Numbered from the stretch's first letter, positions 1 through 64,000 are shown. The stretch: DNA of 64,000 nucleotides from Haliotis rubra (GCF_003918875.1 NW_025767247.1:372001-436000); one strand, 5' to 3'. Numbers and translations are program-made. The notes: a model not told the origin generated them from the letters alone.

Positions 1-172
1 GTGAGCTGATTGTTGGTGAAGCTGTGTGTAGAAGGTGTGAGTTGATTGTTGGTGAAGCTGTGTGTAGACGGTGTTAGCTGATTGTTGGTGAAGCCGTGTG
101 TAGACGGTGTGTCCTGATTGTTGGTGAAGCTGTGTGTAGACGGTGTGAGCTGATTGTTGGTGAAGCTGTGTG
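1..172. repeat. 36-bp minisatellite, about 5 copies, truncated by the window start
   Basis: Unit gtgagctgattgttggtgaagctgtgtgtagacggt repeated directly. Confidence 0.9.
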
Positions 173-558
173 GCTTAAGTATCAGGTACAATGATCATAA
201 ATTTCCGACGCGTATAATGTCAACATTTGAATATACACTGTTTATGACCATACCATTGTAGTAGAGCATACATAAAACAAAACTCGTTTTCTATATACCC
301 GTCGTGCACTCGTGTCGGTTGAGTAACAAAATGTTATGTTTATCAACAAACAACCTTGCCAGGGTTATACAGAGCATAATGACAACCACAATAGCCGTTA
401 TTGTTCGTTCTGGTTCAGCACATTCTGTTTCAGTATTTAAAACATACCTATGGCGGTTAGCAAATCAATGCAAAGTTTTAAGCAATAAATCCCTGGTTGC
501 TTCCAAGCGAGCAGAGCAATCTGTGTGTAGTTTATTATGAAACACTCCCGTGTTCAGC

Positions 559-752
559 TATAAATACAGGAGGCTGGCCAGCCTTCGTGTTAGTTCATTA
601 GGGACTGGCTGACTGCGGGCTGACAGCAGGCAATGAACTGTTACGAGACCCCAGGCAATGGGAACAGATGAGTCAGGGCAGATTTATTTGTTACATTGAT
701 GTTTTGTTTTTACAGTTTCCTGACTGGACCACGCTAGACAGACCTAGTGAGT
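559..752 (+). promoter_or_regulatory. Candidate TATA promoter and non-coding first exon of the Met-rich secreted protein gene
   Basis: TATAAATA at 559-566, Inr-like TTAGTT at 590-595, donor CTA|GTGAGT at 747. The gene's ATG (13736) directly follows an acceptor AG, so an upstream exon is expected. The link is unproven. Confidence 0.3.
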
Positions 753-1004
753 CAGGATGATCGCCATGTTGTGCTGATGTATAGACAGGACTCATCATGG
801 GTGTACCAATTGTTAGTTAATCGGTATTTACCGAGCCTTTCGTGAGCTCGACAGATACCATACAAAACAACCCGCGAGCATGGAGTTCTATCAGTTTTAC
901 ACTACGGGTTTAATACTTGAACAGATTTTGTAGAATAATTTGAAAGTTAAATAACGGAAAAACAACGATTCTGTACAATTTCACCTGAGAACATCTGTTC
1001 ACGT

Positions 1005-4000
1005 GCGTGTCCCACTTCCATGCCATTGTGTAACAAGTCCATGCTATTGTGTCCTACTTCCATGTCATTGTGTCCATCTTCCATGTGATTGTGTCCATAC
1101 TCCATGTCATTGTGTCCTACTTCCATGTCATTGTGTCTCACTTCTATGTAATTGTGTCCCAATTCCATGTAATTGTGTCCCACATCTATGTCATTGTGTC
1201 CCACATCTATGTCATTGTGCCCCACTTTCATGTCATTGTGTCCCGCTTTCAAGTCATTGTGTCTATCTTCCAAGTCATTGTCTCCTACTTCCATGTCATT
1301 GTGTCCATCTTCCATTTCATTGTGTCCTAATTCATGTCATTGTCTCCCAATTCCATGTAATTGTGTCCTACTTCCATGTCATTATGTCCCGCTTCCATGT
1401 CATTGTGTCCTACTTCCATGTAATTGTCTCCCACTTCCATGTCATTGTCTCCCACTTCCATGTCATTGTGTCCCACTTCCATGTCATTGTGTCCCACTTC
1501 CATGTCATTGTGTCCCACTTCTATGTCATTGTGTCCTAGTCCCATGTAATTGTGTACCACGTACATGTCATTCTGTCCCACTTCCATGTCATTGTGTCCT
1601 ACTTCCATGTCATTGTGTCCTACTTCCATGTCATTGTGACCCACTTCGTGTCATTGTGTCAAACTTCCATGTCATTGTGTCCCACTTCCATGTCATTGTG
1701 TCCCACTTTCATGTCATTGTGTCCCACTTCCATGTCATTGTGTCCCACTTCCATGTCATTGTGTCCCACTTCCATGTCATTGTGTCCCACTTCCATGTCA
1801 TTGTGTCCCACTTCCATGTCATTGTGTCCCACTTTCATGTCATTGTGTCCCACTTCCATGTCATTGTGTCCTAGTCCCATATCATTGTGTCCCACTTCTA
1901 TGTCATTGTGTCCTAGTCCCATGTCATTGTCTCCCACTTCCATGTCATTGTGTCCCACTTCCATGTCATTGTGTCCCACTTCCATGTCATTGTGTCCCAA
2001 TTCCATGTCATTGTGTCCCACTTCCATGTCATTGTCTCCCACTTCCATGTCATTGTGTCCCACTTCCATGTCATTGTGTCCTAGTCCCATGTCATTGTGT
2101 CCCACTTCCATGTCATTGTGTCCCACTTCCATGTCATTGTGTCCCACTTCCATGTCATTGTGTCCCACTTCCATGTCATTGTGACCCACTTCCATGTCAT
2201 TGTGTCCCACTTCCATGTCATTGTGTCCCACTTCCATGTCATTGTGTCCACTTCATATGTCATTGTGTCCCACTTCCATGTCATTGTGTCCCACTTCCAT
2301 GTCATTGTGTCTCACTTCCATGTCATTGTGTCCCACTTCCATGTCATTGTGACCCACTTCCATGTCATTGTGTCCCACTTCCATGTCATTGTGTCCCACT
2401 TCCATGTCATTGTGTCCTAGTCCCATATCATTGTGTCCCACTTCTATGTCATTGTGTCCTACTTCCATGTCATTGTCTCCCACTTTGATGTCATTGTGTC
2501 CCACTTCCACGTCATTGTGTCCGAATTCCATGTCGTTATGTCCCACTTCCATGTAATTGTCTCCCACTTCCATGTCATTGTGTCCATCTTCCATTTCATT
2601 GTGTCCTAGTCCCATGTCATTGTGTCCCACTTCCATGTCATTGTGTCCCACTTCTATGTCATTGTGTCCCATGTCTGTCCATGTCATTGTGTCCCACTTC
2701 CATGTCATTGTGTCCCTACTTCTATGTCTTCCATTGTGTCCCACTCCCATGTCATTGTGTCCCACTTCCATGTCATTGTGTCCCACTTCCATGTCATTGT
2801 GTCCCACTTCCATGTCATTGTGTCCCACTTCCATGTCATTGTGTCCCACTTCCATGTCATTGTGTCCCACTTCCATGTCATTGTGTCCCACTTCCATGTC
2901 ATTGTGTCCCACTTCCATGTCATTGTGTCCCACTTCCATGTCATTGTGTCCCACTTCCATGTCATTGTGTCCCCACTTCCATGTCATTGTGTCCCACTTC
3001 CATGTCATTGTGTCCCACTTCCATGTCATTGTGTCCACTTCCATGTCATTGTGTCCCACTTCCATGTCATTGTGTCCCACTTCCATGTCATTGTGTCCCA
3101 CTTCCATGTCATTGTGTCCCACTTCCATGTCATTGTGTCCACTTCCATGTCACTTCCATGTCATTGTGTCCCACTTCCATGTCATTGTGTCCCACTTCCA
3201 TGTCATTGTGTCCCACTTCCATGTCATTGTGTCCCACTTCCATGTCATTGTGTCCCACTTCCATGTCATTGTGTCCCACTTCCATGTCATTGTGTCTCAC
3301 TTCCATGTCATTGTGTCCCACTTCCATGTCATTGTGTCCCACTTCCATGTCATTGTGTCCCACTTCCATGTCATTGTGTCCCACTTCCATGTCATTGTGT
3401 CCCACTTCCATGTCATTGTGTCCCACTTCCATGTCATTGTGTCCCACTTCCATGTCATTGTGTCCCACTTCCATGTCATTGTGTCCCCACTTCCATGTCA
3501 TTGTGTCCCACTTCCATGTCATTGTGTCCCACTTCCATGTCATTGTGTCCCACTTCCATGTCATTGTGTCCCACTTCCATGTCATTGTGTCCCACTTCCA
3601 TGTCATTGTGTCCCACTTCCATGTCATTGTGTCCTACTTCTATGTCATTGTGTCCCACTTCCATGTCATTGTGTCCCACTTCCATGTCATTGTGTCCCAC
3701 TTCCATGTCATTGTGTCCCACTTCCATGTCATTGTGTCCCACTTCCATGTCATTGTGTCCCACTTCCATGTCATTGTGTCCCACTTTCATGTCATTGTGT
3801 CCCACTTCCATGTCATTGTGTCCCACTTCCATGTCATTGTGTCCCACTTCCATGTCATTGTGTCCCACTTCCATGTCATTGTGTCCCACTTCCATGTCAT
3901 TGTGTCCCACTTCCATGTCATTGTGTCCCACTTCCATGTCATTGTGTCCCACTTCCATGTCATTGTGTCCCACTTCCATGTCATTGTGTCCCACTTCCAT

Positions 4001-5218
4001 GTCATTGTGTCCCTTCCATGTCATTGTGTCCCACTTCCATGTCATTGTGTCCCACTTCTATGTCATTGTGTGTCACTTCCATGTCATTGTGTCCCACTTC
4101 CATGTCATTGTGTCCCACTTCCATGTCATTGTGTCCTACTTCCATGTCATTGTGTCCCACTTCCATGTCATTGTCTCCCACTTCCATGTCATTGTCTCCC
4201 ACTTCCATGTCATTGTGTCCCTCTTCTATGTCATTGTCTCCCACTTCCATGTCATTGTGGCCTACTTCTATGTCATTGTGTCCCAGTTCCATGTCATTGT
4301 GTCCCACTTCTATGTCATTGTGTCCCACTTCCATGTCATTGTGTCCCACTTCCATGTCATTGTGTACTAGTCCCATGTCATTGTGTCCCACTTCCATGTC
4401 ATTGTGTCCCACTTCCATGTCATTGTGTCCTAGTCCCTTGTCATTGTGTCCCATTTCCATGTCATTGTGTCCCACTTCCATGTCATTGTCTCCCACTTCC
4501 ATGTCATTGTGTCCTAGTCCCATGTCATTGTGTCAAATCAAATCAAATCTTTATTTCTGATACTTTGAGTCCACGGGCCTATGAGTACAAAAACACCTCA
4601 TCGGTGCAGACATGAAATAAAATGATAACAATGAAAGCATGTATAATATATACAATCTTAATATGACAAAATTGATTTCCTTTTTTCGAATGCATAAAAC
4701 AGATAGTTAGCAGTATTCAAGGAAATGTCTTCATTTTTGGATGATAACAACGAATTGAATTTTGGGGAAAACATAGAATTGCGACAAAAGATATTTACGT
4801 CTTAATTCAATGTAGGCTGGACAGATAAGTAAGAAGTGATATTCATTTTCAAGTACGTTTAAGTTACACATTTTGCATGTTCTTTGTTCCCGGGGAATGT
4901 TATAGTAACGTCCTCTTTCAATTTCTAAACTATGGGAACTTAACCTAAATCGTGATAAACAAGATCTATATTTGGATACAGTAATATGAGTTAAGTATGT
5001 TTCACAAGAAATCGTCATTGTGTCAAACTTCCATGTCATTGTGTCCCACTTCCATGTCATTGTGTCCTAGTCCCATGTCATTGTCTCCCACTTCTATGTC
5101 ATTGTGTCAAACTTCCATGTCATTGTGTCCTAGTCCCATGTCATTGTGTCCTAGTCCCATGTCATTGTGTCCCACTTCCATGCCATTGTGTCCCACTTTT
5201 GTGGCATTGTATCCTACT
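1005..5218. repeat. 21-bp minisatellite (gtgtcccacttccatgtcatt)n, interrupted by a LINE fragment
   Basis: Well over 150 near-identical copies, homogeneous in the centre and degenerate at the edges; source of the MSLCPTS and GHNDMEV ORFs. Confidence 0.97.
4538..5013 (-). mobile_element. 5'-truncated non-LTR retrotransposon 3' end (CR1/L2-group-like)
   Basis: ORF2 C-terminal motif RFRLSSHSLEIERGRY..R.C..C....ENEYHFLLICPAY; (ATTTG)n tail; 14-bp TSD gtcattgtgtcaaa at 4524-4537 and 5014-5027. Confidence 0.85.
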
Positions 5219-5422
5219 TGAGTTCATGTCATAAGCTTGTAAAATGGAAAACGTTAACATCACAAGACACCTTTGGATAACGATTGTCTATCAACTATAA
5301 GACACATTAAAGAACATAAAAACACAAAAACAGTACGAGACACGCTTATTTACCCTAAGAAAAAATCATCTGAAAGAATTCACATGTACAAAAACAACAG
5401 TTTCTACACCCTACATGCGTTA

Positions 5423-8400
5423 CAGTGTGTAGAAGTGTGTGGCAGTGTATGGTAGAGTGTGGTAGTGTGAGGTAGGGTGAGGTAGGGTGTGGTAGTGTGA
5501 GGTAGTGTGAGGCAGGGTTAGTTAGGGTGAGGTAGTGTGTGGTAGTGTGAGGATATGGTGCGGTAGTGTGTGGTAGTGTGAGGTAGTGCGTAGTAGTGTG
5601 AGGTAGTGTGTTGTAGAGTGAGGTAGTGCGTGGTAGTGTATAGGAGTGTGAGGTAGCGTGAGGTAGCGTGAGGTAGTGTGTGGTAGTGTATAGGAGTGTG
5701 AGGTAGGGTGTGGTAGTGTGTGCTAGGGTGAGGTTCTGTCTAATAGGGTGTGGTAGCGTGTGACAGTGTGACTGACTGACTGACTGAGTTTAGTTTTACG
5801 CCGCTTTTAGCAATATTCCAGCAATATCACGGCGGGGGACACCAGAAATGGGCTTAACACATTGTGCCCATGTGGGGAATCGAACCCGGGTCTTCGACGT
5901 GACGAGCCAACGCTTTAACCACTAGGCTACCCGACCGCCCCTGTGACAGTGTGAAGTAGTGTGAGGTAGTGTGTGGTATTGTGAGGCAGTGTGAGGCAGT
6001 GTGAGATAGTGTGAGGCTGTATGAAGCAGTGCGTGGTAGTGTGAGGTAGTGTGTTGTAGTGCGTGGTAGTGTGTGGTAGTGTGAGGCAGTGTGTGGTAGT
6101 GTGAGATAGTGTGAGGCTGTATGAAGCAGTGCGTGGTAGTGTGAGGTAGTGTGTTGTAGTGTGAGGCAGTGTGTGGTAGTGTGTGGTAGCGTGAGGAAGG
6201 GTGTGGTCGTGTGTTGCAGTGTGTGGTAGTGTGAGGTAGTAAGAGGTAGTGTGGTAGGGTGAGGTAGCGTGAGGTAGTGCGTAGTAGTGTGAGGTAGTGT
6301 GTGGTAGTGTGAGGTAGTGCGTGGTAGTGTATAGGAGAGTGAGGTAGCGTGAGGTAGTGTGTGGTAGTGTATAGGAGTGTGAGGTAGGGTGTGGTAGTGT
6401 GGTAGGGTGTGCTAGGGTGAGGTTCTGTCTAATAGGGTGTGGTAGCGTGTGACAGTGTGAAGTAGTGTGAGGTAGTGTGTGGTAGTGTGAGGCAGTGTGT
6501 GGTATTGTGAGGCAGTGTGAGGCAGTGTGGTAGTGTGTTGTAGTGCGTGGTAGTGTGGTAGTGTGAGGCAGTGTGTGGTAGTGTGAGATAGTGTGAGGCT
6601 GTATGAGGCAGTGCGTGGTAGTGTGAGGTAGTGTGTGGAAGTGTGAGGGAGTGTGTGGTAGTGTGTGGTAGCGTGAGGAAGGGTGTGGTCGTGTGTTGCA
6701 GTGTGTGGTAGTGTGAGGTAGTAAGAGGTAGTGTGGTAGGGTGAGGTAGTGTGTGGAAGTGTGAGGGAGTGTGTGTGGTAGTGTAATGGTAGCGTGAGAA
6801 GAGGAGGTGGTGGTTGTGTGTTGCAGTGTGTGGTAGTGTGAGTGTAGTAAGAGGTAGTGTGGTAGGAGTGAGGAGATGAAGTAGGTGTGTGGTAGTGTGT
6901 GGTAGCAGTGAGTGTAGTGTGAGAGTAGTAAGATGCTGTGTGTGGTAGGGTGTGGTTGCGTGAGGGTAGGGTGTGGTCGTGTGTGGCAGTGTGTGGTAGT
7001 GTGAGTTAGTAATAGGCGGTGGTGCGTTAGTAGTGTGAGGTGGTGTGTGGCAGTTTGTGGTGGCAGTAGAAGGTAGTAAGGAGAGTGTGTGGTAGGGTAG
7101 GATAAAAGAGGTAGGAATGTAGTAGTTATAGCAGTGTGCGGTGGTGTGAGGTAGTAAGAGGTGAGTGTGTTGTAGGGTAGGTAGCGTGAAAAGTGAGTGT
7201 GTGGTAGGGGTGTGATAGCGTAGGTGGTGGGGTGTAGTCGTTTATGGCAAGTGTGTGATAGTAAAAGTAGTGCGTGGTATGGTGTGAGTAGCATGGGGTA
7301 GTGTGTGAGGTAGTGTGTAGTAGTGTGGGGTCGTGTGTGTGGTAGTGCGGTGGGGTGAGGAAGTGAGTGTGAGTGAGTGTGTAGTGAGTGTGGTAGTGTG
7401 GAGTTATGGTGTGGCAGTGTGAGCCAGTGTGAGGTAGTGAGTGAAAGTACGTGGTATTTTGATCCAGGCTGTGGTAGTGTGTGGTAGTGTGAGGTAGTGT
7501 GTAGCAGTGAGAGGTAGTGTGTTGTAGTGTGTGGTAGTGTGAGGTAGTAAGATGCAGTGTGTGGTAGGGTGTGGTTGCGTGAGGTAGGGCGTGGTCGTGT
7601 GTGGCAGTGGGTGGTAGTGTGAGGTAGTAAGAGGCAGTGCGTGGTAGTGTGAGGAAGTGTGTGGCAGTTTGTGGTAGCATGAGGTAGTAAGAGGTAGTGT
7701 GTGGTAGGGTGTGATAGCGTGAGGTAGGGTGTGGTAGTTTATGGCAGTGTGAGGTCGGGTGTGACAGTGTGAGGTAGGGTGTGGTCGTCTGTGGTAGTGT
7801 GAGGTAGGGTGTGGTCGTGTGTGGTAGTGTGAGTCGGGTGTGACAGTTTGAGGTAGTGTGTGGCAGTGTGTGGTAGGGTGAGGTAGGGTGTTGTAGTGTG
7901 AGGTAGGGCGTGGTTGTGTTTGGTAGTGTGTGGCAAGTGTGAGGTAGGGTGTGTTCGTCTTAGGTAGTGTGAGGTAGGGTGTTGTCGTGTGTGGTAGTGT
8001 GAGGTAGGGTGTGGTCGTGTGTGGTAGGGTGAGGTAGGGTGTGGTTGTGTGATGTCGGGTGTGACAGTGTCAGGTAGTGAGTTGTAATGTGTGGAAGTGT
8101 GTGGTAGTGTCTGGTAGTGTGTGTCAATGTGTGCTAGTCTGTGGTAGTGTGTGCCAGTGTGTGGTAGTGTGCGCCAGTGTGTGCCCGTGTGTGGTAGTGG
8201 GTTGCAGTGAATGATTTTGTGTGGCAGTGTCTGGTAGTGGGCGGTAGTGTGAGGGAAGTTTATGAAAGTGTGTGGTCGGGTGTAGTAGTGTGGTCGAGTG
8301 TGGTAGTGTGTGGTCTTGTGTGGTAGTGTGGTAGTTTATGAAAGTGTGTGGTCGGGTGTTGTAGTGTGTGGTCGGGTGTGGCAGTGTGTGGTAGTGTGAG

Positions 8401-10126
8401 GTAGTAAGAGGTAGTGTGCGGTAGGGTCAGGTAGCGTGAGGTAGGGTGTGGTAGTGTGTGACAGTGCGTGATAGTGTGAGATAGTTTTGTGGTAGTGTGT
8501 GGTAGCGTGAGTCAGTGTAAGGTAGTAAGAGGTAGTGTGTGGTCGGATGTGGTAGGGTTTGGTAGGGTGTGGTAACGTCAGGTAGGGTGTGGTCGTGTGT
8601 GGCAGTGTGAGGTAGTGTGAGGTAGTAAGAGGTAGTGTGTGGTAGGGTCAGGTAACGTGAGGTAGGGTGTGGTCGTGTGTGGCTGTGCTTGGTAGTGCTT
8701 GGTAGTGTGTGGTAGTGTGTGGTAGCGTGAGGTAGTAAGAGGTATTGTGTGGTAGTGTGTGGTAGTGTGAGGTAGTAAGAGGTAGTGTGTGGTAGGGTGT
8801 GGTAGCGTGAGGTAGAGTGTGGTCGTGTGTGGTAGTGTGAGGTAGTAAGAGGCAGTGCGTTGTTGTGTGAGGTAGTGTGTGGCAGTGTATGGTAGCGTGA
8901 GATAGTAAGAGGTAGTGTATGGTAGCGTGAGGTAGGGTGTGGTCGTGTGTGGCAGTGTGTGGTAGTGTGAGGTAGTAAGAGGTAGTGTGTGGTCAAGTGT
9001 GGTAGTGTGTGGTAGTTTATGAAAGTGTGTGGTCGGTTGTGGTAGTGTGTGGTAATTTATGAAAGTGTGTGGTCGGGTGTGGTAGTGTGTGGTCGAGTGT
9101 GGTAGTGTGTGGTAGTGTGTCTCAGTGTGTGGTCGGGTGTGGTAGTGTATGGCTGTGTGTTGTCGAATGTGGTAGTGTATGGCAGTGTGTGGTCGAGTGT
9201 GGTCGTGTATGGCAGTGTATGGCAGTGTATGGTCGGGTGTGGTAGTGTATGGCAGCGTGTTGTCGGATGTGGTAGTGTGTGGTCGAGTGTGGTAGTGTGT
9301 GTTAGTGTGTGGTAGTGTATGTCAGTGCGTGGTAGTGTGTGGAAGTATGTGGTAGTGTATGTCAGTGTGTGGTAGTGTATGTCAGTGTTTGGTTGAGTGT
9401 GGTCGTGTGTGGTAGTGTATGGCAGTGTGTGGTCGAGTGTGGTCGTGTGTGGTAGTGTATGGCAGTGTGTGGTCGGGTGTGGTAGTGTGTGGTAGTGAAC
9501 GGCAGTTTGTTGTCGAGTGTGGTAGTTAGTGGCAGTGTGTGACAGTGTGTTGTCGAGTGTGGTAGTGTGCGGTAGTGCGCGGTAGTGTATGATAGTTTGT
9601 GGTCGGGTGGTTGAAATTTGTGGTCGAGTGTGGGATTGTGGTAGTGTGTGGTTGAGTGTGGTCGGGTGTGGTAGTGTGTGGTAGTGTACGGCAGTGTGTT
9701 GTCGAGTGTGGTAGTTAGTGGCAGTGTGTGACAGTGTGTTGTCGAGTGTGGTAGTGTGTGGTAGTGCGCGGTAGCGTATGATAGTTTTTGGTCGGGTGGT
9801 TGAAATTTGTGGTCGAGTGTGGGATTGTGGTAGTGTGTTGTTGAGTGTGGTCGGGTGTGGTAGTGTGTGGTAGTGTACGGCAGTGTGTTGTCGAGTGTGG
9901 TAGTGTGTGGCAGTGTGTGACAGTGTGTTGTCGAGTGTGGTAGTGTGTGGTAGTGCGCGGTAGCGTATGATAGTTTGTGGTCGGGTGGTTGAAATTTGTG
10001 GTCGAGTAAAGGATTGTGGTAGTGTGTGGTTGAGTGTGGTCGGGTGTGGTAGTGTGTGGCAGTGTGCGATCGGGTGTGGTAGTGTGTGGCAGTGTGTGGC
10101 AGTGTGGGATCGGGTGTGGTAGTGTG
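5423..10126. repeat. G/T-rich degenerate satellite built from 5/10-bp units (gtgtg/gtgag-gtagt) with internal block duplications
   Basis: Continuous GTGTGGTAGT-like periodicity; block repeats at about 9480-10020. Confidence 0.95.
5772..5941 (-). mobile_element. tRNA-derived SINE, full length
   Basis: Minus strand has A box TAGCCTAGTGG, B box GGTTCGATTCC, body ending gatattgctggaatattgctaaaagcggcgtaaaac, and a (CAGT)n tail; 13-bp TSD tgtgacagtgtga at 5759-5771 and 5942-5954. Confidence 0.9.
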
Positions 10127-12920
10127 GGGCGAGGGAACAGGAAGTGTTGGTGCTGATTGACAGGGCGGCAGGGGTGTAATCAATTAACAGTAGTGATCAC
10201 ACCGTGCCCGGGGACAGACATTAGGACAGGAGTAGCCTTCAGGTAACTTGGGAGGTCGGGAAATAAAATAAATTCACGTCACCTCCAGAAGGGACTTTCA
10301 CTGCGGATACCGAACACTTCAGGTAGGTTCACGTAGCAAGTGCACTGTATCGTGTGAGTGCGTTCAGCGTTTGTACTGTTGTGGCCAATTTCTAATCCCC
10401 GACAGCTCTCATTGAAATTGATTGTTATGTGTCTTGGATGCAAGTGAAAATTAAATAAGCCTTCATTTGAAATTAGCTGAGTATGTTGCACCTCTGGTTT
10501 CGTTAACCAACTATCTCAAACTTTGATACTGTCGACTCTGTTTACCAAAGTATCCAGAGACCTTACTAAACCCCAACAAGTACAGCCTTGTGACTTATTT
10601 TATTGGTTCCCAAGTTTAAAATATCAAATTTACAAAAGTGAGGCACCATACAGATAGATGATGTACGGGTATTTTGTCAATATCATGTTAATAGAATATA
10701 TAAGTCAATATAGAGAAAAATCTGATATCAGGTAAATATGGATACATTTTAAATTCATCAAAGTACTGGGGAGGGAAGGCCCCATTTATGATTGAAATGT
10801 TCTATTGTATTTTTATATTTTTTTGTTCATATGGTTTTCCACAAAGAATATTTCTTTCGGAAGTTTTATAAAGAAATCTGTGTTTGCATGTGTATTCTTA
10901 ATACTGCATATGTAAATGTGTCTTCTTGCTGCGATGATGATGTGATTTAGTAATATATTATGACGTAGAGTACCAAAACCAAACCATATGTGCTGATAAT
11001 AGCAATGGATGAGGGTATAAATTGGTAAGCCAAATTTGTAGGTTATTCCAAAAGGTTTGTGTCTCCTGACATTCCCAGTACACATGACAAACACTCTCAT
11101 TTAGATCATTGCAGAAACAACATAGACTGCTATCAACTGTTTTCATTTTAAGCGGTTCTCGTTTTGTAACACCTTGTAGAAATCTATATTGAAAATCTAT
11201 AAGTTTTGTGTCCTGCAATCCTTCTCTGTATACTGTAAATATATTTTCCAATCAAAGTCTGTTTAAGGAAATAACAGCTGCCATTTATTACAAATATTTG
11301 TGTGTATATCATTGATTGAAAATAAGTTTATCATAAAGTACTGCAGCCTTTAGATGCTTTTACTAGATAGATCTGACATTGGTTAATATTTAAATCCCTG
11401 ACTGGTTTTAAATGACAGTGGTTAAGAGTATTTTTCCAAGAGTCAGATAATACATGTACTAAATATCTATAATCTAAAAAAGAACCTTTGATACCATATA
11501 TTTTAAAAAAAAATTCTATTGACAATAACCCGGTTTCATCACAAATATCCCTAATATTTATAATCCCTTTATCTGCCCAGTTCTTTATGAAGTTTAATGA
11601 ATTTTAAAAATTGTGATTAAACAATAATGGTTGGGATAGAATTTTATTGATGTTATTTGGGTCAATGTAATGGGTTTTTTGTGAAATAGGCGCTATGCTT
11701 TTACCCCATCATGCCAAAAAGGATTTTCAATCTCAATGTAAGTTTCAGAATTTTCTCCAAAATTAAATATGTCTTTGAAAGGTATATTGCATGGATTGTC
11801 CTCATCACATCTTTTGAAATACCGTCTTAATGTAGATAATTTTTAAAGCGTCCATAAATGTTTTTGTATCAATCATTCTCAAACCTCCTTCTTCATAGTT
11901 GTTTTCAATTACATTCCTTTGTATTTTATCAATCTTGTCGTTCCAAATAAATTTAAAAAACATTTTGTCAAGGGACGTGATAATGCTGCTGGTGGGTTGG
12001 GCAAGGAATTTAGAATATGAAGCAATTTGGAGATTGCTAGAGTTTTTATTATTGTTATTTTTCCAATAAGTGTTGAATTTGTTTTTCTCCAAGATGCTAA
12101 GAGTCTATTAATTTCTTCCAGTCTCTTTCTGGTGTTGATTACCCATAGGTCTTCAAGATCTGGTGTAAATTTAATACCTAGTACATAAAATTCACCAATT
12201 ACCAATTAATTTTCAGATTATTACATTTTTGTTTTATTCCAGCATAATGGGTACAATCACATGGGTACGAACAGGCATCAGCTTGTTGTACAAGCTTTAT
12301 AACAAAGTTCAAGGAGATGGACATTGAAAAGTGTAATGAAGTAATTCTATGGCTGTACAGATAAACAGTATTATATAAAACTGCTGTATAAAACCAGATA
12401 TACTCTATCTCCGGCTGGTACAAACCGGTTCAAGATTGGCACAGTCACCACATCAGTATCAGTTTCTGATACCTGAAGGAATCGATTCATCGTCTGTATT
12501 GTGATCGATAGATCGACATCCTTGGTTGGTACCTTTCTTAGACGATCGCCTTTCATCCGTGCCTCATAATCCGCACCTTCAATTTGAACGAAGTACTCCG
12601 GTTGATGTTTTCCAAATTCAATTACTGCAGTAACGACTCCAGAACCTCTGTCGTCAATTCTTACAGAATCACCAATTTTGAGAAGGGGGCAGCCATGTTT
12701 GTTTGCAAACACGTCCACGCAATATAAACTCGCGACGACGTCATCAATGAAATGTTAAACGTTTTAGGATTGGCTTGGCGTGTATGGAGTTTTGTGAAAG
12801 TAGTTCGAGGATTAACGTAATTTGCATAGTTATTCAGATTTGGATACCAAATTTATCAGATTGCTTTATTGCATCGATAACACCCTCCATTAGATGATAA
12901 TATATATATATATATATATA

Positions 12921-13145
12921 TTGCATAGATAAATAAAAACAGAATGCCGTTTTCTCCAACATGTTTCGTTCTTTACTCTTCAGGAGATTGTAGCGGTTAC
13001 AGTAGCAGATTGTAGCATACTGTAACCGCTACAATCTCCCTGAAGAGTAAAGAACGAAACATGTTGGAGAAAAACGGCATTCTGTTTTTATTTATCTATG
13101 CAATATTTATGACTGAACACCTGTACTACTTTGGACATTTTGTGC

Positions 13146-13148
<3 letters not shown>
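12921..13148 (+). mobile_element. Fold-back (inverted pLTR) Penelope-like remnant inside a (TA)n tract
   Basis: About 85-bp near-perfect inverted arms, a 40-bp unpaired 3' extension, (TA)n on both sides, and a hammerhead core in each arm. Confidence 0.7.
13035..13070 (+). ncRNA. Minimal type I hammerhead ribozyme motif
   Basis: TCTCC-CTGAAGA-G-TAAAGAA-C-GAAA-CATG-TT-GGAGA: stem I TCTCC/GGAGA, CUGANGA and GAAA cores, palindromic stem III ACATGT, GUU cleavage triplet. Confidence 0.65.

Positions 13149-13203
<55 letters not shown>
13149..13203. repeat. (TA)n microsatellite; a second tract lies at about 12899-12920
   Basis: Read directly from the sequence. Confidence 0.98.
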
Positions 13204-13205
<2 letters not shown>

Positions 13206-13735
13206 ATCTTATCATTTCAGGGCCAAATTCAAATTTATGTAAAACTAGCTTGATAAAATCTTTTTAAACCGTGTCAAACGCTTTTTCAAAGTCAATCAGA
13301 ATAAGCAAACCAGAAATGTTTTGTTTCTTTGTTTCAAACATTATATCATATAGCAATCTTGTAGTTTCACTAATAGTCCTACCCGGTATAAAACCAGCTT
13401 GGTTAGAGTGAATAAGTTCGCCTAAAGTAGCTTTTAATCTATGTGCAATGCAGGAGCTGATAATTTTATGAATAGTAAAGTGATTGGCCTCTAGTAATTA
13501 AGTAATGTTTTATCTTTTTGGATTTTTGGAATACAGGTGATAACATCCCTTTTCATATTTAAAAACAATTATTTTTTTGTTGATACATCTTCAATAAATA
13601 AAGATCCACCTTTTTAAAATTTCTTAAAGAAATCAATAGGAAATCCATCAATCCCTGGGCTTTTATTATTCTTCATCCTGTAAACAGCCTTGTTACAGCC
13701 CTATGACTTACACCACAACAACTTTCTATCAACAG

Positions 13736-13823
13736 ATGAATATAGTAACGGGACTAACGCTTTGCCTGCTGCTGGCGGCGGCATCCACCCGACCGTCCCG
13801 GGTAAAGAGACAACTGGCTAGAG
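13736..13823 (+). CDS. Secreted Met/Gly/Pro-rich repeat protein, coding exon 1 (signal peptide and furin-type site)
   Basis: caacag|ATG; translates to MNIVTGLTLCLLLAAASTRPSRVKRQLAR-G|gtaaga; phase 1 matches the next exon. Confidence 0.75.
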
Positions 13824-14133
13824 GTAAGACCCAAACTCAGGTTCTCCCCGATACATGTTTCCTGACAATACCCATCTAATCATCTAATGCTGGCGTCCTT
13901 GGCATTGATGTTTCCTCCTCGTGACCAGTAATCGATGTTTTTGATGCTGTTATTACATAACTATTAGTACTTATACATGTATATTTCCTTACTGAGGACA
14001 GCGAGGTTGTGGATTACGTGGTCCCGGACAAGGAAGTAAGGCAAGGCGTGACCTGTCATTCAGATTTAAACTGTGATCAATTTCACTGTATCACACCTTG
14101 AGGGTTTTGACAGAACTCCAATGCTTCCTCCAG

Positions 14134-14616
14134 TGTTGTATATAACATGTACATACCATCCTGCCATGTTGTATATAACATGTACATACCATCCTGCCAT
14201 GTTGTATACAACATGTACATACCATACCATGTACCTGCCATGTTGTATATACCATGTACATACCATCCTGCCATGTTGTATATAACATGTACATACCATC
14301 CTGCCTTGTTGTATATAACATGTACATACCATCCTGCCATGTTGTATATAACCATGTACATACCATCCTGCCATGTTGTATATACCATGTACATACCATC
14401 CTGCCATGTTGTATATACCATGTACATACCATCCTGCCATGTTGTATTATACATACCATCCTGCCATGTTGTATATACCATGTACATACCATCCTGCCAT
14501 GTTGTATATACCATGTACATACCATCCTGCCATGTTGTATATAACATGTACATACCATCCTGCCATGTTGTATATAACATGTACATACCATCCTGCCATG
14601 TTGTATATACCATGTA
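14134..14616. repeat. 33-bp intronic minisatellite (tgttgtatataacatgtacataccatcctgcca)n
   Basis: About 14 copies. Confidence 0.95.
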
Positions 14617-16689
14617 CAGCAGGTAGAGTAATAAGGATGGGGTGAGGCATTGCGTATATGCATGTCAGAAGTGGTGAGTACTATGTTAGGAAACACTCCC
14701 ACAGCAGGTAGAGTGGCGATGGGGTGCGGCATTGCGATGCATGTCAGAAAGCAGTGGAGTACTATGTTAGGAAACACACGCTACAACAGGCTGAGTAAGG
14801 ATGGGGGTGAGGCATGTTGCGTGCATGTCCAGAGTAGTGAGTACAGTATGTTAGGAAACACTCCTTCGCTGCAGGCAGAGTCAAGATGGGTGTGCACCAT
14901 TGCTATGTGTATGTCATCGAAAGTATCCCTGCAGCGTATTATGTTATGGAAATACATCCACAGCAGGTAGAGTAAGGATGGGTGTGCTGGCATTGCGTGC
15001 ATGTCAGAAGTAGTGAGAGTACTATGTTAAGAAACACTCCCTACAGCAGGTGCATAGTAAGGATGGGGTGCGGCATTGCGTGCATGTCAGGAAGTGAGTG
15101 TGAGTACTATGTTAGGAAACACACGCTACAGCAGGCTGATGATAAGGATGGAGGTGAGGCATTGCGTGCATGTCAGAAGTAGTGAGTACTATGTTATAGA
15201 AACACTCGCCACAGCAGCAGAGAAATAAGGATGGGTGTGCGGCATTGCATATGCATGTCAGAAGTAGTGAGTACTATGTTAGGGAAACCTCCTACAGCAG
15301 GCTGAGTAAGGATACACGGGGTGCGGCATTGCGTGCATGTATCAGAAGAAGTGGGAGTACTATGTTAGGAAACACTCGCTACAGCAGGTAGAGTAAGGAT
15401 GGGGGTGAGGTATTGCGTGCATGTCAGAAGTAGTGAGTATATGTTAGGGAAACACTCCCTACAGCAGGCAGAATAAGGATAAAGGGGTGAGGCATTGCGT
15501 GCATGTAAAGTAGTGGAAGTACTATGTTAGGAAACACTCCCTACAGCAGGCCTGAGTGGGATGGGGGAAGCGGGGTGGGTGCATGTCACGGCAGTGGTGC
15601 AGTACTATGTTAGGAAACACTCGCTACAGCAGGTGAGAGTAAGGATGGGGTGAGGGTATTGCGTGCATGTCAGAAGTGTGAGTACTATGTTAGGAAACAC
15701 TCCCTACAGCAGGCAGAAAGTAAGGATGGGGGGTGAGGCATTGCGTGCATGTCAGAAGTAGTGAGTACTATGTTAGGAAACACTCGCTACAGCAGGTAGA
15801 GTAAGGATGGGGGTGAGGCATTGCGTGCATGTCAGAAGTGGTGAGTACTATGTTAGGAAACACTCCCTACAGCAGGTAGAGTAAGGATGGGGGTGAGGCA
15901 TTGCGTGCATGTCAGAAGTAGTGAGTACTATGTTAGGAAACACTTCCTACAGCAGGTAGAGTAAGGATGGGGGTGAGGCATTGCGTGCATGTCAGAAGTG
16001 GTGAGTACTATGTTAGGAAACACTCGCTACAGCAGGTAGAGTAAGGATGGGGGTGAGGCATTGCGTGCATGTCAGAAGTAGTGAGTACTATGTTAGGAAA
16101 CACACGCTAGAGCAGGTAGAGTAAGGATGGGGTGAGGCATGTTGCGTGCAGGTGATCAGAAGTAGTCAGAAGTAGTGAGTACTATGTTAGGAAACACACG
16201 CTAGAGCAGGTAGAGTAAGGATGGGGGTGAGGCATTGCGTGCATGTCAGAAGTGGTGAGTACTATGTTAGGAAACACTCGCTACAGCAGGTAGAGTAAGG
16301 ATGGGGGTGAGGCATTGCGTGCATGTCAGAAGTAGTGAGTACTATGTTAGGAAACACACGCTACAGCAGGTAGAGTAAGGATGGGGGTGCGGCATTGCGT
16401 GCATGTCAGAAGTGGTGAGTACTATGTTAGGAAACACTCCCTACAGCAGGTAGAGTAAGGATGGGTGTGCGGCATTGCGTGCATGTCAGAAGTGGTGAGT
16501 ACTATGTTAGGAAACACTCCCTACAGCAGGCTGAGTAAGGATGGGGGTTAGGCATTGCGTGCATGTCAGAAGTGGTGAGTACTATGTTAGGAAACACACG
16601 CTAGAGCAGGTAGAGTAAGGATGGGGGTGAGGCATTGCGTGCATGTCAGAAGTAGTGAGTACTATGTTAGGAAACACTCGCTACAGCAG
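14617..16689. repeat. 80-bp intronic minisatellite, about 26 copies
   Basis: Period 80 (e.g. 15781, 15861, 15941); the 5' half is indel-rich; ends 40 bp before the exon acceptor. Confidence 0.95.
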
Positions 16690-16728
16690 TCAAGTGAGAA
16701 GATTAACACCCAACACCTCACATTCCAG

Positions 16729-17862
16729 ATGCACCAAAGACGGAAGAATCGTCAAAGGATCCTGCCAAGGATGCTGTCCCTAATCCGTTCGCCATGGGTG
16801 GTGCCCGGCTTGGGTCTGGTATGGAAATGCCAGAGATGGGAGGTCTTCAGCGTCACGGAATGCCCGAGGGAGGTCCCCCCATGATGCCCATTGGAGAGGG
16901 TATGCCCGGACTACCACGGGGGGACGTGTTTGGGGGTCCTATGGGAATGCCAGGTGGGTCACTGATGGGCCAAGTGCCACCCCAAGGAACTGACCAGAAC
17001 GGAACAGAGAATGGATTACCTCCATCTTTGTTTGGGGAGCCAATGCAAATGCCAATAGGAATGCAAGGTCATGGAATACCTCCTTCAATGATGGCCCAAG
17101 GAATGCAAGGTCTCGGAATGCCTCCTTCAATGATGGCCCAAGCAATGCAAGGTCATGGAATGCCTCCATCAATGATGGCCCAAGGAATGCAAGGTCATGG
17201 AATGCCTCCTTCAATGATGGTCCAAGGAATGCAAGGTCATGGAATGCCTCCTTCAATGATGGCCCAAGGAATGCAAGGTCATGGTTTGCCTCCATCAATG
17301 ATGTCCCAAGGAATGCAAGGTCACGGAATGCCTCCTTCAATGATGGCCCAAGGAATGCAAGGTCACGGAATGCCTCCTTCAATGATGGCCCAAGGAATGC
17401 AAGGTCATGGTTTGCCTCCATCAATGATGGTCCAAGAAATGCAAGGTCATGGAATGCCTCCTTCAATGATGGCCCAAGGAATGCAAGGTCATGGGATGCC
17501 TCCTTCAATGATGGCCCAAGGAATGCAAGGTCATGGGATGCCTCCTTCAATGATGGCCCAAGGAATGCAAGCACAGCCCATGCCTACCAGTATGCCTGGG
17601 CAACCACCTATACCTGGTATGCGAGGGGGCTTGTCACCAATGATGTTGCGTATGATGGCTAGACAAAGAGCTAGTCGCATGATGGCATCTGGATTGTCTC
17701 CGGTGATGCGTCCTGGTATGTCTCCACGGATGCCCAAGGCAACAGTAGCTGAAGATAAGGAAGGCAAGAAAGATCACAAAGGTCCATCTCCATCCCCCGG
17801 GATGCCGCCAATGAATACGTTGCGTGGTCAGCCAATGCCTCCGACGATGGGGCGAATGGCAG
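16729..17862 (+). CDS. Secreted Met/Gly/Pro-rich repeat protein, coding exon 2 (12 x GMQGHGMPPSMMAQ)
   Basis: ttccag|AT acceptor and GCA G|gtaaga donor, phase 1-1, 1134 nt open; the 42-bp repeats at 17058-17570 carry several synonymous variants. Confidence 0.88.
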
Positions 17863-18199
17863 GTAAGACAACTTGAGAGTAATGAACTATCTGGAAACGT
17901 GTTTAATTTCAGTAACAAAAGCAAGCATCTGTGTTAGTATATATCAACATCATTATCACTAGTAGTAAGATGAGCATATCTGGCTTATCGACGGTAGCAC
18001 TAGCATTTCCAACCATCTTATAAAATGTCATTATAACCTCAGTGCTAGCTGCAGCAACCTTTATGAAGGTAGTCCCTTATACAGAGATGGTACATTATAC
18101 AGTAATGATTTCCTGTCCCTATGTCTCTCACTGTGAGACGGTTGGCCCTCACTCGTGCCAGTGTTCTGCACAATGTATCGGTAGGTGTGCGTGTTTCAG

Positions 18200-18308
18200 G
18201 TAACGGCGATGCCCAACTCACCGTGGCGAAGTTACTGGACTTCGAGAGTCAGATAGACGACATCAGGAAGGCAGTACTCGGCAGCTTCTACAAGGATCTC
18301 CTCCAGTT
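18200..18308 (+). CDS. Secreted Met-rich repeat protein, coding exon 3
   Basis: tttcag|GT acceptor, TT|gtaagt donor; GNGDAQLTVAKLLDFESQIDDIRKAVLGSFYKDLLQ; phase 1-2. Confidence 0.82.
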
Positions 18309-18787
18309 GTAAGTGCACGATGTTGAGGATCTATCGACAGTATTATAAGTACATACAGTGAACACAACTTCATCTGTTTGTAAATTTTGAGGATCTGCAC
18401 AGAGATTATTACAGAAATATGTTGGACTTGTTTTGTCTCTAACGGGCCGTGGTAAAAGTCAAAAGCAAATATCCACTAAATTAATGCTTTGATTGTTCCC
18501 GATGTTTGTTGTTGGCGCTAGCAAAACACCCATAGAAAATACGCATCGTGTTTATATACAGAGACCCAATTTACTCTCTCACACTGGACCCACACAGACA
18601 TGTCAACTCAGCTTTCTCAGTAGATCGGGGACCTGCCACTGATGACATCGGTTGATGCAGCAGATATGCTGTCGTCGCCAGGATCCTGTCTGCCCACATC
18701 AATCCCTTACGCGCACGCAAGCACATACACACAGACACATTCCCAAAGTTTATCCTCAGTATATTCACAGTGTTCCCCTCGTTTCAG

Positions 18788-19019
18788 CCGTGCTATCTCC
18801 AAGGTGTACCGCCTTAAGATGATGTCGAAGCTCGCCCTGGTGAAGGAGTTGGAGGGGCGGATCGCGATGCCCGTGAGAAACATCATGGCCTTGAAGAACA
18901 CCGAGGTCCCCCTCCCAGGGCAACCCCGCCATCGGCCAGCGATGCCAGGGCTACCCCAGGCTATGGAAGGCATCGTAGTGGAGGGTCCCGGAATGACACA
19001 TGCACAAAGACCTTTCTAG
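18788..19019 (+). CDS. Secreted Met-rich repeat protein, terminal exon
   Basis: ttcccctcgtttcag|C acceptor in phase 2; (F)RAISKVYRLKMMSKLALVKELEGR...HAQRPF*; the four exons total 1563 nt = 520 aa plus stop. Confidence 0.8.
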
Positions 19020-19202
19020 AGCCACACAATAACACATTTCGCTCTCGCTGGTTATTCCGAAAGTTTGTCCTTACTTTCTTGTATCATTTTTTTCCATCTT
19101 TAAACACAAGTACAAGAGTCCAACTGATTACTTCTGAAACATAGCTAAGCATCGTTAATGATTATTACATACTCAGTGTCCTGTATCATGTAACCTTGAC
19201 GC

Positions 19203-19208
19203 AATAAA
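19203..19208 (+). terminator. Polyadenylation signal AATAAA of the Met-rich gene
   Basis: First AATAAA after the stop, about 180 nt downstream. Confidence 0.6.
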
Positions 19209-19499
19209 ACTCGATAACGTCCCGAAGTCTAACTTCCCTTTGTCACTGTCTAATGAAGTCGAATATTGCAAATTTGGATACAACCAATTAAAACACCAGC
19301 AGAGGCCATGTATGTTCATGTTCTTGCAATACCCAGTATCGCTTTGGGGCTTGACCAGCGGCTGAAGCCGAAGGAGGTCATCACATTTGGCTTCACACGT
19401 GATTCATACGTCGATTGATTCATACGTTGATTGATCCAGGCTGTGATTCACACGTTCATCCATGCGTTCTAAGCTTCACAGAGAAGGAATTGCAGAATA

Positions 19500-19690
19500 A
19501 TGAAACACTTAAATCTTGTTGTGTATGTACAGATTGTTGTGTTGAGACATGGTGGCAGTGGTAATTCCCCGTACCATCCACAATCACAAGTCGTTGCAAG
19601 AATGTTTTTGGATCAACTTCAAACATAGACAGATTATCACGAAACATATTTTAGCCTGTTTGGTATTTGTGAGATATCATGAACATATTG
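19500..19690 (-). mobile_element. Mariner-type transposase remnant
   Basis: NLSMFEVDPKTFLQRLVIVDGT...STQQS resembles the mariner motif FLxRxVTxDETWxH...ETKQQS. Confidence 0.55.
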
Positions 19691-19817
19691 ATCTCGTCCC
19701 CATAACCGAAGAAATATAGTGTAACGTAATAGTATAACGTATAGTGTAACGTATAGTGTAACGTATAGTGTAACGTATTCCTGGGGGATGCCTCCTGAAC
19801 ACCTGATGGCTTGTTTA

Positions 19818-20558
19818 CACAGGCCTTCTATATACGTCTACTACAGGCCTTCTATATACGTCTACTATTCTACCGGGGAGGCCTCCTGAACACCTGATGG
19901 CTTGTTTACACAGGCCTTCTATATACGTCTACTACAGGCCTTCTATATACGTCTACTACAGGCCTTCTATAAACGTCTACTACAGGCCTTCTATATACGT
20001 CTACTACAGCCCTTCTACACACGTCTACTACAGGCCTTCTATATACGTCTACTACAGGCCCTTCTACAGCCCTTATATATCTACTTCTACAGGCCTTCTA
20101 TATACGTCTACTACAGGCCTCTTCTATATATGCGTCTACTACAGTCTACTACAGGCCTTCTATATACGTCTACACTACAGTCTACCCTTCTATATACTTC
20201 TACTACAGCCTTCTATCTACAGCCCTTCTATATACATCTACTAGACTTCTATATACGTCTACTACAGGCCTTCTATATACGTCTACTACAGCCCTTCTAT
20301 ATACGTCTACTACAGCCCTTCTATATACGTCTACTACAGGCCTTCTATATACATCTACTACAGCCCTTCTATATACTTCTACTACAGGCCTTCTATATAC
20401 GTCTACTACAGGCCTTCTATATACTTCTACTACAGGCCTTCTATATACGTCTACTACAGGCCTTCTATATACGTCTACTACAGGCCTTCTATATACGTCT
20501 ACTACAGGCCTTCTATATACTTCTACTACAGGCCTTCTATATACGTCTACTACAGGCC
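19818..20558. repeat. 24-bp minisatellite (ctactacaggccttctatatacgt)n
   Basis: Direct tandem copies. Confidence 0.93.
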
Positions 20559-20570
20559 TCTCTAGATCTA

Positions 20571-22118
20571 TAAACTATAGGAGCGAAAGAAACGTCCCTT
20601 CTAGTAAAGGTGTAAAAACATTTTCTTCTGTTTCGTTATGACGGAAATTTATTTAGGAACACATCTCCCGAACGCATCCCCACGTCTCACAGAAGGAAAT
20701 CCACGTGGGTTTTTGTAAGTAAGCATGAAAATTGCTTTTATTCACGTTTTTGCATGCTTCTGTTGAAACATACCCGTATGAAAGTACAGTATAAAGATTA
20801 TGCTCGACTGTTCAGATTCATCACTTCAATACGTTGGACACAAAGGAACATGCCCCTCGACTGCACGGCGGAACAGAGGAACGAGCTATTGGGATGTTGC
20901 GGCTGGGTGCTTCTCACGGTCACGTTGCAAGAATCATGGGTTGCAGCAAGAAACCATCACCAGACTGATGACACGCTTCAGAACAACAGGTCGGACTGCA
21001 GACAGGCCGAGGACACGGGGAGACCACCCATGTAACCACCCTCATGAAGACCGCCATTTACGGGTGCTTCACTTGCGCAACAGATTCCTGACTGTGACGT
21101 CATCAGCAACAACCAGCCTTACCCATCCAGTCGGTAGAAGGACCATATCCAGACGACTCCGCCGATTCGGTATCAGAGCCTACAGACCATTCCGGGGCGT
21201 GACGTTAACGCGTGAACATCGACGTCGTCGATTGGCTTTGGGCGTAGAGTTCGGCAGTGGCAGCCCGCGGAACTGGCGCCGGGTACTCTTCAGTGACGAG
21301 AGCCGCTTCCAGTTGAACAAAGCTGATGGTCGGGTGCGAGTCACCAGACGTCGGAACGAACGCACAGCACGTTGTTGCGTTCAGGAAGTTGAGACGTTTG
21401 GCGGCGGTAGTGTGATGGTTATGGGGATTTGTGGCGAGAGGAAGACTGGCTTGTTGGTGATAGAGGGAAACCTGAATGCCCGTCGATGCGGTATTGTTTG
21501 TTTACGACCTGTCGTGTTACCCTTCCTCCAGCAGAATCGAGGCGTGTTGTTTCAGCAGGATAACGCTACTCCCCACACTGCTGTTGTTACCCGGAACTTC
21601 CTGAACAACAACTTAACGTAAACGTCGTTCCTTGGCCAGCAAGATCCCCGATTTATCACCTATTGAGCACCTATGGGATCATCTCGGCCGTCAGGTTAAG
21701 CAACGTCAACATCCCCACAGACAAGAAACGCTTTGGCTCCAAGCTCTGGGAAGAATGGCGTCGCATCCCACATCACGTGATCAGACGTCTTGTGCACTCT
21801 GCACGACGTCGTGTGGCAGCATGTAATATCGCTGCAAGAGGTGGATTACACTCGCTACTGAGGAGTTGGACACTCAAAGACACTCTGTCAGTACTGATGT
21901 GCATGTGTTGTCGCCGATCGAAAGCCGGACATTTGAACCTCCTGTGAAAAACGTCACAAAACTCTACTTACAGCAAATTGTTTCAATTGTTCTGTAATGA
22001 CAGTCTGCATAATGTGTTCAAAAAAATATATCAAACATTTCAGCATTGAATTGCACGTGTTTGTATCATTTTATGATACAAAAATGATCGGGGACGTTTC
22101 TTTTTTGCCCCTCGGTTT
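20571..22118 (+). mobile_element. Tc1-family DNA transposon with a frameshifted transposase (about 20800-21860)
   Basis: FSDESRF, FQQDNATPH and PDLSPIEHLW catalytic motifs; imperfect TIR core aaagaaacgtccc (about 20586) / gggacgtttcttt (about 22091). Confidence 0.9.
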
Positions 22119-22120
22119 TG

Positions 22121-25100
22121 CTTCTACTACAGGCCTTGTAGCACGCTATTACAGATCGATGTACAGACCACTACAGGTCTTGTATACACTACTACAGGTC
22201 TTGTACACTACTACATGACTTGTACACACTACTACAGATCGTGTTAGCCTTGTATACATTACTACAGGTTTTGTACACGCCACTAAAGGCCATACACACT
22301 ACTACAGGTCTTGTACACTTACTTTCACACACTACTAAGGCCTTGTACACACTACCACAGGCCTTGTACACACTACTACACGGATCTTTATTTTGTACGC
22401 CACTTACTACTGAAGGCCTTGGTCTTGTACACTACTACGGGTAAAGCTTGTACACACTACTACCAAGGTCTTGTATAATCACTACTACAGGTTTTGTACA
22501 CGCCACTAAAGGCCATACACACTACTGAAGGCCTTGTACACAATACTACAGGCCTTGTACACTACTACAGGTTTTGTACACGCCACTAAAGGCCATATAT
22601 AACACTACATTAACTTACTACTACAGGCCTTGTAGGTCTTGTACACAATACTACATGCCTTGTATACTACTACAGGTTTTGTACACGCCACTAAAGGCCA
22701 TACACACACACTACTGAAGGCCATTGTACACAATACTACAGGTCTTACTTGAAGGCCTTGTACACAATACTACAGGCCTTGTATACTACTACAGGTTTTG
22801 TACACGCCACTAAAGGCCATACACACACTACTGAAGGCCTTGTACACAATACTACAGGTCTTGTATACTACTACAGATTTTGTACACGCCACTAAAGGCC
22901 ATACACACACTACTGAAGGCCTTGTACACAATACAACTACTACTACTTATAATGCATATTTATATGTGCGCCCAATCCACCTCGACAGACATGCTCAAGG
23001 CGCTACAGAGTCAAGTATGTACATATGTACAGAAGTAATACAAGAGCACATTCAGGGAGATACTGCTGGAAGAAGTAGGTTTTAAGTTTGGACTTGAACA
23101 AGTCGAAATTGTCAATCGTTTTGAGGTCATAAGGAAGAGAGTTCCAGAGAGTAGGGGCTGCATAGGTGAAAGAACGCTGTCCAAAAGTTTTCAGTCTGAA
23201 GGAAGGCACAGTGAGAAGATCCTGGCTGTTGGAACGAAGATTGCGTGAATTGGAGTATGGTGACAACATGTTAGACAAGTATTGGGGAGCAAGACCGTGC
23301 TTGGCTTTGTAGGTCAGACACAGTATCTTATGCTCGATCCTGGCTTTGATGGACAACCAGTGAAGCTCCTTCAGTACTGGCTTGATATGGCAGCGTTTAG
23401 GGAGACGATAAACGATGCGGGCAGAAGGGTTTGGGATTTTCTGGAGTCTGTCACAGAGTGTTTGAGGAATGTCAAACAATTCACTGTTGCAATAATCCAA
23501 TCTTGAGGTTATGGGGGCTCTGACGGGATGGGTAGCAGCCACTGAGAGATAGGGACGGATGTTACTGATGGAACGAAGGTGAAAATGGCAGGTTTTGCAG
23601 ATCTGAGAGACTTGAGCTTCCATCGAAAGTGAGGAGTCAAGGACAATACCAAGGTCTTTTGCAGTGGAACAGATAGGGATGGCAGCATCAGCTATTGTCA
23701 CAGGTCTTGTACACTACTACAGGTCTTGTACAATACTACAGGTTTTGTACACGCCATTAAAGGCCATCGACACACTACTGAAGGCCTTGTACACAATACT
23801 ACAGGTCTTGTACACTACTACAGGATTCATACACGCCACTAAAGGCCATACACACACTACTGAAGGCTTTGTACACAATACTACATGCCTTGTATACTAC
23901 TACAGGTTTTGTACACGCCACAAAAGGCCATACACACACTACTGAAGGTCTTGTACACAATACTACAGGTTTTGTACACTACTACATGACTTGTGAACAC
24001 TACTACAGGTCTTGTACACTACTACAGGTCTTGTACACACTACTACACTACAGGTCTAGTCTTGTACACTACTACAGGTCTTGTACACTACTACATGACT
24101 TGTACACACTACTACAGGTCTTGTACACTACTACGGGTCTTGTACACACTACTACAAGTCTTGTATACACTGCTACAGGTCTTGTATACACTACTACAGG
24201 TCTTGTACACTACTACAGGTCTTGTATACACTACTACAGGTCTTGTACACTACTACAGGTCTTGTATACACTGCTACAGGTCTTGTTTTACAGGTATACA
24301 CTACTACAGGTCTTGTCTTGTACACTACTACAGGTCTTGTATACACTACTACGGGTCTTGTACACTACTACAGGTCTTGTATACACTACTACAGGTCTTG
24401 TACACTACTACGGGTCTACATGGCCTTCTTTGCCCTATTCATGGCCTCCTGTACACTACTCCTGGCCTTCTTTACACTACTACTGGTCTTCTGTACACTA
24501 CCCTGGTCTTGTACACTACTACTGGTCTTGTATACACTACTACAGGTCTTGTACACTACTACAGGTCTTGTACACCTTCTGGCCTCTCTGTACACTACAG
24601 GTCTTGTACACCTGGCCTTCTTTGCCCTATTCATGGCCTCCTGTACACTACTCCTGGCCTTCTTTGCACTACTCCTGACCTTCTGTACACTACCCCTGGC
24701 CTTCTGTACACTACTCCTGGCCTTCTTGACATTACTTCTGGCATTCTGTACACTACCCCTGGCCTTCTGTACACTGCTCCTTGCCTTCTATACACTGCTC
24801 CTTGCCTTCTGTACACTACTTCTGGCATTCTGTACACTACTCCTGGCCTTCTGTACACTACTACTGGCCTTCTGTTCACTACTTCTGGCATTCTGTACAC
24901 TGCTCCTGGCCTTCTGTACACTGCTCCTTGCCTTCTATACACTATTCCTGGCCTTCTGTACACTGCTCCTTGCCTTCTGTACACTGCTCCTGGCCTTCTG
25001 TACACTACTACTGGCCTTCTGTTCACTACTTCTGGCATTCTGTACACTACTCCTTGCCTTCTCTGTACTTATCCTGGCCTTCTCTGCACTTATACTACTC

Positions 25101-25389
25101 ATGGCCTTCTCTACACTACTCATGGCCTTCTGTACACTACTCCTTGCCTTCTGTACACTACTCCTTGCCTTCTCTGTACTTATCCTGGCCTTCTCTGCTC
25201 TTGTACTACTCATGGCCTTCTCTACACCACTCCTGGCCTTCTGTACACTACTCCTTGCCTTCTGTACACTACTCCTTGCCTTCTCTGTACTTATCATGGC
25301 CTTCTCTGCACTTGTACTACTCATGGCCTTCTCTACACTACTCCTGGCCTTCTCTACACTACTCCTTGCCTTCTGTACACTACTACAGG
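22121..25389. repeat. 19-21-bp minisatellite family drifting from ctactacaggtcttgtacaca to ctactcctggccttctgtaca
   Basis: Tandem units with a polar change of consensus; interrupted by a LINE fragment. Confidence 0.93.
22936..23698 (-). mobile_element. 5'-truncated L2/CR1-clade LINE 3' end
   Basis: KDLGIVLDSSLSM, ITSRLDYCNS, LKELHWL, RSFTYAAPTLWNSLP, FKSKLKTYFF; (AGT)n tail. Confidence 0.9.
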
Positions 25390-25485
25390 TGAAATAATCT
25401 CCTCTTGGGTGACGATGATGGACTACATGAGCGACTGGAAATACAGTTTACATATCCAAGGCGGCGAGATGACACCAGTTTATAC

Positions 25486-26757
25486 TCACATGGACTGGCG
25501 TCTGCAGTTCTTGCAGGTGCTCTGTTGGGACTGTGGAACGTTTCTATAATGATACCAGTTCATATTTATTGTTTCGCTAAGCATTGCCTTGTGGTGTAGC
25601 CAACTCTCTAGACAGTCTATCACCAACTGATCGAAGTTGGAGTTGAACTTGTTAGCCACGATTTCTGGTCGGCTGACCAGCCAGGGCAGATCTCTGTAGC
25701 TGAAGACACACACGGAACGAACAAACTTCCCATGGCACGGCACTCGGTCCCACTCCCAGATGACGGCCCTGGACAGAACTTGGTTCAACGCGATATCATG
25801 CTTCACAGTCACATTGTAGCCCCCAGGAGCCCCGGGTAAGCCATTCAACGTCGCCCAAACTAGTTCTTCTGGCGCATAACTATCCTCTGCCCAGTCTATC
25901 AACTCTGCTGCAATTTTGCTCTCAAGAATAAATAATACAAAACCACGGGAAAACATCCCATACATGCTGCCCTTGTAGAGCGTGATGTTCTGCTTGAAGG
26001 CTGGTTTGGCGTCAACGAGACGAGTCATCATGGTTCCGTTGATGACCGAGTACCGTGTTTCAAACCTCCAACGCAGATGCTCGGGGAAAGGATATTGTTC
26101 AATATCATTTGTTCCATTCAGTAATTTCAGTATTTGCACAATCTCAAGATTAGTCTTAAGAACAAACTCTTGTCCGGACAAAATAATGTAGTACTTCCAC
26201 TTAACATGGGTGTTAGCCAACATTCTCATACAAGCACGCGCTGCGGTCACTAAGCCAGCGCCGCCATAGACCACCTCCACTTCCTGCAGGACCAGCACGT
26301 TGTGGAAACACTGTGCCCACTGACTGAGGAGTCCCACAGACCGGCGCGCCTTCCGGTCAACGTGGATACAGTACACGTTGTGAGATCTGTAAATTGTTCT
26401 CATCAGCTGGTCAACCTGACCGGGGGCTGTGTGTACGATGAGAGCAAACGCCAACGGGAACACTTTCTCCTCCTCCACTACAGGGCGACGACGTTGATAA
26501 CGTGGCAACAACGCAACGCAGCCTCGCTCTATACCCGTGTTGACACGGGCGTCAGACGGTGGTGAAGATGCTGTATTGACGTCAGCTGGCTCCCCCCTCA
26601 TCAGTCTCCAACATCTTCCTCGTCCTGTCTGAGGGCTTGGGTCACGTGGCATCGTTGTCTTGCGATGTGGACATTGTGTCATCTTTGTGGACAAATATCG
26701 GACCGCGAAGAACATCCCAGCAGCCAAAACAAGTCCGATTAACTTGGATCTTGCCAT
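25486..26757 (-). CDS. Beta-1,6-N-acetylglucosaminyltransferase (core-2/I-branching, GT14, GCNT-like), 423 aa, type II membrane protein
   Basis: ATG in gcctccATGG context 12 nt after acceptor ttgttgcag; N-terminal TM anchor; LAFALIVH, IYRSHNVYCIHVD, WKYYIILSGQE, LYKGS, APEELVWATL, CHGKFVRSVCVF and VANKF motifs; intronless CDS as is typical of core-2 GCNTs. Confidence 0.93.
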   Translation of the reverse strand: MARSKLIGLVLAAGMFFAVRYLSTKMTQCPHRKTTMPRDPSPQTGRGRCWRLMRGEPADVNTASSPPSDARVNTGIERGCVALLPRYQRRRPVVEEEKVFPLAFALIVHTAPGQVDQLMRTIYRSHNVYCIHVDRKARRSVGLLSQWAQCFHNVLVLQEVEVVYGGAGLVTAARACMRMLANTHVKWKYYIILSGQEFVLKTNLEIVQILKLLNGTNDIEQYPFPEHLRWRFETRYSVINGTMMTRLVDAKPAFKQNITLYKGSMYGMFSRGFVLFILESKIAAELIDWAEDSYAPEELVWATLNGLPGAPGGYNVTVKHDIALNQVLSRAVIWEWDRVPCHGKFVRSVCVFSYRDLPWLVSRPEIVANKFNSNFDQLVIDCLESWLHHKAMLSETINMNWYHYRNVPQSQQSTCKNCRRQSM

Positions 26758-26867
26758 GGAGGCTTCACGCTGCAACAACAATAGGAAAATGAGTGAAGAC
26801 GTATAAAATTATCATCACTGTATTTCAATTACGTTACCATATGTCACGGTACATGGACAGTAACGGT

Positions 26868-27301
26868 ATGTATCACGCTATGTTACGGCACATCACGCTA
26901 TGTTACGGTACATCATGCTATGTTACGGTACACCACGGTATGTTACGGTACATCACGTTACGTTACGGTACATCACGCTATGTTACGGTACATCACGTTA
27001 CGTTACGGTACATCACGCTACGTTACGGTACATCACGGTATGTTAGGTTACATCACGTTACGTACGGTACATCACGCTACGTTACGGTACATCACGGTAT
27101 GTTACGGTACATCACGGTATGTTACGGTACACCACGCTATGTTACGGTTCACCACGGTATGTTACGGTACACCACGGTATGTTACGGTACACCACGGTAC
27201 GTTACGGTACACCACGCTACGTTACGGTACATCACGGTATGTTACGGTACACCACGCTATGTTACGGTACATCACGGTATTTTACGGTACATCACGGTAT
27301 G
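26868..27301. repeat. 20-bp minisatellite (tgttacggtacatcacgcta)n upstream of the GT14 acceptor
   Basis: About 21 copies. Confidence 0.95.
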
Positions 27302-28023
27302 TTTGACCTACTATAAAATGAAAAACAATAACAATAAACTGAATGCACCATGTAAGCGGCGACGAATCGACAGAGGTACTATGTTGACCACACGGAAGGA
27401 GAGTGTAACTTAACCTCTGTTCAGCCAGTTCACAAGGCTGCAACATGTCGACACACCGAGAAGTGCTGTAGGCAAGGCGCTGTCCGTGATGCATGGCAGG
27501 ACTGTTACCTGCGGTAGGAATACCTGCATCTTTAAGATGTCAAGTGTACCTAATACCCATCTGACTCACCTTGAGGGTGTCAAGTTTACCTCACACCCAG
27601 ATGACTCACCTTGAGGGTGTCAAGTTTACCTAATACCCAACTGACTCACTATGAGGGTGTAAAGTTTACCTAATACCCAGATGACTCACCTTGAGGGTGC
27701 CAATTTTACCTAAGACCCAGATGATTAACCTTGACGGTGTCAAGTTTACCTAATACCCAACTGACTAACCTTGAGGTTGTCAAGTGTACCTAATACACAA
27801 CTCTACTCACCTTGAGGTTGTCAAGTGTACTTAATACGCAGGGGACTCACCTTGAGGGTGCCTTGAGGTTGTCAAGTGTACCTAATACACAACTCTACTC
27901 ACCTTGAGGTTGTCAAGTGTTCCTAATGCCCAACTGACTAACCTTGAGGGTGTCAAGTGTGCCTAATACCCAACTGACTCACCTTGAGGGTGTTAAGTGT
28001 ACTTCATACACAGCTGACTCACC

Positions 28024-30045
28024 GGCCTGTCCTCATATCGCCTACATCACCGTTTCGCCTACAGTCTTATCAAAACAACTTTATGCACCATTGCACACCA
28101 TTTCCTGCCTATGTTACCCATGGAATAATGGACCAGCCTAAGGGATAAGAAAAACAAACAAATGTATGTGATTCACATTACTTTAATACATTAATAACTT
28201 TGATTTTAAATTAAAATAAATAAAGCACTTCATTGTCATCAGGAGCACACAGAGTTATGAGTTTGATTGAATTGAGTTCTCAGTTTAGCTTGAGGATGTG
28301 GCCAACAGCATCAAGGAACTGCATCACAGACTTCACACCGGTGGAAAGCTGCACCTTGAGTCTCTCGATCCTCTGATCTCGATCACGGTCTACACGTGCT
28401 CGTGGTCTCCTTGCTCCTCCAAGTCCAAACTGTCGTCTTGTGCGCCTGTCTGCCTTCTCGATCTTCTTGAGCTCCTTTACGAATTGGTAGATGTTGGGGT
28501 GTGATCGGGGTATGCGTTTCTTCAAGCCAGAGTGGAATCCCTCAAGATGGTTGTTTGAGCGCGGGCCTGTGTTTTCGTGCTGGTTCCAGATGTGTGCCGG
28601 GAACTTGGCATCATCTTCAACCCAGGTGCTGGTGACGTAGTCGTTGAAGGCTGCTACTCTGTCGCCGTCGGGAGACTGCTCGATGACTTCAAACCAAGCA
28701 TCTTGGACCTGGTTCAGGGGAAGGAGTGGCAAAGCAGCTGCTCGTCGAACGTGGGCTTGACTGCTGGGTTGTTCATGTAGTCGCGAGACAGTCCCTCTCC
28801 AAAACTTGACGCCACAAAGCTTGAGAATAATGGAATAGGCAACCTCGGACGGAACTGTCGGGGAAGACTTCACTAATAGCACTGATAACTGCTGCTTCAT
28901 AGTCGATCTGGAATATTTCTGGTGAAAGTTCGATGCCAAGTCGTCTCACAACAATATCCTTCAGCAAAGTGAAAAGCCTAACATACGTCCGCTTGGTCTT
29001 GTTGGGAAGGAACGCAAAAGCGACAGGAAACATTTTACCATTCACCAGACAATGAATGATGTACACTTGTAGCCACAGGTTAGGACACACAAAGAATGTA
29101 CCATCCATAAAGAGAATGTCAGCGTCGCTCAATAATTCCAGCATCTCGGTTGTAGCAAACAGCAAAAGTCTGTCATCTTTACCGTCGTCTACACAGAGGA
29201 ACTCTCGGCCATCATCGGTCTGGGTCCATATTCCTTCTAGAGTGACGCCAGCCCTGCTCTCAGGCAGTGGTGGGATGGACTTGGCTCTGTGTCTGTACAG
29301 TGCGGCCTGAATATTAGAGTACGTGGGTGCAGTTGCGGCATCATCTTCACCAAGGAGGTCGAGCTCGTTGTTGTAGATCTGCAGCACCGGTGAGATGTCA
29401 GTCTTTACACGCTCTTTTACACGGGCGACGAGTCGGATGTGTTCTCCATTCTCAAAGGGTGGGTGGCTGTGAATAGTGGAGGACACTACGTGGTCTCCGA
29501 TGGTGCTGCTGCGACCATTGCATCCTGTGAGGACACACTTCCAGTGTGTAGCAACCTGTCGCTTGACATTGAGCCTGTACCGGTAGCCTGCATACAGTAA
29601 CTGCTGTCCACCTCTCTGTGAAGTCACGAACTCAGCTCTCTGGAGATTTGCCATTTTGATACCGACTAAAGATCAGTGGCATGTATATATACTTTGAGAA
29701 AATTATGTTGAGATGACCCCTCATTGCAACCACAACAGACCTAATTATAATCTTTTTACTTTTATAAGATAAATCTTTTGAAGTATTAATTCTAATCAAA
29801 ACAATGGGATTATCTCACCCAGGGGGTAAGCATAACCCCCTTCACTAATATCCTTCACTGTATACTTAAAACAAATCATGTATCAATAGTAACTTCTCAA
29901 TAGTCTTCTCTCCCATTTAGTTGCATTCGATGAAACTACAGTGGAATAGGGCCATTCCATTCCCTGAACAGGGTAGATGGGATTTGACAGGATGTTTATA
30001 TAAGCTGTAGGCGAAATAGTGGTGTAGGCGATATGAGGTCAAACC
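28024..30045 (-). mobile_element. Mutator-like (MULE) DNA transposon with a FLYWCH-DDE transposase (29654-28280, one frameshift near 28775)
   Basis: About 45-bp imperfect TIRs gg(cc/tt)tg(t/a)cctcatatcgcctaca; 8-bp TSD GACTCACC at 28016-28023 and 30046-30053; FLYWCH-like LLYAGYRY..WKC..C..HSH; DGTF, IDYE, CLFH and NNHLEGFH motifs. Confidence 0.93.
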
Positions 30046-30255
30046 GACTCACCTTGAGGGCGTCAAGTGTACTTAATACACAGCTGACTCACCTTGAGGG
30101 TGTCAAGTTTCCCTAATACCCAGATGACTCACCTTGAGGGTGCCAATTTTATCTAATACCCAACTGACTCACCTTGAGGGTGTCAAGTGTACTTTATACA
30201 CAGCTGACTCACCTTGAGTGTGTCAAGTGTTCCTAATACCCAACTGACTCACCTT

Positions 30256-30592
30256 GTGGAGTCAGTGGAGTTGTGGAGCACAGTCGTGTAGTGGTTAGCA
30301 TGCTGGCCTCTCATGCCAAAGGCCCAGGTTCGAATCCCGGTGGAGACACCAAAATTTGTGACCTTGGTCTCATACTGTGTTGCGTCCCTGGGCAAGGCAC
30401 TTCGTCCACATTGCACTCAGTCCACCCAGCTGTACGGACCCGGATGTACCCGGATGTACGGACCTATACGGTCGCGCTTGGCGCTTAGTAGCAGCTTTGA
30501 AAGTACAATTCCGTCAGGGTATTAATGTAACGCCAGAGAACAGCATCGCGTTGGATTCTAGGCGCAAAAATTAGCATTATTATTATTTTTAA
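30256..30592 (+). mobile_element. tRNA(Glu-like)-headed SINE with a CORE-like central domain
   Basis: A box TAGTGGTTAGC, B box GGTTCGAATCCC, CTC anticodon-like loop, ccctgggcaaggcactt...ctcagtccacccagctgta (CORE-like), (ATT)n tail. Confidence 0.82.
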
Positions 30593-30768
30593 TATGACTC
30601 ACTTTGAGGGTGTCAAGTGTACCAAATACCCAGCTGACTCACCTTGAGGGTGTCAAGCGTACCAAATACCCAGCTGATTCAGCTGTTGATGATCAGGCCA
30701 AGTGACGGGAGAATATTGAGGTGGCGGATTTAACAATCCGCGAAACTTGATAGCAAAGTTTCAATAGC

Positions 30769-32870
30769 GTAACGTAATGGAATACACCGAACAAATGAAT
30801 ATACCAGGTTTACTTATACTAATCGACTTTGAAAAAGCTTTTGACTCCGTTGAATGGAAATTTATTGAGAATTGTTTAGATTTTCTAAATTTTGGACCCT
30901 GTATTACACATTGGATTAAGACTTTTTACAATGATATAAAGTCAAGTGTTCTAGTAAATGTTTTTTCCAGTGAATATTTCGAGAGAATGTAGACAAGGCG
31001 ACCCACTTTCACTACATCTTTTCCTCATCTGCACAGAAATTTTGGCACACATGTTGAGGGAAAAGAAAAATGTAAAAGGTGTTAAATTTCCTGAGATCGA
31101 ATATTTATTAACGCAATTTGCAGACGACACAACACTTATTCTTGATGGAACGGAAAAATGCTTTCAAGCAACAATTTGGTATCCTTAATAAATATGCTGA
31201 ATTTTCTGGCCTTAAAATTAACATAGAAAAAAGTAAAATAATATGGATTGGTTCTAGGCAATACTCAAGCATTCAATACTGTAAGACCTTCAAACTAGAT
31301 TGGTCCCAAAGGCCCTTTACTTTACTCGGAATTCAATTTCAACACAACCAGGCTGAAATGGTTGAAAGAAATTATAAAGACAAACTAAAACAAGTTGATA
31401 AGACAATGACGATGTGGAAGAGACCTTACCCCATTTGGTAGAATTACTGTTCTTAAAAGCCTTATATTAACTTCCCTAAACCATCTTTTCACTATGTTGC
31501 CAAATCCAAGAAGTGATACCATTCAAAATCTACAGAAAAAATGTTTTATATTCGTTTGGAAAGGAAAACCTGACAAGATCACGCGAAACACGATTATTCA
31601 ATCGTACAAAGATGGGGGCCTTAATGTACCTGTAATTCTTGAACCAATACAGGCTCAAATACTCTCATGGCTGCGCAGAACATTAGTTAAACATTCTAAT
31701 ATATCAAATCTTATAGATCTTGCTATTCCAACAAAAGTCTTCATCCAACAGAGACGGGAGCAACCTATTTAAAACACACTATTATCCCAAATATCAGAAA
31801 TGGTTTTTGGAAAGATGTTTACGAAGCGTGGGCAAATATACAATCTTTACAAACAAATGACGACACAGATACTGAAATTTCACAACAATATATATGGGCA
31901 AACGACAATATCACCGTAGATCAAAAACTAATTATGTATAAACAGTACTTGTTAAATTCATTAATGATCTACTGAACAACGATAGTAATTTTCTTACCTA
32001 TGAGGAGTTTATTTCCCTATACAATATTAAGACACATTCTTAGAATATAGGGGTATCATCAACTCCATCAAATCCTACTTACTTTCGAAAAGACTAACTC
32101 TGTGTAAAGTAGAAGAGCCATTTATTCCTAATAATATATATATTCTGTACAAAGAACGTAAAGGATGCAAGATTTTCTATTCTGTCTTGTTAAGGAAACA
32201 TACATTAAAAGAAAAGCTAATAGATATATCAGAACAACTCTGGGAAGTTTTCAACTATGTACCTTTCAGAACAACTTGTAATTCACAACTGAGATGGCTT
32301 CAATATAAAATTGTCCATAGAATCATTACAACTAACACAGATTTCTTAACTATAAACTGACACAATCTGCTTCTTGTACATTTTGTAATGTTACAATCGA
32401 ATCAATTATCCACATATTTTGTGAGTGTGTACATGTGAAAACGTTGTGGCAATAACTGAAAGCCTGGATTTAACAAGATACAGGCACAAGATTAATTCTG
32501 GATGCAAAACATATCATTTTTGGATATAAAGAAAAACGAAATGTTGCATTAAACCTGATTATCATCGCAACAAAATACTATATATATGCAAAGAGATGTT
32601 CTAATTCACATCCGCAGTTTGTTGGAATTAAAAAATTACCTACACAACCTGTATGAAATTGACAAATGTACTGCCTTTTCGCACTGCAACTATGGTAAAT
32701 TCTTCACCTTTTGGTCATCTTGCCATAACCTCTTCACATAAATTACAATAACAATGTATTCTTCTAGCCTACGGATTATCTACCACTCGTGTTCATACTT
32801 TGTATTTTTATGTACCACAAGAGTAACAATTATGTACCCATCAACAGAAATAAAGTGATAAAAAAACAAC
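30769..32870 (+). mobile_element. 5'-truncated L1/Tx1-clade LINE, frameshifted
   Basis: IDFEKAFDSVEW, RQGDPLS, QFADDTT, GLKINIEKS, DGGL, CTFC; AATAAA and A-tail; TSD gtttcaatagc at 30758-30768 and 32871-32881. Confidence 0.92.
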
Positions 32871-32994
32871 GTTTCAATAGCTGACTCAAGCGTAGCGTGT
32901 TTATCCTCTCCTTATTATTCCCGCACCTATTCTACAGTCTACATTTCCCTGCTCCATGCTGGTGCGCAAGTGAAGGGTTTGAAGGGTCTGTCGC

Positions 32995-34149
32995 ACAACG
33001 ACAGGTAGCAGAATCCAGCCTACCTTGTCTCCCCTTCCAGTGCTTGGCTGTACAACCCACCTGTATCAGTTCTCAGCGCAGCGACAGGTACCAGAATCCA
33101 GCCTACCTTGTCTCCCCTTCCAGTGCTTGGCTGTACAACCCACCTGTATCAGTTCTCAGCACAACGACAGGTACCAGAATCCAGCCTACCTTGTCTCCCC
33201 TTCCAGTGCTTGGCTGTACAACCCACCTGTATCAGTTCTCAGCACAACGACAGGTACCAGAATCCAGCCTACCTTGTCTCCCCTTCCAGTGCTTGGCTGT
33301 ACAACCCACCTGTATCAGTTCTCAGCACAACGACAAGTACCAGAATCCAGCCTACCTTGTCTCCCCTTCCAGTGCTTGTCTGTACAACCCACCTGTATCA
33401 GTTCTCAGTACAACGACAGGTACCAGAATCCAGCCTACCTTGTCTCCCCTTCCAGTGCTTGGATGTACAACCCACCTGTATCAGTTCTCAGCACAACGAC
33501 AGGTACCAGAATCCAGCCTACCTTGTCTCCCCTTCCAGTGCTTGGCTGTACAACCCACCTGTATCAGTTCTCAGCACAACGACAGGTACCAGAATCCAGC
33601 CTACCTTGTCTCCCCTTCCAGTGCTTGGCTGTACAACCCACCTGTATCAGTTCTCAGCACAACGACAAGTACCAGAATCCAGCCTACCTTGTCTCCCCTT
33701 CCAGTGCTTTGTCTGTACAACCCACCTGTATCAGTTCTCAGTACAACGACAGGTACCAGAATCCAGCCTACCTTGTCTCCCCTTCCAGTGCTTGGATGTA
33801 CAACCCACCTGTATCAGTTCTCAGCACAACGACAGGTACCAGAATCCAGCCTACCTTGTCTCCCCTTCCAGTGCTTGGCTGTACAACCCACCTGTATCAG
33901 TTCTCAGCACAACGACAAGTACCAGAATCCAGCCTACCTTGTCTCCCCTTCCAGTGCTTGTCTGTACAACCCACCTGTATCAGTTCTCAGTACAACGACA
34001 GGTACCAGAATCCAGCCTACCTTGTCTCCCCTTCCAGTGCTTGGATGTACAACCCACCTGTATCAGTTCTCAGTACAACGACAGATACCAGAATCCAGCC
34101 TACCTTGTCTCCCCTTCCAATGCTTGGCTGTACAACCCACCTGTATCAG
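32995..34149. repeat. 83-bp minisatellite, about 14 highly homogeneous copies
   Basis: Period 83. Confidence 0.96.
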
Positions 34150-34434
34150 GCTGCTTCATGTAAGACTCGTAATTCTAAACCAGTCAGTTTAGATGCAGAC
34201 AGTTTTGCTAATTAATCGCCTCCGTCCATATCGCAGGCGAGTTAACTCTAATGGCGCTGAAGGAGACAATTTGATCATCACAATCAGGTGCGCAATAAAA
34301 GTGAAAATAAACGCTGTACGTTCTGAAATATAAAATGACATTTTTTATAGCGATTAGATTAGAAAGCAATCTTGTTGAAGTTGTTGACTTGTGGTATGTG
34401 TAACGATGATATGTGCCCAACTATGTTGTGCAAC

Positions 34435-36640
34435 AGTGTAGTGTTGGTTGTGTGTTGTGTTGGTGACAGTTTTGTGTTGGTTGAGTGTAGTTTTGGTTAT
34501 GTGTTGTGTTGGTTGAGTGACACTGTATTGTTGGTTGAGTGACACTGTAATGTTGGTTGAGTGACACTGTAGTGTTGGTTGAGTGACACTGTAGTGTTGG
34601 ATGAGTGACTCTGTAGTGTTGGTTGAGTGGAGTGTTGGTTGAGTGACCCTTTAGTGTTGGTTGAGTGGAGTGTTGGTTGAGTGACACTTTAGTTTTGGTT
34701 GAGTGGAGTGTTGGTTGAGTGACACTGTAGTGTTGGTTGAGTGACACTGTAGTGTTGGTTGAGTGTAGTATTGGTTGAGTGACACTGGCGTATTGTATGA
34801 GGGTAATGTTAGTTTAGTGACACAGTGTGTCGGTTGAGCGTAATGTTGGTTGCATGCAGTCTTGGTGAGAGTGTTGTGTTGGTTGATTGCAGTCTTGGTG
34901 AAAGTGTTGTGTTGGTTGAGTGACACTGTAGTGTTGGTTGAGTGACACTTTTGTGTTGGCTGAGTGTAGTATTGGTTGAGTGACACTGGCGTATTGTATG
35001 AGGGTAGTGTTGGTTTAGTGACACTGTAGTGTTTGTTGAGTGGCACTGCAGTGTTGGTTGAGTGTAGTGTTGGTTGGGTGTAGTGTTGGTTGAGTGGCAC
35101 TGCAGTGTTGGTTAAGTGTAATGTTGGTTGAGTGTAGTGTTGGTTGAGTGTTGAGTTGTTTCAGTGACACTGTAGTGTTGGTTGAGTGACACTGTAGTGT
35201 TGGATCGTCACGATATGGCTGAAATATTGCCGATGTGACGTTAAATATTAACTCACTCACTGTAGTGTTGGTTGAGTGTAGTGTTGGTTGAGTGACACTG
35301 TAGTGTTGGTTGAGTGACACTGTAGTGTTGCAGAGTGGAGTGTTGGTTGAGTGACAATTTAGTGTTGGTTGAGTGTAGTGTCGGTTGAGTGACACTGTAG
35401 TTTTGGTTGAGTGGAGTGTTGGTTGAGTGACACTGTAGTGTTGGTTGAGTGACACTGTAGTGTTGGTTGAGTGGCACTGTAGTGTTGGTTGAGTGACGCT
35501 GTAGTGTTGGTTGAGTGTAGTGTTGGTTGAGTGACACTTTAGTGTTGGTTGAGTGGAGCGTTGGTTGAGTGACACTGTAGTGTTGGTTGAGTGTAGTGTT
35601 GGTTGAGTGTAGTGTTGGTTGAGTGACACTGTAGTGTTGGTTGAGTGACACTGTAGTGTTGGCTGAGTGGAGTGTTGGTTGAGTGACACTTTAGTGTTGG
35701 TTGAGTGTAGTGTTGGTTGAGTGACCCTTTAGTATTGGTTGAGTGGAGTGTTGGTTGAGTGACACTGTAGTGTTTGTTGAGTGACTCTGTAGTGTTGGTT
35801 GAGTGTAGTGTTGGTTGAGTTACACTTTAGTGTTGGTTGAGTGGAGTGTTGGTTGAGTGACACTGTAGTGTTGGTTGAGTGGAGTGTTGGTTGAGTGTAG
35901 TGTTGGTTGAGTGACCCTTTAGTGTTGGTTGAGTGTAGTTTTGGTTGAGTGACCCTTTAGTGTTGGTTGAGTGTAGTGTTGGTTGAGTGACACTTTAGTT
36001 TTGGTTGAGTGGAGTGTTGGTTGAGTGACACTGTAGTGTTTGTTGAGTGACACTGTAGTGTTGGCTGAGTGACACTGTAGTGTTGGTTGAGTGACACTTT
36101 TTGTGTTGGTTGAGTGTAGTATTGGTTGAGTGACACTGGCGTATTGTATGAGGGTAGTGTTGGTTTAGTGACACAGTGTGTCGGTTGAGCGTAATGTTGG
36201 TTGCATGCAGTCTTGGTGAGAGTGTTGTGTTGGTTGATTGCAGTCTTGGTGAAAGTGTTGTGTTGGTTGAGTGACACTGTAGTGTTGGTTGAGTGACACT
36301 TTTGTGTTGGTTGAGTGTAGTATTGGTTGAGTGACACTTGCGTATTGTATGAGGGTAGTGTTGGTTTAGTGACACTGTAGTGTTTGTTGAGTGGCACTGC
36401 AGTGTTTGTTGAGTGTAGTGTTGGTTGGGTGTAGTGTTGGTTGAGTGGCACTGCAGTGTTGGTTAAGTGTAATGTTGGTTGAGTGTAGTGTTGGTTGAGT
36501 GTTGAGTTGGTTTTAGTGACACTGTATTGTTGGTTGGGTGTAGTGTTGGTTGAGTGACACTGTAGTGTTGGTTGAGTGACACTGTAGTGTTGGTTGAGTG
36601 TAGTGTTGGTTGAGTGTAGTGTTGGTTGATTGACACTGTA
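34435..36640. repeat. 15/22-bp minisatellite (tgttggttgagtgacactgtag)n with a duplicated internal block
   Basis: Block at about 34760-35170 recurs at about 36110-36520. Confidence 0.93.
35204..35257 (+). mobile_element. Heavily 5'-truncated SINE/LINE 3' tail
   Basis: cacgatatggctgaaatattgccgatgtgacgttaaa plus (CTCA)n tail, related to the 3' end of the 5772-5941 SINE; 14-bp TSD cactgtagtgttgg. Confidence 0.8.
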
Positions 36641-36944
36641 CAGCTTTGTATTTTTTACCATAATATTCCAGAATTGTCATTTGACATAGTTTACAATATG
36701 TTTCCCAAACTTTGACCCTGTGTAAACACATACCTCCATTAAATCTCCACGTTGGAAGAGAAGCGAGGAGTGTGAGTGACGTGTCACTGTGAATCTTGCA
36801 CCTGACCCACTAGAGTAGTTAATACATAGTTTGACAGTCATATTTTAATTCAATGAGAAGCCCGTCTGACTATAACAAAATTCTTCTTTCGAACATTTTG
36901 CAACAGAAAAATTAAACTAAACACATTGTGGGAAGGGATTCGGG

Positions 36945-39900
36945 GTACTGACTGTACTGTTGTATTGAACATAGCTGTTTGGGTACTGACTGTAGTTTGG
37001 TTTGTTGTGGGAACTGACTGTATAGTGTTGTGTTGTGGGTACTGACTGCATTGTGGTGTGTTGTGGGTACTGACTGCATTGTGGTGCGTTGTGGGTACTG
37101 ACTGTCACCGGACCGTATTAGAAAACGACCTACCAGGCACGACTGCACCGGACCGTATTGCGGACGACCCCAGCCAGGTATGACCGACCGTATCAGGCGG
37201 ATAAAATAACGGACCGGCACCGATCGTATTGCGGGTAACCCGGACCGTATCGGTGGTCAAAATCGACCGTACTTGCGGCATTGACCGGTATCAGGAAAAC
37301 GGAAGCACCGACCGTATAGTGGTAACGGACCGTATAACGGACCGAACCGAACACCGACCGGAAGGACCGGAAGCGGACCGAATAACGGACCGGACTGTAA
37401 CTGTGGAACGGTGGCCCGGACCGTATCAGGCACCGGACCGTATTGCGGTGCCAGGGTACCGGACCGGCACCGGATCTCGTAGTGGTGGCACCGACCGGAA
37501 GAAAATTGACCAGCAACCGATCCGTATCAGGTGCGGCCATAACGGACCCGGAATAACGACCGGTAATAACGGACCAGTGCCGGACCGTATTGAAGAAATA
37601 CCCGACCGGTACCGGTGGAACGGTGGACACCGACCGAAGAAGAACGGACCGTAATGACCGTACAGTGGTACCGACCGTAGTGGATGGCCAGTGTAACGGA
37701 CCGTAAAACCGAGTCCTGACCGTACCGGACGTGGCACCGGACCGGCACCAGATGCGGGTAACGACCAGTACCAGATGTAACTGACCGGTACCAGAAACGC
37801 CAGTACCGGACCGGAAGAAACGGACCGTAATACGGACCGTATTGCACCCGGATCGTGGCACCGACCGTAATAACCGACCACAGGATCCAGACCAGGAACT
37901 GAAAATAACGGACCGGAAAACGAACTGGCACCCGGACAGCGACCGGACCGTAGCGGACGGATTGACCGTGGTAGTACCGGACGGAAATGGACGAAAACGG
38001 ACAGCGGTAACGGACTGACAACGGACCGGTATTGCAATACCGTAAAATCGATCCCCGAACGGACCGTATTGCGCTGGATCGGACCGCATTGAAGTAAATA
38101 ACGGATAGAAGGAATAACGGACCAATACCAGGCCAGGCACCACCACCGGACCTGTATCGACACCGGACCAAATCGTGCTGGCACCGATCGTAACGGACCG
38201 GCACTGGTGGTACCGGACCGTATCGAACCAGGACCACCGTATCGTGCTGGCTGGATAACGGACCGTAGTGGTGGAACGGACCGGACCGGCCGAAAATCCG
38301 AAGACCGGACTGTAGCACCGACCGTATTTGAAGAATGGACCCCGACAGTGGCACCTGACCAGTGGCACCGGATCGCCAGGCCTGTGGGTGGCACCGGACC
38401 GGCACCCGTGACCCACAACGACCAGCCAAACACCGGACGCCAGGAACTGGACTGTACAGGAACCGGACTGTATTGAAGAAAATGGACCGGAACTGTGACC
38501 AAAATCACAGAAGAAAGAAAACACCGAATCTGAATAATGAAGAAAGGGCACCGGTATTTGAGGAAGAAAATGGACAGGCAGGGTGGATCGCCACGGACTG
38601 CACCTGACCAGTGAACACCAATGTGGTGGAATGGACTGTAATGGGAAACGAAAGAAAGAAAATGGATCAGTCAAAGGAAGGAGGGCAATTGACCGAACAC
38701 CAGGAATGGACTGAAATACGGATCAGGACCACAGGCTGGCTGGAAAACGACCAGTGGTGGTGGCACCGACTGTAATATGAAAATCGGACTGGAAGCACCG
38801 GACCCCAGAAACGGACTGGTAGTGGAAGGAATGGAATGGAAGAATGGACCACACCGGACTGTAGTGGCACGGACGTTACAGGAAAAGGGCACCGGAAGAA
38901 CGGACTGACAACGGAATGGAAGAATGGACTGGACACAAACAGGCACTGACTGTGGACTGGACTGGTAGTGTGGTGGAATGGAAGAAATGGACCAGTGTGG
39001 GGGGTGGAGCAGGACTGAATGTGGTGGGGAATGGACTGGCTGAAGAAACAGGGAATGGATCAGGAAGAATGAAGAATGGACCAGGAATGGATCTCAGTGG
39101 CACTGGAATGGAAGAATTGGACCGTATTGAAAGAAATAAATTGGACTGTAGTGTGGTAACACAAACATAGGAAAAGCAGGGAATTGACTGTAGTGAAGGG
39201 AATGGAAGAAAGCAGGGAATGGACTGAATTGTGGGAATGGCATGAAGAAATCAGGGAAAATGGACTGGAATGGATCATTGTGGCACTGGATCAGGGAAGG
39301 AATGGATCTGTAGTGGTGGCCAGGGGAATGGATCAGGAATGGATCAGAAGAATGGACCAGTGGAATGGATCAGGGTAACTGGAACTGTAGTTGTGGGTGA
39401 CTGTGTGGGTACTGACTGTAGTTGTGGTGACTGTAGTGTGGTGTGTTGTGGGTACTGACTGTAGTGTGGTGTGTTGTGGGTACTGACTGGGTACTGACTG
39501 TAGTGTGGTGCGTTGTGGGTACTGACTGTAGTGTGTAGTGTGGGGTGTTGTGGGTACTGACTGTACTGTGTGGTGTGTTGTGGGTACTGACTGTACTGTG
39601 GTGTGTTGTGGGTACTGACTGTATTGTGTGTGTGTTGTGGGTACTGACTGTAGTGTGGTGTGTTGTGGGTACTGACTGTACTGTGGGGTGTTGTGGGTAC
39701 TGACTGTAGTGTGGTGTGTTGTGGGTACTGACTGTAGTGTGGTGTGTTGTGGGTACTGACTGTATTGTGGTGTGTTGTGGGTACTGACTGTAGTGTGGTG
39801 TGTTGTGGGTACTGACTGTAGTGTGGTGTGTTGTGGGTACTGACTGTAGTGTGGTGTGTTGTGGGTACTGACTGTATTGTTGTGGTGTGCTGTGGGTACT

Positions 39901-41028
39901 GACTGTAGTGTGGTGTGTTGTGGGTACTGACTGTAGTGTGGTGCATTGTGGGTACTGACTGTAGTGTGATGTGTTGTGGGTACTGACTGTAGTGTGATGT
40001 GTTGTGGGTACCGACCGACTGTATTGTGGTGTGTTGTGGGTACTGACTGTAGTGTGGGGTGTTGTGGGTACTGACTGTAGTGTGGTGTGTTGTGGGTACT
40101 GACTGTAGTGTGGTGTGTTGTGGGTACTGACTGTATTGTTGTGTGTTGTGGGTACTGACTGTAGTGTGGTGTGTTGTGGGTACTGACTGTAGTGTGGTGT
40201 GTTGTGGGTACTGACTGTAGTGTGGTGTGTTGTGGGTACTGACTGTAGTGTGGTGTGTTGTGGGTACCGACCGCACTGTACTGTGGTGTGTTGTGGGTAC
40301 TGACTGGTGTGTTTGTGTACTGACTACTGTGGTACTGTGTGTGGTGTGTTGTGGGTACTGACTGTAGTGTGGTGTGTTGTGGGTACTGACTGTAGTGTGG
40401 GGTGTTGTGGGTACTGACTGTAGTGTGGTGTGTTGTGGGTACTGACTGTAGTGTGGGGTGTTGTGGGTACTGACTGTGTGGTGTGTTGTGGGTACTGACT
40501 GTAGTGTGTGTGTGTTGTGGGTACTGACTGTAGTGTGATGTGTTGTGGGTACCGACCGCACCGTACTGTGGTGTTTTGTGGGTACTGACTGTACTGTGGT
40601 GTTTTGTGGGTACTGACTGTAGTGTGGTGTGTTGTGGGTACTGACTGTAGTGTGTGTGTGTTGTGTTGTGGGTACTGACTGTACTGTGGTGTGTTGTGGG
40701 TACTGACTGTAGTGTGGTGTTTGTGGGTACTGACTGTAGTGTGGTGTGTTGTGGGTACTGACTGTAGTGTGATGTGTTGTGGGTACCGACCGCACCGTAC
40801 TGTGGTGTTTTGTGGGTACTGACTGTACTGTGTGGTTTTTGGGTACTGACTGTAGTGTGGTGTGTTGTGGGTACTGACTGTAGTGTGGGGTGTTGTGGGT
40901 ACTGACTGTAGTGTGGGGTGTTGTGGGTACTGACTGTAGTGTGATGTGTTGTGGGTACCGACCGCACCGTACTGTGGTGTTTTGTGGGTATTGACCGTAC
41001 TGTGGTGTTTTGTGGGTACTGACTGTAC
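36945..41028. repeat. 28-bp minisatellite (gtgttgtgggtactgactgtagtgtggt)n enclosing a 2.3-kb scrambled block
   Basis: Clean units at 36945-37105 and 39400-41028. Confidence 0.9.
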
Positions 41029-41278
41029 TAGAGCGTTGAGCATTGGTGTTTTGAGTAATGGACCTCGCCATCTTGAATTAAGTTCCCTCAATAACTGGGT
41101 AGTTGCTAGATTCAGATGTGGATGACGAATCAAAATTGGTAGAGACACCAAACTGCTCTAAAACTATTTCTTATCGGTTAGGTACGTACTCTAAAAACCT
41201 GAACAACTTGAAATAAGGAGATGTGAAATGAAATATGTTTAAGTTTTATGATATTATTAACCTGTAGTGACGTGGCAA

Positions 41279-41349
41279 TGGAAAACACGCACCTGCTCAC
41301 TGTAGACCTTATATATGACCATCCACGGTGTGGTTTATGGTATATCAGA
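41279..41349 (+). promoter_or_regulatory. Protease core promoter: E-box CACCTG (41290), TATA-like TATATAT (41310), Inr-like TCAGA
   Basis: TATA lies about 35 nt upstream of the Inr-like site next to ATG 41350. Confidence 0.55.
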
Positions 41350-41392
41350 ATGAAGACTCTACTGGTTCTTTGTCTCGGTGTTGCTGTGGTGG
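41350..41392 (+). CDS. S1A serine protease exon 1 (signal peptide)
   Basis: MKTLLVLCLGVAVV-G|gtaagt; phase 1 matches exon 2. Confidence 0.85.
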
Positions 41393-41825
41393 GTAAGTCC
41401 TTAGGTGTATAGTTTATACTGGTGTAATATCCCCAGGCTAGCTGGTGAAGGTAAGTCCTTAGCTGCATAGTGTATACTGGTGTAATATCCCCAGGCTAGC
41501 TGGTGAAGGTAAGTCCTTAGCTGCATAGTGTATACTGGTGTAATATCCCCATGCTAGCTGGTGAAGGTAAGTAAAGAGCTGTATAGTGTATACTGGTGTA
41601 ATATCCCCATGCTAGCTGGTGAAGGTAAGTAAAGAGCTGTATAGTGTATACTGGTGTAATATCCCCATGCTAGCTGGTGAAGGTAAGTAAAGAGCTGTAT
41701 AGTGTATACTGGTGTAATATCCCCATGCTAGCTGGTGAAGGTAAGTAAAGAGCTGTATAGTGTATACTGGTGTAATATCCCCATGCTAGCTGGTGAAGGT
41801 AAGTAAAGAGCTGTATAGTGTATAC
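41393..41825 (+). repeat. 58-bp tandem repeat starting at, and re-iterating, the exon-1 splice donor
   Basis: GTAAGT at 41393, 41451, 41509, 41567, 41625, 41683, 41741 and 41799. Confidence 0.95.
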
Positions 41826-41829
41826 GTGA

Positions 41830-42045
41830 ATGCTGTTGTAATCTTCCACAGCACGTGAAGGCTGTTGTAATCTTCCACAGCACGTGTTTGCTGTTGTGAT
41901 CGTCCACAGCACGTGTTTGCTGTTGTGTTCTTCCACAGCACGTGAAGGCTGTTGTGATCTTTCACAGCACGTGAAGGCTGTTGTGATCTTCCACAGCACG
42001 TGAAGACTGTTGTGATCTTCCACAGCACGTGAAGACTGTTGTGAC
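41830..42045. repeat. 29-bp minisatellite (gctgttgtgatcttccacagcacgtgaag)n
   Basis: About 7 copies. Confidence 0.9.
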
Positions 42046-42134
42046 ATTGTTGATGCATACAACACAAACACTTTGGATTCGACTGACATTTTATGGGCTG
42101 TGTTCAGCCATACTCTTAAAGGAGTTATCAGTTT

Positions 42135-43530
42135 TCCTTCTCCCATACCCAACCTCCAACCCCCCACCACCTCCCGCTCCCCCAGCACGCTCACCATTCC
42201 TTCTCCCATACCCAACCTCCAACCCTCCATCTTTCCCACTCCCCTAACACGCTCACCATTCCTTCTCCCGTACCCAACCACCAACCCTCCACCACCTCCC
42301 GCTCCCCAAGCACGCTCACCATTCCTTCTCCCGTACCCAACCTCCAACCCTCCACCGCCTCCCCTGCTCCCCAGCACGCTCACCATTCCTTCTCCTGTAC
42401 CCAACCTCCAACCCCCACCACCTCCCTGCTCCCCCAGCACGCTCACATTCCTTCTCTCCTGTACCCAACCTCCAACCCCCACCACCTCCCTGCTCCCCAG
42501 CACGCTCACCATTCCTTCTCCCGTACCCAACCTCCAACCCTCCACCACCTCCTGCTCCCCAAGCACGCTCACGATTCCTTCTCCTGTACCCAACCTCCAA
42601 CCCCCACCACCTCCCGCTCCCCAGCACGCTCACCATTCCTTCTCCCATACCCAACCACCAACCCTCCACCTCCTCCCGCTGCCCTAACACGCTCACCATT
42701 CCTTCTCCCGTACCCAACCACCAACCCTACACCGCCTCCCGCTCCCCAAGCACGCTCACCATTCCTTCTCCCATACCCAATCTCCAACCCTCCACCGCCT
42801 CCCGCTCCCCCAGCACGCTCACCATTCCTTCTCCCATACCCAACCTCCAACCCTCCACCGCCTCCCGCTCCCCCAGCACGCTCACCATTCCTTCTCCCAT
42901 ACCCAACCACCAACCCTCCACCGCCTCCCGCTCCCCCAACACGCTCACCATTCCTTCTCCCATACCCAACCTCCAACCCCCACCACCTCCCGCTCCCCCA
43001 GCACGCTCACCATTCTTTCTCCCGTACCCAACCACCAACCCTCCACCTCCTCCCGCTGCCCTAACACGCTCACCATTCCTTCTCCCATACCCAACCACCA
43101 ACCCTCCACCTCCTCCCGCTGCCCTAACACGCTCACCATTCCTTCTCTCCTGTACCCAACCACCAACCCTACACCGCCTCCCGCTCCCCAAGCACGCTCA
43201 CCATTCCTTCTCCCATACCCAATCTCCAACCCTCCACCGCCTCCCGCTCCCCCAGCACGCTCACCATTCCTTCTCCCATACCCAACCTCCAACCCTCCAC
43301 CGCCTCCCGCTCGCCCAGCACGCTCACCATTCCTTCTCCCATACCCAACCACCAACCCTCCACCGCCTCCTGCTCCCCCAACACGCTCACCATTCCTTCT
43401 CCCGTACCCCACCTCCATCCCTCCACCGTCTCCCGCTCCCCCGACACGCTCACCATTCCTTCTCCCGTACCCCACCTCCATCCCTTCACCGTCTCCCGCT
43501 TCCCCGACACGCTCACCATTCCTTCTCATG
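42135..43530. repeat. C-rich minisatellite of about 61-62 bp in protease intron 1
   Basis: Unit cacgctcaccattccttctcccatacccaacctccaaccctccaccgcctcccgctccccag, about 22 copies. Confidence 0.93.
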
Positions 43531-43629
43531 CTTTTTTCTTCCTCTCCCGTGCCCCTTACCTCCTTTCCCGTACCCCCACCTCAACTCCAGCAACTTCCCC
43601 ATCCTGCTAACCATCCCCATCCCGCCAAC

Positions 43630-46085
43630 GAGATATACCGGGTTTAATGATGTTAATAGATTTTGAAAAGCTTTCGACACAGTTTCTAAAGATTTGATTT
43701 ATTCTGTCTTATTAAGATTTGGTTTCGGTCCAGGGATTATACGCTGCATTAATTTGTTAACGTATGATACAACCTCATGTGCTATTCAGAACGGAAATCT
43801 CTCTGATTTCTTTCCTAATGAGCGAGTTGCAGGCAAGGTGATCCATTATCACCATATTTTTGTTTTTTGTGGCTAAAATCCTTGGATGTATGATGAGCCA
43901 AAATAATAAAATGAAAGGTATTGCAATCGGTGAGCAAGAATACGCGTCAGGCCAATATGCTGATGATACAGAGTTATGTTTGGATGGCTCAGGGGATAGT
44001 CTATATGCTGCAATTGATACAATGAATACTTTCCACAATATGTCGGGGTTAAAAATAAATATAGATAAGACTAAGGCAATCTTAAAGCTGGAGGCAGAGA
44101 CATACTTTGTCAAGACGAATATAGAATGGCAAAGAAATGAATTCGAAGTTTTAGGAATTAAATTTACTCCTGACTTAAAGGATCTGTGGGTTATCAACAC
44201 AAGAAAAGGACTGAAAGACAGTAATAGATTACTAGCGACATGGAGAAACAGACAATTGGCATTGCTTGGCAAAAATACTGTTATTAAAACATTGGCTCTT
44301 TCAAAACTGGTGCATATGTTTAATACTTTACGTAAACCACCAGATGAATTTATTATTTCCCTAGAGAGAATATGTTTCAGATTTATTATTTCCCTAGAGA
44401 GAATATGTTTCAGATTTATTATTTCCCTAGAGAGAATATGTTTCAGATTTATTATTTCCCTAGAGAGAATATTTATTATTTCCCTAGAGAATATGTTTCA
44501 GAATATGTTTCCAGATTTATTATTTCCCTAGAGAGAATATGTTTCAGATTTATTATTTCCTTAGAGAGAATATGTTTCAGATTTATTATTTCCCTAGAGA
44601 GAATATGTTTCAGATTTATTATTTCCCTAGAGAGAATATGTTTCAGATTTATTATTTCCCTAGAGAGAATATGTTTCAGATTTATTATTTCCCTAGAGAG
44701 AATATGTTTCAGATTTATTATTTCCCTAGAGAGAATATGTTTCAGATTTATTATTTCCCTAGAGAGAATATGTTTCAGATTTATTTGGGATAATAAAATT
44801 GACAAAATCAGACGGAGCTTTTTGAAAAAAAGGTTATAAAGAAGGAGGTTTACGCTTGATAGATATCAAAACCTTTGTTATTGCCATGAAACTATCCATA
44901 CTCAGACTATATGTCAGAAAAGCAAATGTAAGTAATCCATGCAATTTTCATTAAAAGATATATTAAAGTATGGCGCAAATTTGTAGAATATTGTTGAAAT
45001 TGAAAATCCTTTTTGGAGGAATGTCTGGAAGGCATGGAAATCATATTGTACTAAAAACACCATTGAAGATGATAACATAAATGTAATCTTATCCGAACCC
45101 ATGTGGCTCGATCATAACTTTAAAAACCCAAACCACTTCACTGAGCTCACAAATGAATTTGAATTATTTAGGACTTGTATGATGAACCAGGTTTGGTCTC
45201 TTTTGAAGATCTGCGAACTACATATGGGATAAGGAGTATATATTTAGATCTTGAATATATTTTATATATTTAACATGAATCATGTGAAAAGACCTTAAAA
45301 GGCTACAGATATATGACCTTAATATAAACTCGTTACATGAAGATTTCATGACTTCAGCTAAAGGTTCAAGCAAAGGTAAAAATAAATTGCTGTCTGATAG
45401 TGTTTTCTCACATATCTGCCACAAATAGGAACATTTCTTCACATATATTGATTTTGAATGGCCCTTGATCTTTAATCTATATAGAAAAAATATAAAAGAT
45501 GTTAAACTTTTAGATTTTAAATCTACATTTTTGCATGGAATTGTTTATACAAAAAAAATAACTGGATGAAACTAGTTGATAGTTTGATATGTACTTTCTG
45601 TAATGAAGCGGATAAAAGCATATATCATATATATATATTGGGGATGTGAGGACAAAAGTTGGACTGAACTTCAAATTTGGATTGATCAAAACATACAGGA
45701 ATTGCAACTGACAAAATTTCACGTTTGGTTTGGTACTCTAAGTACTAACCCACTACTTTATCATGCAATACTTTCTGCTAAAAGGCACAACTATATTTGC
45801 ACCCTGAAAAACATAATTCCTAATTTATAAAACTTTATAAAGATTTTAAATGACATATTCATGGTTGAAAACTTTATATCCAAAAGATACTGATAAATTC
45901 TAAAACAAAATGGTTTCCTCTATTCCCATTATTTGATCCAGAATGACCATTGTTAACGGCTGGAATTCGATGTGCAATATATTTTTAGATACATTTGATG
46001 TAGCAGCAATGTATATTCACATACAACTACACATATACTCGAAATTTGTAATGATGGGGGCAATAAAAATAATTTTTTAAAAAGT
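43630..46085 (+). mobile_element. Degenerate 5'-truncated L1/Tx1-clade LINE in protease intron 1
   Basis: IDFEK..FDT, QYADDT, SGLKINIDKTK, GKNTVIKTLALSK, FIWDNKIDK, EGGL; AATAAA near 46062. Confidence 0.9.
44348..44785. repeat. 33-bp minisatellite expanded from LINE ORF2 sequence, about 13 copies
   Basis: (atttattatttccctagagagaatatgtttcag)n, translating as FIISLERICFR. Confidence 0.96.
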
Positions 46086-46187
46086 GTTTGACTTTTCCTT
46101 CTTGACCCATCTGTGTTTTTGTACGGACATGTTTGACTTCCCTCTCCGACGAACGTGTGTATGACTTTTTGATTTTTGTTTCTGCAG

Positions 46188-46365
46188 GTGCCGACGTTGC
46201 CTCGCACATTGTCGGGGGCACAGAGGCAGCTCCTAATACCTGGCAGTGGCAGGGGTCGCTCAGGAAGCTTCGCTCTTCAGGGGAGATAACTCACACCTGC
46301 GGCTGCTCTCTACTGAGCTCCCGTTGGGCTTTGACTGCTGCCCACTGCGTGGATGACACGAACTT
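46188..46365 (+). CDS. S1A serine protease exon 2 (activation site, catalytic His)
   Basis: ctgcag|GT; [40 protein letters not shown]; TT|gtgagt. Confidence 0.95.
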
Positions 46366-46752
46366 GTGAGTACAAGAGTGAGATTAGAGCTTAAAATAAA
46401 TTAAAGTGTTAACAAAACTCACTAGACTTGCCGATTCGATAGGTGACTAAGGTACTTTAGCGACGCCAAACCCAGAGTATTTGTCTGAGAATTTTGCCCT
46501 CATATGTTCATATTTTGAAATATTCCAGCATAATTTTGATCATTCATTATATCGCATACAATGCCCGCGCATAGTACATGGCCAGTAAACAAGCCAGTAA
46601 ATATGCGGCGAGAAGTAAACACCCAAGTAGTTTCATGTGTGTTTTATCTATTGAATGTACGGATGACGAAAGTACAGTGTTGACTGCTGCCCTTTGACCA
46701 GATGGTCTTATTGTGCAGGTAGAGGAAGAAAGTAATCATAATCATTACTCGG

Positions 46753-47247
46753 ACCTGGATCACATTTGCCACGGGCGCCGTATGATAAAGTAATCTACGG
46801 TTTTCAGTACGATGTTTTGTGCTCACATTGTCTACGGGCACCGTGCGATTTCCGTGGTGACAGGCCGCAGCAAACTTGGATGGAAGCTGCACAGAAGACG
46901 TGCGGAGATCGTGCGGTTTCCGAGCGGTCTCCGCAGTTGCTGCATGGACATCGTACTGAGCCCGTGCGGCGTCTCTGGGGAGGCTGAGAGGAGATTGTGC
47001 GGTGATCGTGCGGTGCCCGAGCAGTGCCCGTGCGATACCATCTACGGAATACGGGAAACGAGCTTACGATGTTTTCAGACTTGTCAAACTACACTGTTTG
47101 ACAAAATCGTAGAGGCTACGGCGCCCGTAGATTCGTGCGATAATCGTACGGCCACCGCCACATGGCGACCGCACGGAAATGGAGCTAACGTTTACGGCAG
47201 TTTACGGGCGCCGTAACAAGCCATCACAAGCCGAATGTGAACCAGGC
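46753..47247. mobile_element. Probable MITE (PIF/Harbinger-like termini) in protease intron 2
   Basis: Terminal cctggatcacatt / aatgtgaaccagg inverted repeats; GC-rich interior with recurring acgggcgccgta motifs; no clear TSD. Confidence 0.5.
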
Positions 47248-47413
47248 ATAAATGCCGAACCGACGACACGATTCCACCTGTGTACATGTCTTGTCCAGGA
47301 ATCACTGTCTAATTGTGATGACACCAGGTGCTCGTGGACAGGGGTGCGCATCTTGTTCCACTGGTAACACCCAGCACAGATACACGCACAGTTATGGCAA
47401 TGTTTTTGTGCAG

Positions 47414-47507
47414 GGGTGTCGGCGACTACGAGGTGGTGTTCGGGGCTCACAGTCTCTCAAGCGATAATGGATTCGACCAGAAAGTTGGCGTCTCCAAGTT
47501 CGTCATT
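47414..47507 (+). CDS. S1A serine protease exon 3
   Basis: gtgcag|G GVGDYEVVFGAHSLSSDNGFDQKVGVSKFVI|gtgagt; phase 2-0. Confidence 0.9.
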
Positions 47508-47699
47508 GTGAGTACAATCACAGATTCTGTTTTGATTGTTATTGGACCTATTTTGCTCAAGTTTAACAATAACGTGTTCAGACTCACGTTCGACGCCAAT
47601 CTAACATCTTCATATAACCTCTATATTACCTTATCTCACAGCTGTCTCACTTGTATCTGCCCGTATCTCACTATCTCTCATGTATTGTACCTCTGTCGT

Positions 47700-50600
47700 A
47701 CCTACATGCACTGTTTCTGTATATCATTAGGGTTTCACCTGTATCTCACCTATATCTTATCCGCTTCTCACCTCTATCTTACCTGTATGCAACCTGTATC
47801 TCACCTGTATCTGTCCTGCGAGTTATATGTACTTCACCAGTATCTCACCTATATCTTACCTGTATGCAACCTGTATCTCACCTGTATCTCTACTGCGAGT
47901 TATATGTACTTCACCAGTATCTCAACTGTACCTTACATGTATCCAACCACTATCTCACTTGTGTCTCACCTGTATCTGTCCTGCGAGTTATATGTACTTC
48001 ACCAGTATCTCACCTATATCTTACCTGTATCCCACCTGTATCTCACCTGTATCTGTCCTGCGAGTTATATGTATTTCACCAGTATCTCAACTGAACCTCA
48101 TCTGTATCCTTCCTAAATCTTACCGGCAATGTACCTATATCCCACGTGTATCCATCTGCATCTTATCTGTATTCAACCTGTATCTGTCCTGCGAGTTATA
48201 TGTATTTCACCAGTATCTCAACTGAACCTCATCTGTATCTCACCTGTATCTGTCCTGCGAGTTATATGTATGTCACCAGTATCTCACCTGTATCTGTCCT
48301 GCGAGTTATATGTATTTCACCAGTATCTCAACTGAACCTCACCTGTATCTCACCTGTATCTGTCCTGTGAGTTATATGTATGTCACCTGTATCTCAACTG
48401 AACCTCATCTGTATCTCACCTGTATCTGTCCTGCGAGTTATATGTATGTCACGTGTATCTCAACTGAACCTCATCTGTATCTCACCTGCAGCTGTCCTGC
48501 GAGTAATATGTATGTCACCTGTATCTCAACTGAACTTCACCTGTATCCTACCTGTATCTGTCCTGCGGGTTATATGTATGTCACCTGTATCTCAACTGAA
48601 CCTCATCTGCATCTCACCTGTATCTATGTATCTCACCAGTATCTCAACTGAACCTCACCTGTATCTGTCCTGCGAGTTTTATGTATTTCACCTGTATCTC
48701 AACTGAACCTCATCTGTATCTCATCTGTATCTGTCCTGCGAGTTATATGTATTTCACCTGTATCTCAACTGAACCTCACCTGTATCCCACCTGTATGTGT
48801 CCTGCGGGTTATATGTATGTCACCTGTATCTCAACTGAACCTCATCTGTTTCTCACCTGTATCTATGTATCTCACCAGTATCTCAACTGAACCTCACCTG
48901 TATCTCACCTGTATCTGTCCTGCGAGTTATATGTATTTCACCTGTATCTCAACTGAACCTCATCTGTATCTCACCTGTATCTGTCCTGCGAGTTATATGT
49001 ATGTCACGTGTATCTCAACTGAACCTCATCTGTATCTCACCTGTATCTATGTATCTCACCAGTATCTCAACTGAACCTCACCTGTATCTCACCTGTATCT
49101 GTCCTGCGAGTTATATGTATTTCACCTGTATCTCAACTGAACCTCATCTGTATCTCACCTGTATCTGTCCTGCGAGTTATATGTATTTCACCAGTATCTC
49201 AACTGAACCTCACCTTTATCTCACCTGTATCTGTCCTGCGAATTATATGTATTTCACCAGTATCTCAACTGAACCTCATCTGTATCTCATCTGTATCTGT
49301 CCTGCGAGTTATATGTATTTCACCAGTATCTCAACTGAACCTCACCTTTATCTCACCTGTATCTGTCCTGCGAGTTATATGTATTTCACCAGTATCTCAA
49401 CTGAACCTCATCTGTATCTCACCTGTATCTGTCCTGCGAGTTATATGTATTTCACCAGTATTTCACCTGTATCTATCCTGCGAGTTATATGTATTTCACC
49501 AGTATCTCAACTGAACCTCATCTGTATCTCACCTGTATCTGTCCTGCAAATTATATGTATGTCACCTGTATCTCAACTGAACCTCATCTGTATCTCACCT
49601 GTATCTATGTATCTCACCAGTATCTCAACTGAACCTCACCTGTATCTCACCTGTATCTGTCCTGCGAGTTATATGTATTTCACCTGTATCTCAACTGAAC
49701 CTCATCTGTATCTCACCTGTATCTGTCTTGCGAGTTATATGTATTTCACCTGTATCTCAACTGAACCTCATCTGTATCCTTCCTAAATCTTACCGGCAAT
49801 GTACCTATATCCCACGTGTATCCATCTGAATCTTATCTGTATACCACCTGTATCTGTCCTGCGAGTTATATGTATGTCACCAGTATCTCAACTGAACCTC
49901 ACCTGTATCTCACCTGTATCTATCTTGCGAGTTATATTTATGTCACCAGTATCTCAACTGAACCTCACCCGTATCTGTCCTGCGAGTTATATGTATTTCA
50001 CCAGTATCTCAACTGAACCTCATCTGTATCCTTCCTAAATCTTACCGGCAATGTACCTATATCCCACGTGTATCCATCTGCATCTTATCTGTATTCCACC
50101 TGTATCTGTCCTGCGAGTTATATGTATGTCACCAGTATCTCAACTGAACCTCACCTGTATCTCACCTGTATCTATCTTGCGAGTTATATTTATGTCACCA
50201 GTATCTCAACTGAACCTCACCTGTATCTGTCCTATGAGTTATATGTATTTCACCAGTATCTCAACTGAACCTCATCTGTATCCTTCCTAAATCTTACCGG
50301 CAATGTACCTATATCCCACGTGTATCCATCTGCATCTTATCTGTATTCCACCTGTATCTGTCCTGCGAGTTATATGTATGTCACCAGTATCTCAACTGAA
50401 CCTCACCTGTATCTCACCTGTATCTATCTTGCGAGTTATATTTATGTCACCAGTATCTCAACTGAACCTCACCTGTATCTGTCCTGCGAGTTATATGTTT
50501 TCCACCAGTATCTCAACTGAACCTCACCTGTATCTCACCTGTATCTATCTTGCGAGTTATATTTATGTCACCAGTATCTCAACTGAACCTCACCTGTATC

Positions 50601-52960
50601 TGTCCTGCGAGTTATATGTATTTCACCAGTATCTCAACTGAACCTCATCTGTATCTCACCTGTATCTGTCCTGCGAGTTATATGTATTTCACCAGTATTT
50701 CACCTGTATCTATCCTGCGAGTTATATGTATTTCACCAGTATCTCAACTGAACCTCATCTGTATCTCACCTGTATCTGTCCTGCAAATTATATGTATGTC
50801 ACCTGTATCTCAACTGAACCTCATCTGTATCTCACCTGTATCTATGTATCTCACCAGTATCTCAACTGAACCTCACCTGTATCTCACCTGTATCTGTCCT
50901 GCGAGTTATATGTATTTCACCTGTATCTCAACTGAACCTCATCTGTATCTCACCTGTATCTGTCTTGCGAGTTATATGTATTTCACCTGTATCTCAACTG
51001 AACCTCATCTGTATCCTTCCTAAATCTTACCGGCAATGTACCTATATCCCACGTGTATCCATCTGAATCTTATCTGTATACCACCTGTATCTGTCCCATG
51101 AGTTATATGTATGTCACCAGTATCTCAACTGAACCTCACCTGTATCTCACCTGTATCTATCTTGCGAGTTATATTTATGTCACCAGTATCTCAACTGAAC
51201 CTCACCCGTATCTGTCCTGCGAGTTATATGTATTTCACCAGTATCTCAACTGAACCTCATCTGTATCCTTCCTAAATCTTACCGGCAATGTACCTATATC
51301 CCACGTGTATCCATCTACATCTTATCTGTATTCCACCTGTATCTGTCCTGCGAGTTATATGTATGTCACCAGTATCTCAACTGAACCTCACCTGTATCTC
51401 ACCTGTATCTATCTTGCGAGTTATATTTATGTCACCAGTATCTCAACTGAACCTCACCTGTATCTGTCCTGCGAGTTATATGTATTTCACCAGTATCTCA
51501 ACTGAACCTCATCTGTATCCTTCCTAAATCTTACCGGCAATGTACCTATATCCCACGTGTATCCATCTGCATCTTATCTGTATTCCACCTGTATCTGTCC
51601 TGCGAGTTATATGTATGTCACCAGTATCTCAACTGAACCTCACCTGTATCTCACCTGTATCTATCTTGCGAGTTATATTTATGTCACCAGTATCTCAACT
51701 GAACCTCACCTGTATCTGTCCTGCGAGTTATATGTTTTCCACCAGTATCTCAACTGAACCTCACCTGTATCTCACCTGTATCTATCTTGCGAGTTATATT
51801 TATGTCACCAGTATCTCAACTGAACCTCACCTGTATCTGTCCTGGGAGTTATATGTATTTCACCAGTATCTCAACTGAACCTCATCTGTATCCTTCCTAA
51901 ATCTTACCGGCAATGTACCTATATCCCACGTGTATCCATTTGCACCTTATCTGTATCTCACCCGCATCTCTCCTGTATATTACGTTTATCCCACCTATAT
52001 ATACGCCGTATCTTACCTGTATCCCACCCTTATATTACCTGTATCCCACCCTTATCTTACCTGTATCCAATCCTTATCTTACCTGTATCCCACCCTTATA
52101 TTACCTGTATCCCATCCTTATCTTACCTGTATCCCACCCTTATATTACCTGTATCCCACCCTTATATTGCCTGTATCCCACCCTTATCTTACCTGTATCC
52201 CACCCTTATATTACCTGTATCCCACCCTTATATTACCTGTATTACACCCTTATCGTACCTGTATCACACCCTTATATTACCTGTATCACACCCTTATATG
52301 ACCTGTATGCCTCCTGTATCTTATTTGTGTACCACCTTTACGTAACCTGTTTCACTTCTGTACCTTACCTGTTTATTACCTGTATCCCACCCATATATTA
52401 CTTGTATCCCTCCTGTATCTTACCTGTATTTCACACGTATATAACCTGTATCCTTCATGTATCTTACCTGTATCTCACCTGTATCCCACCTGTATCTCAC
52501 CTGTATCCCACCTGTATCTCACCTGTATCTTACCTATGTCCCATCACTATATTGCTTATGTCTTACATGTATCTTGCTTGTTTCTGATTTGTCTTACCTC
52601 TATTCTCCTCCTATATATTACCTGTATCTTGCAATTATTTTGTCTGTATCTCACCTGTATGAGATCTTACCTGTATCTCCCTTTTATAATAAATTAATCC
52701 CTGCTGTATTTACCTACATCCCTCCTGAATATCACCTGTATATTTCCTGTGTCTTAACTGTACCCCACCCTCATAACCTGCATCCCACCTGTATATTTCT
52801 TACCTGTACCCCACCTATAAGCTACCCGTATCTCACATGTGTCTTATCAGTATCTCGTCTGTAACGTACCTGTATCATACTTGTTTCTCTGCTGTATCTC
52901 ACCAATGTCTTACCTGTATCCGTCCTGTATATTACCTGTACCTTACCTGTATCCCACCTG
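47700..52960. repeat. Complex satellite built on 11-bp acctgtatctc units with 252-bp higher-order repeats, filling protease intron 3
   Basis: Marker ccttcctaaatcttaccggcaatg recurs at about 49778, 50030, 50282 and 51015, 51267, 51519. Confidence 0.93.
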
Positions 52961-53020
52961 TGTATAACATCTGTATCTGATCTGCATCTTGCATTCACCT
53001 GCGCTTTACCTGTTCCTCAG

Positions 53021-53192
53021 CATCCGGGTTGGAATCCGAACCAGTCTGGTTTCCCCAACGACATCGCGCTGATCCAGTTCAACACCGACGTCGTAATGAA
53101 CGCTGCCGTCAAGACCGCGAACCTCATCGACAACAACGACGACTTCGCTGGGGAAAGCAACTGCTTCATCACAGGCTGGGGGAAAACTGCTG
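53021..53192 (+). CDS. S1A serine protease exon 4 (catalytic Asp); not in the ORF track
   Basis: cctcag|HPGWNPNQSGFPNDIALIQF...NCFITGWGKTA-G|gtatac; phase 0-1. Confidence 0.95.
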
Positions 53193-53390
53193 GTATACTT
53201 AGTAAAGTCTGAGTAAAGACGATTAATATATCTAAATTACGTCTAAATTACTGGCAGGTGTCAATGCATGGTGTACAGTCAATATATGAGATAAAAGGGA
53301 AGTAACCTGTCAGCTAGTTTGAGCTCATCCTCACGGGTACCCATTGGCTGTGTCACTTCCCAGGTCTGGTAGTGCTATTGTTATTTTCAG

Positions 53391-53536
53391 GAAGTAACTC
53401 TGGTTTGCCGGATAAACTGCAGGAGGCTCCCACCAACGTCATCTCGTACAGTGAATGCCGCAGTCGCATCGGCAGTTCTGTCAGAGCTGACCACATCTGT
53501 GCCTTTGACTACAACGGCGTGACTGGGGGGTGTAAC
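53391..53536 (+). CDS. S1A serine protease exon 5
   Basis: tttcag|GA; SNSGLPDKLQEA...EC...HICAFDYNGVTGGCN|gtacgt; phase 1-0. Confidence 0.95.
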
Positions 53537-53562
53537 GTACGTAAAGTATACCTGTCTGAGAC

Positions 53563-53742
53563 CATGTCGGGCATGCCGTGAAACTGTCGGGTATGTCCGT
53601 GACAATGTCGTGTATGTGCGTGACAACGTCGGGTATGTCTGTGACACTGTCGGGTATGTCCGTGACCATGTCGGGTATGTCTGTGACACTGTCGGGTATG
53701 TCCGTGACCATGTCGGGTATGTTCGTGACACGGGTATGTCCG
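53563..53742. repeat. 21-bp minisatellite (tgtcgggtatgtccgtgacca)n in protease intron 5
   Basis: About 8 copies. Confidence 0.9.
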
Positions 53743-54031
53743 AGCCATGTGAAGTATGGCGGTAAACCCACACTATGAAATAAGATTGAAACATGGATCT
53801 GGAGGGTGAGGTTCAGCAGTTCTGGACACACATGAACTATGCAGGAAAACATATAACGCTTCCTTCTTTCCAACTGCTGCCACCAGAGTTTTCACATCTG
53901 ATTTTGTTACACTCCTGGTACAGTGCTATCGGGAAATGTCAATAGTCCGCTCTTGGCATCTCACAATAACGGCACGGTTACATGTTGTCAGGTGTATGAA
54001 ATCATCAATAAGTGAAACATACTCAGCATAA

Positions 54032-54249
54032 AGAGTGAGGACTATTTTTATGGATATACAACTACTTTATTCTGTATAGGCGACGTTTCGACATATATTC
54101 TAATGTTGTTGTCAACGATAATACTTGCTTGACAACGATATTAGAATCTATGTCGAAACGTCGCTTATACAGAATAAAGAAGTCGTATATCCATAAAAAT
54201 AGTCCTCATTCTTCATCTCCCCAACAGCTAGACTGCTAATCAAAGAAGT
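54032..54249 (+). mobile_element. Fold-back Penelope-like insertion with a 14-bp TSD
   Basis: About 83-bp inverted arms plus a 3' extension; TSD catactcagcataa at 54018-54031 and 54250-54263; hammerhead-like ttgacaac..gtcgaaacgtc followed by AATAAA. Confidence 0.72.
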
Positions 54250-54332
54250 CATACTCAGCATAAGTGCGAGGAAGCTCGGGACATTTGAATAGTTCCTACT
54301 TCCATTAAAACGTTCTCCTGAATCTCTTCCAG

Positions 54333-54497
54333 GGAGACAGCGGAGGACCTCTTGTATGTCAAAAGAGCGGAAGTAACCAGTTCACCCTCTTGGGCGCTGC
54401 ATCATGGGTAATCACTGGTTGCGTCACTACATACCCCACAGTGTATGCCCGTGCTTCCAGCTATCGTGAGTGGATCAGAAGCGAGTCTGGTGTATAA
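54333..54497 (+). CDS. S1A serine protease exon 6 (catalytic Ser); 265-aa elastase/lumbrokinase-like protease
   Basis: ttccag|GDSGGPLVC...GAASWVITGCVTTYPTVYARASSYREWI..*; the six exons total 798 nt; AATAAA at 54517-54522. Confidence 0.96.
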   Translation, partial: GDSGGPLVCQKSGSNQFTLLGAASWVITGCVTTYPTVYARASSYREWIRSESGV

Positions 54498-54593
54498 AAC
54501 AACGAAATGCTGAGGAAATAAAATATTCCTTCATTGAGTACATTTTGTCTTGTGTCTGTCCAAATGGTGTGCCTGTCCTGGTGGTGTGCTTGT

Positions 54594-57500
54594 TAGTCTC
54601 AGAGGTGAAGCTGGTAGTTGAGGTAAAGCTGCTCTCCGTCGTCTCAGAGGTGAAGCTGGTAGTTGAGATAAAGCTGCTCTCTGTCGTCTCAGAGGTGAAG
54701 CTGGTACTTGAGATAAAGCTGCTCTCTGTCGTCTCAGAGGTGAAGTTGATAGTTGAGATAAAGCTGCTCTCTGTCGTCTCAGAGGTGAAGCTGATAGTCG
54801 AAATAAAACTGCTCTTCGTCACTTCCGAGACGATGCTGATAGTTGAGATAAAGCTGCCCTCCGTTGTCTCGGAGGTTAGGCTGATAGTTGAGATAGAGCA
54901 GGCCCTCCGTTGTCTCGGAGGTTAAGCTGGTAGTTGAGATAAAGCTGCTCTTTGTCACCTCCGAGACGATGCTGATGGTTGAGCTAACACTGCTCTCTGT
55001 TGTCTCAGAGGTGAAGTTGGTAGTGGAGATAAAGCTGCTCTCCGTTGTCTCATAGGTGAAGATGTTAGTTGAGATGGAGCTGCTCTCTGTCGTCTCAGAG
55101 GTAAAGCTGGTAGTTGAGATAAAGCTGCTCTCTGTCACCTACGCGACGATGCTGATGGTTGAGCTAACACTGCTCTCTTTCGTCTCAGAGGTGAAGTTGG
55201 TAGTGGAGATAAAGCTGCTCTCCGTTGTCTCATAGGTGAAGATGTTAGTGGAGATAGAGCTGCTCTCTGTCGTCTCAGAGGTAAAGCTGGTAGTTGAGAT
55301 AAAGCTGCTCTCTGTTGTGTCGGAGGTGAAGCTGATAATTGAGAGAAAGCTGCTCTCTGTCACCTCTGAGACGATGCTGGTAGCTGATGTAAATCTGCTC
55401 TCTCTCATCTTCAAAATGATGTTGATAGTTGAGATAAAGCTGCTCTCTGTCAGCTCCGAGACGATGCTGGTAGTTGAGATAGAGCTGCTCTTTGTCATCT
55501 TCGAGACGATGCTGATAATTGAAATAAAGCTGTTCTCTGTCACCTCAGAGACGATGCTGATAGCTGAACTAAAGCTGCTCTCTGTCATCTTTGAGAAGAT
55601 GCTGATAGTTGAGATAAAGCTGCTCTTTGTCGTATCAAAGGTGAAGCTGGTAGTTGAGATAAAGCTGCTCTCTGTCACCTCAGACACGATGCTGATAGCT
55701 GAAAAAAAGCTGCTCACTTTTACCTTCGAGACGATGCTGATAGTTGAGATAAAACTGCTTCCTGTCGTCTCAAAGGTAAAGCTGGTAGTTGAGATAAAGC
55801 AGCTCTCTGTTGTCTCGGAGGTGAAGCTGGTAGTGGATATAAAGCTGCTCTCTGTCACCTGCGAGACGATGCTAACTGTTGACATAAAGCTGCTCTCGTT
55901 CGTCTCAAAGGTGAAACTGGTAGTTGAGATAAAGCTGCTCTCTGTTGTCTCGGAGATGAAGCTGGTAGTTGAGATATAGTTGCTCTCTGTGACTTACGAG
56001 ACGATGCTGATAGTTGAGATAAAGGTGCTTTCTATCACTACCAAGACCATGCTGATAGTTGAGATAAAGCTGCTCTCTGTCGTCTCGGAGGTGAAGCTGG
56101 TAGTTGAGATATAGCTGATCTAATTTGTCTCAGAGGTGAAGCTGACAGTTGAGATAAAGCTGCTCTCTGTCACCTACACGATGATGCTTATAGTTGAGCT
56201 AACACTGCTCTCTGTAGTCTCAGAGGTGAAGCTGGTAGTTGAGATGAAGCTGCTCTCTGTCACCTCCGAGACGTTTCTGATAGTTGACATAAAGCTGCTC
56301 TCTGTCATCTTAGAGACGCTGCTGATAGTTGAGATAAAGCTGCTCTCTGTCGTCTCAAAGGTGAAGCTGGTAGTTGAGATAAAGTTGCTTTCTATCACTT
56401 CCAAGACGATGTTGATATTTGAGATAGAGCTGCTCTCTGTCGTCTCAGAGGTGATGCTGGTAGTTGAGATAAAGTTGTTCTTTGTTGTCTCGGATGTGAA
56501 GCTGGTAGTGGAGTTAAAGCTGCTCTCTGTCGTCTCAAAGGTAAAGATGGTAGTTGAGATAAAGTTGCTCTTTGTTGTCTCGGATGTGAAGCTGGTAGTT
56601 GAGATAAAGCTGCTCTCTGTCGTCTCAAAGGTAAAGATGGTAGTTGAGATAAAGCTGCTCTCTGTTGTCTCGGATGTGAAGCTGGTAGTGGAGATAAAGC
56701 TGCTCTCTGTCGTCTCAAAGGTAAAGATGGTAGTTGAGATAAAGCTGCTCTCTGTTGCCTCGGATGTGAAGCTGGTAGTTGAGATAAAGCTGCTTTTTGT
56801 CACCTCAGAGACGATGCTAATAGTTGAGATAAAGCTGCTCTCTGTCGTCACAAAGGTTAAGATGGTAGTTGAGATAAAGCTGCTCTCTGTTGTCTCGGAG
56901 GTGAAGCTGGCAGTTGAGATATAGCTGCTCTCCTTTTTCTCAGAGGTGAATCTGATAGTTAAGATAAAGCTGCTGTCTGTCACCTACGCGATGGTACTTA
57001 TGGTTGCGCTAACACTGCTCTCTGTTGTCTCAGAGGTGAAGCTGGTAGTTGAGATAAAGCTGCTCTCTGTTGTTTCAGAGGTGATGCTGGAAGTTGAGAT
57101 AAAGCTGCTCATTGTCACCTCCGAGACGTTTCTGATAGATGAGATAAAGCTGCTCTATGTCTCCAACTCGATGATGCTTATGGTTGAGCTAGCACTGCTC
57201 TCTGTCGTCTCAGAGGTGAAGCTGGTAGTTGAGATAAAGCTGCTCTCTGTTTTGTCGGAGATGAAGCTGGTAGTTGAGATAATTCTTCTCTCTGTCGTCT
57301 CAGAGGTGAAGCTGATAGTTTAGATAAAGCTGCTCTCCGTTGTCTCATAGGTGAAGCTGGTAGTTGAGATAGAGCTGCCTTCTGTCCCCTCAGAGGTGAA
57401 GCTAGTACTTGAGATAAAGCTGCTCTCTATTGTGTCGGAGGTTAAACTGGCACTTGAGAGAAAGCTGCTCTCTGTCACCTCCGAGACGATGCTGATAGTT

Positions 57501-60500
57501 GATGTAAATCTGCTCTCTGTCATGTTCACAATGATGTTGATAGTTGAGATAAAGCTGTTCTCCGATGTCTCACAGGTTAAGTTAGTAGTTGAGATATAGC
57601 TGCTCTGTGTCCCCTCAGAGGTGAGGCTGGTATTTTTGATAAAGCTGCTCTCTGTCGTCTCAGAGGTGAAGTTGGTAGTTGAGATAAAACTGCTCACTGT
57701 CACCTCCGAGAGGATGCTGATAGTTGAGATAAAGCTGTTCTCTGTCATCTTCGAGACGATGCTAATAGTTGAAATAGAGCTGCTCTCTGTCATGTACGAG
57801 ACGATGCTGATAGTTGAGATAAAGCTGCTCTCTGTCACCTCCGAGACGATGCTGATAGTTGAGATAAATCTGCTCTCTGTCGTCTCAGAGGTGTATGTGG
57901 TAGTTGAGATAAAGCTGCTTTCTGTCGTCTTAGAGGTGAAGCTGGTAGTTGAGATAAAGCTGCTCTCTGTCACCTACGATGCGATATTGATAGTTGAGAT
58001 AAGGATGCTCTCTGTCACCTCCGTGATGATGCTGTTAGTTGAGATAAAGCTGTTCTCTGTCGTCTCAAAGGTGAAGCTGGTAATTGAGATAAAACAGCTC
58101 TCTGTCATCTCCGAGGTAATGCTTGTAGTTGAGATAAAGCTGCCTCTCACCTCAGAGACCGTGCTAATAGCTAAAATAAAGGTCCTCTCTGTCATCTTCG
58201 AGACGATGCTGATATTTGAGATAAAGCTGCTCTCTGTCACCTCCGAGACGATGCTGATAGTTAAGATAAAGCTGCTCTCTGTCGTCTCAGAGGTGAAGCT
58301 GGTAGTTGAGATAAAGCTGCTCTTTGTCGTCTCAGAGGTGAAGCTGGTAGTTTAGATAATGCTGCTCTTTGTCGTCTCAGAGGTGAAGCTGGTAGTTGAG
58401 ATAAAGCTGCTCTTTGTCGTCTTAGAGGTGTAGCTTGTAGTTGAGATAAAGCTGCTCTCTGTTGTGTCGGATTTTAAGCTGGTACTTGAGAGAAAGCTGC
58501 TCTCTGTCACCTCCGAGACGATGCTGATATATGAAATATAGGTTCCCTCTGTCTTCTTCAAAACGATTCTGATAGTTGATAAAGCCTCTCTCTCTCACCT
58601 CCGAGACGATGCTGAAGGTTGAGTTAACACTGCTCCCTGTTGTCTCAGAGGAGAAGCTGGTAGTTGAGATAAAGCTCCTCTCTGTTGTGTCGGAGGTGAA
58701 GCTGGTAGTTGAGATAATTCTCCTCTCTGTTGTCTCAGAGGTGAAGCTGGTAGTTTAGATAGAGCTGCTTTTTGTCGTCTCAGAGGTGAAGCTGGTACTT
58801 GATATAAATATGCTCTCTGTTGTGTCGGAGGTGAAGCTGGTACTTGAGAGAAAGCTGCTCTCTGTCACCTCCGAGACGATACTGACAGTTGAGATAAAGC
58901 TGCTTCCTGTCGGCTCAGGTGAAGCTGGTAGTTGAGATAAAGCTGCTATCTTTCACGTACGAGACGATACTGGTAGTTGAGATAAAGCTGCTGTCTGTCA
59001 CCTTCGAGACGGTGCTGATAGTTAAGATACAGCTGTTCTCTGTCATCTTTGAGACGATGCTGATAGTTGAGATAAATCTGCTCTCTGTCGTCTCAAAGGT
59101 GAAGCTGGTAGTTAAGATAAAGCTGCTCTCTGTCACCTACGAGACGATGCTGATAGTTGAAATAAAGCTGCTTCCTGTCGTTTGAGGTGAAGCTGGTAGT
59201 TGAGATAAAGCTGCTCTCTTTCACGTACGAGACGATGCTGGTGGTTGAGATAAAGCTGCTCTCTGCTATGTTCGAGACGAAGCTGATAGTTGAAATAAAT
59301 CTCCTCTCTGTCATCTTCGAGACGATGCTGATAGTTAAGATAAAGCTGCTCTCTGTCGTCTCAGAGACGAAGCTTGTAGTTGAGATAAAGCTGCTCTTTG
59401 TCACCTCCGAGGCGATGCTGATAGTTGAGATAAAGCTGCTCGCTGTCACCACCGAGACGATGCCGATAGTTAAGATAAAGCTGCTCTTTGTCGTCTCAGA
59501 GGTGAAGCTGGTAGTTGAGATAAAGCTGCTCTCTGTCATCTCAGAGGAGAAGCTGGTAGTTGAGATAAAGCTCATCTCTGTTGTGTCGGAGGTGAGGCTG
59601 ATAGTTGAGATAAAGCTGCTCTCTGTGGTCTCAGAGGTGAAGCTGGTAGTGAAGATAAAGTTGCTCTCTGTCGTCTCAGAGGTGAAGCTGGTAGTGAAGA
59701 TAAAGCTGCTCTCCGTTGTCTCAGAGGTGAAGCTGGTAGTTGAGATAGAGCTGCTCTTTGTCGTCTCAGAGGTGAAGCTGGTAGTTTAGATAATGCTGCT
59801 CTTTGTCGTCTCAGAGGTGAAGCTGGTAGTTGAGATAAAGCTGCTCTTTGTCGTCTTAGAGGTGTAGCTTGTAGTTGAGATAAAGCTGCTCTCTGTTGTG
59901 TCGGATTTTAAGCTGGTACTTGAGAGAAAGCTGCTCTCTGTCACCTCCGAGACGATGCTGATATATGAAATATAGGTTCCCTCTGTCTTCTTCAAAACGA
60001 TTCTGATAGTTGATAAAGCCTCTCTCTCTCACCTCCGAGACGATGCTGAAGGTTGAGTTAACACTGCTCCCTGTTGTCTCAGAGGAGAAGCTGGTAGTTG
60101 AGATAAAGCCTCTCTGTTGTGTCGGAGGTGAAGCTGGTAGTTGAGATAATTCTCCTCTCTGTTGTCTCAGAGGTGAAGCTGGTAGTTTAGATAGAGCTGC
60201 TTTTTGTCGTCTCAGAGGTGAAGCTGGTACTTGATATAAATATGCTCTCTGTTGTGTCGGAGGTGAAGCTGGTACTTGAGAGAAAGCTGCTCTCTGTCAC
60301 CTCCGAGACGATACTGACAGTTGAGATAAAGCTGCTTCCTGTCGGCTCAGGTGAAGCTGGTAGTTGAGATAAAGCTGCTATCTTTCACGTACGAGACGAT
60401 ACTGGTAGTTGAGATAAAGCTGCTGTCTGTCACCTTCGAGACGGTGCTGATAGTTAAGATAAAGCTGTTCTCTGTCATCTTTGAGACGATGCTGATAGTT

Positions 60501-63490
60501 GAGATAAATCTGCTCTCTGTCGTCTCAAAGGTGAAGCTGGTAGTTAAGATAAAGCTGCTCTCTGTCACCTACGAGACGATGCTGATAGTTGAAATAAAGC
60601 TGCTTCCTGTCGTTTGAGGTGAAGCTGGTAGTTGAGATAAAGCTGCTCTCTTTCACGTACGAGACGATGCTGGTGGTTGAGATAAAGCTGCTCTCTGCTA
60701 TGTTCGAGACGAAGCTGATAGTTGAAATAAATCTCCTCTCTGTCATCTTCGAGACGATGCTGATAGTTAAGATAAAGCTGCTCTCTGTCGTCTCAGAGAC
60801 GAAGCTTGTAGTTGAGATAAAGCTGCTCTTTGTCACCTCCGAGGCGATGCTGATAGTTGAGATAAAGCTGCTCGCTGTCACCACCGAGACGATGCCGATA
60901 GTTAAGATAAAGCTGCTCTCCGTCGTCTCAGAGGTGAAGCTGGTAGTTGAGATAAAGCTGCTCTCTGTCATCTCAGAGGAGAAGCTGGTAGTTGAGATAA
61001 AGCTCATCTCTGTTGTGTCGGAGGTGAGGCTGATAGTTGAGATAAAGCTGCTCTCTGTGGTCTCAGAGGTGAAGCTGGTAGTGAAGATAAAGTTGCTCTC
61101 TGTCGTCTCAGAGGTGAAGCTGGTAGTGAAGATAAAGCTGCTCTCCGTTGTCTCAGAGGTGAAGCTGGTAGTTGAGATAGAGCTGCTTTTTGTCGTCTCA
61201 GAGGTGAAGCTGGTACTTGATATAAAGATGCTCTCTGTTGTGTCGGAAGTGAAGCTGGTACTTGAGAGAAAGCTACTCTCTGTCACCTCCGAGACGATGC
61301 CGATAGTTAAGATAAAGCTGCTCTTTGTCGTCTCAGAGGTGAAGCTGGTAGTTGAGATAAAGCTGCTCTCTGTCATCTCAGAGGAGAAGCTGGTAGTTGA
61401 GATAAAGCTCATCTCTGTTGTGTCGGAGGTGAGGCTGATAGTTGAGATAAAGCTGCTCTCTGTGGTCTCAGAGGTGAAGCTGGTAGTGAAGATAAAGTTG
61501 CTCTCTGTCGTCTCAGAGGTGAAGCTGGTAGTGAAGATAAAGCTGCTCTCCGTTGTCTCAGAGGTGAAGCTGGTAGTTGAGATAGAGCTTCTCTTTGTCG
61601 TCTCAGAGGTGAAGCTGGTAGTTTAGATAATGCTGCTCTTTGTCGTCTCAGAGGTGAAGCTGGTAGTTGAGATAAAGCTGCTCTTTGTCGTCTTAGAGGT
61701 GTAGCTTGTAGTTGAGATAAAGCTGCTCTCTGTTGTGTCGGATTTTAAGCTGGTACTTGAGAGAAAGCTGCTCTCTGTCACCTCCGAGACGATGCTGATA
61801 TATGAAATATAGGTTCCCTCTGTCTTCTTCAAAACGATTCTGATAGTTGATAAAGCCTCTCTCTCTCACCTCCGAGACGATGCTGAAGGTTGAGTTAACA
61901 CTGCTCCCTGTTGTCTCAGAGGAGAAGCTGGTAGTTGAGATAAAGCTCCTCTCTGTTGTGTCGGAGGTGAAGCTGGTAGTTGAGATAATTCTCCTCTCTG
62001 TTGTCTCAGAGGTGAAGCTGGTAGTTTAGATAGAGCTGCTTTTTGTCGTCTCAGAGGTGAAGCTGGTACTTGATATAAATATGCTCTCTGTTGTGTCGGA
62101 GGTGAAGCTGGTACTTGAGAGAAAGCTGCTCTCTGTCACCTCCGAGACGATACTGACAGTTGAGATAAAGCTGCTTCCTGTCGGCTCAGGTGAAGCTGGT
62201 AGTTGAGATAAAGCTGCTATCTTTCACGTACGAGACGATACTGGTAGTTGAGATAAAGCTGCTGTCTGTCACCTTCGAGACGGTGCTGATAGTTAAGATA
62301 AAGCTGTTCTCTGTCATCTTTGAGACGATGCTGATAGTTGAGATAAATCTGCTCTCTGTCGTCTCAAAGGTGAAGCTGGTAGTTAAGATAAAGCTGCTCT
62401 CTGTCACCTACGAGACGATGCTGATAGTTGAAATAAAGCTGCTTCCTGTCGTTTGAGGTGAAGCTGGTAGTTGAGATAAAGCTGCTCTCTTTCACGTACG
62501 AGACGATGCTGGTGGTTGAGATAAAGCTGCTCTCTGCTATGTTCGAGACGAAGCTGATAGTTGAAATAAATCTCCTCTCTGTCATCTTCGAGACGATGCT
62601 GATAGTTAAGATAAAGCTGCTCTCTGTCGTCTCAGAGACGAAGCTTGTAGTTGAGATAAAGCTGCTCTTTGTCACCTCCGAGGCGATGCTGATAGTTGAG
62701 ATAAAGCTGCTCGCTGTCCCCACCGAGACGATGCCGATAGTTAAGATAAAGCTGCTCTCCGTCGTCTCAGAGGTGAAGCTGGTAGTTGAGATAAAGCTGC
62801 TCTCTGTCATCTCAGAGGAGAAGCTGGTAGTTGAGATAAAGCTCATCTCTGTTGTGTCGGAGGTGAGGCTGATAGTTGAGATAAAGCTGCTCTCTGTGGT
62901 CTCAGAGGTGAAGCTGGTAGTGAAGATAAAGTTGCTCTCTGTCGTCTCAGAGGTGAAGCTGGTAGTGAAGATAAAGCTGCTCTCCGTTGTCTCGGAGGTG
63001 AAGCTGGTAGTTGAGATAGAGCTGCTTTTTGTCGTCTCAGAGGTGAAGCTGGTACTTGATATAAAGATGCTCTCTGTTGTGTCGGAAGTGAAGCTGGTAC
63101 TTGAGAGAAAGCTACTCTCTGTCACCTCCGAGACGATGCTGATAGTTGAGATAAAGCTGCTCTCCGTTGTCTCAGAGGTTACGTTGGTTGTTGAGATAAA
63201 GCTGCTCTCTGTCCTCTCAGAGGTGAAGCTGGTACTTGATATAAAGATGCTCTCTGTTCTATCAGAGGTGATGCTGGTAGTTGAGATAAAGCTGTTCTCT
63301 GTCACCTCAGAGACGATGCTGATAGTTGAGATAAAGCTGCTCTCTGTCGTCTTAGAGTTGAAGCTGATAGTTGAGATAAAGCTGCTCTCCGTTGTCTCCG
63401 AATCGAAGCTGATAGTTGAGATAAAAGTGGTCTTTGCCGTCTCCTGGGTGAAACTGACAGTTGAGATAAAGCTGCCCTCTGTTGTCGCAG
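54594..63490. repeat. 45-bp satellite (about 200 units) with 1.4-1.8-kb higher-order duplications; minus strand reads as Ser/Thr-rich repeats
   Basis: Unit gtctcagaggtgaagctggtagttgagataaagctgctctctgtc; the same blocks recur at 58352, 59786 and 61623. Confidence 0.95.
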
Positions 63491-64000
63491 GATGTGATGA
63501 CAGGATTTGGTGAAGCTCTTTCTACCTTCAGTCGGGGATAACCTGGAATCTCTTCGTTTGGGTATTACTACCACCAATGTATTTTCCAACTTTATACCTA
63601 CGCTGGGAAATGAACGTTTCCGACAGCAGCCAAATGACCAGCGGGTGTTTCATGTCACGTACTGGATGCGTTGATATCCCATCCAAACTTGTTATAAAAC
63701 TTACTTCTGTATTTCACAAATATAATGAATGACATATATCATTACAACAACCTAAATTATACATTATGTCAGCTTTGAGAAATACCTCAAAGGTCACATG
63801 CAACGTAAAACACAACTTTGCAGATTCTGATACCTTTCGGTATGGACTTACAGATACAAATCATCAAAAATGCAAATTCAACTTACAAAGTTGAAAAATA
63901 ACGCGATGAAAAAACCCCGCGTGTTCAAATGATTCACTAAATTCACCCCACCTTGGGGTGAAAATTGGTTTCAACAGCTGTGCTGCGCTGCGCCGAGCTG

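What the first reader, a model, noticed from the sequence alone, without database searches (positions are those of the whole stretch)
13736..19208. Hidden four-exon gene for a secreted, probably furin-processed, Met/His/Gly repeat protein
Seen: a short exon missing from the ORF track (MNIVTGLTLCLLLAAASTRPSRVKR|QLAR) splices in phase through three more exons to give 520 aa. The layout is signal peptide, R-x-K-R site exposing an N-terminal Gln, a Cys-free M/G/P/Q low-complexity body with 12 x GMQGHGMPPSMMAQ, and a roughly 60-aa helical-looking C-terminal domain. The repeats vary at synonymous sites (CAT/CAC, CCT/CCA, GGA/GGG) and have no indels, which favours real coding. Established: R-x-K/R-R is the furin consensus, and repetitive low-complexity secreted proteins are typical of molluscan shell, adhesive and gamete matrices. 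Inference: a lineage-specific structural or self-assembling protein, with regularly spaced His/Met possibly giving Cu/Zn binding or pH/redox-triggered coacervation. I do not recognise a named family.
Basis: partly seen in the sequence, partly recalled or inferred. Interest (0 to 1): 0.8.

Follow-up and report, generated by a model that had tools for sequence, protein, structure and literature searches.

The report
Abalone secreted methionine-rich repeat protein gene
The four-exon gene is real: it encodes a secreted, cysteine-free abalone protein made of methionine/glycine/proline repeats and ending in one long conserved helix. It belongs to an unnamed snail protein family whose function is still unknown.

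Summary
Exons 13736-13823, 16729-17862, 18200-18308 and 18788-19019 join in phase through GT-AG introns to give 520 codons. They encode a signal peptide, RVKR|Q, 12 exact 14-residue GMQGHGMPPSMMAQ units and a roughly 66-residue helix.

The window is abalone, with 100% identity to a 5'-truncated Haliotis rubra RefSeq model. Full-length orthologues are already predicted in H. asinina, H. cracherodii and H. rufescens under meaningless composition-driven names (MED15-like, collagen-like). So the gene is hidden only in H. rubra.

Evidence for coding:
- dN/dS against H. asinina is 0.06 for exon 1 and 0.12-0.15 for the helix exons.
- All 12 indels in a second individual lie outside the exons.

The gene is not Haliotis-specific. 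A profile search found Batillaria (Caenogastropoda) and four environmental transcripts with the same layout. Batillaria shares the phase-2 intron inside the helix and has an unannotated first exon with a signal peptide, RPS and RSKR.

His is not conserved across the family; Met is. There is no Pfam, PDB or literature match. No RNA run was reachable, and the protein's peptides were absent from a published abalone shell proteome.

Best guess: a self-assembling extracellular scaffold, with the helix as a docking or oligomerising module. That function is inferred. Interest is moderate.

The parts
13736..13823 (+). Coding exon 1: signal peptide MNIVTGLTLCLLLAAAS, then TRPS-RVKR|QLAR. It ends in phase 1.
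   Evidence: 97% aa identity and dN/dS 0.06 against H. asinina. RPS and a following R-x-K-R are conserved as far as Batillaria.
13824..16728 (+). Intron 1, mostly satellite DNA: a 33-bp array at 14126-14618 and an 80-bp array at 14615-16689. The 42-nt cassette exon of other abalones is absent here.
   Evidence: A second individual shows indels and a 1590-bp skip in this intron.
16729..17862 (+). Coding exon 2: the Met/Gly/Pro/Gln-rich disordered body (M 20%, G 18%, P 16%), one conserved NGT sequon, and the basic MMLRMMARQRASRMMA stretch.
   Evidence: dN/dS is 0.37 for the N-terminal part and 0.81 for the C-terminal part against H. asinina.
17058..17561 (+). 12 tandem 42-bp units encoding GMQGHGMPPSMMAQ, in exact register with no indels.
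17863..18199 (+). Intron 2 (phase 1), GT...AG.
   Evidence: A phase-1 intron lies three residues further on in Batillaria.
18200..18308 (+). Coding exon 3: the first half of the conserved helix (…LLDFESQIDDIRKAVLGSFYKDLLQ).
   Evidence: dN/dS 0.12.
18309..18787 (+). Intron 3 (phase 2). It splits the F/Y codon inside the helix.
   Evidence: Batillaria has an intron in the same alignment column and the same phase.
18788..19019 (+). Coding exon 4: the second half of the helix (RAISKVYRLKMMSKLALVKELEGRIAMPVR…), a Pro-rich tail ending QRPF, and stop TAG at 19017-19019.
   Evidence: dN/dS 0.15.
18223..18902 (+). Span of the predicted single long alpha-helix: coding parts 18223-18308 and 18788-18902, interrupted by intron 3.
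   Evidence: AlphaFold2 predicts a helix at residues 14-80 of P0005:160-277, with about 46 residues at pLDDT 90 or more (same result).
19203..19208 (+). AATAAA polyadenylation signal, 184 nt after the stop codon.
   Evidence: The 3' region aligns with H. asinina as far as window 19369.

Best explanation
This is a genuine, single-copy, protein-coding gene of an abalone, most likely Haliotis rubra. Its product enters the secretory pathway through a classical signal peptide. It is probably trimmed by a furin-type proprotein convertase at a conserved RPS…R-x-K-R site a few residues after the signal peptide. The mature protein would be about 50 kDa, basic (pI 9-10 in the orthologues) and Cys-free. 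Most of the protein is an intrinsically disordered Met/Gly/Pro/Gln-rich repeat region whose repeat number and unit length drift between species. It ends in a strongly conserved 65-residue helix with invariant G, E, SFYxDL, E and PxR. The gene belongs to an unnamed family with this same architecture, present at least in Vetigastropoda and Caenogastropoda. My inference about mechanism is that the disordered Met-rich body is the material-forming part: a flexible, sticky, possibly elastomeric or condensate-forming chain, as in other molluscan Gly/Met-rich matrix proteins. The lone conserved helix would be the module that oligomerises the chains or docks them to a partner. Shown here: gene structure, conservation, selection, family membership and the helix prediction. 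Inferred: secretion, convertase cleavage, and the extracellular scaffold or self-assembly function.
For: Gene reality:
- The exons are in phase, have canonical splice sites and total 1563 nt.
- The junctions are identical in RefSeq orthologues.
- dN/dS against H. asinina is 0.06 (exon 1), 0.12 and 0.15 (helix exons), with dS 0.27-0.42.
- All 12 indels between this assembly and a second individual's contigs (about 4% diverged) fall in introns. The rough probability under uniform placement is 0.001-0.005.
- The repeats keep exact register, and about half of their differences are synonymous.

Family:
- An exhaustive profile search with the C-terminus found P0008-P0012 at E from 1e-8 to 1e-3, all matching the helix at their C-termini.
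- All of them carry Met-rich repeats upstream.
- Alignment A3 shows the invariant residues G, E, SFY-DL, E and P-R.
- Batillaria shares the phase-2 intron at the same helix column and has a phase-1 intron three residues from the Haliotis one.
- Batillaria has an unannotated first exon, MAVARALCVLLLVGAVTSRPSVETRSKR…, with a phase-1 donor.
- The gene is single-copy in its own genome.

Helix: AlphaFold2 predicts one 66-67-residue helix, about 46 residues at pLDDT 90 or more, from two different alignments.

Scaffold analogy: Met-rich regions are the common feature of insoluble shell and ligament matrix proteins of Pinctada, and recombinant NU-5 aggregates (PMC7591529). Abductin is a Gly/Met-rich random-coil elastomer (PMC13052691). 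Limpet larval shell-field cells express Gly/Met-rich proteins (bioRxiv 10.1101/2024.05.16.592602).
Against: - There is no RNA, tissue or protein evidence for this gene. No RNA run was served, and the two runs laid were DNA.
- Its tryptic-type peptides and repeat words are absent from the 28 supplements of the H. laevigata shell proteome. They are also absent from all searchable full texts.
- The hydrophobic 3.6-residue periodicity of the helix is not significant against shuffles (141 of 1000 reach it), so a canonical coiled coil is not shown.
- The resemblance to known Met-rich matrix proteins is compositional only. None of those seen here carries the SFYxDL helix.
- Convertase cleavage is inferred from the motif and its conservation only.
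Confidence: 0.45

Rival explanations
1. Shell-matrix protein in the strict sense. It would be secreted by the larval shell field or the adult mantle and built into the organic framework of the shell, like Lottia GMP, Pinctada MRNP34/NU-5 or the H. laevigata G/M/P-rich nacre protein idb_54497.
For: The composition and signal peptide fit repetitive low-complexity shell proteins. Gly/Met-rich proteins mark limpet larval shell-field cells. A G/M/P-rich repeat protein is a major nacre component in H. laevigata. Relatives turn up as intron-free roughly 1-kb environmental contigs; the samples were not identified, and planktonic larvae are only one conceivable source.
Against: None of its peptides (DFESQIDD, AVLGSFYK, PPSMMAQ) occurs in the H. 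laevigata nacre or prismatic proteome supplements. This is weak evidence, because the database used there may have lacked the transcript and some files are truncated. There are no acidic or chitin-binding regions, and pI is 9-10. The printed limpet GM-rich and RLCD sequences lack the helix.
Confidence: 0.2
2. Extracellular metal-binding protein. The Met/His motifs of the 14-mer (MxxH, HxM, MxxxM) would chelate Cu(I) or Zn, as bacterial Met/His-rich copper-resistance proteins and Ctr1 Mets motifs do. This would buffer metal or trigger assembly.
For: H. rubra exon 2 carries 11 MxxH, 9 HxM, 28 MxxxM and 16 MM motifs. MQG-H-GM resembles the Met/His-rich repeats of bacterial CopA and PcoE (from memory, not tested). 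Abalone handle large amounts of copper for hemocyanin (general knowledge).
Against: His is dispensable. H. cracherodii has 4 and H. rufescens 2 units of the type without Gly-His by the pattern count, and Batillaria and P0009 have 0.4-0.5% His with no MxxH or HxM motifs. No metal data exist.
Confidence: 0.12
3. Prohormone or signalling-protein precursor. The conserved helix would be a hormone-like ligand released from a disposable repeat region.
For: The protein is secreted, has a conserved convertase site, and its most conserved part is a roughly 65-residue helix. The extreme C-terminus is similar in three lineages (QRPF, RHQF, RPQFQ).
Against: No dibasic sites flank the helix in any member and there is no amidation Gly. 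The single RxKR lies at the N-terminus. Pfam peptide-hormone families give no hit. The repeat body is maintained in every member.
Confidence: 0.06
4. Gamete-recognition or fertilisation protein working like sea-urchin bindin: a convertase-processed precursor with Met/Gly/Gln-rich flanks of variable repeat number around one conserved helical core.
For: The architecture is parallel (bindin features from memory). Repeat number and unit length differ between abalone species, and the linker evolves at dN/dS 0.4-0.8 while the core is conserved.
Against: No Pfam Bindin hit even at E up to 1. There is no expression data. Fast-evolving disordered linkers are common in any protein.
Confidence: 0.05
5. 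Not a functional gene: a minisatellite that happens to keep a frame open, stitched to chance splice sites.
For: The window is full of satellites that give long spurious ORFs on both strands, including an antisense 211-aa ORF across this same repeat.
Against: Purifying selection acts on exons 1, 3 and 4. Indels are confined to introns. Orthologues exist in four other abalones and a homologue with a shared intron phase in Batillaria.
Confidence: 0.02

Closest known systems
RefSeq predicted abalone proteins XP_071092822.1 and XP_071092821.1 (H. cracherodii), XP_067679940.1 (H. asinina), XP_046344362-4.2 (H. rufescens), XP_046543529.1 (H. rubra, partial)
   Same: They are orthologues: 66-100% identity over exon 2, the same exon junctions, the same signal peptide, RxKR site, repeats and helix.
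   Different: Their names (MED15-like, collagen alpha-like, WDR33-like, pan1-like) are composition artefacts, and no such Pfam domain is present. Most include a 42-nt cassette exon that is missing in this window. The H. rubra model lacks exon 1 and the first 243 residues of the 520-residue product (it starts in the eighth repeat).
Batillaria attramentaria KAK7476436.1 (hypothetical protein, partial) and environmental transcripts P0008/L008, P0009, P0010, P0012
   Same: Same architecture: Met/Pro/Gln/Gly repeats followed by the conserved helix (invariant SFYxDL and PxR). Batillaria shares intron phase and position and the signal/RPS/RxKR exon.
   Different: Only 24-32% identity in the helix region. 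The repeat units are quite different (PGMMPPQM, GMGMPPQG, MMGQNP) and there is little or no His.
Molluscan Gly/Met-rich matrix and elastomer proteins: Lottia GMP (B3A0R1), scallop abductin, Pinctada LMP/NU-5/MRNP34, H. laevigata idb_54497
   Same: Secreted, repetitive, disordered, Met- and Gly-rich. They are proposed to self-assemble or give elasticity (PMC7591529, PMC13052691, PMC6003135).
   Different: No shared domain. Abductin is Pro-poor with GGFGGMGGGX units. idb_54497 ends in a Cys-containing domain. None seen here has the SFYxDL helix or the RPS…RxKR start. No homology was shown.
Sea-urchin bindin (analogy only, recalled from memory)
   Same: A convertase-processed secreted precursor with Met/Gly/Gln-rich, repeat-number-variable flanks around one conserved helical core.
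   Different: No sequence similarity detectable (no Pfam hit). The core sits at the C-terminus here. No gamete expression is known.
Bacterial and yeast Met (and His) copper-binding motifs: CopA/PcoE/SilE, Ctr1 Mets motifs (analogy, from memory)
   Same: Dense MxxH, HxM and MxxxM motifs in a flexible extracytoplasmic region.
   Different: His is not conserved within the family, and the contexts and taxa are unrelated. Binding was not tested.

Membership tests
Unnamed gastropod Met-rich repeat / C-terminal SFYxDL-helix family (defined in this report) | Conserved roughly 65-residue C-terminal helix with invariant G, E, S-F-Y-x-D-L, E, P-x-R | tested here: met
   Profile search E from 1e-8 to 1e-3 for five non-Haliotis proteins; alignment A3; AlphaFold2 helix.
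Unnamed gastropod Met-rich repeat / C-terminal SFYxDL-helix family (defined in this report) | Cys-free Met/Pro/Gln/Gly-rich repeat body upstream of the helix | tested here: met
   Met is 9-20% and Cys is 0 in the mature part of every member.
Unnamed gastropod Met-rich repeat / C-terminal SFYxDL-helix family (defined in this report) | First coding exon = signal peptide + RPS + R-x-K-R, ending in phase 1; phase-2 intron inside the helix | tested here: met
   Window, H. asinina L010 and Batillaria L009. Not testable for the environmental transcripts, which are N-terminally incomplete.
Furin / proprotein-convertase substrates | R-X-K/R-R motif in a protein that passes through the secretory pathway | tested here: met
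   RVKR, REKR and RSKR follow a signal peptide in five species. The signal peptide was judged by eye (11-residue hydrophobic core, small residues at -3 and -1); no SignalP was available.
Furin / proprotein-convertase substrates | Actual cleavage, giving an N-terminal Gln or pGlu | not testable with these tools
   Needs N-terminal sequencing or proteomics.
Mollusc shell matrix proteins | Peptides recovered from shell extracts | tested here: inconclusive
   No occurrence of four diagnostic words in 28 supplements of the H. laevigata shell proteome. Some files are truncated, and that study's database may have lacked this transcript.
Abductin | GGFGGMGGGX decapeptide repeats, very low Pro (PMC13052691) | tested here: not met
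   The repeat is GMQGHGMPPSMMAQ and Pro is 14-16%.
Collagen / MED15 / WDR33 / Pan1 (the RefSeq names) | The respective Pfam domains (collagen triple-helix repeat, Med15, WD40, EH) | tested here: not met
   No Pfam family at E up to 1 apart from sub-threshold noise. There is no Gly-X-Y periodicity.
Bindin | Match to the Pfam Bindin core | tested here: not met
   Pfam-A scans of the exons and of seven family members list no Bindin hit.
Peptide-hormone precursors (ELH/CRH-like) | Bioactive helix flanked by dibasic sites, C-terminal Gly for amidation | tested here: not met
   No KR or RR flanks the helix in any member.
Met/His copper-binding repeat proteins | Conserved MxxH / HxxM-type motifs and measurable Cu(I)/Ag(I) binding | tested here: inconclusive
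   The motifs are abundant in Haliotis but absent in Batillaria, P0009 and P0012. Binding is not testable here.

The most novel reading that the evidence does not exclude
The RPS-RxKR start, Met-only repeat body and SFYxDL helix define an ancient, so far undescribed molluscan family of secreted proteins. In this reading, dozens of flexible thioether side chains make a redox- or Cu(I)-responsive extracellular condensate or elastomer, and the conserved helix anchors or multimerises it. That would be a new class of methionine-based biomaterial protein with a dedicated docking domain.
Probability: 0.15. Interest if true: 0.65.

Novelty: new variant of a known kind. Interest (0 to 1): 0.4.

Why it matters
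Practically, the work corrects annotation. The H. rubra RefSeq model is 5'-truncated, the Batillaria model lacks its first exon, and the RefSeq names in four abalone species are misleading.

Biologically, it turns an apparently orphan low-complexity protein into a definable family. The family has a conserved processing site, a conserved helix and shared intron positions across two gastropod subclasses. Those subclasses diverged in the Palaeozoic (my own knowledge).

That gives a tractable handle on what methionine-rich disordered extracellular proteins do in molluscs. Until now this has been argued only from composition, for shell, ligament and larval shell-field proteins. The contrast between natural 14-mers with Gly-His and 12-mers without it is a ready-made experiment on whether His matters.

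Tried and rejected
- RNA evidence: the look-up of sequencing runs returned no RNA holder.
- Pfam on every exon and on seven family members: nothing above noise.
- Word-based protein searches: the first found only abalone orthologues, and the C-terminal region search found the same. A third search, with a mixed alignment, was swamped by low-complexity words and did not even recover known distant members. Its blank therefore means nothing.
- ESM Atlas: no feature hit. The structure hits were only generic long helices.
- PDB by sequence (best hit Liprin-alpha-2, E 0.027) and by fold (best E 9): no meaningful match.
- Metagenome contig scan: only re-found the P0008 contig.
- Own-genome search for paralogues: the single weak hit (L004) is a protein kinase, which I rejected.
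- Coiled-coil support from hydrophobic periodicity: not significant.
- Literature: no paper contains its peptides, its accessions or the sample ids. The H. laevigata G/M/P-rich nacre protein idb_54497 is a different protein. The printed limpet GM-rich and RLCD sequences lack the helix motif.
- Cassette exon in intron 1 of the window: not found by regex, tblastn or blastn.
Exons were searched separately by reference, and full-length comparisons used database orthologues. Only the length and codon phases of the joined model were computed.

Full report
**1. What is in the sequence**

- The ATG is at 13736. Exon 1 ends at 13823 (…GCT AGA G|gtaaga).
- Exon 2 is 16729-17862, exon 3 is 18200-18308, and exon 4 is 18788-19019 with a TAG stop.
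- All introns are GT…AG, with phases 1, 1 and 2. The four exons add up to 1563 nt, which is 520 codons plus the stop.
- AATAAA lies at 19203-19208.
- Tandem Repeats Finder reports a 42-bp unit, 12.3 copies, 93% matches and no indels at 17057-17571.
- A script finds 12 units of GMQGHGMPPSMMAQ in perfect 14-residue register. They show 10 synonymous and 9 non-synonymous differences from the consensus, and 11 of the 19 are at third codon positions.
- The only Cys is in the signal peptide.

Exons were searched one by one by reference, and full-length comparisons used database orthologues.

**2. Whose gene it is, and whether it is hidden**

The word-based protein search with exon 2 returned five abalone proteins.
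- XP_046543529.1 of Haliotis rubra is 100% identical but has only 277 residues. It starts inside the repeat array, so that RefSeq model lacks exon 1 and the first 243 residues of the 520-residue product.
- Full-length orthologues exist in H. asinina (XP_067679940.1, 493 aa), H. cracherodii (XP_071092822.1 with 519 aa and XP_071092821.1 with 533 aa) and H. rufescens (XP_046344362-4.2).
- Their names (mediator subunit 15-like, collagen alpha-like, WDR33-like, pan1-like) reflect composition only. Pfam finds none of those domains.

The window is contig C2357 of a 1.378-Gb, 2855-contig assembly. From memory that fits the published H. rubra genome.

The two downstream junctions are those of the H. 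rubra RefSeq model. The gene is therefore hidden only in this species' annotation.

**3. Evidence that it codes**

No RNA run was served for this stretch. The two runs offered turned out to be genomic contigs of another individual, about 4% diverged, and they run straight through the introns.

Three indirect tests all favour coding.
- All 12 indels between that individual and the window lie in introns and none in the 1563 exonic bases. The rough probability of this under uniform placement is 0.001-0.005, depending on how coverage is counted.
- Of the 22 exonic substitutions listed, 9 are synonymous.
- I compared H. rubra with the H. asinina locus L010 exon by exon, leaving out split codons. 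dS is 0.27-0.42 in exon 1, the N-terminal part of exon 2 and exons 3-4, and 0.13 in the C-terminal part of exon 2. dN/dS is 0.06 for exon 1, 0.12 and 0.15 for exons 3 and 4, 0.37 for the N-terminal part of exon 2 and 0.81 for the linker after the repeats.

The short hidden exon is thus the most constrained part of the gene.

**4. A fifth exon elsewhere**

H. asinina, H. rufescens and H. cracherodii isoform X1 contain 14 extra residues (ESPFVARNxNAET-) between exons 1 and 2. In H. asinina these come from a 42-nt phase-1 cassette exon at L010:10994-11035.

Regex, tblastn and blastn find no counterpart in the window. There, the corresponding part of intron 1 is occupied by a 33-bp and an 80-bp satellite. 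In this assembly the four-exon form is the only possible one.

**5. It is not abalone-specific**

The claim of lineage specificity rests on an absence of relatives, so I spent the exhaustive profile search on the C-terminal 150 residues (alignment A2).

Besides abalone, it found five proteins at E from 1e-8 to 1e-3, each matching the helix region at its own C-terminus. One is KAK7476436.1 of Batillaria attramentaria (Caenogastropoda). The other four are unnamed proteins from environmental assemblies.

Every one has Met/Pro/Gln/Gly-rich repeats upstream: PGMMPPQM, GMGMPPQG, PRMQQMPTMQD and MMGQNP types. The contig L008 carries an uninterrupted reading frame of at least 339 residues across the places where gastropod genes have introns. 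It is therefore most likely a transcript.

The alignment of eight members (A3) shows invariant G, E, S-F-Y-x-D-L, E and P-x-R within about 65 residues.

Gene structure adds independent support.
- In Batillaria (L009) the helix is split by a phase-2 intron in the same alignment column (the F/Y after DLxx) as in Haliotis.
- A phase-1 intron lies three residues from the Haliotis one.

The Batillaria model is 5'-partial. At 2.3 kb upstream I found its missing first exon, L009:7654-7757. It encodes MAVARALCVLLLVGAVTSRPSVETRSKRASETPS and ends in a phase-1 GTAAGT donor that fits the next exon.

Signal peptide, RPS and R-x-K-R are therefore conserved between two gastropod subclasses. The gene is single-copy in its own genome: the only other weak hit is a protein kinase.

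**6. The C-terminal domain**

AlphaFold2 predicts one continuous helix of 66-67 residues, about 46 of them at pLDDT 90 or more, with disordered flanks. It gives the same result from the abalone-only alignment and from the eight-member alignment.

Such lone helices usually pair with themselves or with a partner, but I could not show that here. The 3.6-residue hydrophobic periodicity is no stronger than in 14% of shuffles. PDB sequence and fold searches give nothing meaningful. The Atlas structure hits are generic long helices.

**7. What the repeats say about mechanism**

The mature orthologues are 47-52 kDa with pI 9.1-9.9. They contain M 16-18%, G 13-16%, P about 14% and Q 8-10%, no Cys, and almost no aromatics. 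One NGT sequon is conserved in abalone.

- H. cracherodii and H. rufescens carry many 12-residue units without Gly-His.
- His is 0.4-0.5% in Batillaria and P0009.
- MxxH and HxM motifs are absent from three distant members.

What is constant is dense Met in a Pro/Gly/Gln context.

The literature offers only compositional parallels.
- Met-rich regions are common to the insoluble matrix proteins of Pinctada nacre, prisms and ligament, and recombinant NU-5 aggregates (PMC7591529).
- Abductin is a Gly/Met-rich random-coil rubber (PMC13052691).
- A G/M/P-rich repeat protein is a major H. laevigata nacre component (PMC6003135).
- Limpet larval shell-field cells express Gly/Met-rich proteins (bioRxiv 10.1101/2024.05.16.592602).

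None of the sequences I could inspect has the SFYxDL helix. The present protein's diagnostic peptides are absent from the H. laevigata shell proteome supplements and from all searchable full texts.

**8. Most likely explanation and rivals**

I commit to the following. It is a secreted, convertase-trimmed, intrinsically disordered Met-rich protein that forms or joins an extracellular material (matrix, gel or elastomer). The conserved helix is the oligomerising or docking module.

My confidence that the gene and the family are real is about 0.95 and 0.9. My confidence in the functional reading is about 0.35-0.45.

Rivals:
- A shell-matrix protein in the strict sense (0.2).
- A Met/His metal binder (0.12), weakened by the non-conservation of His.
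- A hormone precursor (0.06); no dibasic sites flank the helix.
- A bindin-like gamete protein (0.05); there is no homology and no expression data.
- An open-frame satellite artefact (0.02), refuted by selection, indel distribution and orthology.

**9. Novelty and verdict**

The gene is not new to databases, but it is uncharacterised, misnamed and mis-modelled in two species. The family it defines has no Pfam entry and no publication that I could find.

Relative to known Gly/Met-rich molluscan proteins, it is a new variant. It has a conserved N-terminal processing motif and a conserved C-terminal helix. Interest is moderate (0.4): a solid, testable family definition, but no function yet and no surprising mechanism shown.

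Noticed in passing
window 13733-13735; L010 9998-10000; L009 7651-7653: In H. rubra, H. asinina and Batillaria the start ATG is directly preceded by CAG after a pyrimidine-rich stretch. This looks like a conserved splice acceptor, so an untranslated upstream exon may exist and the transcript may have one more exon than the coding model. Similarity to H. asinina starts only about 40 nt upstream of the ATG, and a high-copy repeat ends near 13692 (contig depth 144-713).
   Followed up: partly
L009:7654-7757 (Batillaria attramentaria JACVVK020000376.1): The first coding exon of KAK7476436.1 (signal peptide, RPS, RSKR, phase-1 donor) is not annotated. The GenBank model is 5'-partial and starts 2.3 kb further down.
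   Followed up: yes
window 17370-19019 (XP_046543529.1): The H. rubra RefSeq model of this gene is truncated. It starts at a Met inside the eighth repeat and lacks exon 1 and the first 243 residues of the 520-residue product.
   Followed up: yes
window 14126-16689 (intron 1): A 33-bp satellite (about 15 copies) is followed by an 80-bp satellite (about 25 copies). They fill the place where H. asinina has unique intron sequence and a 42-nt cassette exon. Another individual's contig joins 14167 to 15758, which suggests array-length polymorphism or assembly collapse.
   Followed up: partly
P0004 (H. rufescens XP_046344363.2), residues 460-499: The isoform X2 model ends in an unrelated tail (…LLYPQCLLFQACYLQGIPPEDAV…). 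The tail resembles an out-of-frame reading of exon 4, so it is probably a mis-spliced or mis-assembled model.
   Followed up: no
window 25486-26781 (-): A single-exon 431-aa ORF with a full Core-2/I-branching enzyme domain (PF02485, E 7e-37), i.e. a GT14 glycosyltransferase gene 6.5 kb downstream on the other strand.
   Followed up: partly
window 28773-29654 (-) and 20800-21621 (+): Transposon remnants: a FLYWCH + MULE transposase ORF and a Tc3-type HTH transposase fragment. Most other long ORFs in the window are satellite artefacts open on both strands.
   Followed up: partly
alignment A3, extreme C-termini: Three lineages end in a similar short motif (abalone …AQRPF, P0008 …SRHQF, P0010 …TRPQFQ). 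The others do not, and its meaning is unknown.
   Followed up: no
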